Part shown: positions 1-32,000 of the stretch, in pieces
Layout of the letters: each line of letters opens with the position of its first letter
Position numbering within the stretch: position 1 is the stretch's first letter
From: Candidatus Jordarchaeales archaeon
Lineage (GTDB): Archaea; Asgardarchaeota; Jordiarchaeia; Jordiarchaeales; Freyrarchaeaceae
Direction: 5' to 3'
DNA length: 32,000 nucleotides
Assembly: GCA_038889235.1 (NCBI GenBank)
Contig: JAWAHN010000002.1
Location: 344,356-376,355 of the forward strand
The notes under the pieces: model-generated
Database searches by the model: none
Seen by the model: the letters and a program-made list of their open reading frames with translations, nothing else
What the model was told of the DNA's origin: nothing
Position numbers and translations under genes: made by a program

Positions 1-170
1 ACTGTGCACCCGTCGATCTTCGCGCTCTTGACGGATTCTTCAGTTACCGTGGCCTCCTCCCGCTTTCCCTCCTTTGAAACCTCCAGTATTATTGTGACCT
101 GCCACCCCTCTCGTTCAGGAGTCAGTTCAATCCTGTGAAAGCGGTCATATGTAATCGTCTTCTTAACCAC
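1..170 (-). CDS. 5' part of a hypothetical protein running off the left edge (MVKKTITYDRFHRIELTPEREGWQVTIILEVSKEGKREEATVTEESVKSAKIDGCT...)
   Basis: Manual translation: GTG at 170 preceded by a GAGGAGG RBS, an open frame to position 1, and a TTTTATAT TATA-like element near 225-235 on the minus strand. Family not recognised. Confidence 0.6.
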   Translation of the reverse strand, partial: MVKKTITYDRFHRIELTPEREGWQVTIILEVSKEGKREEATVTEESVKSAKIDGCT

Positions 171-296
171 TTCAAATTGCCTCCTCTCACCGCCTAAGAC
201 CGATTCATCCTTAGCTTCTTAACAATATAAAAAGTTTGGAGGAAAACGGTTTTTAACGCGTAACCGCTAATCTGATAGGGTGCGTAAACTCTCGTC

Positions 297-1715
297 GTGG
301 GATTGAATTTGCTTGTTCTTGAAGGCGAAGACGGGAGGAAAGTAAAGGTCTTCGTCGTCGACTTCCACACACACGTGGGAAAGGAAAAGGTCCTAGACGC
401 CGTAGGGGAGGCCTTCCGCTCCAATACACCAAAACAAACAATAGACTTCTACCATAGGCTCCAATTCGAGTTAAAGGCGTGCATGAACTCCTCCCCCTCA
501 AGTTACCGCTACAAGCTCGTCGAGCCGCTCACAGAGCCCCCAAAAGCGTTGAAGTCTTTCTATGACTCTTTTGGTGGCATGTGGGGGTGGACGGTAGACC
601 AGTTTGTTGCCTTCCCCTTCAACGACTACAGAGCCTACTCCACGAAGCCGGGCTTCATGATACCCAACGACATGGTCTTAAAGCGCTCGCTCACACTGCC
701 ATTCTCCCCTCGGATGCTTGGCTTCGTCAGGGTGGATCCGCACGACGGCGAGGGAGCCGTAAGAGAAGTTGAGAGGTGCGCTGCCGCGGGGGCGAGGGGG
801 CTAAAACTCCACCCGATATCACAAGGCTTCCTCGACGAGGTGAACTCTAAGGAGGTGCAGGATGTTGTCATCGCAGCTATCAACAACGGGATGCCCGTTA
901 TCTTTGACTGCCGGTACTACGCGACAGCGGAGGACATTTATGAGCTCGTGCAGTCCATTCGAGGTGCAGTTAAAAGAGAGCGGTTTGCCGTAGTGCTTGC
1001 TCACTCGAGCATGGAGTACACGAAGAAAGGCCTCTACGATATACTAGGCGACCCGAACATATACGGTGATACGTCAGGTGTGAGGGGTGACGACGTGCAG
1101 GTCTTCCTCAAAATGCTTAGAAACAACTTGGGCGATGAGTGGTCTCGCAAAATTCTCTTTGGCACAGACTTCAACTACTTCACTATCCCGCAAGCGGTCG
1201 ACTTTCTCTCTTATCTTTTCACCTGGGACTTTTACGATGAGCTCGACGCAAAGCTGAAAGACGTCGAACGTATACTTGCGGGGAATGCTCTCTCGATGAT
1301 CAAGCCTCACATCGAGTCCCACGGGCACACTTGGGCGATGAAGTTTAGAGGGGAGGCCGGAGAGGCTTTCTCGAGGAACCTGCTCCATAGAGCAGGCTAT
1401 GCTGCGTCGAAGAAGACGGTTGAGACATTAACATATGACCCAGTAGTTCAAGGAAGTGGGGTGGTGGACGCAGAAAGCTTCGTGCTATCACTCCGCCGTG
1501 CCGGAGGCGGGGGTTCGTCGCTGATCGTTAGGAGGGGAGCTAAAAAAACTTTAGTAGCACTTCTAAGCGTTTGTGATGTGGACGCAAGCTTAAGAGTGAG
1601 AAAAACATCCGGAGACTACACAAAAGTAATCCGGGGTGTGGTGTGGGGTAGTGTAGAGGTGGACAACGTCGGCGAAGCTGAGGAGCTGGCGGACAAATTG
1701 ATTCGAGGTTTTTGA
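297..1715 (+). CDS. Amidohydrolase_2-family metal-dependent TIM-barrel hydrolase with an extra C-terminal region of about 130 aa
   Basis: DFHTH metal motif, GFVRVDP, GLKLHP, VVLAH, YGDTSG and ILFGTDF motifs in the expected barrel order. Confidence 0.85.
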   Translation: MGLNLLVLEGEDGRKVKVFVVDFHTHVGKEKVLDAVGEAFRSNTPKQTIDFYHRLQFELKACMNSSPSSYRYKLVEPLTEPPKALKSFYDSFGGMWGWTVDQFVAFPFNDYRAYSTKPGFMIPNDMVLKRSLTLPFSPRMLGFVRVDPHDGEGAVREVERCAAAGARGLKLHPISQGFLDEVNSKEVQDVVIAAINNGMPVIFDCRYYATAEDIYELVQSIRGAVKRERFAVVLAHSSMEYTKKGLYDILGDPNIYGDTSGVRGDDVQVFLKMLRNNLGDEWSRKILFGTDFNYFTIPQAVDFLSYLFTWDFYDELDAKLKDVERILAGNALSMIKPHIESHGHTWAMKFRGEAGEAFSRNLLHRAGYAASKKTVETLTYDPVVQGSGVVDAESFVLSLRRAGGGGSSLIVRRGAKKTLVALLSVCDVDASLRVRKTSGDYTKVIRGVVWGSVEVDNVGEAEELADKLIRGF

Positions 1716-1804
1716 ATCTTGGAGAGTATAGCTGAATCATTTTTCCAGAATTTTTATACGGTGAAATCTCTCTTTAGAGAATCTCTGGAGAGGCGTGTTA
1801 ATAG

Positions 1805-3142
1805 GTGATTCAATTGTCCTTGAAACTTGAGGTTGTTAATGCTGGCGCTGCTGATGGGCGCGCATTTATGAACCCGAGCGACATGAAGCAGCTTGGAATA
1901 GACGACTTTGACATAGTCGTTTTCATTAACGAGTACGAGGACTGGGGTGCTGTCCAAGTTATATCTAAGAGCGACTGCCCTGAAGGCTACATAATGATTG
2001 ACGAAGACGTGCTTGACTCGGCGAACGTTTCAGAAGGAGACGTAGTTACTGTCAAGAAGAAAAAGGCTAGAGGAGGGATAAAATACGTTCAACTGGGTGT
2101 TGAACCAATGGAGGGGCAACCTACAGAGGAGGTCGTCGTGTGGGTTGCGGATCACGTCAGTGATCTTGCCAGGATACTCAAGAAGAGGCCCATATACAGG
2201 AACCTCGAGGTCAGCTGGCGGGATGCTGAGTGTGGTTACATAAAGCTGAGGGTTCAGTCAACTAAGCCCGACCTCTCGGGTGAAGAGGTTGGAATAATCG
2301 ATCCGACGGGGCACGAGGTCACGTTCGAAATAGTTCCAGCCCTCGACATGACGTTTAACGCGGTGCTCATGATAGACGTCTCCGGATCCATGCAGAAGAA
2401 GGATATGAGGCTTAAAAACGTCGACGGAGCAATAGAAGGGCTGAAGAAGGGGATGCGTGAGACACAGCGCTTGAAGGAGTTCCTTGTAGGAATAGAGGAA
2501 GGTGGGGTAGTTAGCAGGATAAAGGCAGCCGCCCTCGCAACGCTGCTCTACTTGTCCTTGAAGATAGGGAGAGGGTGGGGTGAAAACGTTCAAGTCATAA
2601 CGTTCGCCGAACAAGTTGAACCGTTAACCATAACGGACAAGCAGGGAAGGCAGACGACAGTCATAAAGTGTACTGGGGAGAGTAAGGCTCTGGGGCTTGA
2701 AGCTATAGGAGAGTACATACTTGAAAAGTGCCAGGAGGGAAGTGGGTTAACGTTCATGAGCGGCGCATTAAAGAAGGCCGCCGAGTTAGCTGAACTGTTC
2801 CCTCCTAACCCAAAGACCGGAAAACCTTATCCTGTGATGTTCGTCCTGCTCTCCGACGGGTATCCAAACACCGGGGACGAGGAAGCAGGAATCCCGGTCA
2901 ACCCGATACCTATAGTGCGCGACTACTTCTCCCAGAAAACAGATTGGGTACTCTACACTATAGGAATTGGAGAAGCGGACATGGAGCTCATGCGCAGACT
3001 GGCAGAGATAGGGAGGGGTGAGGCATTCAAAGCTGACGACTTCGGCGATCTGGCACGGTGGTACGACATGTTGGCGCAGCGCTTCGCGATAACGGTAAAA
3101 ACGACCCCTTCACAGTTTGCTGCAGAAGTCTCTGAAACATAA
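1805..3142 (+). CDS. Cdc48/VAT-type N-domain (double-psi barrel plus second subdomain) fused to a von Willebrand factor A domain; no ATPase
   Basis: The N-terminus (LEVVNAGAADGRAFMNPSDMKQLGI...GYIMIDEDVLDSANVSEGDVVTVKK, then LKKRPIY...KLRVQSTKP) follows the CDC48_N/CDC48_2 pattern. The C-terminus has MIDAS DVSGS (2375-2389), GLT, LLSDG and YTIGIG. No Walker A. Start may be TTG 1814 after AGGTGA. Confidence 0.8.
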   Translation: MIQLSLKLEVVNAGAADGRAFMNPSDMKQLGIDDFDIVVFINEYEDWGAVQVISKSDCPEGYIMIDEDVLDSANVSEGDVVTVKKKKARGGIKYVQLGVEPMEGQPTEEVVVWVADHVSDLARILKKRPIYRNLEVSWRDAECGYIKLRVQSTKPDLSGEEVGIIDPTGHEVTFEIVPALDMTFNAVLMIDVSGSMQKKDMRLKNVDGAIEGLKKGMRETQRLKEFLVGIEEGGVVSRIKAAALATLLYLSLKIGRGWGENVQVITFAEQVEPLTITDKQGRQTTVIKCTGESKALGLEAIGEYILEKCQEGSGLTFMSGALKKAAELAELFPPNPKTGKPYPVMFVLLSDGYPNTGDEEAGIPVNPIPIVRDYFSQKTDWVLYTIGIGEADMELMRRLAEIGRGEAFKADDFGDLARWYDMLAQRFAITVKTTPSQFAAEVSET

Positions 3143-3240
3143 AGACGCTGCCTGTAGCGCACAGGGCCTAAAGCGACTTCGAAGCTGGGAGAACCCCCGC
3201 ACCCTCCAAAATTTTTAGTACGCAAATGCAGTTAACGGGG

Positions 3241-3261
3241 AACCTCACCCTTGGTGAGGTT
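3241..3261. terminator. Perfect 9-bp stem hairpin between convergent genes
   Basis: AACCTCACC-CTT-GGTGAGGTT in the 3143-3291 gap. The terminator role is inferred. Confidence 0.35.
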
Positions 3262-3291
3262 AAAGCACTCCATCCTAAACTTGGCTCAAAA

Positions 3292-6200
3292 CTAGTTCGC
3301 CGAATCAAACACTTTTACGAGCTTCACTTCATGCCTGGGTGTCTGCACTACTTCAGATGGTAGTAGTTTATCTTTCACGTAGACTAATGCTTCCAGCGTG
3401 ACTATTGTGGTGTTAGGTACCTGCGGGGGCTTCCACGCCACACTTACCGTTTTCTCCTGCTGCTTAATCTCTCCGCTCCAAACTTTCCGTGTTTTCGTCA
3501 GAACCCTCGCAGTTAAGACAACCTTAATCGGTTGCGCCACTTTCTTCTTAACGTTGAATGCCAGTTTACTCTCTTTTCTCTCCTCCAGCATGGACGGGAG
3601 CTTGGTGAATGCGACCTTCACGAGAGGGCTGGTTGGCGGGCTTACCATGAACATTGGAGAAGTCTCCGTTAGCACGAAGGAGCCTTCCTGCGTTTTGAAC
3701 TGTAGCATGGCTTGCAAGTACGTCTTCTTTCCCGCAAGCCACGGTGGAATCTCAATTTTCCCGTGAACCTTCACTCCCTTCCTAGGTTTAAGCTCAAGGC
3801 TTAACTTCTCCTCAACCTCAACTTCCCCCTGAAGTGTAAAAAGGCGGACCACCCCTCTAGCTTTTACCTGCCGCTCAGCGGCATTCTCTGCTTCGAACTC
3901 ATACGCGACCTGACCACCAGCTTGCACATCCCTCACTCTAAGTGTTACCTCACTGATGGTAATCGGGGGACGAGGAGTTACATTAACCTCGACTTCTTCA
4001 CTATAAACCCTAGCTCCGTCTGCCTCCAAACTTATCTTTAACTTGTGCCTTCCCTTCTCCTCCCAGGCTTTGACTGTCAGTGGCAAAACATGCATCCCTT
4101 CGTCCACGACATACTCCTTCGACGTCACGGATCCGGCCGTCAACGAAACACTTAGCTTTACCGGCTTCATAACCCCTTCAACTCTCACTTTGAGCTTCAC
4201 CACAATGGTCGACGACGCTGCAACATTCTTCGGGCACTCGATGCCGGAAACCTTGACCGCCTTCTTAGGCGGAAGAGCGGTAACATGAACGACCCCCGTC
4301 TTACACTCCGCTAGAACCTCCTCACCATGAACTACACGGCACACGAAGGCGAAGCTCCCCTCCGTAACATCCTTGCCAACCTTAACCTTGCAGGACAGCC
4401 TCTTTGACTGCTTCACAACAAGCTCCCTATAATCCATTAGCCTCCTCTCCCTTCCCTCCAGGAAGATCTCAGCAAAGAAGGGGCCCGCAACGTCTGGGTT
4501 CAAGTTCACAACTTCGAAAACCGCCTTGCAAGTCTCACCCCACTTAACCACGTGCTTGGAAACACTACCGGAAACACTCAACCGAGGTCTAAGGGAAATA
4601 TGTGAGACGTCGATGGCTCTTGAAACATGGGCCGCAGCGACTGCTGTTTTGCTCTCTGCACGCTCCACCCTTCTACGTGAAGAGGGCTGAATACGAGTGA
4701 GCTTTGACTGCTTTGCTGTCTTCACAGCCCTCTCTGCCTTAGTTCTATCCTGAACGACAGGAGTTTTAGGCTTCGCAACGCTTACCTGTGCTTCTCGCCT
4801 AACTTGTGCCGTTGGCGGGGTAAGCCTGGTGACTACTATAACCTTTGGCTTAGCCTCTGCCTCTCTAATGGTTACAGCCTCTTTCTTCTTGGCCTCCGCT
4901 GTCTGTGCGACAAGTTCCTGTCTTGTTGCGGTGGTCTTTGTTTCCACTGCTGCTACACTTGGCCTTTCAACTCTCACCACCGGGGTTTTATATTCTGCCA
5001 CTGTTTCCCCCATGTAGAGTACTTGAAACCTAAGTGTGTACTCCCCCTCCTCGCCCGACGGAATAGGCACACTCACTACCGCAGGGATGTTTATCTTTTT
5101 CGTCAGAATAGGGGATATCTTTCCACCCTTTTCCGCTGTAACAACTAGTTTGTACTCCCCTCTAAACTCGGGAGGCCTACTCTCGACCTTCACCTTAAGC
5201 TCCCTAGTCTCCCCCACTCTGACGGTTTTAGGCGTGGTCCCAACAGTCACCTTCACGTTAGGTATCGCGGTGGCTTTAAACGTCCTAGTTTCTGCTTCGC
5301 AGCCCCCCACTCCCTCACCTTTCAAGGCAAACTTCAGACGGCACGTCTTAGTTCCATGGAACGCTTTGAGAGGGATTTTGAGGGGGAGCTGCGAGCTCGT
5401 GACAATAACAGTCTTACCTTTCCTCAAAAATATCTTCTTCACAGCCGTCTGGATCGTCTCGCTTTCATCGGCGAAGGTCACCTTCGCCACGAGCGTTGCC
5501 TGCGCATCCCCATCGCTGCTCACTTCAACAGTGAATGGTATGATCTCCTCTGCAACCACCATGGACGCTGTCGTCTCTGCTTTCATCGACACCTTGACCG
5601 CTAGCTTTGGTTTCTCTACAGATTCCACCCTTGCCTCTCCGAACGCTTCGATCAACGGGTCCCCTGGACCCGTGCAATACTTCCTAGTGATCTCCATCAA
5701 GCTGCGGGCTACGACCCCCATGTCTCCCCCCGAGCTACTGTAGAGGTATAGCAGGTAGTCTGCAGGGGAGCACGGGGGTTCAAGCTTATCTGAACCGTAG
5801 ACGGATACAAGGAAAGGCTTGAGGTAGTCTTGGAACCCAAGCTCATCTACTTCCTCCTCAACGTACTTTAGCATCCCCCGGACGGCTTCGAAAAGCTTAG
5901 AGTAGGGCTCTCCTGAAGGAGAGGTGTTGTAGAATGATGCCTCCTTCTCCTTGAGCCCCTTGTCCGGGAAAAACTTCCCCATTAAACCATAGAGTATCGC
6001 TTTTTCCCTGTTCTCAACTACCACGCTCGAGCTGACCCTTGGAACCCTAACTCCTTTACTTGCTAGTTTGACCGCTTTGAGCGCCAGCGCCTGTAGGAGA
6101 GCTACAAGCGCCAACCTTCTTGCTGCACTGAACTGTGAGTCGAAGACTCTGACCTCTATTGTTCCATAGTCTGTGAAGGGGAAAACGTCAACGTACCTGT

Positions 6201-6993
6201 CATCCGGCGGCTCCCTCATAACTACAGAGTCAAAAGCTCTCCTATCCAGTGACTCTAAGTAGGGTATGTAGTGGTCTTTGTCTGCGGGCCCCATCTGGCT
6301 CGTGTTGTACTTAAGCCTTATGTCTCGAACACAGTCCTTTCCGATTATGAAGACTTTACCCTTCCTCTGAACTTTGACAGTCCCAGTAACCCCTTCCCTG
6401 ATGAATGGAGAGTTCACCGTGAGAGCTATCAGGTGAGGGACAAATGCGCGTATCATGTTGTACACAGCTGGTGCTTCCTCTTTGCTCACTCCCACGTGGT
6501 AGTGGTCTCCAAAGGTTACCCCGCTCCTATACTCTTCCTCGAAGGGGTTGAAACCTATAGAAATCAAGTGGTATCCTGAAGGGAGGGAGTCGTATGCCAC
6601 GCTATAGAGCGTTTTAATCCACCATTCAAGCTCCTCCATAAATCTGCACGGAGGAGTTACGAGCTCCAAGATCCAGGTTATCTGGCTCACGTTCGGGTCT
6701 GGTCCGAGAACGTCGACGTCGGCAGCTCCACGAGGGGTCCTATAGGAGACCACAACGTAAGGTAGTCTCTTCCCCCTTCTCTCTTTCTCACTAAAAGAGA
6801 CGTTAATGACGTTATCTGAAACCTCAGCTGGCGCGTCCGCGACAGCCTTCTGCAAGTTTTTCAAAGCGTTCCCCATAAGGTGCTTCCACACTTGGATTAG
6901 GGTTGCCCCACGTAGCAGTCTACCCTTTGAGTCGACCACTTGAACCTCCATCTCTATTCCTTGAGTGAAGGGGAGCTTGTGCATTTCAACCAC
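3292..6993 (-). CDS. GCS2/YbdK-like carboxylate-amine ligase (N-terminal about 450 aa) fused to about six beta-sandwich (Ig-like) domains and a low-complexity linker
   Basis: GCS2 motifs in order: GIEMEVQVVD, ILELVTPP, GDHYHVG, HLIALTVNSPF and DVFPFTDYGTIEVRVFD. The C-terminal 770 aa shows repeated Val-rich alternating beta-strand blocks of about 100-110 aa. No signal peptide or TM helix is visible. Confidence 0.8.
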   Translation of the reverse strand: MVEMHKLPFTQGIEMEVQVVDSKGRLLRGATLIQVWKHLMGNALKNLQKAVADAPAEVSDNVINVSFSEKERRGKRLPYVVVSYRTPRGAADVDVLGPDPNVSQITWILELVTPPCRFMEELEWWIKTLYSVAYDSLPSGYHLISIGFNPFEEEYRSGVTFGDHYHVGVSKEEAPAVYNMIRAFVPHLIALTVNSPFIREGVTGTVKVQRKGKVFIIGKDCVRDIRLKYNTSQMGPADKDHYIPYLESLDRRAFDSVVMREPPDDRYVDVFPFTDYGTIEVRVFDSQFSAARRLALVALLQALALKAVKLASKGVRVPRVSSSVVVENREKAILYGLMGKFFPDKGLKEKEASFYNTSPSGEPYSKLFEAVRGMLKYVEEEVDELGFQDYLKPFLVSVYGSDKLEPPCSPADYLLYLYSSSGGDMGVVARSLMEITRKYCTGPGDPLIEAFGEARVESVEKPKLAVKVSMKAETTASMVVAEEIIPFTVEVSSDGDAQATLVAKVTFADESETIQTAVKKIFLRKGKTVIVTSSQLPLKIPLKAFHGTKTCRLKFALKGEGVGGCEAETRTFKATAIPNVKVTVGTTPKTVRVGETRELKVKVESRPPEFRGEYKLVVTAEKGGKISPILTKKINIPAVVSVPIPSGEEGEYTLRFQVLYMGETVAEYKTPVVRVERPSVAAVETKTTATRQELVAQTAEAKKKEAVTIREAEAKPKVIVVTRLTPPTAQVRREAQVSVAKPKTPVVQDRTKAERAVKTAKQSKLTRIQPSSRRRVERAESKTAVAAAHVSRAIDVSHISLRPRLSVSGSVSKHVVKWGETCKAVFEVVNLNPDVAGPFFAEIFLEGRERRLMDYRELVVKQSKRLSCKVKVGKDVTEGSFAFVCRVVHGEEVLAECKTGVVHVTALPPKKAVKVSGIECPKNVAASSTIVVKLKVRVEGVMKPVKLSVSLTAGSVTSKEYVVDEGMHVLPLTVKAWEEKGRHKLKISLEADGARVYSEEVEVNVTPRPPITISEVTLRVRDVQAGGQVAYEFEAENAAERQVKARGVVRLFTLQGEVEVEEKLSLELKPRKGVKVHGKIEIPPWLAGKKTYLQAMLQFKTQEGSFVLTETSPMFMVSPPTSPLVKVAFTKLPSMLEERKESKLAFNVKKKVAQPIKVVLTARVLTKTRKVWSGEIKQQEKTVSVAWKPPQVPNTTIVTLEALVYVKDKLLPSEVVQTPRHEVKLVKVFDSAN

Positions 6994-7002
6994 TCGCCAA
7001 AC

Positions 7003-8529
7003 CTAGATGTCAACAGCTGGTTTTAAATAATGGTCGATGTAGCTCTTCGCCTCATCCGCCTCCCTCCTCCTCAACACTCCTGAATCAACCAGCACGCTTA
7101 TCCCTCGCGAGAAAAGGGAGGCAGCCTCGGGGTTCAGGAGGTAGTTGAACTTCTTCAGTCCAGAGGCTATAGCACCCCACACTTCTTCTCTGAGGCTCAA
7201 GCTAACTATAGACTCAAGCTGGGAAGAGACTGCAACGCCGCCAGCTTCAACAACTATAGGGGGAATTACGTCGACAACTTCTTTTCCCCCAGCAAGCCTG
7301 TAGGCGAAGAAGGGCACGTACACAGTCGCCGGAAGCTTCCCGGGGAAAGTTGAAGCGGGAACGAGGAACGAAGAGTTTGCCTCGACACGAGACCTAGCTT
7401 GGGAAAGCCACTCCCTGGAGATCTCCTCGTACTCCCTCTTCTGCCTGACCGCCTCGAGGAAGACCTGCTTCACCCGCCTGACTTCCTGGTTTACATCCTC
7501 AATCTCTCTTTCCAACTCTTTAAGTATTCTTTCCTCCTCTTTCTGAAACTCTTTTTCAGCCTTTTTCTTGAGCCGCTCTTTCTCCCTTTCAAAGCGCTCC
7601 CTGCGGCCGAGGTAATCCAAGTACTCCCTCTCAACTCTGGAGAACTCCTCAATGGCTTCTTCGAGCGAATCTATAACTGCCCTTATCCTCTCCAAGGTTA
7701 ACTCGGGCTCCCCTCCAGACGTAGCCTCTGAAATAGCCTTCTCCAACTTCTCAATATACCGCGAGAGGGGAAAAGTGCTCGGCGGGCTCTCAGAAAACTT
7801 CAACGCCTCTATTCTTTTAACTTCCATCTCAAACTTAGCCCTCTCCTCCTCCACTCTCCCCTGAGCCTTCTCCTTAATTCTCTGCTTCTCCTCCTCAGCT
7901 TTCCTCTCGGCCTCCTCAATTTCTTCCCTGTAGCGGGCCAGCGTTTCATCGATAATTCTCAAGTTCTCCCTGAAAACCTCGGCAAAGTGGTTCACGTTCT
8001 CTTTTGTGAGCACGGTAAAAGACGACAAAGTCTCGCTTGCAGCCTTTAGGGAGATCCTTTCTGGGACCAACTCGTCAGGCTTGACATTCCACCGCTCCAC
8101 ATGTTGAAGTCTCTCGGTGAGCGCGGTGAGCGCCGGGCCGCTGACGAGTCCCGGCACGTTGGCTTTGAGGGGCTTAACCTGTCGTTTGAGAGACGAAACC
8201 CTCAGCTTTAGCGCCTCAGTAAATGATTCCAAACGAGCCTCGTCAAAGTCTTTGAAGGATGAAAGGTGAGGCGAGTAGAAAACTGAGCCTGAAAGTGAAG
8301 CTGTCGCCTCAACGGCCACCATGCTCTCCCCATCAACTGGGATAAGGTGTATCGGGAAAAAGAACTTCGAAACAGACACGAGTTCGCCGCCGGAAGATTT
8401 CTTCCAAATTAAGAAGAATGCCAGCGCAACCTCGACAGCGTCAGCGTACTTCGAGGGGAAGAACTCCCTTCTCTGAAGCACAAACGGCACTGAAAATATT
8501 TCAACCAATCCCAGGCGGCCTCCATGCAT
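7003..8529 (-). CDS. Uncharacterised protein: N- and C-terminal alpha/beta segments flanking two E/K/R-rich coiled-coil stretches
   Basis: 508-aa ORF with coiled-coil blocks near aa 190-245 and 290-385. Its stop lies 9 nt upstream of the ligase start, suggesting an operon. Confidence 0.75.
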   Translation of the reverse strand: MHGGRLGLVEIFSVPFVLQRREFFPSKYADAVEVALAFFLIWKKSSGGELVSVSKFFFPIHLIPVDGESMVAVEATASLSGSVFYSPHLSSFKDFDEARLESFTEALKLRVSSLKRQVKPLKANVPGLVSGPALTALTERLQHVERWNVKPDELVPERISLKAASETLSSFTVLTKENVNHFAEVFRENLRIIDETLARYREEIEEAERKAEEEKQRIKEKAQGRVEEERAKFEMEVKRIEALKFSESPPSTFPLSRYIEKLEKAISEATSGGEPELTLERIRAVIDSLEEAIEEFSRVEREYLDYLGRRERFEREKERLKKKAEKEFQKEEERILKELEREIEDVNQEVRRVKQVFLEAVRQKREYEEISREWLSQARSRVEANSSFLVPASTFPGKLPATVYVPFFAYRLAGGKEVVDVIPPIVVEAGGVAVSSQLESIVSLSLREEVWGAIASGLKKFNYLLNPEAASLFSRGISVLVDSGVLRRREADEAKSYIDHYLKPAVDI

Positions 8530-8570
8530 CTTACAAAATATTTAGGTGAAATGTGGCAATTTTAAAATAG

Positions 8571-9509
8571 TTGTTCTCTGGAGGTCCAAAGTTGAAAAGT
8601 ATAGTGATAGATACGGATGTGGGCTTCGACGTGGACGACGCCTATGCTTTAGCTTTCGCCGCTAGGTCGCCCGAGCTCACCTTAGAGGGTGTCACGACAG
8701 TTTACGGAGACACGCTTTTGAGAGCTAGGGTCGCGTGCAAGGTCCTAAGGTTGGCTGGAAGGAGCGATATACCCGTCGTGGCGGGCCTAGGAGAGCCGCT
8801 CTCGCGCTGGAAGAAGGCACACATGTTCGGGTTTGAGGGGGAAGGCATACTGGAGGAGGGGGACGAGTTACCTCAAGTGCCAACTAACGCGGTCGAGTTT
8901 ATACTTTCGAAGTGCACCTCGAGGATCACGTTGGTCACCATCGGTCCTTTGACGAACGTCGCAGCGGCAATATGTCGTGATCCGGGAATAGTCGACGAGG
9001 TTGAAGAGATCATAGTAATGGGTGGACTCCTGGAGCCCGTCGTCATCGAAGGAAAGGTAATCCCCACTAGGACGGAGTACAATGTTAACTGTGACCCGGA
9101 GGCGACCATCACCGTGCTCGAATCAGGGGCAAAAATTACCCTTGTACCTTTAAACACCACAATGAGGGTTGAAAATGCTCTTAGCGAGGAAGACCTGTCA
9201 GCTCTCAGAAGAGCGGGCACACCTCTCACGCAAACGCTGCTCAAGGCGAGCGAAATGTGGCTTAAGCGCCTTGACGAGCTGATGCGCGCGCTAGGAATGC
9301 CACCGGAGAGAGTGAAACTCTGGATGCATGACCCGTTAACTGTTGCCGCGGCCATCGACAAACACATCTTCACGGTAGAAACGCTTAGAGTCAAAGCTCA
9401 GGTGGCTGAAGGCGAGCTAAGATTGTCTATTAAGGAGGACGGGTATGAGGTCAACGTCTGCCGAGGAGCGGACTACAGGAAGTTTAAAAAATGCTGGTTG
9501 AAAGACTGA
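8571..9509 (+). CDS. Inosine/uridine-preferring (Rih-type) nucleoside hydrolase
   Basis: DTDVGFDVDD Ca-binding motif, TIGPLTNVA, MGG, EYNVNCDPEA and MHDP. True start is probably a few codons downstream (TTG AAA AGT). Confidence 0.92.
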   Translation: MFSGGPKLKSIVIDTDVGFDVDDAYALAFAARSPELTLEGVTTVYGDTLLRARVACKVLRLAGRSDIPVVAGLGEPLSRWKKAHMFGFEGEGILEEGDELPQVPTNAVEFILSKCTSRITLVTIGPLTNVAAAICRDPGIVDEVEEIIVMGGLLEPVVIEGKVIPTRTEYNVNCDPEATITVLESGAKITLVPLNTTMRVENALSEEDLSALRRAGTPLTQTLLKASEMWLKRLDELMRALGMPPERVKLWMHDPLTVAAAIDKHIFTVETLRVKAQVAEGELRLSIKEDGYEVNVCRGADYRKFKKCWLKD

Positions 9510-9535
9510 CAAGGCCATAGTTCTCAACAGTAAGC

Positions 9536-9988
9536 CTAACACCGGCTGCTTGTTCCGGCAGCACACCTTTCTTCAGCTTTCAACCTTTCAATCAAGTCGA
9601 TGACCTTCTCCCTTATAGCGTCCCTCACCTTTCGAGCTTCGTCAAGTGGCATGTTAGCTGGATCGGGCATGTTCCACTCTTCTACATGGCTTGCAAACAC
9701 GAGTGGGCACTCGCTCCCGCCGCAGACTATCACTGCAACGTCCGCATTTTCCTGCATTTCTCTGGTAAGCAACTTAGGCTTATTTCCACTAATGTCTATG
9801 CCCTCCTCGAGCATCAACCTTACAGCGTTCGGGTGAACCCTCTCCGCTGGACGTGTTCCAGCGCTGAAGGCAACCATGTTTTCTGGTGCGAGCTTGTTGA
9901 AATATGCTTCAGCTATCTGGCTCCTAAAGCTGTTCTCAACACAGACGAATAAAATCCGCTTCTTCACGGAAACAGCACCCCCCCTCAA
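9536..9988 (-). CDS. arsC: Arsenate reductase ArsC / LMW protein-tyrosine-phosphatase family
   Basis: CVENSFRSQIAEA (CX5R P-loop), SAGT, downstream Cys pair VCGGSECP, and W-x-x-x-DP...RDAI. Confidence 0.85.
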   Translation of the reverse strand: MRGGAVSVKKRILFVCVENSFRSQIAEAYFNKLAPENMVAFSAGTRPAERVHPNAVRLMLEEGIDISGNKPKLLTREMQENADVAVIVCGGSECPLVFASHVEEWNMPDPANMPLDEARKVRDAIREKVIDLIERLKAEERCAAGTSSRC

Positions 9989-9994
9989 GGAGCT

Positions 9995-10831
9995 TTAAAT
10001 GTCCTTCGTTTTAACCACCTTTATCCCCTGTGACTCGGCAAATCTCACTATTTTCGCCCTCTCCTCCCCTCTCATTCCTTTCCAGTCAAGCACGAAGAGG
10101 TCTACGCCACCGAGTGTTTTCTCGACAGCCTGCTGTAAGAGGCTTTCGTCCAGAACTCCGGTATAGTACTTTGACGCTATATGACCTACTCCTATGTCTG
10201 ACGAGATGTTTAGCTCGGTGAACTTTGGAGCGTAGTGTCCTCCCCCGAACCCCACAGCGTTGACACACTTTTCAGGTGGGCGAAACAGCAACTCTAAAAT
10301 CGACTCGGCAACTACTTCTCCAGCCACCCTATCCCTCCACTCCTTTTCGCTGCTCCCGATCTCTATAAACATGGAGGGAACGTCGACCGTCGGACCGTGA
10401 TGTGTTTGCTCCTGTGACACAGTGAATCCTTCCAACGAGTACTCTTCTCTTAATCTGGCAAGCACCTTCAACGCCGCCTTGACGTGCATGGGTGATGCCA
10501 TGCTAAGTTTCCTGGGCTCGCCTCCATACTCCGCCTTATCCCAGTTCCCTGAAACGTGGACGGACAGAGTTGCCATGTTAGCTAAGCTACTATGCCTGCT
10601 GGCGTAGATAACCAGACCTACGTCGAAGAACTTCTCTACGCCGCCACAATAGAGTATGTCTTCTTTGACGTGGACTAATGTAAGCTCGCATTTCCCAACG
10701 ACTCCACTCCAGCACGCTGCGCACCTCTCTGGCGGTCGCCGGCTTGCCAACCCGGCGCGCTCCACAAGGTGGTTGGAAATGTTCATTCCCGCAGGGTCAA
10801 GTATTGAAGCCACAACAAGCACACTTTCCAT
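9995..10831 (-). CDS. dtdA: Archaeal D-aminoacyl-tRNA deacylase (DTD2/GEK1 family)
   Basis: ASRHSS, LSVHVSGN, EQTHHGPT, FIEIGSSE and GFGGGHYAP motifs. Confidence 0.93.
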   Translation of the reverse strand: MESVLVVASILDPAGMNISNHLVERAGLASRRPPERCAACWSGVVGKCELTLVHVKEDILYCGGVEKFFDVGLVIYASRHSSLANMATLSVHVSGNWDKAEYGGEPRKLSMASPMHVKAALKVLARLREEYSLEGFTVSQEQTHHGPTVDVPSMFIEIGSSEKEWRDRVAGEVVAESILELLFRPPEKCVNAVGFGGGHYAPKFTELNISSDIGVGHIASKYYTGVLDESLLQQAVEKTLGGVDLFVLDWKGMRGEERAKIVRFAESQGIKVVKTKDI

Positions 10832-10925
10832 TCAAACCACGCATCCTAATCTCGGACTTACGCTTATATGACCTAGGTATTATGAAGAGTTTTACATGCG
10901 CCCCCTGTATGGTTAAAGGGAGAAG

Positions 10926-11981
10926 GTGTCCAACATGGAGAGCCTCATTAATGAGATTCTTCAAGAGAAAGATGATGTTAGTGAGATTTTAAACTACGTT
11001 CCTAAAATTCAAGTTTTCGGTGTTGGCGGTGCTGGGAATAACGCTATAAACAGGCTTGCCAGCGTAGGCGTTGAAGGCGTCGAGCTTATTGCAGTTAACA
11101 CAGACGCTCAAATACTGCTCGGCGTGAACGCAGACAAGAAGCTGCTAATAGGGAAGGAGACTACTAAGGGGCTTGGCGCCGGAAACGACCCAGACATCGG
11201 AGAAGCTGCAGCAAAGGAGAGCATCGAAGAGATAAGGGAGCTGATTTCAGGCGACCTGGTCTTTGTGACCTGCGGTCTAGGCGGAGGAACGGGAACTGGA
11301 GCATCCCCAATAATAGCTGAAGCTGCCAAGAAAACCGGAGCTCTGACGATTTCCGTGTGCACGCTCCCATTCATAGCTGAGGGTGCGAGGAGGTGGAGGA
11401 GCGCCTCGTCTGGTCTCAAGAAACTTGCGAGGGTTTCAGACACAATCATAGTTATACCGAACGAGAAACTCCTCGAGGTTGCCCCAAACCTTTCGCTGCT
11501 CCAAGCCTTCAAGCTGGCGGATGAAATACTTGTTAGGTGCGTGAAGGCTATATCTGAAATGATAACGAAGCCAGGCCTGGTCAACGTTGACCTTGCAAAC
11601 GTGAGGACAATAATCAAGAAGGGAGGTGCGTCACTCATAACTCTTGGCGAAGCCAGCGGGGAGAGGCGTGAAGAAAAAGCTGTAGATGACGCGCTCAACA
11701 ACCCGCTTGTCGACGTAGACATTTCGTCCGCAACTGGGCTGCTGGTCAACATAAGCGGGGACCAAGACCTCAAACTATACGAGGCGGAGGCCATAATAAG
11801 GTACGTGTCGGAGCGCATATCCCCCGATGGGGAGATAATATGGGGGGCAATAATAGACCCGACGCTGAAAGACAAGGTACGAGTGTCCCTCATAATAAGT
11901 GGCGTCACATACAGGCAGGTAGAACAAATACTTTCAGGTGAATACGTTACGCCGCTAGGATTACAGCTGGCTAAAATCTAG
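10926..11981 (+). CDS. ftsZ: Cell division protein FtsZ (FtsZ1-like gene context)
   Basis: GVGGAGNNAINR, AVNTDAQ, GLGAGNDP, GLGGGTGTG signature and PFIAEG; lies upstream of secE-nusG. The T7 loop reads NVDLAN. Confidence 0.97.
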   Translation: MSNMESLINEILQEKDDVSEILNYVPKIQVFGVGGAGNNAINRLASVGVEGVELIAVNTDAQILLGVNADKKLLIGKETTKGLGAGNDPDIGEAAAKESIEEIRELISGDLVFVTCGLGGGTGTGASPIIAEAAKKTGALTISVCTLPFIAEGARRWRSASSGLKKLARVSDTIIVIPNEKLLEVAPNLSLLQAFKLADEILVRCVKAISEMITKPGLVNVDLANVRTIIKKGGASLITLGEASGERREEKAVDDALNNPLVDVDISSATGLLVNISGDQDLKLYEAEAIIRYVSERISPDGEIIWGAIIDPTLKDKVRVSLIISGVTYRQVEQILSGEYVTPLGLQLAKI

Positions 11982-12167
11982 CGATTTTTAACCAGAAATT
12001 TTTCCAAACAGTTTACTCTGCTTTTTATTCAAAACGCCCCCTGTCCCCTCCTACTGGCACCTGGGATTTTTGCTGCAAGTGCTAACCCATTTCACGCCTT
12101 TGGGAAAAATATTTCAATGAGGGATTTGATGTTTTTTTAAGGTATTTGGTTTTGTGAGGATGATTTT

Positions 12168-12449
12168 ATGCTTAAATCGCAGTCCGGCAAGCTAGCCGTG
12201 GTTTACGAGAAGATTAAAAGCGGGCGCTTAGTGCGAAAGGTAGCCGAGTCTAGGGTAGTTAAGGCCATTTCGCAGTCCAGAGTGGTTAGAAGAATTTGGA
12301 GAGTGTTTAAAGCGTCGAGGTATCCGACTAGGGAAGAAATATGGTTGCTTGTGAGGATATGCGTGGTAGGTATACTTTTGATAGGCGGCATAGCATTCGT
12401 CACAAAACTTCTATTATCTGTCTTGTTCTATCCTCAGCCCGTCACTTGA
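12168..12449 (+). CDS. secE: Preprotein translocase subunit SecE/Sec61-gamma with N-terminal extension
   Basis: RVFKASRYPTREEIW followed by a single TM helix with GILLIGGIAF; position between ftsZ and spt5. Confidence 0.9.
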   Translation: MLKSQSGKLAVVYEKIKSGRLVRKVAESRVVKAISQSRVVRRIWRVFKASRYPTREEIWLLVRICVVGILLIGGIAFVTKLLLSVLFYPQPVT

Positions 12450-12465
12450 AGCCGTAAAGGGGGAA

Positions 12466-12945
12466 GTGGTCTTATTGTCGAGTAGCGGAAACATTTTCGC
12501 CGTGAGAACAACAATTGGGCAAGAGAAAGCTGTAGCTGAGATCATAGAGAAGAGAGTTAAGGGGTCAAAGGACGTCGATGTAAAGGCCATCCTAGTCCCG
12601 GAGTCACTTAACGGTTACATCTTCATAGAGGCCGCAAGCCTAAAAGACGTGCTCACGGTCACCGCTGGAATACCGCACGTCAGAGGACAGGTTAGCGGGC
12701 GGGTGAAACTAGAAGACATAGAACAGTTCATAACAGTTAAGAGCCAAGCAAGCATGTTAAGCACCGGCGACATAGTCGAAGTGATTAGAGGACCATTCAA
12801 AGGAGAGAAGGCAACTATAGTTCGAGTGGACACCAGCAAGGATGAAGTAGTCCTGGAACTTTTAGAATCACCCAACCCGATCCCGATAAAGGTTCACGCA
12901 GACTACGTTAAACTCGTGGAGAGACGAGAGAAGGAAGAAGAGTAG
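12466..12945 (+). CDS. spt5: Transcription elongation factor Spt5/NusG
   Basis: IFAVRTTIGQEKAVA, GYIFIEA, IPHVRG (NGN domain) and KOW motif GDIVEVIRGPFKGEKA. Confidence 0.96.
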   Translation: MVLLSSSGNIFAVRTTIGQEKAVAEIIEKRVKGSKDVDVKAILVPESLNGYIFIEAASLKDVLTVTAGIPHVRGQVSGRVKLEDIEQFITVKSQASMLSTGDIVEVIRGPFKGEKATIVRVDTSKDEVVLELLESPNPIPIKVHADYVKLVERREKEEE

Positions 12946-12973
12946 GAAAGGAGCCTTACGGAGGTTCAAGGGC

Positions 12974-13834
12974 TTGATCGGAGGACGCACCAGGGTGGTC
13001 GGCATAATAGGAGACCCGGTGGAGCACAGTCTTTCCCCGAGAATGCACAACGCCGCTTTTGAGCACTTGAAACTAGACTACGTTTATGTTCCATTCAGAG
13101 TCAGTAGCAACGCGCTCAAAGAGGCTATCGAAGGAGTGAGGGCGCTAAACATCAAGGGGGTCAACGTAACAATCCCTCACAAGGTTTCGGTGATCCCCCT
13201 CCTAGACTGGGTTGATGAGGAAGCCCTAAACATAGGGGCCGTCAACACCATCGTTTCAGAAAAAGGAGAACTGAAGGGGTACAACACTGACGGGTTGGGT
13301 TTCCTCGAGGCGCTGAAAGAGGAGGGGGTTAAAGTCAGCGGCATTAAAGCTGTTCTGCTAGGAGCCGGCGGCGCCGCTAGAGCAATAGCTTACTCCCTTG
13401 CCCCCATCGTCTCTGAGCTTGTAATTCTCAACAGAACAGCCGACAAAGCCATCTCCCTAAGTGAGGAACTTAGGAGGAAGGGGTGGAGCGTACGAGGTGG
13501 AAGGCTGGATGAGGAGACGTTGGAGAAGGAGCTAAAGGACACTGAATTGCTTGTCAACGCAACATCAGTCGGAATGTATCCCAACGTTGACGAAACCCCT
13601 GTTCCCCGCGAAGTCCTAAACAGCAGGCTAACGGTTTTTGACGCAGTCTACAATCCCATAGAGACTAGGCTTCTCAAGGATGCCAAAAGTGTTGGAGCTA
13701 AAGTGGTTAACGGCGTAGGCATGTTGGTAAACCAGGGTGCGGTGGCTTTCAAGCTCTGGACCGGGGTAAATCCTCCAAAGGAAGTCATGAGGAGAGCTGT
13801 GATTGAGGGCTTGCAGAGCTCTGGAGGGGTATGA
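12974..13834 (+). CDS. aroE: Shikimate dehydrogenase
   Basis: HSLSPRMHN, GVNVTIPHK, GAVNT, GYNTD, GAGGAA, NATSVGM and GVGMLVNQG. Confidence 0.96.
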   Translation: MIGGRTRVVGIIGDPVEHSLSPRMHNAAFEHLKLDYVYVPFRVSSNALKEAIEGVRALNIKGVNVTIPHKVSVIPLLDWVDEEALNIGAVNTIVSEKGELKGYNTDGLGFLEALKEEGVKVSGIKAVLLGAGGAARAIAYSLAPIVSELVILNRTADKAISLSEELRRKGWSVRGGRLDEETLEKELKDTELLVNATSVGMYPNVDETPVPREVLNSRLTVFDAVYNPIETRLLKDAKSVGAKVVNGVGMLVNQGAVAFKLWTGVNPPKEVMRRAVIEGLQSSGGV

Positions 13835-13835
13835 T

Positions 13836-14717
13836 GTGATAGGGGAGGCGGTCGTTCACGGTGCTGGGACCATTGTAAACGCTATAGCGTGCGGAAAGGG
13901 CTCGGCTTTTGGGATCAACTTATGGACGAAGGCAAGGGTGGAATTGACGGATGAAGCGGGGGTTATTGAGGGCAAAATACTCAGCGATCCGGGAGAAGAC
14001 ACTGGGCTAATCAAGGCTGCTGTGAGAAAAGTTCTAGAGAGGTTTAACGCGCTCGACTACGGTGCCAGGGTCGTTACGGAGTCAAATATACCGATTTCGA
14101 GGGGGCTTAAGAGCAGCAGCGCTGCGGCCAACGCCGTGGTACTGGCAACGTTAGCGGCACTAGGCAAAAAACTGGGCGACGTCGAAGCAGTCCTTTTAGG
14201 AGTGGAAGCCGCCATAGCTGCGGGTGTAACTGTCACCGGTGCGTTCGATGACGCATGCGCGTCGTACTTTGGTGGCGTCGTCGTAACAGACAATGTGAAG
14301 AGGAGCATCCTGCGTATGGAGCCGTTCACCGAGGAGTTCAAAGTGGTGATACTAGTACCCCCCACGAAGATACGCAAGAGAGAAATTAACCTTAGAAGAG
14401 TAAAGTCCCTGAGCGGGATAGTCGAGGTAGCCTTAGAGCTTGCAATGCGGGGAGATTACCTGAAAGCCATGACACTTAACGGGCTAGCTTACTCGGCTTC
14501 ACTTGGACTAAGCTCCGATGCCGCGGTAAGGGCCCTAGAGGCAGGGGCTGCGGCCGCGGGTCTCTCGGGGACTGGGCCAGCCGTAATAGCCCTCACTCCT
14601 CCAGAGAAGGTGGACGACGTTGTAGATGCCTGGAACCAGTTCGAGGGGGAGGTCGTCCTTGCTGGTGTTAGTAACGAGAAAGCGAAAATCACTGTTTGGG
14701 GTGGAGTGTCTTGCTGA
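13836..14717 (+). CDS. aroK: Archaeal shikimate kinase (GHMP family)
   Basis: HGAGTIVNAIACGKGSAFG, IPISRGLKSSSA, GAFDDACAS and GLSGTGP. ORF track starts at 13803; GTG 13836 just after the aroE stop is more likely. Confidence 0.94.
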   Translation: MIGEAVVHGAGTIVNAIACGKGSAFGINLWTKARVELTDEAGVIEGKILSDPGEDTGLIKAAVRKVLERFNALDYGARVVTESNIPISRGLKSSSAAANAVVLATLAALGKKLGDVEAVLLGVEAAIAAGVTVTGAFDDACASYFGGVVVTDNVKRSILRMEPFTEEFKVVILVPPTKIRKREINLRRVKSLSGIVEVALELAMRGDYLKAMTLNGLAYSASLGLSSDAAVRALEAGAAAAGLSGTGPAVIALTPPEKVDDVVDAWNQFEGEVVLAGVSNEKAKITVWGGVSC

Positions 14718-15985
14718 AAGTAGTTGGAGGGTGCAGCTTAAACGGGAAAGTTGAAGCCCCGCCCTCGAAAAGCTACACGCATAGAGCTGTTGTCTTAGCG
14801 TCCCTAGCTGATGGCCGGTCCGAGATCCTGAAGCCGCTCGAAAGTAGAGATACCATGGCAACTTTCAGAGGTTGCGTGGCTCTTGGGGCCAGCATAGCCA
14901 GAGAAGGGGACAAGTGGATCGTTGAGGGGAAGGGAGAGTTGAAGACGCCTGACGACGTCATAAACGTGGAGAACTCCGGAACAACGATGAGAATCCTCAC
15001 GGCGGTCTCAGCACTGGCACCAGGTTTCACAGTGCTGACTGGAGACGACTCGATAAGGAAGAGGCCGATGGGCCCCTTGCTTGACGCGCTTCACCAGCTC
15101 GGCGTGGAATGTTGGTCCACTAAGGGAAACGGAACTCCGCCGATAGTTGTTAAGGGTGGGGGGATACGAGGTGGCGTCGCTTCCATCAGGGGGGATATTA
15201 GCTCCCAGTTTATCTCCGCGCTCCTAATAGTCTCCCCCCTCACAAGCGTTGAGACCAGTATAACTCTTACGTCGGAGCTCAAGTCCAAACCATACGTTTA
15301 CATAACCATGGAGACCATGGAGGCTTTCGGAGTAAAGGTTAAGGTAGAGGGTAGGAGTTTTCGGGCTGAGAGGTGTAGGTATAAACCTTCAAGCTTCCTC
15401 ATCCCAGGAGATTTCTCCTCTGCATCCTTCCTCCTGACTGCTGCTGCCATCACAGACTCGGACGTGACGGTCACAAACCTCGACATTAACTCCCCCCAAG
15501 GGGACAAGAAGATCGTAAACGTGTTGAGAGAAATGGGCTGCAAGGTTGACGTTGGAGATAACTGGGTCAGAGTTAGGGGAGGAGGGGAACTAACGGGAGT
15601 AGATGTTGACTGCGGAGACACACCCGACCTACTCCCAGTAATTTCAATCCTAGGCGCCTACGCTAACGGGCCCACGAGGATATTCAACGCGGAGCACGTG
15701 AGGTTCAAGGAAAGTGACAGGATATCGGTGATGGCAAGCGAGCTGTCGAAGATGGGAGTGGAAGTTGAGGAGATGAAAGATGGTCTAGTGATTAAAGGAG
15801 GAAGAAGAGTTAAAGGAAGCATTGTGGACGCCCACGGAGACCACCGCATACTAATGGCGCTCGTAGTTGCAGGGTTAGCTGCGGAGGGAGAAACCGTGAT
15901 ACTGGGCGAAGACTGCGTGGACGTTTCATACCCAAGGTTCCTCGACGACCTGGAGAGACTTGGGGCGAACTTTAGGAGGATGTAA
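14711..15985 (+). CDS. aroA: 3-phosphoshikimate 1-carboxyvinyltransferase (EPSP synthase)
   Basis: PPSKSYTHRA, ENSGTTMR, RPMGPL, SSQFISALL, RFKESDR and DHRILMA. TTG 14711 overlaps the aroK stop (ORF track 14696). Confidence 0.96.
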   Translation: MLKVVGGCSLNGKVEAPPSKSYTHRAVVLASLADGRSEILKPLESRDTMATFRGCVALGASIAREGDKWIVEGKGELKTPDDVINVENSGTTMRILTAVSALAPGFTVLTGDDSIRKRPMGPLLDALHQLGVECWSTKGNGTPPIVVKGGGIRGGVASIRGDISSQFISALLIVSPLTSVETSITLTSELKSKPYVYITMETMEAFGVKVKVEGRSFRAERCRYKPSSFLIPGDFSSASFLLTAAAITDSDVTVTNLDINSPQGDKKIVNVLREMGCKVDVGDNWVRVRGGGELTGVDVDCGDTPDLLPVISILGAYANGPTRIFNAEHVRFKESDRISVMASELSKMGVEVEEMKDGLVIKGGRRVKGSIVDAHGDHRILMALVVAGLAAEGETVILGEDCVDVSYPRFLDDLERLGANFRRM

Positions 15986-15988
15986 GTA

Positions 15989-17116
15989 TTGGGGGGAAAT
16001 GTGTTCGGGCGAAACTTCGTCCTGGTCTCTTTTGGAGAAAGCCACGGAAAATGTGTAGGCGCCGTGGTCGATGGATGCCCTGCAGGGCTACCTCTTAGCG
16101 AAAAAGACGTTCAAGAAGAGCTGGACAAGAGGAGGCCTGGTCAGAGCGTAGTTGCGACAAGTAGAAGGGAAGAAGACAAAGTGGAGATTCTGTCCGGCGT
16201 CTTCGAAGGATACACCACAGGTGCTCCGATATGCATGGTTGTATGGAACGCTGACGTCGACTCAAGTGTGTACTACGAGCTAAGGTATAAACCACGCCCC
16301 GGACATGCGGACTACACGGCAATGGTTAGGTATGGCGGGTTTAACGACTTCCGGGGCGGGGGGCGATTATCCGGCAGAGTTACAGCGTCGTTCGTGATGG
16401 GCGGAGCTGTTGCTAAGAAGCTTCTAAGAGAGGTTTTGAACGTCAACGTTGAAGCATACACAGTCAAGATAGGGCGCGTCGAAGCCAGAAAGATTAGCGA
16501 GGAAGGGGTGAAAAGGAGGTACGAGAACCCGGTCAGGTGCCCTGACCCCGAAGCCGCCGCTAGAATGGTAGAGGTTATAGAGGAGGCTAGAAGTAAAGGC
16601 GACAGTGTCGGAGGCGTTGTAGAATGCAGGGTGACAGGTCTCCCCCCAGGCGTGGGGAACCCGGTCTTCGACACGCTTGAAGGAGACATAAGTAAAGCGC
16701 TCTTCGCCATACCCGCGGTCAAAGCGGTGGAGTTCGGCTCGGGGGTTAAAGCATCAGATATGACGGGGTCTACCCACAACGACCCGTTCACATTTAGAGA
16801 CGGACGGGTGGTCACGGAAACGAACAACGCAGGCGGCATCCTTGGAGGGATAAGCAGCGGCATGCCGATCGTCTGCAGGGTAACATTCAAACCTACTCCA
16901 TCCATATCCAAGCCCCAAAAGACGGTTGACCTCTTGAAAGGAGAGGAAACAGTAATAGAGGTTAAGGGAAGACATGACCCGTGCGTGGTTCCCAGAGCTG
17001 TTCCCGTCGTTGAAGCAATGGTCGCACTTGTCCTTGCAGATCACGCCGTTACTCTGGGGCTAATACCCCCCGTAATCGGAGGGAAGCACGGTGGGAAGCC
17101 AGGTGGGCGAGATTGA
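15989..17116 (+). CDS. aroC: Chorismate synthase
   Basis: FGESHG, RRPGQS, RPGHAD, GGGRLSGR, NNAGGILGGIS and GRHDPC. Confidence 0.97.
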   Translation: MGGNVFGRNFVLVSFGESHGKCVGAVVDGCPAGLPLSEKDVQEELDKRRPGQSVVATSRREEDKVEILSGVFEGYTTGAPICMVVWNADVDSSVYYELRYKPRPGHADYTAMVRYGGFNDFRGGGRLSGRVTASFVMGGAVAKKLLREVLNVNVEAYTVKIGRVEARKISEEGVKRRYENPVRCPDPEAAARMVEVIEEARSKGDSVGGVVECRVTGLPPGVGNPVFDTLEGDISKALFAIPAVKAVEFGSGVKASDMTGSTHNDPFTFRDGRVVTETNNAGGILGGISSGMPIVCRVTFKPTPSISKPQKTVDLLKGEETVIEVKGRHDPCVVPRAVPVVEAMVALVLADHAVTLGLIPPVIGGKHGGKPGGRD

Positions 17117-17378
17117 AGAGTTGAGAGAAAAGATAATGGAGGCCACGGTGGACGTCCTGAAAGCAGTTAAGAGAAGGATAGAATACGTAGAAGCTCTCGG
17201 GAAAGTTAAGAGGGAGAGGGGGTTGCCGATCAGGGATCCAGAAGCCGAGAAAAGACTCATCGTGAGAGTTAGGGAGGAGGGGGTTAAGATGGGGCTTGAC
17301 CCTGACTTTTGCGAGAAACTCGTAAGGATGCTCATCGAGTACTCGGTTGTCGTCCAGATGAGGGAGGCGCAGCGTTGA
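17091..17378 (+). CDS. Chorismate mutase (AroQ/CM_2, standalone)
   Basis: ELREKI...RRIEYVEALGKVK...PIRDPEAE helical pattern; overlaps aroC and tyrA. Confidence 0.85.
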   Translation: MGSQVGEIEELREKIMEATVDVLKAVKRRIEYVEALGKVKRERGLPIRDPEAEKRLIVRVREEGVKMGLDPDFCEKLVRMLIEYSVVVQMREAQR

Positions 17379-18280
17379 AGGTCGCTATCCTTGGCGGCAC
17401 GGGACGCATGGGAGCTTGGTTTGCAAGGTACTTTAAGAGAAAAGGGTGCGATGTTGTAATCTGGGCTAGGACCATCGAAAACCTTGTTAAGGTGGCTGAA
17501 GAAATCGGAGTGAGCTACGCTCTAAGTGCCGAAGAGGCTGTTAAAGACGCTGACCTGGTTCTTGTATCCGTGCCAATAAGCGCGGTTCCAGAAGTTGTTA
17601 AGAAAATTTCACCGCATGTTAAAAGGGGAGCCATAGTATTTGACGTAGCTTCAGTCAAAGGGAAAATACCTGAAGTTCTAAGGGAGGAGGGGGTGGCACA
17701 CGGCTACAAGGCTGCAAGCCTGCATCCCATGTTTGGCCCTGGAGCCAAGGGAATCGAGGGAAACAAAATCGTGGTAATACCTTTAGAAGGGTTTGAAGAG
17801 ACCGCGAAGTGGCTAGCAGACTACTTCGCCGAAGAAGGCGCTGAAATAATCTTTTCGGACGCTGAAACCCATGATAGGATAGTGGCTTTAACCCTAGCGC
17901 TCCCTCACTTCGTCAACATATTCTTCGCGCTTCTACTTTCCGATTTAAACGTAAACCCCGAGGAGCTCAGAAAGTTTTCGGGAACAACGTTCAGCGTTCA
18001 GTTCACCTTATCAGAGAGCGTCTTACAGGAGAACCCAAACGTTTATGCGGAAATCCAGATGGAAAATGAGAAATTCAAGCACGTTCTTGAAAGAGGGAAA
18101 GCAATTTTCGAAGCCCTATCCCAAGTGGTGTACTCTGGCAACAAAGAAAAGTTCACAGAGCTATTTTCCAAGGCACGCGAGTGGACGCAAGGCGACAGAG
18201 AAAGCAGAGAAGCATACAGGAAAATGTACCAGATAATTGAGGCCCTCAGGAAAGGAGGCAGACAAGGACAGTCAGCATGA
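17375..18280 (+). CDS. tyrA: Prephenate/arogenate dehydrogenase
   Basis: KVAILGGTGRMG Rossmann motif, DVASVK, HPMFGP and HDRIVALTLALPH. TTG 17375 overlaps the CM stop (TTGA) after a GGGAGG RBS (ORF track 17309). Confidence 0.93.
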   Translation: MKVAILGGTGRMGAWFARYFKRKGCDVVIWARTIENLVKVAEEIGVSYALSAEEAVKDADLVLVSVPISAVPEVVKKISPHVKRGAIVFDVASVKGKIPEVLREEGVAHGYKAASLHPMFGPGAKGIEGNKIVVIPLEGFEETAKWLADYFAEEGAEIIFSDAETHDRIVALTLALPHFVNIFFALLLSDLNVNPEELRKFSGTTFSVQFTLSESVLQENPNVYAEIQMENEKFKHVLERGKAIFEALSQVVYSGNKEKFTELFSKAREWTQGDRESREAYRKMYQIIEALRKGGRQGQSA

Positions 18281-18382
18281 AAAGTAGTGTTACACGTGGT
18301 GCTAGCTTCACCATGGAAAGTTACCCCTGAAACGTCAAACTCAAATAGACGAAGAACACCTACCCCCAGCAGGTGAAACTAA

Positions 18383-18568
18383 ATGAAAGGCAAAAGCTTA
18401 GTTGTACTTGAAACCTTCCACTCAGAAGTAAAAAGCGAGTACACCTGCTACCTCTGCGGGAAAGAAACGTTTGAGTTCTGCGATGAGTGCGGACAACCCG
18501 TTTGCAGTGACCACCTAGCTAGATGCGAGTACTGTAAAAAGAAAATATGCCCCAGTTGTGATTACTAA
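18383..18568 (+). CDS. 61-aa Cys-rich zinc-finger microprotein (AN1/B-box-like spacing)
   Basis: C-x2-C-x7-C-x2-C-x4-C-x2-H-x3-C-x2-C-x4-C-x2-C (9 Cys, 1 His); AGGTGA RBS 6 nt before the ATG; fills the gap between tyrA and glnA. Confidence 0.7.
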   Translation: MKGKSLVVLETFHSEVKSEYTCYLCGKETFEFCDECGQPVCSDHLARCEYCKKKICPSCDY

Positions 18569-18645
18569 AATCGAAAAGTTGAAAAATAAGCCCTCCTCAA
18601 AATAATTAAATAATTTTAAATTGAACAAGCATATTTTTAACGTAG

Positions 18646-19992
18646 TTACAGAATTGGAAGGTACTTCTTTATCTCCCAATCGGTGACCGCTGTTCTGAAT
18701 TCTTCCCACTCTCTTCTCTTGGCCTCAAGGTATTTTGTGTAGATGTGTTCCCCGAGTGCTTCTTTTAGCAGCTTGCTCTTAGAAGCGTATTCTATGGCTT
18801 CCCCTAGGGATCCTGGGAGCGTGTCTATGTAGAGCTCTTTGAGCTTTGCGTCATCGAAGTGGTATATGTCCTCTTCGATTGGTTCAGGCGGTTCTATCTT
18901 GTGCTTTATTCCCTCGAGAGCCGCCTTGAGCATCACCGAAAAAGCTAGGTAAGGATTGCATGACGGGTCGGGGCACCTCAGCTCAGCTCTCATAGACTTC
19001 TCTCTTCCCACGAAGTACTCCGGTATGCGTATTAGAGCCGACCTATTTCGCCTGGCCCAGCTAATGTAGACGGGCGCCTCATATCCGGGGACAAGTCTTT
19101 TATAAGAGTTAACTGTCGGAGCCAGGACTACGATGATCTCTTTTATGTACTTAAGTTGTCCTCCTATGAAGTAGTACGCTATGTCGGAAAGATTATACTT
19201 ATCCTTCGGGTCAAAGAAGATGTTTCTCCCGTCTCTCCACAAGCTTTGGTGAACGTGCATGCCTGACCCATTCATGCCGAAGAACGGTTTAGGCATGAAA
19301 GATGCGAACAGCCCGTGCCTCTTCGCAACAGATTTCACTACAAACTTGTATATCATCACGGCATCAGCTATGGTCAAAGCGTCTCCATACCTAAAGTCTA
19401 TCTCGTGCTGTCCAGGTGAAACCTCATGGTGCCCCATTTCAACCTCGATGCCCATCTCCTGCAGCGCCTGCATCGCCTCAGCCCTAACGTTGAACGCTAA
19501 GTCTAATGGTGCTAAGTCAAAGTAGCCTCCGTGATCTTGCGGCTCGAGAACCACCCCATTCTCAGCCCTGAAGAGGAAGAACTCCAGCTCGGGGCCAACA
19601 CAATAGGAGAAGCCCATCTTCTCCGCTTCTTCAAGATTCTTCTTGAGAACATACCTTGGATCCCCATCAAACGGTTTCCCTTCAGGCCTATAAACGTCAC
19701 AAAAGATGAGGGCCACTTTCTTGTCCATTGTTATCCTTGGAAGTATGCGGAGCGAAGTCGGGTCTGGGATGAGACGCATATCGCTTTCGTAAATCCTGAC
19801 AAAGCCCTCTATAGATGAGCCATCAAATCCTATGCCTTCATTTAGCGCGTCCTCAAACTTTTTCACGGGAATGGTGCAGGTCTTCGGCGTCCCCATTATG
19901 TCAACAAACTTGAGGAGAACTAAGTCGACGTCTTTTTCACGCACGATCCTAAGCGCCTTTTCCTTAGCTTCTTCTAGAACGTCACTCTTCAA
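18646..19992 (-). CDS. glnA: Glutamine synthetase type I
   Basis: FDGSSIEG, GPELEFFLF, HHEVSPGQHEIDF, FMPKP, NGSGMHVHQSL, NSYKRLVPGYEAP, NRSALIRIP and ELRCPDPSCNPYL. Confidence 0.98.
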   Translation of the reverse strand: MKSDVLEEAKEKALRIVREKDVDLVLLKFVDIMGTPKTCTIPVKKFEDALNEGIGFDGSSIEGFVRIYESDMRLIPDPTSLRILPRITMDKKVALIFCDVYRPEGKPFDGDPRYVLKKNLEEAEKMGFSYCVGPELEFFLFRAENGVVLEPQDHGGYFDLAPLDLAFNVRAEAMQALQEMGIEVEMGHHEVSPGQHEIDFRYGDALTIADAVMIYKFVVKSVAKRHGLFASFMPKPFFGMNGSGMHVHQSLWRDGRNIFFDPKDKYNLSDIAYYFIGGQLKYIKEIIVVLAPTVNSYKRLVPGYEAPVYISWARRNRSALIRIPEYFVGREKSMRAELRCPDPSCNPYLAFSVMLKAALEGIKHKIEPPEPIEEDIYHFDDAKLKELYIDTLPGSLGEAIEYASKSKLLKEALGEHIYTKYLEAKRREWEEFRTAVTDWEIKKYLPIL

Positions 19993-20096
19993 CGGCCATT
20001 CACCTTCAAACTTTTTACACGCATAACTTTACTCAAGACAGATATATTGTTTTTCTCTTTGGAATACTTCATTTGTCATCATTTTCCATGTTTAAA

Positions 20097-20153
20097 TGAA
20101 CTTTTGTTCAACAATTTATAAGCAAAGTGTTTGTTTGTTTTAACAAATGTTCA
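20097..20153. promoter_or_regulatory. Two palindromic operator-like sites flanking the probable glnA TATA box
   Basis: TGAAC-TTTT-GTTCA (20097-20110, perfect 5-4-5) and TTAAC-AAAT-GTTCA (20140-20153), on either side of minus-strand TTATAAAT (20121-20114). Confidence 0.6.
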
Positions 20154-20262
20154 TTAGTGTATTGAGAAGGTGATCTGCCGCTCATTTTTTACAATTCCAT
20201 GTCTACTATGCCTTGCTCACCCTGACAACCACACGTGGACTTATTTTGCCCTCCCACCTTTG

Positions 20263-20276
20263 TGAACATTTGTATC
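20263..20276. promoter_or_regulatory. Third related site upstream of the lrp promoter
   Basis: TGAACATTTGTATC shares 11 bp (TGAACATTTGT) with the reverse complement of the 20140-20153 site; a CGAAAA-CATTTATC BRE/TATA-like element follows at 20292-20305. Confidence 0.45.
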
Positions 20277-20341
20277 ATTCTGGTGTCATTTCGAAAACAT
20301 TTATCTCGAAAGTATCGATAGGGTTTCACGGGTGACCTAGC

Positions 20342-20785
20342 TTGACCCTGGATGAGATTGACCGCAAAATACTAGCCGAGTACCTGGAGGATGCCAGGCG
20401 CTCTTCCCGCGAAATAGCAAGGAAAATTGGCGTCTCTACGACGACAGTGATAACTAGAACCAAGAAGATGGAAAAAGAGGGGATAATAAAGGGCTACACG
20501 GTCATGCTAGACCACGAAAAGCTTGGGTACGACATAACTGCGGTGACCGAGATCATAGTTTCCAAGGGGAAACTCGTGGAGGTGGAGAAAGAGGTAGCGA
20601 AAATACCTTCCACGTGCGTAGTTTACGACGTTACGGGCGAAGTTGACTGCATAGTTATAGCCAAGTTTAAGAGCAGGAGAGAGTTAAGCGAGTACACTAA
20701 GCGGCTTCTCTCAATACCTTACGTCGAGAGAACGAACACCCACGTAGTGCTAACTGTGGTCAAAGAGGACTTCAGGCTCATATAG
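20342..20785 (+). CDS. Lrp/AsnC-family transcriptional regulator
   Basis: LDEIDRKIL...DAR.S.REIA...G.S.TT...R.K.ME.EGIIKGY HTH and RAM domain VYDVTGEVD. Confidence 0.95.
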   Translation: MTLDEIDRKILAEYLEDARRSSREIARKIGVSTTTVITRTKKMEKEGIIKGYTVMLDHEKLGYDITAVTEIIVSKGKLVEVEKEVAKIPSTCVVYDVTGEVDCIVIAKFKSRRELSEYTKRLLSIPYVERTNTHVVLTVVKEDFRLI

Positions 20786-20863
20786 CCGCGCCAGCTAGAG
20801 TTTCGAGAGTTAAAACTATTTTTGACGGGAGCTTCCGGAACATCTCCCGGTTTTTCGCCACAC

Positions 20864-22906
20864 CTACTTATTCAGAATTATTAAGTCTCCCTCTCTCCTA
20901 ATCATTCCAGCCCTCTCAAGCCAGGCGATAGTTGCCTTAAGCTCCGCTGGCGTTATGCCGGTCGCCTTCTGGAGGCTGTCAAACGCTATCTTCTTTATAG
21001 ACTCTATTATGAAGTACACCTTAAACCTTGGGTCCAGCATCATCGCTCCCTTGTACTTCTCCACCTGTTCTTCCTTCTTCTTCTTTTCCAACTCAAGCTC
21101 CTCTTTTATCTTCTCAAGTTCCTTGACTTTCGTCTCAAGCTCCTTAACCTTAGCATTTATTTCACTCTCCGTCTCTGTTATGGCTTTCTCCAGCAGCTTA
21201 ACAGTCCTTCGCATCCCCTCAAGTTCCTCCTCCTTAAGCATCAGCGCCCTTTCCTTTTCAGCTAGGACTTCAGGGCTCACGCTGGGCCTACTTCTAAGCT
21301 CCTCGACCTCCTTGCGAAGGGAACTTACCTCTTTCTCAAGCTCCGCCACGAGGCTTTTGTGAAACTCGAGCTCCTCTTTCTTGACTTCTAAGTCCTTCGT
21401 TCTGTCCTCAACAATGGAGCGGAGGCGCTCAATTTCCCTCTCCTTAAGCTTAAGCCTGCTCTCCCCAGCCGCAATTAGGCTGTCTCTTTCCCTAAGCATC
21501 TCTTCCAAAGTCCTTATTTGTTCGTTAAAAGCCATTATCTCCCTCTGAGCCCCCTCAAGCTGTCCCTCGAGCTCAGCCACACGCATACGCTCCCTTTCAA
21601 GTCTCTCACGCAGAGCCACGAACTCCTCACGTGCCAAGTTAAGCTCTTTTTTCACGCTTTCCAGCTCAGCCTTCTTCATCTCCAATTCCTGCTCCCTTTC
21701 GCTGAGCTCCCTCCTCTTCTCCTCGAGCAACCTAGTCGCTTCCTGCAGAGCTCGCTCTTGCTCAGCAAGTTTCCGAGTCGCCTCTTGTAGTGCTCGCTCC
21801 CGCTCCTCGAGCAGCCTAGTCGCCTCTTGTAGTGCTCGCTCTCGCTCGGCAAGCTTCTGGGTCGCCTCCTCTATTCTCGCCTTAGCCTCAGCCTCCTCTC
21901 TTCTCAATTGCTCCATTTCCCTCTTGGCGGCTTCTAGCTCGGCTGTCAATTTAACTGACCGCTCTTGCTCCTCCCTAAGCCGTGCCAGGGTGACTTCGTA
22001 CTCGAGTTTAGCTCTTTCAAGCTCTTCCTCGATTTTCTTGAGCGCCTGCTCCCGCTCCCTCAGAACTTTCTCCCTTTCTTTAAGCTGCACGCTGCTCTCT
22101 TCAAGCAGCTTCTCGAGGTTTTCTCTCTCCGTGTTTAGGATTTGAATGCGCTTCTTCATGTCCTCCTCTTCTGCTTTCAGGCGTGCTACCTCTTTCCGCG
22201 AGTCTTCGAGCATTCTCAGAAGGTACTCAGACCTCTCCCTTTCCCTTTCAAGCTTCTGCGTCAAACCCTGAAGCTCACCCCTCGCCTTTTCGACTTCGAC
22301 ACGCTTATCTTCAAGCTCTCTCTTCAGAAGATCGAGCTCCCTCCTCTTCTCCTCGAGCTCCCGCTCCCTTTGCTTCAGCGCTTCGCTGCTCTCCCTAACC
22401 AGCTGCTCTCTCTTCCTGACTTCCTCGTCGAGCCTCGAAATTTCTTCGATGAGCCTTGCCTCCTCCTTGTTTAGGACTTCAATGAATTCTTTCGCAAAAC
22501 GTGAAAGCGCCTCCCTAAAAGCTTCAAGCTCAACCTCGGTTGCCGACATAATCTCGTGCATCGTGTTACGGGCTATCTCGTCAACGACCCCGGAAACTGC
22601 CTCCACGAAGACGTTCTTTATAAGTTCAGAAGCAAAGTGCATTTTAATTCTAGATACGACCTCCCTACTCACGTCCTCCCTCATGTCGAGAATTCTCTTC
22701 TTAAGCATCTCAAGGCTCTTAGAAACGGCGGAGTCAAGCCCAGACCTCACGTTCTCAACTATAGCCCCAAGCGCCTTAACGTTCTTCTCCACAAAGTCAG
22801 GGGAAAGCAAAGAAATACCTGCGCCCCTAGTTTCGTCAACCAACAGAGCAACCCCCTTTTCCCTGATAAAGTATAAATGAAAGGTTGCACTAATAACCTC
22901 TTTCAT
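20864..22906 (-). CDS. Long coiled-coil protein with internal tandem repeats and a C-terminal winged-helix-like domain; no ATPase motifs
   Basis: About 480 aa of continuous E/K/R/L heptads; C-terminal DPRFKVYFII...SLQKATGITPAELKATIAWLERAGMIRREGDLI fits the wHTH pattern. True start may be TTG 22843. Confidence 0.8.
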   Translation of the reverse strand: MKEVISATFHLYFIREKGVALLVDETRGAGISLLSPDFVEKNVKALGAIVENVRSGLDSAVSKSLEMLKKRILDMREDVSREVVSRIKMHFASELIKNVFVEAVSGVVDEIARNTMHEIMSATEVELEAFREALSRFAKEFIEVLNKEEARLIEEISRLDEEVRKREQLVRESSEALKQRERELEEKRRELDLLKRELEDKRVEVEKARGELQGLTQKLERERERSEYLLRMLEDSRKEVARLKAEEEDMKKRIQILNTERENLEKLLEESSVQLKEREKVLREREQALKKIEEELERAKLEYEVTLARLREEQERSVKLTAELEAAKREMEQLRREEAEAKARIEEATQKLAERERALQEATRLLEERERALQEATRKLAEQERALQEATRLLEEKRRELSEREQELEMKKAELESVKKELNLAREEFVALRERLERERMRVAELEGQLEGAQREIMAFNEQIRTLEEMLRERDSLIAAGESRLKLKEREIERLRSIVEDRTKDLEVKKEELEFHKSLVAELEKEVSSLRKEVEELRSRPSVSPEVLAEKERALMLKEEELEGMRRTVKLLEKAITETESEINAKVKELETKVKELEKIKEELELEKKKKEEQVEKYKGAMMLDPRFKVYFIIESIKKIAFDSLQKATGITPAELKATIAWLERAGMIRREGDLIILNK
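21719..21870 (-). repeat. In-frame 42-bp (14-aa) tandem repeat, about 3.5 copies
   Basis: AGTCGCCTCTTGTAGTGCTCGCTC is identical at 21776-21799 and 21818-21841; CTCCTCGAGCA(A/G)CCTAGTCGC recurs 84 bp apart. Encodes ERERALQEATRLLE / ERERALQEATRKLA / EQERALQEATRLLE. Confidence 0.9.
22864..22878. promoter_or_regulatory. Probable bidirectional TATA element shared by the coiled-coil gene and rbsK
   Basis: GATAAAGTATAAAT gives TATAAA on plus and TTTATA on minus, with suitable spacing to the rbsK RBS (22911) and to TTG 22843. Confidence 0.5.
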
Positions 22907-22920
22907 CGAAGGGAGGTCCT

Positions 22921-23847
22921 ATGGCTGGGCTGGTAGTTGTCGTAGGAAGCAGCCACGTGGACTTCACCATCCTCCTCGACAGAATACCTCGAGTAGGAGA
23001 AACGGTCATAGGCAAAGAGTTTAGGCTATCCCCGGGAGGTAAGGGTGCCAACCAGGCCGTTGCAGCAGCGCGTCTAGGCGCTAAAGTTTACATGGTTAGC
23101 AGAGTGGGGCGGGACCACTTTGGAAGAATGCTACTTGAAAACTTTAAGCTGAACGGTGTACGCACAGACTTCGTCTTTGAAGACCCGGAAGCCCACACAG
23201 GTGTCGCCTTCATATTGGTCGATTTGGATGGAAGGAACACCATAGCAGTCGCCCCGGGCGCGGATCTAAAAGTCTCGAAAGAAGACGTCGAAAAAGCGAG
23301 TGAAGTCATAAAACGTGCCGATGTGGTGCTTCTTCAACTCGAAATACCTCTGGAAACAGTGGCTTACACCGTCGAGAAGGCATGGGAAGTTGGAGCGCGT
23401 GTTGTGCTGACACCAGCGCCGGCGCGTCCAATCCCGGATAGTGTTCTGGGCAAGGTGGATGTGTTAACGCCAAACGAAGTTGAAGCTGAAATGCTGACAG
23501 GCATTAAGGTACAGGATCTCAGCGATGCAGCGGCTGCGGGGAGAAAGTTGCTCGAAAAAGGAGTGAGGGCGGTTGTAGTCACACTCGGAGACAAAGGCGC
23601 CCTCCTAGTTGACAAGGAAGGAGAGTTTCATGTTCCAGCGCTGCCCGTCAAACCCGTTGATACGACTGGGGCAGGCGACTGTTTCAGCGGAGCCCTAGGT
23701 GTCGCTCTAGCCGAGGGGTTAAGCATGAGGGAAGCAGTTTTCTTTGCTAACGCTGCAGCAGGTTTGTCTACGACGAGGATAGGGGCGCAGGAAGGAATGC
23801 CAACGAGAGAAGAAGTCGAACAAATAACGAGATCCAAGATAAGTTAA
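22921..23847 (+). CDS. rbsK: Ribokinase (PfkB family)
   Basis: GSSHVD, PGGKGANQAVAAARLG, LQLEIP, TPNEVE and DTTGAGDCF; GGGAGGT RBS. Confidence 0.93.
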   Translation: MAGLVVVVGSSHVDFTILLDRIPRVGETVIGKEFRLSPGGKGANQAVAAARLGAKVYMVSRVGRDHFGRMLLENFKLNGVRTDFVFEDPEAHTGVAFILVDLDGRNTIAVAPGADLKVSKEDVEKASEVIKRADVVLLQLEIPLETVAYTVEKAWEVGARVVLTPAPARPIPDSVLGKVDVLTPNEVEAEMLTGIKVQDLSDAAAAGRKLLEKGVRAVVVTLGDKGALLVDKEGEFHVPALPVKPVDTTGAGDCFSGALGVALAEGLSMREAVFFANAAAGLSTTRIGAQEGMPTREEVEQITRSKIS

Positions 23848-24128
23848 GAGCATTAGAGATCATGGAATGGAATTATAGTTAAAGACTAACTGCCATTGGC
23901 GTTAATTCTCTTATCGCGAGAGACCAGCCGAAACTTGTAAAGTTGAAAGTAAGTGATGCCGACAGTTGAAAGACTCCTTTCCTGTGGTGCTCAACTGTGC
24001 TTTTAACTGTATTTTTGTTTGATGGTTCATGACTTTCTAATAAGATCGGTTGGTTCTTATCTTGAATGGAAAGAGTGAAATGGAAGCTGCTTCTTTAAGC
24101 ATAATCGTAACGTCTGAAAGGAGGGCTT

Positions 24129-24632
24129 ATGTTGTCTTCAAGTAGAAAGGAGATGAAAAAGAAAGCTTTGCTCTTGTTCTATTCTAGAACCGGAAAGACG
24201 CGTAAAGTCGTGAGCGAAATCGGTAAAGCTCTCAGCGATAGGTATGAACTCGAAACGGTTGAGGTTAAGCCTAAGGTTAAGATAGGCTTCTTCAAGGGCG
24301 GAAGTATGGCGAAAAAAGGGGAAACGGTTGAAGTGGAGGAGCTGAAAGTTAACCCAGCGGACTACGATTTAATCGTTCTCGGGACTCCTGTTTGGAACGG
24401 GTGCCCGCCGCCGCCAATTAACACCGTGCTGAAGACTATTACCAACTTGTCTGGACGCAGGGTGGCCATAGTTGTGACATGTGCTTTCTTCGCTGGAGTT
24501 ACCGTAACTAGGATTGCTGAATGGGTTAAGTCAAGTAAGGGAGAAGTTGCTGGAAGCTTAGTTGTAAAAACCATGCTAGGTGTGAGAAGGAAAGCGCTCG
24601 AAAAAGCAAGGGAATTTGCGAAGTCCCTATAG
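24129..24632 (+). CDS. Flavodoxin-like protein
   Basis: YSRTGKT FMN-phosphate loop, YDLIVLGTPVW and GRRVAIVVT. Start may be ATG 24153. Confidence 0.85.
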   Translation: MLSSSRKEMKKKALLLFYSRTGKTRKVVSEIGKALSDRYELETVEVKPKVKIGFFKGGSMAKKGETVEVEELKVNPADYDLIVLGTPVWNGCPPPPINTVLKTITNLSGRRVAIVVTCAFFAGVTVTRIAEWVKSSKGEVAGSLVVKTMLGVRRKALEKAREFAKSL

Positions 24633-24722
24633 GTCTCCCATGGCCTCTCCACGCAAACTATATATCTCTTTCACTGATGAGTTAACAATAGTTAAGAATG
24701 CTTTCTGTTTCAGGTGGCCTAA

Positions 24723-25679
24723 ATGTTTAATCAAGTGTTTAGACGAAGAGTACGCAAGCTTCAGGAGGAAATTCTTAAGCTGAAAGAAAGAGAGAACGCA
24801 TTAATATTGGCTCACAACTACCAGGTTCCAGAAATTCAAGAGATAGCGGATGCTGTTGGAGATAGCCTCGAGCTCGCGATGATTGCCCGGAAAAGCAAGA
24901 ACGCAGACTTCATAGTTTTCTCGGCTGTCGATTTCATGGCTGAGACTGCCGCCATCCTTAACCCCGACAAGGAAGTTTACGTTCCAGATCCAACTGCTAG
25001 GTGTCCTATGGCATTAATGTGTCCACGAAAAGTTGTCGTCGAAGCCAAACGCTTGCACGACGGGGTTCCCGTGGTACTTTACGTTAACACGCTTGCTGAG
25101 GCGAAAGCTGAAGCAGACGTAATATGCACCTCGGCTAACGCTCCGACAATAGTGGAGAGGATGGGGGCAGAAGAAGTGCTTTTCGGCCCGGATAAAAACC
25201 TGGGTTTATATGTTGAGAAAAAGACTGGCGTTAAGATTTTCCCCGTCCCTGAAGACGGTTACTGTTATGTTCACGTGATGTTTAAACCACACCACATAAT
25301 CGAAATGAAGAAAAAGCACCCGGACGCGGTTGTTATGGTGCACCCTGAGTGCACACCTGAAGTTCAAAAAATTGCAGACTTCATAGGGTCAACCAGCCAG
25401 ATGTACAGGTATGCTAAGGAGTCGAACCATGAAAAGTTCATTGTGGGAACCGAAATCGGGCTTATCGACAGAATGCGGAGGGAAATAGAAGGAAAAGTGT
25501 TCATTCCAGCGCTGAAAAAAGCAGTATGCGAGGACATGAAGAAGAACAGCTTGGAAAAAATTAGGCGCGTGCTCCTAGAGAGGCCACGTAGAAACCTCAT
25601 AATAGTCCCAGAGGATATAGCTAATAAAGCAAGAAAAGGCATAGAGCGGATGTTTGCAATGATGGAAAAAGGAAAATGA
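24723..25679 (+). CDS. nadA: Quinolinate synthase A
   Basis: LILAHNYQ, FMAETAAILNP, CPMA, YVNT, CTSANA, CYVH, HPEC, GST and third Cys in AVCEDMK. Confidence 0.96.
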   Translation: MFNQVFRRRVRKLQEEILKLKERENALILAHNYQVPEIQEIADAVGDSLELAMIARKSKNADFIVFSAVDFMAETAAILNPDKEVYVPDPTARCPMALMCPRKVVVEAKRLHDGVPVVLYVNTLAEAKAEADVICTSANAPTIVERMGAEEVLFGPDKNLGLYVEKKTGVKIFPVPEDGYCYVHVMFKPHHIIEMKKKHPDAVVMVHPECTPEVQKIADFIGSTSQMYRYAKESNHEKFIVGTEIGLIDRMRREIEGKVFIPALKKAVCEDMKKNSLEKIRRVLLERPRRNLIIVPEDIANKARKGIERMFAMMEKGK

Positions 25680-25843
25680 CCTGTTAACAGCCTAGCGAAG
25701 CCTAAAAATCAGGCTCTGGCCTCCCGGGCGACTTAAACCTACATGAACGGCGAAAACCATGCTGGCAACCTCACGGCGACCCTAGATTTGAGGAGGATAA
25801 ATTAAAATTCTCGCTTCTTCTTTACTTGAAACTGGGAGCCTAT

Positions 25844-25908
25844 ACGATGACGCAATCCGGCAATTACGACTCCAAAACTTGGAGGATGAGTGGTCAAAGT
25901 TACGCTGA
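25844..25908 (+). ncRNA. Candidate box C/D guide sRNA
   Basis: C-like ACGATGA (25844-50), D'-like ACGA (25866-69), hairpin CTCCAA-AAC-TTGGAG, C'-like GGATGA (25884-89), guide GTGGTCAAAGTTAC (25890-25903) and D box CTGA (25905-08). The guide's complement GUAACUUUGACCAC resembles the LSU helix 69 loop. Confidence 0.55.
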
Positions 25909-26220
25909 GGGGTAAATCGCCAACCTTCATGCGCCACTCCACTGCTTGTGTCTCAGAATTTCATGCTAAAAGTTTTCGCGCTCAAGAAAATTTTCCGCGT
26001 GCCCGGCTGGTGCCTCCAACAAGGTGTCGACCTCAAAAGTCTTAAAATGCGCATAAAAAGGAGCTTTTTCTTAAAATAAGTGACTTGTGACGTGCCGTAA
26101 TATGTCCTAGCACTTTTTACGTGTACATAGTTCTAATAGGCGCGAAAGATTACGATGCACGTGTCCCCTCAGTTAGCCTAAGAATATAGCGGTCTTCACT
26201 CCACTTGCAGCCGTCCTACG

Positions 26221-27849
26221 TTGCAACAAGAGGCGAAAAGTTTTTTTATGCGAAAAACGCTTTTCCCAGAAAAAACTCCCTGGGTGGGGAAATTGGCTAA
26301 ACTTAGTGGGAAAAGTCGCAGGGCAACGCTTCTGTCCCTCGGACTCGCCAACTTCATTCATCGAGCTGACATAGAAGCCTTACCAGTCTACATAACGTCG
26401 ATAGCAAGGGAGCTAGCGCAGCCCAGAACCATGATGGGGCTTGCAGTGTTCTCCAAAACAGTGTTCTATACTGCTATGGCCCCTATTTGGGGCTACCTGG
26501 CGGACAAGTACTCGAGAAAGAAAGTTCTGCTGGCAGGATGTATTTTGTGGGGCATCCTAACTATACTCACCGCTTTCGTGCAAGACTACAATCAACTTTT
26601 GATCGTGAGAATACTGACAGGCATAGGGCTTGCATCGATAATCGCCCCGTCCTTCGGAATAATAAGCGACTACTACTCCAGGGAAGAGAGGGGTAAGGCT
26701 CTCGGAATATTCGCACTTATAGGAGTTATGGGGATAGCGATCGTGGTTCCAATACTCGGAATGCTTGACTCCCCTAGCTTAACAGGAGGAATAGAGTCCG
26801 ACATAATCCAGCTCTTGTTAACTGCCTCTGCACCCGGCGGAGTCCAGCTGTTATCAAACCTCCTGATCCTGGACGCGAACGCTAAGTTCACTGTGTTCCT
26901 AGGATACTGGAGGAGAGGCTTCATCCTCGTGGGAGTTTTAAGCCTAATCATAGCTGTGATACTCTATCTTTTCGTCAAAGAGCCACCTAAAGGAGCCGCG
27001 GAAGCCGAGCTCGAAGGACTACCTGTGAAGGAAATAAGCGAAATATACAAGATATCTAAGAGGGACGTTTACGAGATAGTAAAAACTCCAACTATGGTCG
27101 TGCTTTTCGCTCAAGGCATTGCGGGCGTAATTCCGTGGACGGTGCTGGCCGCCTGGCTCATCCACTGGCTTGAAACTGCAAGATACCAGCCCCCAGGAGT
27201 TGCAACAACCATATTCGGACTAGTAGTCGTAGGCGTAGCCATAGGCAACGCGCTAGGCGGGTACATAGGCGACAGGATGCACAAGTGGAACCCAAACAAG
27301 GGCCGCATACTCACAGCCCAAATATCGATATTCATGGGAATCCCCCTCACATACATATTACTAACGCTCCCACTAAGCGCATTGGAATACACGGTCCTAG
27401 GCTTCATTACAGGTGCCGCCCTAAGCTGGTCCGGAACGGGCGCAGTCCAACCCATAGTGGCTGATGTAAATAAGCCCGAAGTTAGAGGCACAGCGTATGC
27501 AATAGAGCAGTTCTTCGAAACAGGCTTCTCCGCCTTCGGAGCTCTACTAGCCGGGTGGATGGCAGACGTCCTCGGTGGCGGCTTCTTCATGCAGTGGATG
27601 TCACCCTACGCCTATATCTGGCTACCGATACTCGGAGAATATGGCTTCGCTGGCATCGCAACCTGGATCGTGGCAGCCTACATGTCCGGGCAAGCTTTGA
27701 CCTCAGCTATGCTGCTCACCACAGTGGTACCATGGACCGTCTGTCTCATCCTCTTCACACTAGCATACAAGTACTACCCAGCTGATAGAGAGAAAATCCG
27801 CAGGCTACTTGAAGAAAGAAGAAAACAAGTGCTCGAAAAGAAAGCATAA
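26221..27849 (+). CDS. Major facilitator superfamily transporter (spinster-like subfamily inferred)
   Basis: Motif A GYLADKYSRKK, RILTGIGLA, second-half GGYIGDR, about 12 hydrophobic helices. Start is more likely TTG 26293. Confidence 0.9.
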   Translation: MQQEAKSFFMRKTLFPEKTPWVGKLAKLSGKSRRATLLSLGLANFIHRADIEALPVYITSIARELAQPRTMMGLAVFSKTVFYTAMAPIWGYLADKYSRKKVLLAGCILWGILTILTAFVQDYNQLLIVRILTGIGLASIIAPSFGIISDYYSREERGKALGIFALIGVMGIAIVVPILGMLDSPSLTGGIESDIIQLLLTASAPGGVQLLSNLLILDANAKFTVFLGYWRRGFILVGVLSLIIAVILYLFVKEPPKGAAEAELEGLPVKEISEIYKISKRDVYEIVKTPTMVVLFAQGIAGVIPWTVLAAWLIHWLETARYQPPGVATTIFGLVVVGVAIGNALGGYIGDRMHKWNPNKGRILTAQISIFMGIPLTYILLTLPLSALEYTVLGFITGAALSWSGTGAVQPIVADVNKPEVRGTAYAIEQFFETGFSAFGALLAGWMADVLGGGFFMQWMSPYAYIWLPILGEYGFAGIATWIVAAYMSGQALTSAMLLTTVVPWTVCLILFTLAYKYYPADREKIRRLLEERRKQVLEKKA

Positions 27850-27864
27850 ATCCCCCATTTTTTC

Positions 27865-28455
27865 TTGTACCTCTCTCGGAAAAGTTGGAAATCAGAGCGC
27901 ACTTCCTATCTCCCCGGGAGGGAAATATTTCTTATGGTGAAGTGGGGATGGAATTTGGCACTTCCCCCGGAGGAATTGTCTCGGAAGGAGTTAAGGGGGG
28001 CGTACGTACTAGTTTTACGCTTCCCTAAAGACATTGTCGTGAAGGTTGGCAGCCTAGGGAATGTTTCCTTCCGTTTTGGCTATTACGGATACGTTGGCTC
28101 GGGGATGGGGCGTGGCGCGAGCAGTCTTTTCGGAAGAATTAGGAGACACCTTTCGCGCTCAAAACTCATCTTTTGGCACATAGACTATGTGACGTCACTC
28201 AGCGAAGTTAAAGTTGCGGCAGTCTTTTTCACGGAAAGCGACGTTAGACTAGAGCATGCCTTATCGAAAGCCCTTAAAGAAGTCGGTGCTAAGAGCGTCG
28301 AAGGGTTTGGTGCAAGTGATTGCGATGAAGGGTGCAGAAGCCACATGTTCTTCGTAGGAAGCAGCTTGGAAGAAGCTTTCTCGACAATATCTAGAGCATT
28401 CAAAAAATTGGGGATCGAGCCCAAGGTGTTAAGTTTTCCGAAAGAGGCTTGGTGA
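27865..28455 (+). CDS. GIY-YIG (DUF123/Uri-like) nuclease family protein
   Basis: GAYVLVL...YGYVGSG, RIRRH, WHIDY, GFGASDC and CRSH. True start is probably 27934 or later. Confidence 0.85.
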   Translation: MYLSRKSWKSERTSYLPGREIFLMVKWGWNLALPPEELSRKELRGAYVLVLRFPKDIVVKVGSLGNVSFRFGYYGYVGSGMGRGASSLFGRIRRHLSRSKLIFWHIDYVTSLSEVKVAAVFFTESDVRLEHALSKALKEVGAKSVEGFGASDCDEGCRSHMFFVGSSLEEAFSTISRAFKKLGIEPKVLSFPKEAW

Positions 28456-28488
28456 AAGGGGCCCGTTAGTCCCACGGCGCGGCCTGCT

Positions 28489-29541
28489 TCACCTCTCAAT
28501 TATGGTTTCCTCTACGCTTTTACCGAAATGTCTCGCTTCATGGCTTAGGAGAATAAGCACTTTGTCGCCCTTCTTGAGTTTCGAAACGGACAACGCCTTT
28601 CCACCCTCACCCACGAGAGCTACTGTCTCAGCGTTCTGAAGTATAATTTTGAAGATTTCCCCGTCTTTCTTCGCCTCCACTAAGATGAGTGGACGCCTCT
28701 CTATTTTCACTCTTCCAACAACCACTTCTCTCGTTAACCCTTCATGGTTGACCGCGAGGACGGTGTCTCCAGCCTTCAACTCCGAGAGATACTTGGTTTT
28801 CCCATCCGGTAACAGAATGTACGAGTGTACAGGTCCAGCATTGACCCTAAATGGCCTCGGAGATGTGAACTCGGTCTCCAGCGTTTCGCTATGTACTAGG
28901 AAGAGACCTTTGGCTTGAGAGCCTACAAGCATCCCCTCGCCAACTTTGAGTATGGAGCACGTGTCAATGCAAACCCTGTCCCCCATTCCAACCTCTTTCA
29001 CGTTAACTATTTCGGCTGTGGTGAGCGGCAGCACCCTGCCGCTCTGCACAAGCTTCGCCAATTCTGCTATTTCATTAGTGCTTTTTGGCTCATATATCAC
29101 AGCATCAACCCCAAGCTCAAGCGTTTGGAAGAAAGTTCGCGCCTCGTCAATGCTCCCCGCTTCGGCGTAAAGTTCAGTGTCCATTTTGTGAAGGTCTGCA
29201 ATTATGTTCTCCAGCGGTATTATCTTCCAGTCCTCTGCTTCAACTATCACAGCCGGAGCCCCAGCTTTAGCCAAATTGTAAACTTTTTCTTCATCCTCCT
29301 TCTTCGCCACTTTAACCCTGTAGATTACCCCCTCCTCGAACTCAGCGCCCTCACTAAACCTCTTTACCCTTACGTCGCACTCGCCGCCCTCAGATAACAC
29401 CTCAACGGACCCGAGTGCCTTAACCTTCCCAACAAGCTCTGGGGGAGTGTAAAAGGAGTTAATGCCGCGGGTTAACGCCTCCACGGCATACTCCTTCACC
29501 GTCTCCCACGGTCCACTGAGCTTAAGAATGACTTTCTTCAA
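28489..29541 (-). CDS. 3-dehydroquinate synthase II (aroB')
   Basis: [62 protein letters not shown] and ETIIER. Confidence 0.96.
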
Positions 29542-30326
29542 AGTTTCAGCCCCGCCTTCTCAGCAGCCTCCTCAACTTCAGCGTCGTTCAAAACTATCTC
29601 TACGACGGCCCTAACTATTGCCACCGGGTTTTCATGCTGGAAAGCGTTTCTTCCCATGGCAACCCCTGCAGCTCCTGCGTCCATGGCCCCCCTCACCATT
29701 CTAAGCACGTCTGCATCCGTCTCAGCCTTAGGTCCTCCAGCTATCACTACGGGAACCGGGCACCCTTCGACAACCTTCCTAAACGTTTCAGGATCCCCAG
29801 TATATGGTGTCTTAACTATATCTGCGCCAAGTTCGGCTCCCAGCCGTGAGGCGTGAGCTATCGTCTCAGGGGTCGCCTTGATGTTTTTCCCTCTCGGGTA
29901 CATCATAGCAATAAGTGGAATCTGCCACTCGTCGCATACGTCTGCAACGTAGCCAAGTTTTTCGAGCATGTGTGGCTCCATGTCGCTTCCAACATTCACG
30001 TGAACTGAGACTGCATCCGCACCGAGTCTTATTGCTTCCTCGACCGATCCAACCCTCACCTTCCAGTTGGGGTCTGGGCCAAGCGAAGTACTCCCAGAAA
30101 TGTGCATTATGACGCCACACCCTGGAGGCGAACGGAGACTCTTTATGATCCCCTTGTGTAATAGTACCGCTGTCGCCCCGCCTTCCACAACCTTGCTAAT
30201 CGTCTCATCCATTCTCACTAGTCCCTTTATGGGTCCATCGGTCACACCGTGATCCATCGGTATGATAACAGCCTTCCCCTTCTTCATTATCCGGGAGAGT
30301 CTAACTTGCTTCCCATTCATGTTCAC
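29538..30326 (-). CDS. 2-amino-3,7-dideoxy-D-threo-hept-6-ulosonate (ADH) synthase (aroA'), class I aldolase DhnA family
   Basis: [37 protein letters not shown] and GRNAFQ; stop overlaps the DHQ synthase II start. Confidence 0.92.
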
Positions 30327-30334
30327 GCCACCCT

Positions 30335-31399
30335 TTACACCATTTTATAAGCTACCATCAACTCAGCATTAAGGATAGCGGCGCCTGCAGCCCCCCTAAT
30401 AGTGTTGTGGCTCAGAACGGTGAACATCAAGCTGTTCGGCTCGCTCCCCTTTCTAACTCTGCCGACGCTTACACTCATCCCTGGCACGCTCCCTGCCATC
30501 CTGTCAAGTCTCGGTTGAGGCCTATCAATTTCCTCTCTCACTATTATGGGCTGCTCAGGAGCTGATGGAAGCTTAAGTTTCTGTGGCTCCCCCCTGAACC
30601 TCCTGAGAACCTCTTTTGCTTCATCAACGTCAACCTCCTCCTCAGTTAAGATGAACACCGACTCCAGGTGCCCGTCTAAGACTGGAACCCTGTTGCATGA
30701 AGCCTCCACCTTGAACCCTGCGGGGGTGACCGCCATCCCCGTCATCTTTCCGAGTATCTTCCTAGTCTCCCTAACTACCTTCTCCTCTTCGTTCGAAATG
30801 TACGGTATAATGTTATCTACTATCATGAGCGACGGGACACCTGGGAGACCCGCCCCCGAAACCGCCTGCATCGTTGCAACGCAAACCTTCTCCAATCCGT
30901 AGCGGTCGTATAGTGGCTTCAAAGCGATTACCAAGCCTATCGTGGTACAGTTCGGGTTAGTTACTATGAACCCCTGCCACCCCCTCCTCTCCCTCTGAAC
31001 GTCGACAAGCTTAAGGTGGTCTGGGTTTACTTCGGGTATAACTAGTGGTACGTCCTCCTCCATTCTAAACGTACTCGCGTTGCTCGAAACAGCACACCCA
31101 GCCTCGGCGAACTTTGGCTCAGCCTCCTTGGCAACATCAGCTGGCAAAGCCGAAATTACAAGCGTCGCTTCAGCGTCACGTGCATTAACGTCAACAACCT
31201 CCATCGACTTAATTTCCTCCGGTATCTCGACAGGCAGATGCCACCTGTCAGCGACAACGTCAGCATACTTCTTGCCGGCACTTCTCTCAGAAGCTGCCAA
31301 TACCGTTATGTCAAACCATGGGTGATTGTGAAGCATTGTGACAAGTCTCTGCCCAACAGTCCCCGTGCAACCCAAGATCGCAACATCTATCTTCTTCAT
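30335..31399 (-). CDS. asd: Aspartate-semialdehyde dehydrogenase (archaeal type)
   Basis: [40 protein letters not shown] and [12 protein letters not shown] 31399 follows a GGAGGT RBS (ORF track 31417). Confidence 0.96.
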
Positions 31400-31800
31400 C
31401 TGTTTACCTCCATCCAAATCACGGACACCATCCCCTTTTCACCTTTTCGATAAACTACTATTTACCCATAAAAATGTAATGTTACTCTTTAGCGTGAAAG
31501 ATCTAACCCCCCAAACCTTAATAACCCTCTTTGAACATACGAGGACGCTAAAATCCACCACCGGGAAATATTCGTGAAATTAATTTCTTGTTAGACTGGC
31601 CCCTCCACCGAAATTTTATAGCGAGCTAAGTCCTCCCTCTGCATTAAGTTAAGGGTAAGGCACTCTTTTTTAAACATAACTAGAATTAACATCATGGGTT
31701 TTCCGAAACTTAGCTGAATCTTTAAACTGTCACTTCCTTCACGCAGCAGGAACAGGAAAAAGAGAGACTGTGTCAATATCTATTCATCCTTCACCTATTG

Positions 31801-31820
31801 GTGCACTCGTACGTGTGCAC
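31801..31820. repeat. Near-perfect 20-bp palindrome
   Basis: GTGCAC-T-CGTACG-T-GTGCAC, immediately after the stop of the alpha/beta hydrolase gene. Confidence 0.6.
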
Positions 31821-31823
31821 TCT

Positions 31824-32000
31824 TTAGAACTCCTCTTCTTTTCCGGCATCCCTTACCACCAAGACCTTTCTCGGTTTGGCTGTAAATTCCCCAGTTTCCA
31901 CCTCCCTTAAGAAGTCCATTACTATTCTGTTGAAGAGGCGCGCCTCCTCCAAGAACAAGAAGTGTGAGCCTCCTTCGAAAACTACAAGCCTCGATTGGGG
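31824..32000 (-). CDS. 3' end of an alpha/beta-fold hydrolase entering from the right edge
   Basis: Manual translation PQSRLVVFEGGSHFLFLEEARLFNRIVMDFLREVETGEFTAKPRKVLVVRDAGKEEEF*, matching the catalytic-His region (xxGxxHxxxxE...FN...xDFL). Confidence 0.8.
   Translation of the reverse strand, partial: PQSRLVVFEGGSHFLFLEEARLFNRIVMDFLREVETGEFTAKPRKVLVVRDAGKEEEF

Follow-up and report, generated by a model that had tools for sequence, protein, structure and literature searches.

Do four unusual genes that lie side by side in an Asgard archaeon of the Jordarchaeia/Freyarchaeia lineage form one functional system and, if so, does this system act on proteins or on small molecules? The genes occupy positions 297-8529 of the window, the 32,000-nucleotide stretch of DNA that was analysed, where a sequence-only reading had placed a candidate protein-tagging module. 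All four open reading frames are present there (472, 445, 1233 and 508 amino acids), and they are indeed arranged as two convergent pairs: 297-1715 and 1805-3142 on the forward strand face 3292-6993 and 7003-8529 on the reverse strand, with the convergence point at 3142/3292. The domains assigned to three of the products are matched by Pfam models above their cut-offs: Amidohydro_2 in the hydrolase P0001, CDC48_N and VWA in P0002, and GCS2 in the ligase P0003. No obvious signal peptide was seen when the four N-termini were read directly from the translations.

The genes on both sides had been taken for unrelated housekeeping genes. This is true of the right flank, which encodes a nucleoside hydrolase, an LMW-PTP/ArsC protein, a D-Tyr-tRNA deacylase and FtsZ, but not of the left flank, where a conserved gene (G000:C2:344525-344256) for a beta-rich protein of about 95 amino acids diverges from the amidohydrolase gene. 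This gene is cut by the window start, so that its 5' part lies at positions 1-170 on the reverse strand.

Three core genes inherited as a unit

The core of the module consists of three genes, those for the YbdK/GCS2 ligase, the Amidohydro_2 hydrolase and the Cdc48N-vWA protein, which are linked, co-occur and are co-inherited as a unit. They are adjacent or at most 10 kb apart in 80 Asgard genome loci, in which the amidohydrolase gene abuts either the ligase or the vWA gene, the latter being found most often beside the hydrolase. Loci of the Hodarchaeales type have the order amidohydrolase, ligase, vWA with a 4-nt stop/start overlap, and in several lineages translation of the hydrolase gene is coupled to that of the ligase gene. 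All four genes of the present locus are adjacent within the genus and family and lie within 10 kb in Freyarchaeum; the remaining neighbours of module loci are lineage-specific and unrelated.

The module is found in Loki-, Thor-, Hod-, Heimdall-, Hermod-, Sigyn- and Jord/Freyarchaeia, and the named homologues of the ligase and vWA proteins are all from Asgard archaea, save a few in MAGs labelled otherwise. Among 201 Asgard genomes, the ligase is present in 110 and the vWA protein in 109; 105 genomes have both, 9 have only one and 87 have neither, and the presence patterns of the two are identical at the family level. The trees of the ligase, the hydrolase and the vWA protein have one deep split in common (SH-aLRT at least 98), which separates type B of Jord/Frey, together with Thor and Asgardarchaeum, from type A, together with Heimdall and Hod. 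Such a congruent split implies that the paralogous modules found within one genome were duplicated or acquired whole. The locus studied here is the type A copy, and the second copy in this genome is, on phylogenetic grounds, a whole-module paralogue. The proposal had been made to depend on conserved linkage in related genomes, and this linkage is borne out by synteny, co-occurrence, congruent whole-module paralogy and a natural amidohydrolase-vWA fusion. The module is almost certainly a real functional unit. We found no paper describing it in literature searches for this gene combination.

Could this unit be an anti-virus or other conflict system, with fast-evolving beta-sandwich and coiled-coil parts that sense an invader and enzymes that act as effectors? 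The enzyme cores are conserved, whereas the ligase tail and the accessory genes change rapidly, and vWA domains do occur in NTP-dependent conflict systems (PMC7159879). However, the module mostly occurs in one copy, with trees that follow the lineages and with stable housekeeping flanks in any one lineage, and no mobile-element genes lie next to it within the window. PADLOC defence models, moreover, gave no real match, only weak ones driven by the coiled coil. We therefore consider a conflict system very unlikely.

A GCS2-type ligase with a beta-sandwich tail

The N-terminal part of P0003 (amino acids 1-455; 5629-6993, reverse strand) is a YbdK/GCS2-type ATP-dependent carboxylate-amine ligase domain, as judged from its PF04107 match, motifs and structure. 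The open reading frame starts with a GTG at 6993, and the true start is likely the ATG at 6984. P0003 scores above the cut-off of PF04107 (34.4 versus 21 bits) and far under those of all NCBIfam GshA/YbdK subfamily and equivalog models (for instance 78 versus 176 bits for TIGR02050), which makes it a member of the broad GCS2 family with no named equivalog. Its motifs align with the acidic, His and Arg active-site motifs of YbdK. In alignments of 22 and 51 sequences, six residues (E110, H164, H166, R182, E280 and R282) never vary, and conservation is at least 90% at three more (E14, E16 and R266); we infer active-site roles for these residues. The YbdK/GCS2 fold and the aligned, conserved motifs lead us to expect an ATP-dependent acyl-phosphate mechanism.

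The best structural match of the ligase domain is 1tt4 (Z 33.9, rmsd 2.8 over 332 residues), and the plant GCL 2gwc (Z 26.5), Dop (Z 20.0) and PafA (Z 19.8) are also matched. These values are taken from a VIA structure search, a Foldseek search with the whole 1200-residue model having been swamped by the tail. The top matches (YbdK, plant GCL and GshF) are small-molecule enzymes. P0003 shares fold and motifs with the YbdK/GCS2 ligases (PF04107; E. coli YbdK 1r8g, Salmonella 1tt4 and plant GCL 2gwc), but its family differs from them by an inserted beta subdomain (about amino acids 30-105 in P0003), a tail of 500-900 amino acids, an Asgard-only range and an obligatory linkage to two other genes. 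PafA and Dop have the same superfamily fold; P0003 is nevertheless nearer to YbdK and GCL and is not a member of the PafA/Dop family, and no Pup_ligase Pfam match was found in it at E-values up to 0.01.

Databases name the ligase homologues 'glutamate-cysteine ligase family protein', and a review counts Asgard matches among the archaeal GshA homologues (PMC7278568). Taken at face value, this would make P0003 an ordinary gamma-glutamylcysteine synthetase that stands beside unrelated genes by chance. Such a reading is already disfavoured, and we find it hardly credible: against the name stand scores far under every NCBIfam GshA/YbdK cut-off, and against chance stand two other genes that are linked to the ligase gene, co-occur with it and show congruent paralogy.

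The Ig part of the proposed GCS2-Ig fusion appears in the AlphaFold model as a tail of about 780 amino acids made of beta-sandwich domains. Two sandwiches of the CARDB/Ig-like type (amino acids 465-677; 4963-5601, reverse strand), seen in model m02bdb0a6f449 with pLDDT about 90 and backed by fold matches, precede a linker rich in Ala, Val, Thr, Lys and Arg that is predicted to be disordered (amino acids 679-800; 4594-4959, reverse strand; pLDDT below 50). About four more sandwiches, modelled to around residue 1200, make up the C-terminal part (amino acids 805-1233 with the stop codon; 3292-4581, reverse strand). These resemble CARDB, GH2 Ig-like, macroglobulin MG and transglutaminase C-terminal barrels (Z 10-13), and Foldseek matched the P0003 model to A2M/C3/C5 arrays. 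Most ligase homologues carry 500-900 amino acids of beta-sandwich repeats. Lokiarchaeial ligases are a short form without this tail, which indicates that it is dispensable for the ligase chemistry. A 620-amino-acid gene upstream of the short ligase in Lokiarchaeia was considered as a detached tail and rejected as non-homologous (hhalign probability 1%); the N-terminus of its product is one CARDB-like unit.

The hydrolase, the barrel-vWA protein and the accessory genes

P0001 (297-1715, forward strand) is an Amidohydro_2 TIM-barrel metallohydrolase (PF04909, 41 bits versus a cut-off of 26.4), with a catalytic part of about amino acids 1-340 and a C-terminal extension of about 130 amino acids. 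Eight residues (D22, H24, H26, K170, H172, D204, H236 and D291) are invariant in 40 of 40 and 30 of 30 homologues, and the metal ligands fit the HxH...H...D pattern. Single-sequence searches returned no solved relatives and profile searches only marginal Amidohydro_2 matches. Across the analysis, Atlas searches gave nothing past 'hypothetical archaeal' or 'amidohydrolase'.

P0002 (1805-3142, forward strand) combines, according to Pfam, profile and residue evidence, a Cdc48-N-like double-psi barrel (amino acids ~15-94) with a vWA domain (PF00092, 28.7 bits versus a cut-off of 23.8). The vWA domain has an intact MIDAS, in which D191, S193, S195, T316 and D351 (DxSxS...T...D) are invariant in 41 of 41 sequences. 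The CDC48_N match is marginal (35.7 versus 35.1 bits); the family profile matches VAT-N 1cz4 and the N-domains of p97/CDC48A over residues 15-94, as well as vWA structures, and the barrel likewise resembles FwdD barrels. The Cdc48-type N-domain that had been proposed for this protein is thus supported by sequence in its double-psi barrel half, but its second lobe, the beta-clam, goes undetected at this level, with no CDC48_2 match and N-domain profile alignments that end at about residue 94. Pfam finds no AAA module in P0002. Lokiarchaeial homologues have three barrels and a Pro-rich linker. A third paralogue is a natural fusion of 848 amino acids, in which a catalytically dead amidohydrolase is joined to Cdc48N-vWA, and this argues for physical docking between the hydrolase fold and the vWA protein.

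In other vWA-MIDAS adaptors (NorD, CbbO and CobT of the MoxR AAA+ systems, and Rpn10), the DxSxS...T...D motif docks a partner through a carboxylate (PMC9976466). Like the MoxR-system adaptors, the vWA protein of the module is tied to enzymes; unlike them, it has no MoxR/AAA+ gene among the conserved neighbour clusters of the 80 loci, and a Cdc48-N-like barrel replaces the ATPase at its N-terminus. P0002 might help to assemble or activate the amidohydrolase, for example by loading its metal centre, much as NorD, CbbO and CobT do for other metalloenzymes but with no MoxR ATPase involved; the chemistry of the enzymes would be a separate matter. This would fit an invariant Lys170 at the position of the metal-bridging lysine together with His/Asp ligands, the preferred position of the vWA gene beside the hydrolase, the dead-hydrolase fusion, and the established part of vWA/MIDAS adaptors in metalloenzyme maturation (PMC9976466). 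We hold it to be unlikely, since the MoxR/AAA+ neighbour is missing, the Cdc48-like part is an N-domain without its ATPase, and the linkage to the ligase, which is just as strict, would go unaccounted for.

The fourth gene, P0004 (7003-8529, reverse strand), has its stop codon (7003-7005) directly upstream of the ligase start, be it the GTG or the ATG. No Pfam family matches it above cut-off. The Glu-rich coiled coil read from its sequence is confirmed: Glu makes up 14.6% of the protein and 24% of residues 176-390, and the model (pLDDT 87) is a head-and-hairpin structure, in which the N- and C-termini build one alpha/beta head and residues 176-388 form an antiparallel helical hairpin. This fold had no match among solved structures at E-values up to 0.001, and its AlphaFold DB matches were confined to uncharacterised proteins of archaea and to topologies loosely like Wzz/Band-7. 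Among 1.84 billion proteins, P0004 homologues amount to 6 representatives, all from Jord/Freyarchaeia, where the gene is linked to the module in 10 loci with two gene orders. Such a narrow range makes P0004 an accessory, and the role of structural partner or substrate once suggested for it does not extend to that of a core partner or general substrate. Two genes upstream of type-B modules (c34 and c35) were compared with it as possible split homologues, and the comparison gave no support.

Is there a gene that could encode a tag? Near the module we found no Pup- or ubiquitin-like gene and no conserved small protein ending in Gly-Gly, Gln or Glu. The only conserved small neighbour is the beta-rich protein of about 95 amino acids, whose gene lies beside the amidohydrolase gene in every type-A locus of Jord/Frey (tblastn with the Freyarchaeum neighbour P0339 as query). 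Its C-terminus varies by genome in the alignment (MEIS, VEISQ, KEKKS), which rules it out as a Pup-like tag.

Small molecules or proteins as substrates

To our knowledge, the GCS2 and Amidohydro_2 enzymes characterised so far all act on small molecules. The nearest precedent for the pairing itself is found in FluG-type pairs (fungal FluG, Streptomyces SCO6961/6962 and plant nodulin-type proteins), in which an amidohydrolase is coupled to an amidoligase and which are thought to be metabolic (PMC6478659). By analogy, the amidohydrolase of the module could release or prepare an amine or acid that the ligase joins to glutamate or another carboxylate, for nitrogen scavenging, a protecting-group step or the synthesis of a gamma-glutamyl metabolite or thiol, while the vWA protein and the tail would only organise or regulate the enzymes. 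This is a serious rival to protein tagging, and we regard it as possible, if doubtful. Amidohydro_2 proteins beside or fused to glutamine-synthetase-like gamma-glutamyl ligases are known in bacteria, fungi and plants (PMC6478659, citing Iyer 2009), and there, as here, the genes couple a hydrolase with an ATP-dependent GS/GCS-superfamily amidoligase. The translational coupling, the small-molecule enzymes at the top of the ligase matches and the tailless Lokiarchaeial ligases also speak for it. However, the ligase of FluG is GSI-like (PF00120) and often part of the same polypeptide, whereas that of the module is of the GCS2 type and a separate polypeptide; moreover, FluG-type pairs, fused or adjacent in bacteria and eukaryotes, have neither a vWA/barrel partner nor a beta-sandwich tail. 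A purely metabolic pathway would leave unexplained the strict co-inheritance of a MIDAS-vWA/barrel protein, the dead hydrolase-vWA fusion and the long beta-sandwich repeats on most ligases. As an analogy, then, the resemblance is one of logic rather than of membership.

A logic of the same kind is found in pupylation, where a ligase is paired with an amide hydrolase, Dop, which deamidates Pup at the outset and takes it off again later (PMC3511204). Dop is a paralogue of its ligase, whereas the hydrolase of the module is a TIM-barrel metalloenzyme, and no Pup-like gene accompanies it; pupylation, further, is found in actinobacteria and the module in archaea.

Protein-directed making and breaking of an amide linkage is quite possible in our view, though short of probable. 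The ligase would activate a carboxylate as an acyl-phosphate and join it to an amine, and the hydrolase would cleave, or prepare, the same linkage. The substrate would be a macromolecule, most plausibly the Glu/Asp side chains or the C-terminus of a protein, since each of the two enzymes has a protein-docking module attached to it: the beta-sandwich tail for the ligase and, in the natural fusion, the barrel-vWA part for the hydrolase. The MIDAS may coordinate a carboxylate of the substrate or of a partner while the barrel holds a peptide, and P0004 and the ~95-residue protein would be lineage-specific structural accessories. We counted against this reading the lack of a tag gene near the module, the small-molecule substrates of the characterised GCS2 and Amidohydro_2 enzymes, the tailless Lokiarchaeial ligases, the FluG precedent and the second Cdc48-N lobe that escapes sequence detection. 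A complex prediction for the ligase domain (amino acids 1-460) with the amidohydrolase gave a score of 0.00 and no verdict, and carries no weight either way.

In its fullest form, the protein-directed reading would describe a cycle of ATP-dependent protein modification that is peculiar to Asgard archaea and has no relation to ubiquitin, SAMP or Pup. The GCS2-type ligase would be the writer, attaching an amino acid or a peptide to the carboxylates of proteins or forming cross-links between them; the TIM-barrel metallohydrolase would be the eraser and the MIDAS-vWA/Cdc48-N-like protein a reader of the carboxylate state, with beta-sandwich and coiled-coil scaffolds placing the system on a cellular structure. 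This larger picture seems to us somewhat unlikely.

Tagging predicts ATP-dependent adducts, MIDAS-dependent binding and reversal by the hydrolase, and the module is directly testable, since its proteins are soluble and its short form occurs in the genomes of Lokiarchaeia, a class of which some members are in culture. No known organisms are more closely related to eukaryotes than the Asgard archaea, and conserved systems confined to them are candidates for cell biology that still awaits understanding. The present module joins enzyme chemistry that elsewhere serves pupylation and gamma-glutamylation with two docking domains of a kind familiar from proteostasis in eukaryotes, the Cdc48-N-like barrel and the vWA domain. 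Even if it proved to be only metabolic, it would still represent a new Asgard-specific pathway and correct the 'glutamate-cysteine ligase' annotation.

The four genes and their surroundings

The four genes of the locus carry the domains that the sequence-only reading had assigned to them, as borne out by their ORFs and Pfam matches. An amidohydrolase (P0001, 297-1715, Amidohydro_2) and a barrel-vWA protein (P0002, 1805-3142, CDC48_N and VWA) lie on the forward strand, and the ligase (P0003, 3292-6993, GCS2 at its N-terminus) and the Glu-rich coiled-coil protein P0004 (7003-8529, no Pfam family above threshold) on the reverse strand. The flanks had been described as unrelated. This is borne out on the right, where Pfam and NCBIfam assign housekeeping genes unrelated to the module: nucleoside hydrolase, LMW phosphatase/ArsC, D-aminoacyl-tRNA deacylase and FtsZ (10926-11981, 2.4 kb away from the module). 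It fails on the left, where a conserved gene of about 95 aa, incomplete at the window's edge (1-170, reverse strand), sits beside the amidohydrolase and diverges from it.

Linkage of the three core genes

Functional linkage of these genes, also proposed from the sequence, is upheld: in Asgard genomes the three core genes are linked by four independent lines, namely conserved synteny, phyletic co-occurrence, shared paralogy and a natural fusion. The closest homologues are named Candidatus Jordarchaeia/Jordarchaeales, Freyarchaeota and Freyrarchaeum, which places the window in an Asgard archaeon of this lineage; CP147778, the closed chromosome of a Freyarchaeia archaeon, represents the same order. 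Within the genus and the family, the four genes are neighbours, and in Freyarchaeum they lie inside 10 kb in another order. Among 80 Asgard loci retrieved via the ligase, the amidohydrolase is next to the ligase in Heimdall, Hod, Hermod and Loki lineages, and next to the vWA gene in Jord/Frey (Jordarchaeia/Freyarchaeia) and Thor. In Hod-type loci the order is amidohydrolase, ligase, vWA, and stop codons overlap start codons; in Thor, 6-7 kb of unrelated genes separate the vWA-amidohydrolase pair from the ligase.

Of 201 Asgard genomes with at least 80% completeness, 110 have the ligase, 109 the vWA protein and 105 both; 9 have just one of the two and 87 lack both, and the two genes have almost the same counts per family. 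In the Odin-like, Atabey-like and several further families of this sample, the search did not recover the module. Within 5.8 billion clustered proteins, every named homologue, whether of the ligase in its long or short form or of the vWA protein, comes from Asgard archaea, bar a few MAGs labelled otherwise, whose contigs hold both genes.

A second complete module (type B) lies about 85 kb from that of the window (type A) in the same genome, at L013:2682-11181 (G000:C2:255681-264180). One strand encodes amidohydrolase B and vWA B, and the opposite one encodes a 385-aa coiled-coil protein, a 248-aa protein and ligase B (1180 aa); type B is conserved in all Jord/Frey genomes searched. Separate trees of the ligases, hydrolases and vWA proteins each show the same deep split (support of at least 98), with Jord/Frey type B, Thor and Asgardarchaeum on one side and type A with the Heimdall- and Hod-type modules on the other. 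Duplication or acquisition therefore involved all three genes at once; a common species history cannot by itself yield this congruence. A third paralogue, at L013:16414-18960 (G000:C2:269413-271959), is an 848-aa fusion of an amidohydrolase fold with Cdc48N-vWA, with homologues of 850-895 aa in every Jord/Frey genome searched. Its HxH, Lys/His and Asp metal ligands are replaced, and the hydrolase fold is catalytically dead. An SPFH/Band-7 gene lies directly upstream. A stand-alone Cdc48N-vWA paralogue (L021:2835-4187, G000:C2:442834-444186; 36% identity to P0002) has no adjacent ligase or amidohydrolase; downstream of it is a radical-SAM protein with an HMPTM-type zinc ribbon.

The trio is strictly co-inherited, with both enzymes and the MIDAS, the vWA metal site, under purifying selection. 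Ligase residues E110, H164, H166, R182, E280 and R282 are invariant, and E14, E16 and R266 at least 90% conserved, in sets of 22 and 51 homologues. D22, H24, H26, K170, H172, D204, H236 and D291 of the amidohydrolase are present in every homologue compared, and the full MIDAS (D191, S193, S195, T316, D351) is retained in 41 of 41. In the N-terminal barrel of P0002, sequence support extends to the double-psi barrel lobe of the Cdc48 N-domain only.

Accessory genes and lineage variants

P0004 occurs in Jord/Freyarchaeia only; a set of 1.84 billion proteins contains 6 representatives of it. Since its linkage to the module persists in two gene orders, a real but lineage-specific role is argued for. 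Its predicted fold (pLDDT 87) combines an alpha/beta head built from both termini with a long antiparallel helical hairpin, 24% Glu, and no relative was found among solved structures. In the remaining clades, the genes that immediately precede the ligase are not the same. In type B they encode a 390-450-aa protein and a 250-aa protein; the smaller one is homologous to the 225-aa protein whose gene precedes the ligase in Thor (hhalign 97.9%). P0004 shares homology, through its C-terminal part, with a segment of a 794-aa protein (96%), which is encoded two genes ahead of the ligase in an Asgardarchaeum locus (L017) and also upstream of it in L089.

Ligases are long (about 970-1416 aa) in most classes; those of Lokiarchaeia have about 550 aa and no tail. 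Lokiarchaeial vWA proteins carry three Cdc48-N-like barrels and a proline-rich linker, which is long and lies between the barrels in the protein at L102:13680-15845. One 19-kb stretch of L102 holds the short ligase, the hydrolase, an MIT-domain protein and an actin homologue (L102:6204-7232, 17349-18551). In Freyarchaeum, a gene for a 238-aa multi-pass membrane protein (L014:7264-7980) lies between the amidohydrolase and vWA genes; its homologue in the window's genome is elsewhere (C2:430395-430907). Small GTPase genes occur near the module in three lineages: a Ras family gene a few kb away in Freyarchaeum (L014:15220-15768), a Ras/Roc gene at similar range in Heimdall-type loci (L042:3759-4739) and a 193-aa GTPase gene just upstream in Hod-type loci (L050:6876-7457). 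None lies within the window. This proximity may be due to chance, because genes of this kind are abundant in Asgard archaea.

Ligase affinities and possible function

The AlphaFold model of the ligase (1200 residues, pLDDT 83) has a compact ligase domain (aa 1-455), two beta-sandwiches (aa 465-677), a disordered basic linker (aa 679-800) and, after it, about four further beta-sandwiches. By structural comparison of predicted models, the tail resembles CARDB, GH2 Ig-like, macroglobulin MG and transglutaminase C-terminal barrels, which we regard as a generic match. The ligase is near the YbdK/GshA models of NCBIfam, yet far under every curated cut-off, and YbdK of E. coli and Salmonella can be aligned with its ligase domain across the family signature motifs. 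A plain gamma-Glu-Cys synthetase is unlikely. Exhaustive structural comparison of the predicted model ranks YbdK-like 1tt4 first (Z 33.9), followed by plant glutamate-cysteine ligase (Z 26.5) and GshF (Z 21.4); Dop (Z 20.0) and PafA (Z 19.8) score lower, and glutamine synthetases about 15. The ligase is no PafA/Dop member, and no Pup-like tag was found at the module. We found no published description of the module in the literature searched, which does not span all journals.

What does the trio act upon? Its chemistry and substrate we can only infer. Defence is an unlikely role. The strongest alternative is a metabolic pair acting on a small molecule, like the FluG-like association of an Amidohydro_2 enzyme with a gamma-glutamyl ligase (PMC6478659). 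In a third reading, modelled on NorD (PMC9976466), the vWA protein might be a maturation factor for the hydrolase metal centre. We favour instead a macromolecular substrate, probably a protein, because both enzymes are tethered to what would be docking modules: the tail on the ligase, and the barrel-vWA on the hydrolase fold in the fusion. MIDAS metal coordination is typically completed by a ligand's carboxylate, and this is also the group activated by this ligase class. The scheme of writer, eraser and reader proposed from the sequence is possible for this module.

Follow-up and report, generated by a model that had tools for sequence, protein, structure and literature searches.

Genes at the locus and architecture of V

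The window analysed here is a stretch of 32,000 nucleotides from the genome of an uncultured hot-spring Asgard archaeon (Candidatus Jordarchaeales). It contains a gene, here termed V, for a non-enzymatic protein in which a Cdc48 cofactor-binding head is joined to a MIDAS-type vWA binding domain. Gene A, on the same strand, lies directly upstream of V, and gene G converges on it from the other side, with its ligase domain taking up roughly the first 450 of 1233 residues. The genes and the parts of V are listed below, and residue numbers for V run from GTG 1805 throughout.

297–1715, forward strand: gene A, Amidohydro_2-type metal hydrolase (Pfam), 472 aa, 90 nt upstream of V
1803–1809, forward strand: Shine-Dalgarno-like AGGTGAT, read from the sequence, 4 nt upstream of TTG 1814
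1805–3142, forward strand: longest open reading frame of V, 445 aa from GTG 1805
1814–3142, forward strand: coding sequence of V, Cdc48N-vWA protein, 442 aa from the probable start TTG 1814
1817–2062, forward strand: N-domain lobe 1, double-psi beta-barrel, residues about 5–86
2084–2338, forward strand: N-domain lobe 2, CDC48_2-like second subdomain, residues about 94–178
2345–3112, forward strand: vWA domain, residues 181–436
2375–2389, forward strand: MIDAS motif DVSGS, with D191, S193 and S195
2393–2515, forward strand: family-specific helical insert between MIDAS loop and helix 1, residues 197–237
2750–2752 and 2855–2857, forward strand: remaining MIDAS residues, T316 and D351
3113–3139, forward strand: short C-terminal tail of low confidence, residues 437–445, pLDDT <50
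3292–6993, reverse strand: gene G, 1233 aa, convergent with V; its N-terminal domain is a YbdK/GCS2 carboxylate-amine ligase
7003–8529, reverse strand: coiled-coil-like protein of 508 aa just upstream of G, with no Pfam family

Other genes in the window encode Spt5 (NGN-KOW), an archaeal-type D-aminoacyl-tRNA deacylase and FtsZ, a content consistent with archaeal DNA. Among the loci compared, a homologue of the 508-aa coiled-coil-like protein was found at only one, which belongs to the sister family f2 (L026), so this gene is retained in close relatives only.

Regarding the start of V, TTG 1814 is the probable initiation codon because the orthologues P0002 and P0003 (98% and 86% identical) begin MS[LI]KLEV. 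GTG 1805 itself falls within the AGGTGAT at 1803–1809, which we regard as a candidate ribosome-binding site.

The initial annotation had described a Cdc48-type N domain with both of its subdomains, followed directly by a vWA domain with an intact MIDAS. This architecture held when it was examined by profile and by structure. Pfam places CDC48_N at residues 16–85 with 35.7 bits against a cut-off of 35.1, and all 34 aligned relatives of V match the same family (best E 9.1e-11). CDC48_2 is not detectable in V at the sequence level; the presence of the second lobe follows instead from the AlphaFold2 model of the N domain alone (mean pLDDT 90.8, compared with 87.7 for the full protein), which superposes on solved N domains across both lobes. 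The region was thus checked for a different fold and models as a Cdc48-type N domain, nearer to those of Cdc48, PEX1 and NSF than to that of DEPDC5. Pfam VWA and VWA_2 cover residues 187–416. All five MIDAS residues (D191, S193, S195, T316 and D351) are invariant in alignment A1 of V, while in alignment A2, which takes in distant paralogues, D191, S193 and D351 remain invariant and S195 and T316 are conserved in at least 90%.

The helical insertion that had been noted after the MIDAS is about 40 residues long in the AlphaFold2 model and contains two short helices, 206–216 and 221–227. It carries the invariant residues D200, E211, G212 and L213, with an invariant R238 directly after it. The absence of an AAA ATPase was likewise borne out, since V has no AAA family in Pfam and no GxxxxGK[ST] motif or P-loop; it also has no membrane-like stretch. 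No UIM, SHP or UBX family was reported for V by Pfam, and a Ufd1-type C-terminal SHP/Npl4-binding region is lacking. The protein ends 9 residues past the vWA domain, in this genome with the tail AAEVSET.

Distribution and conservation of the V family

A word-indexed search returned 86 relatives of V, and phmmer, run exhaustively against 1.84 billion cluster representatives, returned 102. The nearest named relatives come from Freyr/Jordarchaeia Asgard MAGs, and almost all named relatives are Asgard (Freyr/Jord, Loki/Promethearchaeota, Sigyn, Hod, Heimdall, Thor, Odin, Hel and Asgardarchaeia). Among the matches listed for GTDB species genomes, full-length relatives occur in Asgard-type MAGs only, and the bacterial matches cover the vWA part alone. 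Three family members (P0022, P0033 and P0037) are filed under Bathyarchaeota/Bathyarchaeia or Zixibacteria MAG names. These proteins, together with the misfiled member at L035, are typical of the family and 48–56% identical to the V of the window, and the labels are probably binning or naming errors.

V is present in 100 of 201 sampled Asgard genomes (59 of the 86 high-quality ones) and in 9 of 27 families. In the tree, the V of the window falls in a clade with 100/100 support together with the sister family f2, a Loki MAG, the Heimdall-type family f27 and the Hod family f21, and the order of groups within this clade looks like vertical descent. Two further V paralogues of the same genome branch elsewhere. 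The third V paralogue (C2:442834-444186) is full-length, with 450 aa and 36% identity, and has neither a hydrolase nor a ligase gene beside it; its neighbours are a HAD hydrolase gene on one side and, on the other, a radical-SAM gene with an HMPTM-type zinc ribbon.

Members of the family differ mainly at their ends and in overall length. Most families, like this genome, have a short C-terminal tail with little conservation. Heimdall-type orthologues carry a poly-acidic tail of 45–60 residues that often ends in Y. In families f9 and f23 there is a longer form of V, about 720–760 aa, in which the N-domain profile matches three times, and a Roadblock/LC7 gene lies directly upstream of the ~720-aa form in 4 of 4 loci (L016:7830-15975, L017, L018 and L019). 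At the first of these, the downstream genes encode a MraZ/AbrB-like protein of 133 aa, a homologue of actin and a protein of 869 aa that weakly matches CHAT.

A metatranscriptome contig from sediment (run X1; 1986 nt, 96.6% identical) spans 1804–3786 and runs from the V gene across the intergenic region, where V and G converge, into the 3' end of G, with single-base insertions at 3207 and 3287. Between the V coding sequence and this contig there are 39 printed differences, of which 32 are at third codon positions and 35 are synonymous; this predominance of synonymous changes is good evidence of purifying selection on V. The word depth of the contig is 13.9, compared with 1–7 for pieces over neighbouring genes. 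As contigs from RNA libraries are no proof of transcription, this gives only a hint that V is expressed. Raw reads from three other metatranscriptomes (X2–X4) had no match here, as would also be expected if the organism was absent from those runs. The contig begins at 1804, one base before the open reading frame of V, and contigs cannot reveal a transcript start.

The A-V-G gene module

A adjoins V in 15 of 27 loci drawn from nine Asgard families, mostly just upstream on the same strand, and lies within about 6 kb of it in three more. G adjoins V in 8 of the 27. In the sample of 201 Asgard genomes A and G are each present in 99, and V, A and G occupy the identical 9 of 27 families while all three are absent from the other 18. 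This agreement at the family level is complete but inflated by kinship, and it may reflect few events of gain or loss. Coupling of the three genes is also not universally tight, as in f9 A and V are 8–23 kb apart and G is without its Ig-like part.

The genome holds a second complete set (C2:255681-262289), convergent like that of the window, with an A of 504 aa, a V of 496 aa and a G of 1180 aa. The longer segment C2:255681-264180 (L010:1681-10180) continues past this set into genes for a protein of 248 aa and a coiled-coil protein of 385 aa, the latter with weak ATG17-like matches. About 8 kb upstream of this second copy, at C2:246961-247983, genes for a small GTPase and a Roadblock protein stand side by side. 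Small GTPase genes occur within 20 kb of V in 9 of 27 loci, which we do not count as enrichment because Asgard genomes are rich in small GTPases.

A is probably an active enzyme, as judged from its metal-ligand set: D22, H24, H26, K170, H172, D204, H236 and D291 show no variation among 19 orthologues. The condition of these sites in fused paralogues is informative about the pair. These proteins, about 850–890 aa long, combine an A-like half with an N-vWA-like half, and in all eight that we examined no more than 2 of 7 hydrolase metal ligands and 2 of 5 MIDAS residues are kept, counts that depend on the accuracy of alignment at low identity. The fusion in this genome (848 aa; C2:269413-271959, L010:15413-17959) keeps 1 of 7 metal ligands and has 4 of 5 MIDAS residues replaced; the other seven, about 870–890 aa long, come from other families. 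That such fusions exist speaks for A and V acting as a single unit, and the joint decay of the MIDAS and the hydrolase ligands speaks for a single task shared by both sites. In the f7 loci the fusion gene adjoins an active pair.

A structure prediction of A with V, made with our own alignments, is in line with such a unit. The median ipSAE was 0.55 (runs 0.80, 0.55 and 0.34), compared with 0.00 for the best of three controls; on our calibration, in which 58 of 80 solved complexes passed, as did 2 of 110 mismatches, a value of 0.60 or less is a weak pass. The runs share at least 53% of contacts, with partner pLDDT of at least 78. Since fusion and adjacency already make the prior for an A-V complex a fair one, we take the prediction as mild, weak support for it.

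Contact between V and G is hinted at in a single lineage. In the Heimdall-type family f27, the last 60 residues of V include 28–33 D/E, near position 505 of G there are 26–28 K/R per 60, and these values are the extremes of their sets. Such charge complementarity between an acidic V tail and a basic G arm may indicate that the two proteins meet. Heimdall-type pairs are V at L022:9337-10833 with G at L032:8033-11275, and V at L033:5919-7397 with G at L033:14727-17996.

Role of V and comparison with known systems

We see about an even chance that V serves an Asgard-specific A-V-G module as its non-catalytic binding subunit, which either presents substrate to an eraser or reads the unmodified state. 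We propose that V most likely binds the metal amidohydrolase A, that its N domain grips a protein-sized ligand, and that the metal at its MIDAS binds a carboxylate of that ligand. Cdc48-type N domains are binding modules for proteins and peptide motifs, and the carboxylate bound by a MIDAS metal is that of a ligand Asp or Glu, as in integrin I domains and the Rea1 MIDAS. G, as an ATP-dependent carboxylate-amine ligase, would be the writer and would consume the carboxylate, and A would be the eraser that regenerates it. V would then present the substrate to A or read the state in which the carboxylate is unmodified. What the data show directly is the anatomy of V, its gene linkage and its shared inheritance with A and G; the interaction of V with A, the ligand and the write/erase logic are inferred from these.

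Other roles are less probable. Known vWA maturation factors (CoxE, NorD, CbbO and ViaA) load or activate metalloenzymes and act together with a MoxR-type AAA ATPase. By analogy, V could be a maturation factor for the metal centre of A, with the MIDAS delivering or holding the metal and the N domain replacing the MoxR ATPase as the docking part. A has a complete and invariant set of metal ligands and is the closest and most frequent neighbour of V, weak VWA_CoxE matches occur in 16 of 34 V-family members (best E 0.0032), and the joint loss of MIDAS and metal ligands in the fusions fits this role as well as it fits a binding subunit. However, these VWA_CoxE scores are under the family cut-off, a MoxR-type AAA ATPase is absent among the scanned neighbours in the window and in the duplicate set, and G, which shares the distribution of V, would be left without a role, so we consider a maturation factor improbable. 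It is similarly unlikely that V is itself the modified protein, with G adding to or attaching its acidic tail or another V carboxylate and A removing the modification, in analogy to tubulin tyrosination/glutamylation and to Pup. The tails are disordered and acidic, the long D/E tails of the Heimdall type often end in Y, and the most basic ligase arm occurs in that same lineage. Against this, the tail in most families and in this genome is short and little conserved, it is the MIDAS and the N domain that are conserved instead, and there is no small conserved terminal motif like the GGQ/GGE of Pup. The initial annotation had suggested that V may be a stand-alone adaptor that passes tagged substrates to an unfoldase. 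Cdc48, PAN and the proteasome would be candidate recipients, and Ufd1 and Rpn10 offer the analogy. The non-catalytic adaptor survives in our best reading, whereas delivery to an unfoldase finds no support, the partners being A and G instead. Genes for AAA, proteasome and ubiquitin-like proteins are absent among the scanned window neighbours, in the duplicate set and among recurrent partners across loci, Pfam reports none of the UIM, SHP or UBX families in V, and the Cdc48-like gene of this genome (C1:1046025) is on a different contig. Moreover, an N domain copied from Cdc48 would be expected to bind the ligands of Cdc48-N, not Cdc48, and we regard unfoldase delivery as very unlikely.

A further possibility is kinship of this archaeal protein with the N-terminal half of DEPDC5/Iml1: V would serve as a scaffold on which Roadblock/longin proteins and small GTPases dock, with A and G as add-ons. 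Among PDB matches to V, DEPDC5/Iml1 is the only one that appears to share the order of an N domain and, directly behind it, a vWA-like (SABA) domain; the Roadblock/LC7 gene upstream of the longer V form is in keeping with such a scaffold, as are the NPRL2-like longins reported from Asgard archaea, from which DEPDC5 has not been reported. A Gtr1/RagA-like gene is present in this genome at C1:752406-752969 (81 bits), on a different contig from V. Judged from the predicted model, the likeness of V to DEPDC5/Iml1 is at the level of fold only. The TM score by query is 0.27–0.30, and p97 N-D1 matches V as well as DEPDC5/Iml1 does (E 1e-10), with N-only p97 entries matching nearly as well. In addition, the N domain of V is closer to Cdc48, PEX1 and NSF, and the SHEN, DEP and C-terminal domains of DEPDC5/Iml1 are absent. 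Nor is there a signal in sequence. IML1 (PF12257) had no match in this genome at E up to 10 and none in 34 V-family members, and PDB sequence and profile searches with V returned vWA and DPBB proteins only, with DEPDC5/Iml1 absent. A profile search of proteins of 869–2480 aa gave generic vWA proteins only and no link to DEPDC5/Iml1, which is weak evidence, and the ESM Atlas, searched by features and by shape, gave only vWA and Cdc48-type clusters. We therefore hold it unlikely that V acts as such a scaffold, and there is only a slim chance that the Asgard Cdc48N-vWA family is the archaeal stock of the NTD-SABA core of DEPDC5/Iml1. DEPDC5/Iml1 (Sea1) acts as the scaffold in GATOR1/SEACIT, a GAP complex for nutrient sensing. 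Were the likeness due to descent, it would bear on how the nutrient-sensing machinery upstream of TORC1 originated: a third component of GATOR1, beside NPRL-like longins and Rag-like GTPases, would predate eukaryotes and would have begun in an amide write/erase system.

Returning to V as the binding subunit of the A-V-G module, the protein takes over from Cdc48 the head that binds adaptors, but not the motor, and couples it to a metal-dependent binding domain; it is co-inherited with an ATP-dependent amide ligase and with a hydrolase. Should the write/erase reading prove true, the module would be a system for modifying proteins or peptides whose kind has so far gone undescribed in archaea. No known group is closer to eukaryotes than the Asgard archaea, and families that are confined to them and kept across classes are for that reason candidates for early regulation of the eukaryote type. 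The domains of V were known already, and it is their fusion, the conserved insert and the partnership with A and G that appear to be new. The initial annotation had not recognized the fusion as a named family, and we likewise found neither a named family nor a literature description of the Cdc48N-vWA architecture; the A-V-G module is an Asgard-only gene set for which we found no prior description.

Besides DEPDC5/Iml1, three known systems offer the closest comparisons. The N domain of V belongs with those of Cdc48/p97/VAT and their kin (NSF/Sec18, PEX1 and Ufd1 UT3), but it sits on no AAA ring, is followed directly by a vWA domain and has a second lobe that CDC48_2 does not detect in the sequence. 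Compared with MIDAS-type vWA adaptors (TFIIH p44/Ssl1, ITIH, BatB, ArnB and Rpn10, and the MoxR partners CoxE/NorD/ViaA), V differs by its 40-residue insert after DxSxS and by the Cdc48-type N domain in front, and it is without a zinc ribbon, a UIM or a MoxR partner. Pupylation (the ligase PafA, the deamidase/depupylase Dop, Pup and Mpa) likewise has an ATP-dependent enzyme from the carboxylate-amine ligase group, an amide hydrolase and a component that binds proteins. In the A-V-G module the hydrolase A has the TIM-barrel amidohydrolase fold and is no paralogue of a ligase, and neither a small tag protein nor an unfoldase is linked to it. With its own ligase, amide hydrolase and protein-binding component, the A-V-G module would thus resemble pupylation as a functional analogue.

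Follow-up and report, generated by a model that had tools for sequence, protein, structure and literature searches.

A YbdK/GCS2-fold ligase with an arm of Ig-like domains and its conserved partner genes in Asgard archaea

The ligase domain and its described relatives

YbdK, a stand-alone protein of about 370 aa, acts on free amino acids, as do GshA and plant GCL, and canonical members of the GCS2 family are ~360-380 aa long. Eukaryotic GCL pairs a catalytic subunit of the same superfamily, GCLC, with a non-catalytic modifier, GCLM, in a heterodimer. The pupylation enzymes PafA/Dop of Actinobacteria belong to the same glutamine-synthetase-like ligase superfamily and set a precedent for a ligase that joins a protein carboxylate to a protein amine and is paired with a reversing enzyme.

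We analysed a stretch of 32,000 nucleotides from the Jordarchaeales, referred to here as the window, whose host is an uncultured hot-spring Asgard archaeon. One of its genes encodes P0001, in which a GCS2/YbdK-fold ligase is followed by two beta-sandwiches, a disordered basic linker and four further beta-sandwiches (Table 1). A Pfam scan of P0001 matched GCS2 (PF04107; 34.4 bits against a cut-off of 21, E 1.9e-8) and nothing else. The motifs GIEMEVQ (E14/E16), LELVT (E110/T113), DHYHVG (H164/H166), NSPF (194-197) and IEVRVFD (E280/R282/D285) line up with the same motifs of YbdK, and the catalytic residues within them are invariant or at least 90% conserved in 24 aligned relatives, with the exception of N194, which is merely the majority residue. 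An AF2 model of aa 1-460 (pTM 0.90) finds its best PDB fold match in YbdK of Salmonella and E. coli (1tt4/1r8g; TM 0.74 by target), with the ExE, HxH, SPF/Y and ExRxxD motifs common to both. These results bear out the reading in an earlier note on this DNA that the GCS2 motifs are intact and that an Ig array is unusual for the family.

Table 1. Positions in the window of the ligase gene, its domains and the neighbouring genes
Feature	Position	Strand	Basis or remarks
Whole gene P0001, GCS2-type ligase with Ig-domain arm	3292..6993	(-)	1233 aa; full-length homologs exist
YbdK/GCS2-fold carboxylate-amine ligase domain (predicted), aa 1-460	5614..6993	(-)	Profile, motifs, fold
Ig-like beta-sandwich domains 1 and 2, aa 463-680	4954..5607	(-)	AF2 model
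Disordered linker, aa 681-800	4594..4953	(-)	pLDDT, composition
Ig-like beta-sandwich domains 3 to 6, aa 801-1230	3304..4593	(-)	AF2 model
Cdc48N-vWA partner gene	1805..3142	(+), convergent with ligase	445 aa, pI 4.8 (acidic)
Amidohydro_2 metal hydrolase gene, HxH motif	297..1715	(+)	472 aa
Upstream coiled-coil gene (P0029)	7003..8529	(-)	508 aa; stop 9 nt before ligase start

Compared with YbdK, the ligase domain of P0001 has ~90 additional residues and contains conserved inserts (aa 28-60 and 200-270), the latter carrying family-specific conserved loops; the protein also bears an Ig arm of 770 aa and has vWA and hydrolase partners dedicated to it. The matches to PafA/Dop are weak in fold (Foldseek E 1.6e-5 to 6e-4, TM 0.30-0.46) and do not extend to sequence-family membership, GCS2 being the one Pfam family of P0001; the eraser candidate at this locus is an Amidohydro_2 TIM-barrel hydrolase rather than a ligase paralog. 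We found neither a conserved small ORF that might encode a Pup-like tag nor a proteasome gene in the modules. Yeast GCL is likewise a weak fold match to the ligase domain, and the Cdc48N-vWA protein that stands as partner here is unrelated to GCLM.

Since the closest characterised relatives use free amino acids, a small-molecule product is possible. P0001 would then attach a free amine in a gamma-glutamyl or similar amide linkage, giving either the precursor of a low-molecular-weight thiol or a metabolite that is glutamylated transiently, as happens in the Puu and ergothioneine pathways; the hydrolase would be a later pathway step, the vWA protein a regulatory or modifier subunit like GCLM, and the arm would mediate oligomerisation or localisation only. 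The nearest solved relatives in the fold search (YbdK, plant GCL and GshA) are indeed amino-acid ligases, and the genome holds no other GCS2/GshA homolog (E <= 0.001) to supply such a function. Family-level comparison argues against this alternative: among the NCBIfam YbdK/GshA equivalogs (TIGR02050, NF010039-45), P0001 reaches at best 78.4 bits against a cut-off of 176.4, with 35-69 bits against cut-offs of 332-437 for the remaining models, and its clade lies apart from canonical YbdK-like sequences in the tree (SH-aLRT 100). We consider a small-molecule enzyme rather unlikely, and return to it with the partner genes.

An intact gene with a fast-evolving Ig arm

The P0001 ORF is uninterrupted and opens with a GTG at 6993; an in-frame ATG three codons later, at 6984, is an alternative start. 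The ligase/Ig fusion is not an assembly artefact, and the gene for P0001 is genuine and intact. In two further samples, DNA contigs run colinear with the window and carry the ORF without an indel, and an RNA library from a different study yielded a contig that spans the ligase/Ig junction without a gap (5559-5881). At least 25 independent assemblies contain full-length relatives. No part of the stretch was found in the RNA run X7, which is not evidence of absence. The fusion is conserved, and it is not the split pair of a GCS2 enzyme and a secreted CARDB protein that the earlier note named as a condition for withdrawing its claim. The ligase subfamily is present in 169 of the 301 genomes sampled from the phylum, often in two copies per genome, and within a family that has the module, nearly every genome carries it.

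Neither P0001 nor the vWA, hydrolase and coiled-coil proteins contain a signal peptide or a membrane helix. The only hydrophobic 19-aa window of P0001 (aa 294-312) corresponds to a helix that is conserved and buried in the ligase fold, and catalytic strand 1 begins right at the N-terminus, so that the absence of a signal peptide and TM helix claimed at the outset holds. The approximately six beta-sandwiches in a 2 + 4 layout, also proposed from the sequence, are reproduced by the AF2 model of aa 455-1233 (mean pLDDT 80.6; most Ig-domain blocks >85), which places two sandwiches before the linker (~aa 468-577 and 578-680) and four after it (~aa 801-905, 911-1008, 1009-1120 and 1125-1230). The linker itself has pLDDT values of 24-39 across its core and below 50 throughout, is rich in Ala, Val, Thr, Lys and Arg with a net charge of +14, and measures 107-236 aa in relatives.

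The net charge of the Ig arm is +45, with +21 in domains 3 to 6, and lies between +15 and +100 in 25 of 26 orthologs. A basic charge fits the ortholog group and is ruled out as a universal property of such arms by the tail of the paralog in the same genome, which is acidic (pI 5.2), and by the tail in family f7, which is near neutral. Tails are ~24% identical where the ligase domains are ~58-60% identical. The number of Ig domains varies by lineage, from six to approximately three to none, the last in family f9. Relatives without the Ig tail retain the same partners, and the Ig array is therefore accessory. Upstream of the tail-less f9 ligase is a 620-aa protein, a candidate for a detached Ig arm, which returned only its own unnamed cluster in an Atlas look-alike search.

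Among the matches listed in structure searches with the tail, we find generic Ig folds alone (CARDB, GH2 Ig-like, MG domains and transglutaminase barrels), and the nearest in shape are CARDB/S-layer-type archaeal proteins. Pfam Ig, CARDB (PF07705) and MG models do not match P0001 at E <= 1, and the overall arrangement of the arm differs from complement-type rings (TM 0.13-0.26). CARDB/MG/GH2-type arrays (PDB 3idu for CARDB; complement C3/C5; alpha-2-macroglobulin) are normally extracellular, whereas the array of P0001 lacks a secretion signal and is fused to a predicted ATP-dependent enzyme. Large TRAPP subunits, with their Ig/ASH-type domains, have cytosolic beta-sandwich arrays in common with P0001. 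The analogy to them that the earlier note had drawn finds no support, as no TRAPP chain is among the matches listed in three structure searches with multi-domain queries.

Two thirds of the residues of P0001 belong to non-catalytic Ig domains, and together with the shape matches to S-layer-type proteins this could suggest that the arm is the main function, as a structural scaffold or surface-layer-like component, and that the ligase domain is vestigial. The ligase domain is, however, the best conserved part of the protein, its catalytic residues are kept as described above, a signal peptide is missing and tail-less relatives exist; we regard a vestigial ligase as highly improbable.

A three-gene set and a modelled ligase-vWA interface

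Next to the ligase gene lie genes for a vWA protein and an Amidohydro_2 hydrolase. The vWA partner combines a Cdc48-N-like double-psi barrel with a vWA domain whose metal-ion adhesion site (MIDAS) is invariant (D191-x-S193-G-S195, T316, D351), and a profile search of PDB sequences gave ITIH, complement C2 and Cdc48-N/DPBB matches only. Scoring a trio where the ligase, Cdc48N-vWA and Amidohydro_2 genes are adjacent or linked within 10 kb, we found it in the window and at six further loci (L001, L006, L007, L013, L014 and L016). The three genes are adjacent in the window and in the family f2 loci L001 and L007, adjacent and all co-directional in the Hodarchaeales loci L006 and L016, and linked within 10 kb in families f7 and f9; a giant-protein variant of the ligase has the same neighbours. 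The trio is an undescribed three-gene set kept across several Asgard families. The L001 contig is labelled Lokiarchaeia, yet groups with family f2 of the window's own order, and we dropped a value of 70% identity "between classes" for the vWA partner on this account.

Full-text searches of the literature, with the amidoligase survey of Iyer et al. 2009 outside their scope, returned no description of the protein or the trio. A review of archaeal thiols mentions Asgard archaea solely through GshA matches, and a Klebsiella fimbria paper deals with an ATP-grasp enzyme instead.

The upstream coiled-coil protein P0029 is kept within the window's family (499 aa in L003-L005). We detected no similarity between it and the upstream genes of the f2 and Hodarchaeales loci, and only a weak coiled-coil match at the paralogous locus. 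Its membership in the module is doubtful because similarity was not detected in other lineages, and a universal role is ruled out on the same ground.

The trio layout is duplicated in this genome (G000:C2:255.7-262.3 kb), with 42% identity between the ligase domains of the two sets and 34% between the vWA partners. Ligase and hydrolase pairs are common in gamma-glutamylation pathways, which favours the small-molecule alternative introduced above. Against it, a genome carries two paralogous sets, with a separate vWA protein and hydrolase in each, and neither a transporter nor any further biosynthetic gene accompanies the trio in a conserved manner. Partners and fusions are, moreover, protein-binding modules (Cdc48-N, MIDAS vWA, Ig arrays, coiled coils and zinc ribbons), giants of 2000-3800 aa among them.

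In P0091, a P0030-like vWA protein and this ligase subtype are naturally fused (E 1e-15). In complex models of the ligase with the vWA partner, the median ipSAE, which is the model's own confidence and not a measurement, is 0.75, and the best of 3 controls reaches 0.00. The ipSAE mark is reached by 58/80 solved complexes and 2/110 mismatched pairs, counts that hold only roughly here as our own alignments were used. Between runs, at least 48% of the contacts recur, and the pLDDT of the vWA partner is at least 81. Predicted contacts include K331, Y335 and G339-K340 of the ligase and N74 and D46 of the vWA partner. Conservation at the vWA interface exceeds that of the whole protein (0.72 vs 0.62, p 0.005); at the ligase interface the difference is not significant (0.73 vs 0.69). 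Docking of the vWA protein on the ligase is thus backed by gene linkage, the natural fusion and the complex model, in which the predicted site is the ligase domain and not the Ig array. The earlier suggestion of a protein substrate or scaffolding role gains a protein-interaction context from the partner, the fusion and the model; that the Ig array itself points to such a role is not supported, given the modelled site and the tail-less relatives with the same partners.

The contig at whose end P0091 lies is rich in genes of defence type (DNA methylases, Mom, SLATT, TIR and QueC/QueF/TGT), which raises the question of a defence or conflict system with the conserved ligase as effector and the fast-evolving Ig arm or variable domains sensing the invader. 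The fast divergence of the tails and the great variation in architecture would fit, as would, as a lead only, an Atlas look-alike cluster of GCS2-like proteins that is mostly viral. PADLOC defence models, however, match neither the ligase, the vWA protein, the hydrolase nor the P0091 fusion, with spurious coiled-coil matches alone to the coiled-coil protein. The Jordarchaeales module sits in a stable housekeeping neighbourhood common to several genomes (FtsZ, Spt5, DTD2 and shikimate genes), it is nearly universal in the families that have it, and the vWA partner is 44-87% identical across Asgard lineages, unlike typical defence genes. A defence function appears improbable to us.

Proposed role and significance

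The reading we prefer, at roughly even chances, is a cytosolic amide ligase complex directed at macromolecules, in which the Ig arm serves as a non-catalytic reach or docking arm. P0001 would be the catalytic subunit of this complex, which appears specific to Asgard and some related archaea. Because its YbdK/GshA-type active site is fully conserved, we predict that it is an ATP-dependent amide-bond ligase, whose GCS2 domain, with ATP and Mg, would turn a carboxylate into an activated acyl-phosphate before coupling it to an amine. The Cdc48N-vWA protein is predicted to dock on family-specific loops at the mouth of the active site (aa 28-33, 101-107, 156-158, 204-267 and 327-340). Given its invariant metal-ion adhesion site, its most likely role is to deliver or hold a substrate, either a protein or a peptide, unless it serves as the substrate itself. 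Going by gene linkage, the most likely task of Amidohydro_2 is to remove or process the amide that the ligase makes.

The Ig arm, with the basic linker, carries a net charge of +45, diverges fast and is dispensable in relatives, from which we infer that it may reach, space or anchor the enzyme on a large, probably polyanionic target, candidates being an acidic protein assembly, a nucleic acid or a membrane surface. We expect the arm to be dispensable both for catalysis and for binding the vWA partner.

A more specific version, which we offer tentatively, is that the trio is a native Asgard machinery for setting and removing amide-bond marks on proteins, with the ligase as writer, Amidohydro_2 as eraser and Cdc48N-vWA as substrate adaptor or reader, these assignments being as tentative as the whole. 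Pupylation and tubulin glutamylation would be analogous to it, but the trio is built from different parts.

Among known organisms, Asgard archaea are the nearest relatives of eukaryotes, and conserved, unexplained protein machines in them are where new cell biology is likely to turn up. Over half of the genomes sampled from the phylum contain this ligase subfamily, always alongside a hydrolase and a putative adaptor protein with a metal site, and we found no paper on it. The predicted cytosolic location of P0001 suggests that Ig arrays of an extracellular type are usable inside an archaeal cell. If the product is a small molecule, the trio would be a sign that these organisms share an unrecognised metabolite; if proteins are what the complex modifies, the lineage leading to eukaryotes would have a new system of post-translational modification.

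The ligase gene and its catalytic domain

The ligase gene P0001 has two candidate starts, GTG 6993, which lies 9 nt past the stop of the upstream gene, and ATG 6984, where the database copy (1,230 aa) begins. GCS2 is its sole Pfam match (34.4 bits, cut-off 21), and NCBIfam YbdK/GshA models match with E-values down to 6e-22, every score falling far under the curated cut-offs. The catalytic motifs, described as intact in the earlier note, are so: across 24 aligned relatives of aa 1–460, residues E14/E16, E110/T113, H164/H166, S195-P196-F197 and E280/R282/D285 are invariant or conserved in at least 90%, N194 of the NSPF motif is the majority residue only, and a profile search of PDB sequences lines these motifs up with their equivalents in YbdK. 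An AlphaFold2 model of aa 1–460 is confident (pTM 0.90); its best solved neighbour is YbdK (TM 0.74 by target), followed by plant GCL and GshA, with PafA/Dop and glutamine synthetases far weaker. A Kyte-Doolittle scan revealed no membrane helix in P0001 other than a buried helix after the ExRxxD motif, and because the N-terminus forms catalytic strand 1 there is no signal peptide, in line with the earlier note. P0001 is a conserved, intact, cytosolic ligase bearing an Ig arm, and we give very little credence to the reading that it is a purely structural protein.

Full-length matches to P0001 were found in 27 database proteins, all from Asgard archaea and all consisting of an N-terminal ligase and a long tail. 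A whole-genome scan (E ≤ 1e-30) identified the ligase subtype in 169 of the 301 sampled genomes of the phylum (62/90 of the high-quality ones), with unbroken frames of 1,228–1,410 aa in the window's order and about 980–1,160 aa in several other families. DNA contigs from two other samples, one of which may be the source of the assembly, are colinear with the window and carry the ORF without an indel. From a metatranscriptome library of a different study came contigs (95–99% identical) that span, ungapped, the vWA gene and portions of the ligase gene, the ligase/Ig junction among them; such RNA-library contigs are no proof of transcription. Given these full-length homologs, the colinear contigs and the ungapped junction, the fusion does not stem from a missed stop or misassembly, the error against which the earlier note had cautioned. 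RNA-library run X4 includes a related strain whose spacer between the ligase and vWA genes bears one inserted A after 3207 and another after 3287; a single contig of this run covers the vWA gene plus the ligase gene's 3′ end.

Features of the window and of the compared loci
Feature	Position	Strand or orientation	Description
P0001 ligase gene	3292–6993	(−)	Single open frame, 1,233 codons
Cdc48N-vWA protein gene	1805–3142	Downstream of ligase, convergent	445 aa; Cdc48-N double-psi barrel and vWA domain
Amidohydro_2 enzyme gene	297–1715	Downstream of ligase, convergent	472 aa; HxH motif
Spacer	3143–3291		149 nt, between convergent vWA and ligase genes
Paralogous layout	G000:C2:255682–264181 (L013 4682–13181)		Second trio in the same genome
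Tandem ligase paralogs	L008 1–6881		940 and 1,335 aa, then a 666-aa gene
vWA-ligase fusion P0091	L009 8001–10889		962 aa, without Ig tail
Group preceding the f2 ligase	L001 5438–7776; L007 5344–7727		Conserved; absent from window
Gene directly upstream of f9 ligase	L014 6866–8728		Conserved 620-aa protein

The Ig arm and the ligase family

A model of aa 455–1233 (mean pLDDT 80.6) places two beta-sandwiches before and four after a segment of 120 residues whose pLDDT stays below 50 (24–39 in its core), reproducing the "2 + 4" layout first read from sequence. Foldseek returned whole Ig/MG arrays of complement, alpha-2-macroglobulin and ciliary central-apparatus proteins at TM 0.13–0.26, values so low that the arrangement of the arm is unlike theirs. 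An ESM Atlas search with the arm gave first a 986-aa GCS2 cluster from Thorarchaeota and then archaeal CARDB proteins; no TRAPP chain is among the matches listed by either search.

Divergence is much faster in the arm than in the enzyme: identity is approximately 24% in the arm against approximately 58–60% in the ligase domain, and the handful of near-invariant arm residues comprises prolines, glycines and one tyrosine. The full set of six domains occurs in the Hermodarchaeota protein and in both families of the order to which the window belongs; in Hodarchaeales-type proteins domains 1–2 are missing, and the linker varies from 107 to 236 residues among relatives. The net charge of P0001 is +10 in domains 1–2, +14 in the linker, +21 in domains 3–6 and −5 in the ligase domain. 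Tails of 25 of the 26 orthologs carry a net charge of +15 to +100; the vWA partner, at pI 4.8, is acidic. A basic tail is not a rule of the wider family, as the tail of a paralog in the same genome is acidic (pI 5.2) and one family f7 tail has a pI of 6.2. In family f9 (Promethearchaeota-type genome G146), the 620-aa protein encoded beside the tail-less ligase matches no Pfam family; its N-terminus resembles a CARDB-type beta-sandwich in sequence, raising the possibility that the protein is a detached arm.

Searching 1.84 billion representatives with a profile yielded 96 at E ≤ 1e-30, beyond which the matches fall to the level of ordinary YbdK-like proteins, approximately 360 aa long. A maximum-likelihood tree built from 127 domain sequences (quick search, midpoint root, five near-duplicate rows omitted) gathers the ligase subtype into one clade of 101 rows (SH-aLRT 100), separate from the canonical short enzymes. 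P0001 falls within a 50-row group (support 99) in which every member, a few truncated sequences excepted, has an N-terminal ligase followed by 480–950 further residues. The sister assemblage includes ligases with a tail of approximately 680–720 aa (among them one paralog from the window's genome), tail-less proteins with an N-terminal extension of 100–130 aa or 250 aa, proteins with a 600-aa extension and C-terminal zinc ribbons, giants of 2,200–3,800 aa whose ligase lies close to the C-terminus, and one vWA-ligase fusion. The N-terminal regions of the giants (P0072, P0080, P0081, P0083, P0086, P0087 and P0096) are very acidic, with net charges of −96 to −161. Among the three ESM Atlas feature clusters nearest to aa 1–460 of P0001 is a 331-aa GCS2-like cluster, mostly from Uroviricota (tailed viruses; score 0.94), a lead only. 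No vWA or hydrolase gene was seen within the 15 kb examined around the tandem ligase paralogs on a contig labelled Hermodarchaeota.

A conserved trio and a predicted complex

The ligase, the MIDAS vWA protein and the metal hydrolase form a conserved and duplicated trio. In family f2, which belongs to the same taxonomic order as the window, the three genes are adjacent (vWA 70% and hydrolase 43% identical to the window's proteins), and Hodarchaeales-type loci encode hydrolase, ligase and vWA co-directionally with gaps of a few bases (vWA 45%, hydrolase 35%). Immediately after the f9 ligase, which has no Ig tail, comes the hydrolase (identity 27%, E 4e-37), with a vWA homolog 10 kb off; in family f7 the distance from the ligase to the vWA homolog is 7.7 kb. 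The neighbours of a 2,740-aa giant variant likewise include vWA and Amidohydro_2 genes, and the giant-protein locus L010 contains two vWA genes and one Amidohydro_2 gene. The vWA family is spread over Asgard lineages at 44–87% identity to the window's protein (one divergent member, 31%), with invariant MIDAS residues D191, S193, S195, T316 and D351. The second complete trio layout of the genome lies 88 kb upstream on the same contig, where Amidohydro_2 (504 aa) and vWA (496 aa) genes are convergent with a GCS2-plus-tail gene of 1,180 aa, ahead of which lie genes for a 248-aa and a 385-aa (coiled-coil) protein. Between the two copies the ligase domains are 42% and the vWA partners 34% identical, and no significant similarity was found between the tails. 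The conserved f2 group ahead of the ligase comprises an unnamed 325–338-aa gene and, encoded divergently, an Arf/Ras-type small GTPase and a 210–217-aa protein, the latter with a weak TFIIE-alpha-like winged-helix match in its L001 copy.

In the protein P0091, a vWA protein like that of the window (E 1e-15) is naturally fused to this ligase subtype. P0091 is encoded at the end of a JGI metagenome contig beside DNA methylases, Mom, SLATT, TIR and QueC/QueF/TGT genes, a defence-island-like setting. This context is the sole suggestion that the system serves in defence, a role that we consider improbable: it conflicts with the stable housekeeping neighbourhood, and PADLOC gave no matches.

Modelling the P0001 ligase domain (alignment A3) with the vWA protein (alignment A4) gave a median ipSAE of 0.75 (best of three controls, 0.00), a mark that 58 of the 80 solved complexes and 2 of the 110 mismatched pairs attained; with these custom alignments, the calibration applies only roughly. 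At least 48% of contacts agree between the three runs, with partner pLDDT of at least 81. The model supports binding of the vWA protein by the ligase; profile searches of PDB sequences with either partner's alignment found no similar solved complex. On the ligase side, the modelled interface (aa 28–33, 101–107, 156–158, 204–220, 231–241, 259–267, 327–340 and 365–366) consists mostly of family-specific inserts and loops beside the catalytic strands, and the partner contributes its Cdc48-N (44–47, 71–76 and 101–107) and vWA parts (205–212, 248–257, 290–294 and 421–425). The predicted interface is no less conserved than the whole protein, buried core included: the vWA protein scores 0.72 versus 0.62 (p 0.005), the ligase 0.73 versus 0.69 (not significant). 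A small-molecule pathway with the vWA protein as regulatory subunit is possible, if rather unlikely.

In the reading that we prefer, at roughly even likelihood, the trio is a package in which the ligase would make an amide via an acyl-phosphate, the vWA protein would be a bound subunit that brings, or itself is, the macromolecular substrate, the hydrolase would reverse or process the product, and the arm, playing no catalytic part, would reach for or dock onto a large target that is probably polyanionic. No description of the ligase family or of the trio turned up in the literature searched. Within the known GCS2 ligase family, P0001 represents a variant that is new in both architecture and function.

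Follow-up and report, generated by a model that had tools for sequence, protein, structure and literature searches.

Natural replacement of a T7-loop aspartate by asparagine in FtsZ1 from part of one genus of Jordarchaeales archaea

The DNA analysed here, referred to as the window, is a 32,000-nucleotide stretch of a genome assembled from a Candidatus Jordarchaeales archaeon (GCA_038889235.1, contig JAWAHN010000002.1, forward-strand positions 344,356 to 376,355). The genome, hereafter G000, is 2.14 Mb in size and 95% complete. The window carries a gene for the division protein FtsZ, with a gene for D-aminoacyl-tRNA deacylase diverging from it upstream and genes for secE and spt5 downstream. 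Its features, in window positions, are as follows.

9995..10831, minus strand: D-aminoacyl-tRNA deacylase gene (dtd), the divergent upstream neighbour (PF04414)
10925..10928, plus strand: SD-like GGTG, 6 nt 5' of the ATG, which includes the GTG taken as start by the ORF finder (sequence)
10935..11981, plus strand: ftsZ1 coding sequence, 348 amino acids plus stop (TIGR00065, PF00091 and PF12327, PDB MjFtsZ1, AF2 model)
10935..10991, plus strand: N-terminal tail, a predicted short amphipathic helix (MESLINEILQE...; hydrophobic moment 0.52; AF2)
11280..11300, plus strand: tubulin signature GGGTGTG, residues 116-122, intact (sequence, alignment)
11388..11393, plus strand: AGG AGG, Arg152-Arg153, where R153 corresponds to R169 of Methanocaldococcus jannaschii (Mj) and R143 of Staphylococcus aureus (Sa) (alignment, PMC8936486)
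11583..11600, plus strand: T7 (synergy) loop NVDLAN, AAC GTT GAC CTT GCA AAC, residues 217-222 (sequence, alignment)
11589..11591, plus strand: GAC, Asp219, the first T7 aspartate (E. coli (Ec) D209 / Sa D210), retained (invariant column)
11598..11600, plus strand: AAC, Asn222, which replaces the catalytic aspartate (Ec D212 / Sa D213 / Mj D238) (alignment, codons of relatives)
11913..11978, plus strand: short C-terminal tail ending LGLQLAKI (family alignment)
12168..12449, plus strand: secE / Sec61-gamma-like gene (PF00584 at 19.1 bits, below cut-off; C-terminal TM helix; position conserved in relatives)
12466..12945, plus strand: spt5/nusG (PF03439, PF00467)

The product of the 348-residue frame is an FtsZ1 orthologue. 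It scores 395.3 bits against TIGR00065, the FtsZ equivalog model with a cut-off of 295.2, and 148 and 102 bits against the Pfam families PF00091 and PF12327. Its best PDB match is to the structures of M. jannaschii FtsZ1 ('FtsZ homolog 1', E ~1e-105), and an AF2 model (pLDDT 87.4, pTM 0.86) has the two-domain FtsZ fold, with MjFtsZ 2vap/1w5a as its top Foldseek matches (TM 0.86-0.91, rmsd 1.7-2.3). The protein is 60% identical to the 'FtsZ 1' of P. abyssi but only 50% identical to the second FtsZ of its own genome and, being nearest to characterised FtsZ1 proteins and this distant from its paralogue, it is assigned to FtsZ1. With MjFtsZ1 (1FSZ, 1W58-1W5B, 2VAP) and Pyrococcus FtsZ1 it shares 52-60% identity, the fold, the GTP-binding loops and a T7 loop that aligns without gaps. 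Its closest protein matches carry the names Candidatus Jordarchaeales, Jordarchaeum and Freyarchaeota, all Asgard archaea, and the closest loci belong to hot-spring-type MAGs. An earlier reading of the sequence by itself had placed the gene at the canonical ftsZ1 locus, which proves correct: the order dtd-ftsZ1-secE-spt5-aroE is kept in two genomes of the same genus (G002 and G003) and in one of the sister genus (G004).

We place the start at the ATG at 10935, because homologues begin with MES... and the GTG at 10926 falls within the SD-like GGTG. The residue numbered 225 in the sequence-only reading, which counted from that GTG, is therefore Asn222. In the corrected frame (10935-11981) the loop reads NVDLAN with AAC at 11598-11600, as had been claimed, and the GTP-binding motifs described there as intact are so: the nucleotide-binding loops T1-T6 are conserved in the alignment, and GVGGAGNN, NTDAQ, GAGN-P, GGGTGTG, PF..EG..R, IPNEKL and the H7 Asp fall in invariant or nearly invariant columns. 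The invariant columns include G29, G31-G34, N36, N55, T56, D57, Q59, G79, G81-G83, P86, P145, F146, E149 and N176.

In textbook accounts the T7-loop aspartates are what makes FtsZ catalytic, and a mutation at the E. coli D212 position is the standard route to a GTPase-dead, non-functional protein. In a gap-free alignment over H7, T7 and H8, the NVDLAN of the window protein lies against NVDFAD of MjFtsZ1, with Asn222 opposite Mj D238. Chance coincidence is of no concern here, because what differs is one specified residue at a homologous alignment position. The T7 hydrolysis motif, NxDxx[D/E] (Vaughan 2004, cited by PMC12583498), is thus left unmatched, with N217 and D219 retained and asparagine at the last position, so that the protein is an FtsZ1 orthologue by descent and a non-canonical FtsZ by catalytic motif. 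A second difference from MjFtsZ1 and Pyrococcus FtsZ1 lies just before the H5 arginine, where the window protein has Arg rather than Val or Lys; in its relatives this residue, 152, is Lys in every Asp-type protein and Arg in every Asn-type sequence. T232A/M likewise accompanies K152R in all of the Asn sequences.

The asparagine is a real and shared character. The codon for residue 222, analysed in four genomes, is AAC in G000 and also in G003, independent of it but from the same genus and with 84% identity between the two FtsZ1 proteins, and is GAC in G002 and GAT in G004. At the protein level Asn occurs in nine distinct sequences (P0001, P0002, P0122, P0123, P0003, P0124, P0125, P0126 and P0005) drawn from about 30 contigs, independently assembled, in NCBI, JGI, ENA and Logan data in a collection of 15 billion proteins. 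The sequence-only reading had named a sequencing error among the findings that would refute it, and a difference of a single base from the consensus codon does invite that explanation; given its recurrence at 84% protein identity and in nine distinct sequences, an error, or an allele of a decaying gene, can practically be dismissed. Decay is opposed further by the gene itself, since the ftsZ1 frame is open in every genome compared and the pair of Asn genomes gives a dN/dS of 0.05-0.06 (at a near-saturated dS of 1.6-1.9), with 0.06-0.08 against the Asp genome G002. With dN/dS at 0.05, a pseudogene or relaxed selection is ruled out; the asparagine has been retained while the rest of the protein is under strong purifying selection, which indicates a working rather than a decaying protein. 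From G000, FtsZ1 is less conserved than FtsZ2 in both comparisons made (84 vs 90% and 70 vs 86% identity), and the same holds between two Asp-type Jordarchaeum genomes (72% for FtsZ1 vs 85.5% for FtsZ2), so that the faster rate of FtsZ1 is seen across all Jordarchaeia and is not tied to the asparagine.

Among the Asgard archaea surveyed, the Asn form goes no further than part of a single genus of Jordarchaeales. When the genomes of 400 Asgard species were searched with a degenerate DNA pattern for the Asn-form loop, two matched, G000 and G003; as a gauge of sensitivity, a near-identical protein-level pattern fits all 26 loops from the loci of relatives, and looser scans were added. Asp occupies the site in P0004 (from a Jordarchaeum sp. 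MAG), in P0006 and in P0007/P0008 with the other members of the Freyrarchaeum cluster; NVDLAD is the loop of every Jordarchaeum-type sequence, and NLDFAD that of the remaining FtsZ1 proteins examined from Asgard archaea and euryarchaea. Absence of the change from relatives had been named beforehand as an outcome that would refute the proposal, and the result is mixed, with Asn common to several species of the genus but Asp in one species of the same genus, in the sister genus and in all others. A survey of the lineage's FtsZ paralogues, also proposed at that stage, finds Asn only in the FtsZ1 of part of the genus, the FtsZ2 keeping NLDYAD.

Beyond this group the site is nearly, though not absolutely, invariant in nature. 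Among the 120 nearest representatives of clusters at 90% identity, 116 have Asp; the other four, which have Asn, belong to this genus. Among 149 diverse representatives of clusters at 50% identity, Asp is found in 141, Asn in two (P0199 and P0277), His in P0219, which stands for an Anaerolineaceae FtsZ cluster present on about 200 contigs, and Ala in P0197. These bacterial proteins resemble the window protein in having a natural non-acidic residue at the E. coli D212 position, but they come from distant lineages (42-46% identity), and we found no publications on them.

The history of the change within the genus is read differently by different parts of the data. In maximum-likelihood trees, whether or not the T7 column is included, P0004 falls among Asn sequences despite its Asp, and P0005, which has Asn, lies outside them; because P0004 groups in this way, the trees need at least two changes. 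A single Asn clade is not rejected by the AU test (p 0.18 and 0.14), however, and informative sites conflict both at the codon level (39 / 25 / 24) and in the flanking genes (12 / 14 / 3). The G000 branch is the longest in every gene compared. P0004 has neither of two derived residues common to all Asn sequences, K152R and the loss of T232, and the shared derived set of R152, N222 and loss of T232 speaks for a single origin and an earlier branching of P0004. As far as these sequences speak, one gain and a gain followed by reversal each find some signal, and reversal is not established; if the placement of P0004 is true, the site would toggle and either residue may be tolerated. A local recombination patch around the codon was considered as well and rejected, the informative sites showing no cluster; the site-by-site signals of P0004 are mixed.

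What the replacement may do is suggested by structures and mutants of better-known FtsZs. In the S. aureus filament two T7-loop residues of the upper subunit, D210 and D213, hold the precatalytic water together with G72 of the lower subunit, and a second water, B1, bridges D213 to R143 on H5 of the lower subunit, a residue whose charge position is critical for hydrolysis and whose equivalent in M. jannaschii is R169 (PMC8936486). Mutants at the position of Asn222 behave differently in the FtsZs of different species: in E. coli, D212N has a defective GTPase and its filaments are stable (PMC3573117, PMC12754632), and D212G has less than 1% GTPase activity and static rings (PMC7320174), whereas S. 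aureus D213N suppresses assembly in vitro and does not stabilise filaments (PMC8936486). The expectation, voiced in the sequence-only reading, that a substitution here lowers GTPase activity and stabilises filaments is therefore borne out by the two E. coli mutants and contradicted, as to filaments, by the S. aureus one. Both asparagine mutants involve the same residue change as the natural protein. The laboratory alleles, however, are engineered and non-functional or dominant-negative, while the allele of the window is natural, fixed, under purifying selection and accompanied by K152R.

We favour, at a probability of about 0.55, a reading in which the Asn-type FtsZ1 is a slow GTPase that forms long-lived polymers, with FtsZ2 supplying the dynamics. 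A single transition, GAC to AAC, would have swapped the second T7 aspartate for asparagine within one genus, and the asparagine has become fixed in at least three species-level lineages. The T7 aspartate of the upper subunit would normally help to hold the attacking water and, through a bridging water, connect to the H5 arginine of the lower subunit, here R153. Asparagine can still form hydrogen bonds, but the charge is lost, and much slower GTP hydrolysis is therefore expected at the FtsZ1-FtsZ1 interface. The outcome would be FtsZ1 polymers that live longer and turn over slowly, while the division ring would owe its GTPase-dependent dynamics to the catalytically intact FtsZ2, whose DLGIPRL tail presumably serves as its tether to SepF. 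K152R, found in every Asn carrier beside R153, may re-tune the interface; because R152 adjoins R153 it should lie at the same inter-subunit site, which makes K152R a candidate compensation. Slow hydrolysis, stable filaments and a division of labour with FtsZ2 are what we infer from this set of residues and mutants, and to describe FtsZ1 as a 'non-treadmilling scaffold', as had been proposed from the sequence, would extrapolate a step further.

A serious, if less probable, explanation is that the asparagine is tolerated or compensated in a background of D219, R153, K152R and a high growth temperature, so that GTPase activity and dynamics would be near normal and the Asp/Asn difference nearly neutral. 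Two observations already described, the placement of P0004 in the trees and the natural Asn, His and Ala residues of P0199, P0277, the Anaerolineaceae cluster and P0197, count against a slow GTPase and speak for such tolerance, the former because two changes, whether gain and reversal or parallel gains, suggest a site that can flip. In S. aureus, moreover, D213 'essentially preserves its position' and provides a chemical environment, and it is D210, the counterpart of the retained D219, that swings to position the water (PMC8936486), and FtsZ2 and the remaining division genes show no difference between Asn and Asp genomes. On the other hand, replacement of Asp by Asn has abolished function in every FtsZ in which it has been tried, in E. 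coli (PMC3573117, PMC12754632) and S. aureus (PMC8936486), and the near-universal Asp among representatives (116/120 and 141/149) is hard to reconcile with neutrality; nor is toggling established while the AU test leaves a single origin unrejected (p 0.14-0.18). An archaeal mutant cuts both ways: Haloferax volcanii FtsZ1 D250A, a change in a T7-loop Asp that may not be at the N222 position, is non-complementing and dominant-negative (bioRxiv 10.1101/2020.06.04.133736). Such harm tells against easy tolerance, yet it also implies that an FtsZ1 that had simply lost its GTPase should do damage, and so speaks for compensation or retained activity in the Asn-type FtsZ1.

The division genes elsewhere in the genome bear on the role left to FtsZ2. 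The second FtsZ (FtsZ2, 384 amino acids), encoded on another contig, has an intact G-box, NLDYAD in its T7 loop and a long tail ending DDLGIPRL, and its motifs and tail are identical in kind in Asn-type and Asp-type genomes. G000 also encodes one SepF, two to three Snf7/ESCRT-III proteins and a Vps4-like ATPase, so that the check for Cdv/ESCRT genes suggested by the sequence-only reading is positive. The changed division system inferred there finds no support, as FtsZ2, SepF, ESCRT-III and Vps4 are all present, a set usual for Asgard archaea, and FtsZ2, intact and alike in genomes of both types, gives no sign of complementary specialisation or of an altered division kit. That division has moved to ESCRT-III/Vps4, leaving FtsZ1 to be repurposed as a static cytoskeletal element, would fit the presence of the Snf7 genes and the ATPase, but such genes are common to Asgard archaea in general, FtsZ2 is intact, as is SepF, and strong constraint extends over the whole of FtsZ1, polymer-interface motifs included, as expected for a division protein; we regard this explanation as very improbable.

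Asgard archaea are the archaeal phylum closest to eukaryotes, and a comparison with tubulin brings up another arrangement, in which FtsZ1 would be the non-catalytic partner in mixed FtsZ1/FtsZ2 filaments and its dead T7 loop would make a non-hydrolysing interface. One paralogue with and one without the catalytic aspartate is the pattern that such filaments would require, and tubulins provide a precedent: beta-tubulin K254 and Asgard AtubA K248 are natural losses of the acidic T7 residue in one paralogue of a pair, K254 forming the non-hydrolysing interface for the GTP of alpha-tubulin (PMC13394414). In Haloferax, too, FtsZ1 influences the localisation of FtsZ2 (bioRxiv 10.1101/2020.06.04.133736). 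The tubulins, however, are obligate heterodimer partners encoded together (PMC13394414), whereas ftsZ1 and ftsZ2 here are unlinked and on different contigs, and FtsZ2 shows no complementary degeneration or specialisation, keeping its GTP pocket, T7 loop and tail just as in Asp-type relatives. OdinFtsZ1 and OdinFtsZ2 form distinct homopolymers (PMC12583498). Mixed filaments are thus improbable in our judgement. Equally improbable is a more specific form in which the Asn-type FtsZ1 would be a 'GTPase-off' subunit working only with FtsZ2, capping it or alternating with it, so that one interface never hydrolyses; if true, it would amount to an independent and recent re-invention of the alpha/beta-tubulin principle, with the Asp-type sister species keeping the ancestral state.

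For the reading that we favour, a slow FtsZ1 beside a dynamic FtsZ2, the genus itself offers the material for a direct comparison, since sister species about 10-15% divergent keep the aspartate and so form with the Asn carriers a natural pair of close orthologues. The pair addresses how much GTP turnover an archaeal FtsZ1 needs and how the loss of the aspartate may be compensated, with K152R as the candidate, and it is relevant to the division of tasks between the two FtsZs of Asgard archaea, a subject that, to our knowledge, has had one biochemical study so far (PMC12583498). The carriers form a narrow clade, and some bacteria have comparable variants. We found no description of FtsZ in Jordarchaeia in the literature, and no natural FtsZ with Asn for the T7 Asp in titles and abstracts on Asgard archaea and the T7 loop, nor in the passages searched in PMC12583498, bioRxiv 10.1101/2020.06.04.133736 and PMC13394414.

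The tails of the window protein set it beside the best-studied Asgard FtsZ1. OdinFtsZ1 (Candidatus Odinarchaeum, 9V7V) is 54% identical to it in the fold alignment. Its C-terminal tail is short and does not engage SepF, it contacts the membrane through a conserved N-terminal amphipathic helix, and it co-exists with an FtsZ2 whose tail binds SepF; FtsZ2, and not FtsZ1, is the SepF partner in both Odinarchaeota and Haloferax (PMC12583498). The window protein also has a short C-terminal tail, a predicted amphipathic N-terminus and an accompanying FtsZ2 with a DLGIPRL tail, but OdinFtsZ1 keeps NxDxx[D/E] and the window FtsZ1 does not. The moderately amphipathic N-terminal helix of the window protein (AF2 helices at residues 2-9 and 12-19, at low pLDDT) is possibly, as in OdinFtsZ1, a direct membrane-binding element. 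The C-terminal tail extends about 22 residues past the globular core, much less than in MjFtsZ1. It had been described from the sequence as short and lacking an obvious acidic GID-type anchor; short it is, but it is not featureless, since the family ends in a conserved peptide, (P)ELQL(A/T/S)K(I/L) with the consensus PELQLxKI, which is aligned with but distinct from the DLGIP(R/K)L terminus of Thor- and Loki-type FtsZ1 proteins and of the genome's own FtsZ2. Nor is shortness peculiar to it, as OdinFtsZ1 is without a SepF-binding tail. A reduced C-terminal peptide, together with Leu for Phe in the loop (NVDLAx), is found class-wide in jordarchaeial FtsZ1, and in Jordarchaeum FtsZ1 the ELQLxKI-type peptide is absent.

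Residue numbers in FtsZ1 depend on which of two closely spaced candidate start codons is used, the ORF-finder having chosen the upstream one:

Position 10926, forward strand: GTG, the ORF-finder start, lying within an SD-like GGTG that sits 6 nt 5' of the conserved ATG at 10935 (stretch 10925-10937).

Because this GTG is part of the SD-like GGTG, residue numbers based on it are off by 3.

Two further substitutions accompany Asn222, the residue at the E. coli D212 position. All Asn-type FtsZ1 sequences carry Arg in place of Lys152 (window codon 11388-11390), immediately beside the H5 Arg153, and all have replaced Thr232, with either Ala or Met. Both Lys152 and Thr232 are retained in P0004, the Asp-type Jordarchaeum sp. 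sequence. In S. aureus filaments, the equivalent of the H5 Arg is water-bridged to the T7 Asp (PMC8936486). We consider Lys152Arg and the loss of Thr232 a candidate compensatory pair for Asn222.

Among bacterial FtsZ representatives, the same position is occupied by Asn in P0199 and P0277 (loops NLDFAN and NVDFAN), by Ala in P0197 (NVDFAA), and by His (NVDFSH) in P0219 / P0286, an Anaerolineaceae cluster that spans roughly 200 contigs. The ‘invariant’ catalytic residue is therefore naturally non-acidic in some proteins outside the archaea as well. A separate T7 loop variant, NLDFND, occurs in 2 of the 120 nearest representatives; in one such sequence, Pyrococcus abyssi FtsZ1 (P0029), the fifth position has changed from Ala to Asn and the catalytic Asp is retained.

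Other traits of FtsZ1 extend across the class. Throughout Jordarchaeia the T7 loop Phe is replaced by Leu (NVDLAx), and FtsZ1 evolves faster than FtsZ2. The C-terminal peptide is reduced to PELQLxKI in the family of the window sequence (tail 11913-11978) and is missing from Jordarchaeum FtsZ1 (alignment A1); Thor- and Loki-type FtsZ1 end in DLGIP(R/K)L, as does the FtsZ2 of the window's own genome. Directly downstream of this intact ftsZ2 lies a possible positioning factor:

Locus L001, 2626-3396 (contig C1 of the window's genome, G000), convergent with ftsZ2: MinD/ParA-type P-loop ATPase (PF01656, PF10609), which may act in positioning.

The top-scoring 50%-cluster representatives, P0136, P0137 and P0138 (744-840 aa) and P0178 (731 aa), are tandem double-FtsZ proteins with two complete matched stretches each, and in P0178 the T7 loops of both halves are degenerate. 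In the related genome G003, an extra short tblastn match (locus L092, G003:C31, ~5957-6052) to the final 32 residues of D-aminoacyl-tRNA deacylase lies just past the full gene, perhaps a small piece of gene sequence that has been duplicated.

Follow-up and report, generated by a model that had tools for sequence, protein, structure and literature searches.

A conserved archaeal box C/D sRNA with two guides predicted to target neighbouring 23S rRNA sites in helices 69 and 71

Does a short element between two protein genes of a Jordarchaeales (Asgard) genome encode a methylation guide, and which ribosomal nucleotides would such an RNA address? The element lies in a window of 32,000 nucleotides (C2:344356-376355; the window is the whole stretch of DNA that was analysed) from a genome of 2.14 Mb that is 95% complete. 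A preliminary description of the window had read it as a C/D sRNA directed at helix 69 (H69) of 23S rRNA; the letters quoted there stand at the place given, and the otherwise empty gap of about 540 bp is the 541-nt gap between nadA, ending at 25679, and an MFS transporter ORF beginning at 26221. We find that the gene occupies approximately 25838-25913 of the plus strand and that the comparative sequence data make it very probably a functional sRNA; conservation, guide-target covariation and K-turn covariation all bear out the assignment to the C/D class. In the reading that we regard as probable, this is an independently transcribed double guide of about 76 nt, predicted to methylate G2071 through its D' guide and, despite a mismatch, A2039 through its D guide. 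Sequence, conservation, covariation, complementarity and the presence of the protein genes support this reading directly, and from these we infer transcription, assembly, methylation and tolerance of the mismatch.

Boxes C, D', C' and D follow one another in order and two K-turns can be formed, as expected of an archaeal box C/D sRNA (Table 1). Both spacers measure 12 nt and the span from box C to box D is 62 nt, in keeping with the spacers of about 12 nt and the length of 50-70 nt usual in this class; guides of 12 nt are the archaeal norm (PMC7229835). The four-box order had been recognized correctly and is conserved in all four other genomes of the family, but the registers first assigned to boxes C and C' (ACGAUGA and GGAUGA) were wrong, as an alignment of 38 homologs places the invariant UGA of both boxes 3 nt downstream. 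Spacer length, covariation and the variant in genome G003 rule out the former registers: the G-to-A change of G003 breaks the former box C but sits in the K-turn bulge in the corrected register. Read in this way, the boxes are non-consensus but compensated. The D' box ACGA forms A-U and C-G pairs with box C', the tandem G-A (GA/GA) cores are invariant in the 38 homologs, and the stem II pairs covary. The C6:D1 pair is G-C in 47 of 50 homologs, and D'1:C'6, which occurs as all four Watson-Crick types, is paired in 35 of 52 distinct homologs versus a shuffled mean of 14.7. Within the family, 97% of the cells in the proposed stems pair, a figure that comes from five sequences and is not significant alone.

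Table 1. Features of the sRNA locus (positions in the window)
Feature	Position	Strand	Remarks
TATA-like element ATTAAAA, putative own promoter	25801..25807	+	46 nt before box C
5' arm, terminal stem	25838..25845	+	pairs with 25909-25913; fully paired in 5 genomes, a single two-sided change
Box C AUGACGC, corrected register	25847..25853	+	alignment of 38 homologs; G25852 pairs with box D C25905
D' guide, 12 nt	25854..25865	+	C25861 (D'+5) faces 23S G2071; 9 contiguous Watson-Crick pairs
Box D' ACGA, variant compensated by box C'	25866..25869	+
Internal 6-bp stem-loop closing the C'/D' K-turn	25870..25884	+	folds; paired in 5/5 family genomes, one two-sided change
Box C' AUGAGUG, corrected register	25886..25892	+
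D guide, 12 nt	25893..25904	+	U25900 (D+5) faces 23S A2039; A25897 (-8) faces C2042, mismatch
Box D CUGA, canonical	25905..25908	+
3' arm, terminal stem	25909..25913	+

In four of the five family genomes an AT-rich motif similar to the TATA-like word of Table 1 precedes box C by 44-50 nt, which suggests that the sRNA has a promoter of its own; the sigma-70 model used in a promoter scan is not applicable to archaea. The MFS gene follows the sRNA in all four family relatives as well, and nadA is absent within 1.5 kb there. From the sRNA to the probable MFS start (TTG at 26293) the distance is about 385 nt (window 25914-26292) versus roughly 120-140 nt in relatives of the same genus, and this stretch has no repeat elsewhere in its own genome.

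Which nucleotides do the two guides address? The D' guide, whose target the preliminary description had missed, is the better paired of the two in this genome. Its uninterrupted pairing, which attains the 9 bp of the usual rule, is centred on a base 32 nt downstream of A2039; this base, G2071, corresponds to E. coli G1945 and yeast Gm2288, lies at the start of helix 71, and is the top-ranked D'-guide site across both rRNAs. The guide also covaries with its own rRNA at four positions: 50 of 60 combinations are Watson-Crick, the shuffled mean is 40, and 6 of 10000 shuffles reach 50.

The D guide is less straightforward. The organism's own H69 reads GGGAGUAACUCUGACUCUC, and within it guide positions -2 to -7 and then -9 to -12 form pairs, interrupted at -8 by an A facing a C, so that 10 of 11 bases are paired (6 bp, the A-C mismatch and 4 bp). 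Neither the rRNA sequence nor the 14-nt match predicted earlier is borne out, and an exact genome search with that 14-nt complement gave no match of at least 10 nt inside either rRNA. The GUGG/CCAC stem predicted for the rRNA is likewise absent, because the leading GUG belongs to box C' and not to the guide. At least 10 nt of contiguous complementarity to H69 had been named as the minimum on which the claim depended, and the longest run is only 6; it also falls short of the strict rule of at least 9 contiguous Watson-Crick pairs covering +5. Even so, sequence comparison indicates that the H69 target holds, because A2039 (E. coli A1913) is the top-ranked D-guide site when both rRNAs are scanned, and guide and cognate rRNA covary between genomes. 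The placement of the D+5 base opposite the A1913 equivalent has stood, as has the statement that the yeast equivalent of this bridge B2a nucleotide is Am2256, guided by snR63. Within the family, guide positions -2 to -7 and -9 to -11 do not vary; at D+5, each of the 27 genome pairs (genomes with both the sRNA and the rRNA) has a Watson-Crick U-A pair, and no second guide for A2039 was seen in the organism's own genome. Under the published relaxed rule, the weaker half of a double guide may contain one mismatch (PMC6009581) when the second target is within 100 nt, and the D guide conforms to it (PMC6009581, PMC4644070); one valid guide is in any case sufficient for the archaeal box C/D sRNA class.

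How widespread is this arrangement? The sRNA is conserved in five of five family genomes. With search patterns that fixed several guide letters, the D guide (its -8 base left free) was found in 118 of 400 genomes of the phylum, most with the full four-box layout, versus about 30 for a reversed control, and in 27 of 301 Thermoproteota versus none in the control. A profile search adds lineages with variant D boxes, giving about 25 Asgard families in total, and the same double guide is present in Desulfurococcales and Ignisphaera genomes. Across the Asgard families and parts of Thermoproteota the D guide is always set on A1913 through box D and is usually accompanied by the G1945 guide. It changes in step with the rRNA of the same genome at three positions, -2 (C or G), -8 (U, C or G) and -10 (C or U): among the 27 genome pairs, which comprise at least five distinct guide-target types, 74 of 81 combinations are Watson-Crick (shuffled mean 46, maximum 61). 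Since the genomes are kin and not independent, shuffle tests of this kind overstate significance, and the counts are descriptive.

The homologs also vary in several ways. By eye, three lineages show a D' guide that has moved within the same stretch of rRNA without any shift of the D guide from A1913; this D' guide lies on the G1940 equivalent in family f5 (L042-L067), on the A1938 equivalent (yeast Am2281, snR13) in family f12 (L260/L263/L265) and at about C1934 in family f7 (L097-L107). Homologs of f3 (L246-L249) and f9 (L250-L252, L262) carry variant D boxes, CAGA or, with a compensating C box, UUGA; f3 and some of the f9 genomes combine a degraded D' guide with an intact H69 guide.

How, then, would one RNA serve two sites? 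In box C/D guides, L7Ae binds both K-turns, Nop5 and fibrillarin join, and the ribose opposite the fifth base before box D or D' is methylated. Genes for all three proteins are encoded in the genome, together with one 23S and one 16S gene. The RNA of about 76 nt would be transcribed on its own and fold into two kink-turns (C/D and C'/D'), each of which would be bound by L7Ae, with Nop5 and fibrillarin to follow. The two 12-nt guides would pair with a single short stretch of nascent 23S rRNA, H69 and the start of helix 71, their targets 32 nt apart, and fibrillarin would methylate G2071 via the D' guide and A2039, in bridge B2a, via the D guide. The A-C mismatch at -8 would weaken the D duplex without abolishing pairing; it may be tolerated because it is three bases away from the target and because the D' duplex would hold the rRNA in place, the linked duplex raising the local concentration of the D-guide target. 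An experiment on an archaeal hemi-complex, in which the duplex was tethered and very stable, saw no loss of activity from mismatches outside positions 3-5 (PMC1635284). On the strength of this tolerance and of the linked D' duplex, methylation of A2039 is judged likely, with less assurance than that of G2071.

The mismatch itself calls for explanation. All five family genomes are fixed for A at -8 (the rRNA was seen in three), whereas the 24 other genome pairs are all Watson-Crick at this position; apart from A-C, the 27 pairs contain no internal mismatch. Asgardarchaeum abyssi, three Thermoproteota genomes and one metagenome contig, whose rRNAs are unassembled, have this A as well; in 15 of 16 sampled relatives of one such genome the loop has the C and an intact UAACU. 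It is this fixed and recurring mismatch that is the new element here, as the guide pair itself is already published. Such constancy would fit a guide whose A finds a true partner in vivo, 23S C2042 (E. coli 1916) being edited to U or modified so as to pair with A, and the -8 A would then be the footprint of a C-to-U edit, or of an A-reading modification, that precedes methylation of A1913. We hold this to be highly improbable. The matching G is used by 26 of the 27 Thermoproteota that have the same rRNA C, including the expressed sRNAs sR91 and sR113, and A-C is the least severe of mismatches, with a single change leading from A to either U, the Asgard state, or G, the Thermoproteota state. 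No U occurs at the 1916 position among 88 Asgard or 16 Thermoproteota rRNA segments, and we know of no C-to-U editing of archaeal rRNA. The idea that the A avoids a UCAG/CUGA self-hairpin created by G likewise gained no support, as that hairpin is predicted at -2.2 kcal/mol at 37 C and does not form at 70 C, and 26 of the 27 Thermoproteota keep the G.

It is rather unlikely, though to be weighed more seriously, that the RNA methylates G2071 while the family's D guide, owing to its mismatch, only binds or chaperones H69 or methylates A2039 weakly. The predicted energy of the D duplex is -10.8 kcal/mol at 37 C versus -17.2 for a matched guide, a cost of about 6, and at 70 C, which is of concern as the samples probably come from hot settings (judged from genome names), it is -2.6 versus -7.2 kcal/mol; conserved non-methylating guides near H68-69 are known from Pyrobaculum (sR33; PMC6009581). 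Those published cases, however, mismatch at +5 itself, where U-A is universal here, and the constancy of the flanking guide positions within the family also speaks against this reading. We consider it very improbable that the D guide now serves another target, in place of H69 or in addition to it, for example helix 62 GUAACUU (A1840) or a tRNA. Helix 62 does rank second, through 8 contiguous pairs that include the -8 A, yet the A (-6.4 kcal/mol) brings no gain in predicted energy over a G (-6.7), H69 is still matched by positions -9, -11 and -12, and by eye no methylation is predicted at the A1840-equivalent base in seven archaea; exact 10-12-nt genome matches fall outside the tRNA loci listed, the list being incomplete. 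Finally, could box-like words in intergenic DNA have fallen into this arrangement by chance? In the single genome, a strict genome-wide four-box dual-target scan gave 2 matches against 1 in six shuffles combined, and a looser one gave 3 against 3 and 3, equal-scoring candidates being as frequent in the shuffles, so that too few dual guides stand above chance; the minimum-energy folding z-score is 0.14, although such folding is uninformative for K-turn RNAs. On these counts a single genome is weak evidence, and it is conservation, as read from the aligned sequences, that makes the element certain. With conservation across two phyla, covariation in both guide-target pairs and K-turns, and an expressed published counterpart, the comparative data refute chance, to which we give practically no weight.

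That counterpart is sR91 of Ignicoccus hospitalis, detected by RNA-seq with 770 reads (Dennis et al. 2015, PMC4644070, Additional files 1 and 3). Like the RNA described here, it combines guides for A1913 and G1945 in the same order and registers and has an internal stem-loop, and both sites appear in the 23S alignment of that paper. Its D' guide ends GGCAAG plus one base (G1945) and its D guide ends AGUUAC plus one base before CUGA (A1913). It differs in having near-consensus boxes and a fully matched D guide, with G at -8, in place of compensated variant boxes and the A-C mismatch. The two RNAs are likely orthologous, a relation that 70 nt cannot prove. Sulfolobus acidocaldarius sR113 has the same D guide register for A1913, and Thermoproteus tenax sR130 the same D' guide register for G1945, each with only that one guide; helices 68-71 have been termed a methylation hotspot (PMC4644070). 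The label of a "eukaryote-type" H69 modification was accordingly overstated, as sR91 and sR113 share the D guide register, and a reading of the guides as specific to Asgard archaea or to eukaryotes was discarded, since they occur in Thermoproteota. A literature search returned no measured methylation at these two sites in any archaeon and nothing on Asgard sRNAs.

In eukaryotes the equivalent bases are methylated as pairs, each 32 nt apart: Am2256 (snR63) and Gm2288 (snR75) in yeast, Am3760 and Gm3792 in human, Am2257 and Gm2289 in Arabidopsis, and Am2522 and Gm2554 in Dictyostelium (PMC8817022, PMC11542601). The A1913-equivalent is targeted through a box D guide with one spacer base by snR63/SNORD46 (U46), Dictyostelium CD4 (DdR4), Giardia GlsR7 and Rfam snoR442, which are mostly longer, single-guide RNAs, and the G1945-equivalent by snR75, plant U15 and Dictyostelium CD14 (yeast Gm2288, Arabidopsis Gm2289, human Gm3792). 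In those eukaryotes the two sites are thus served by separate snoRNAs, whereas here one RNA carries both guides. The likeness to the A1913-guiding snoRNAs is confined to the guide and boxes and is dictated by the target, the same limit that Hoeppner and Poole met for sR12/snR70 (PMC3511168). Across the window no Rfam family reached its gathering threshold, the weak matches to snoR442, GlsR7 and DdR4 scoring 12-21 bits versus thresholds of 50-75; with the SNORD46/snR63 family the RNA shares a target base addressed through the box D guide, a common function that does not imply homology. Common descent of the D half with the eukaryotic snoRNAs is plausible. The snoR442 (RF01232) consensus has GCAAG-C-CUG, a short stem and a UGA upstream of its D guide, which is the layout of the archaeal D' guide end, D' box and C', and the homolog L089:89-134 scores 20.5 bits against this model (threshold 50); the layout could be a vestige of a double guide, or chance.

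What is the meaning of such a guide? Archaeal methylation sites are mostly not conserved between species in published surveys (PMC6009581), and there has been one good candidate only for a guide common to archaea and the eukaryotic ancestor, sR12/snR70 (PMC3511168). The present guide persists across about 25 Asgard families and in some of the Thermoproteota, and yeast, human, plants and Dictyostelium all methylate the two bases, which makes A1913 and G1945 good candidates for sites whose methylation predates the eukaryotes. Independent convergence on what is a known hotspot must be allowed for as an alternative, and the link is not Asgard-specific. The single gene is ordinary and the value lies in the family, and the A-C mismatch, being fixed, can serve as a natural experiment on the tolerance of a double guide for mispairing.

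A number of further observations concern this genome and its relatives. A decayed duplicate of the sRNA lies outside the window in another intergenic region of the same genome (C1:291685-291750, plus strand; profile E 4.7e-5); both guides are recognisable and the -8 A is retained, and the copy is probably inactive, because its box C' begins UUGA and its box D reads CGGG. Within the window, a 680-codon ORF on the minus strand (20864-22906) has no Pfam match. Only 14-20 tRNA loci were detected despite the 95% completeness, most with introns, several of them 11-20 nt long, and many tRNAs of this genome may have multiple or unusual introns. The 23S genes of several relatives (L020-L022, L025, L026) are interrupted in or just after helix 69, as seen from split matches, and these interruptions are probably rRNA introns adjoining the methylation target.
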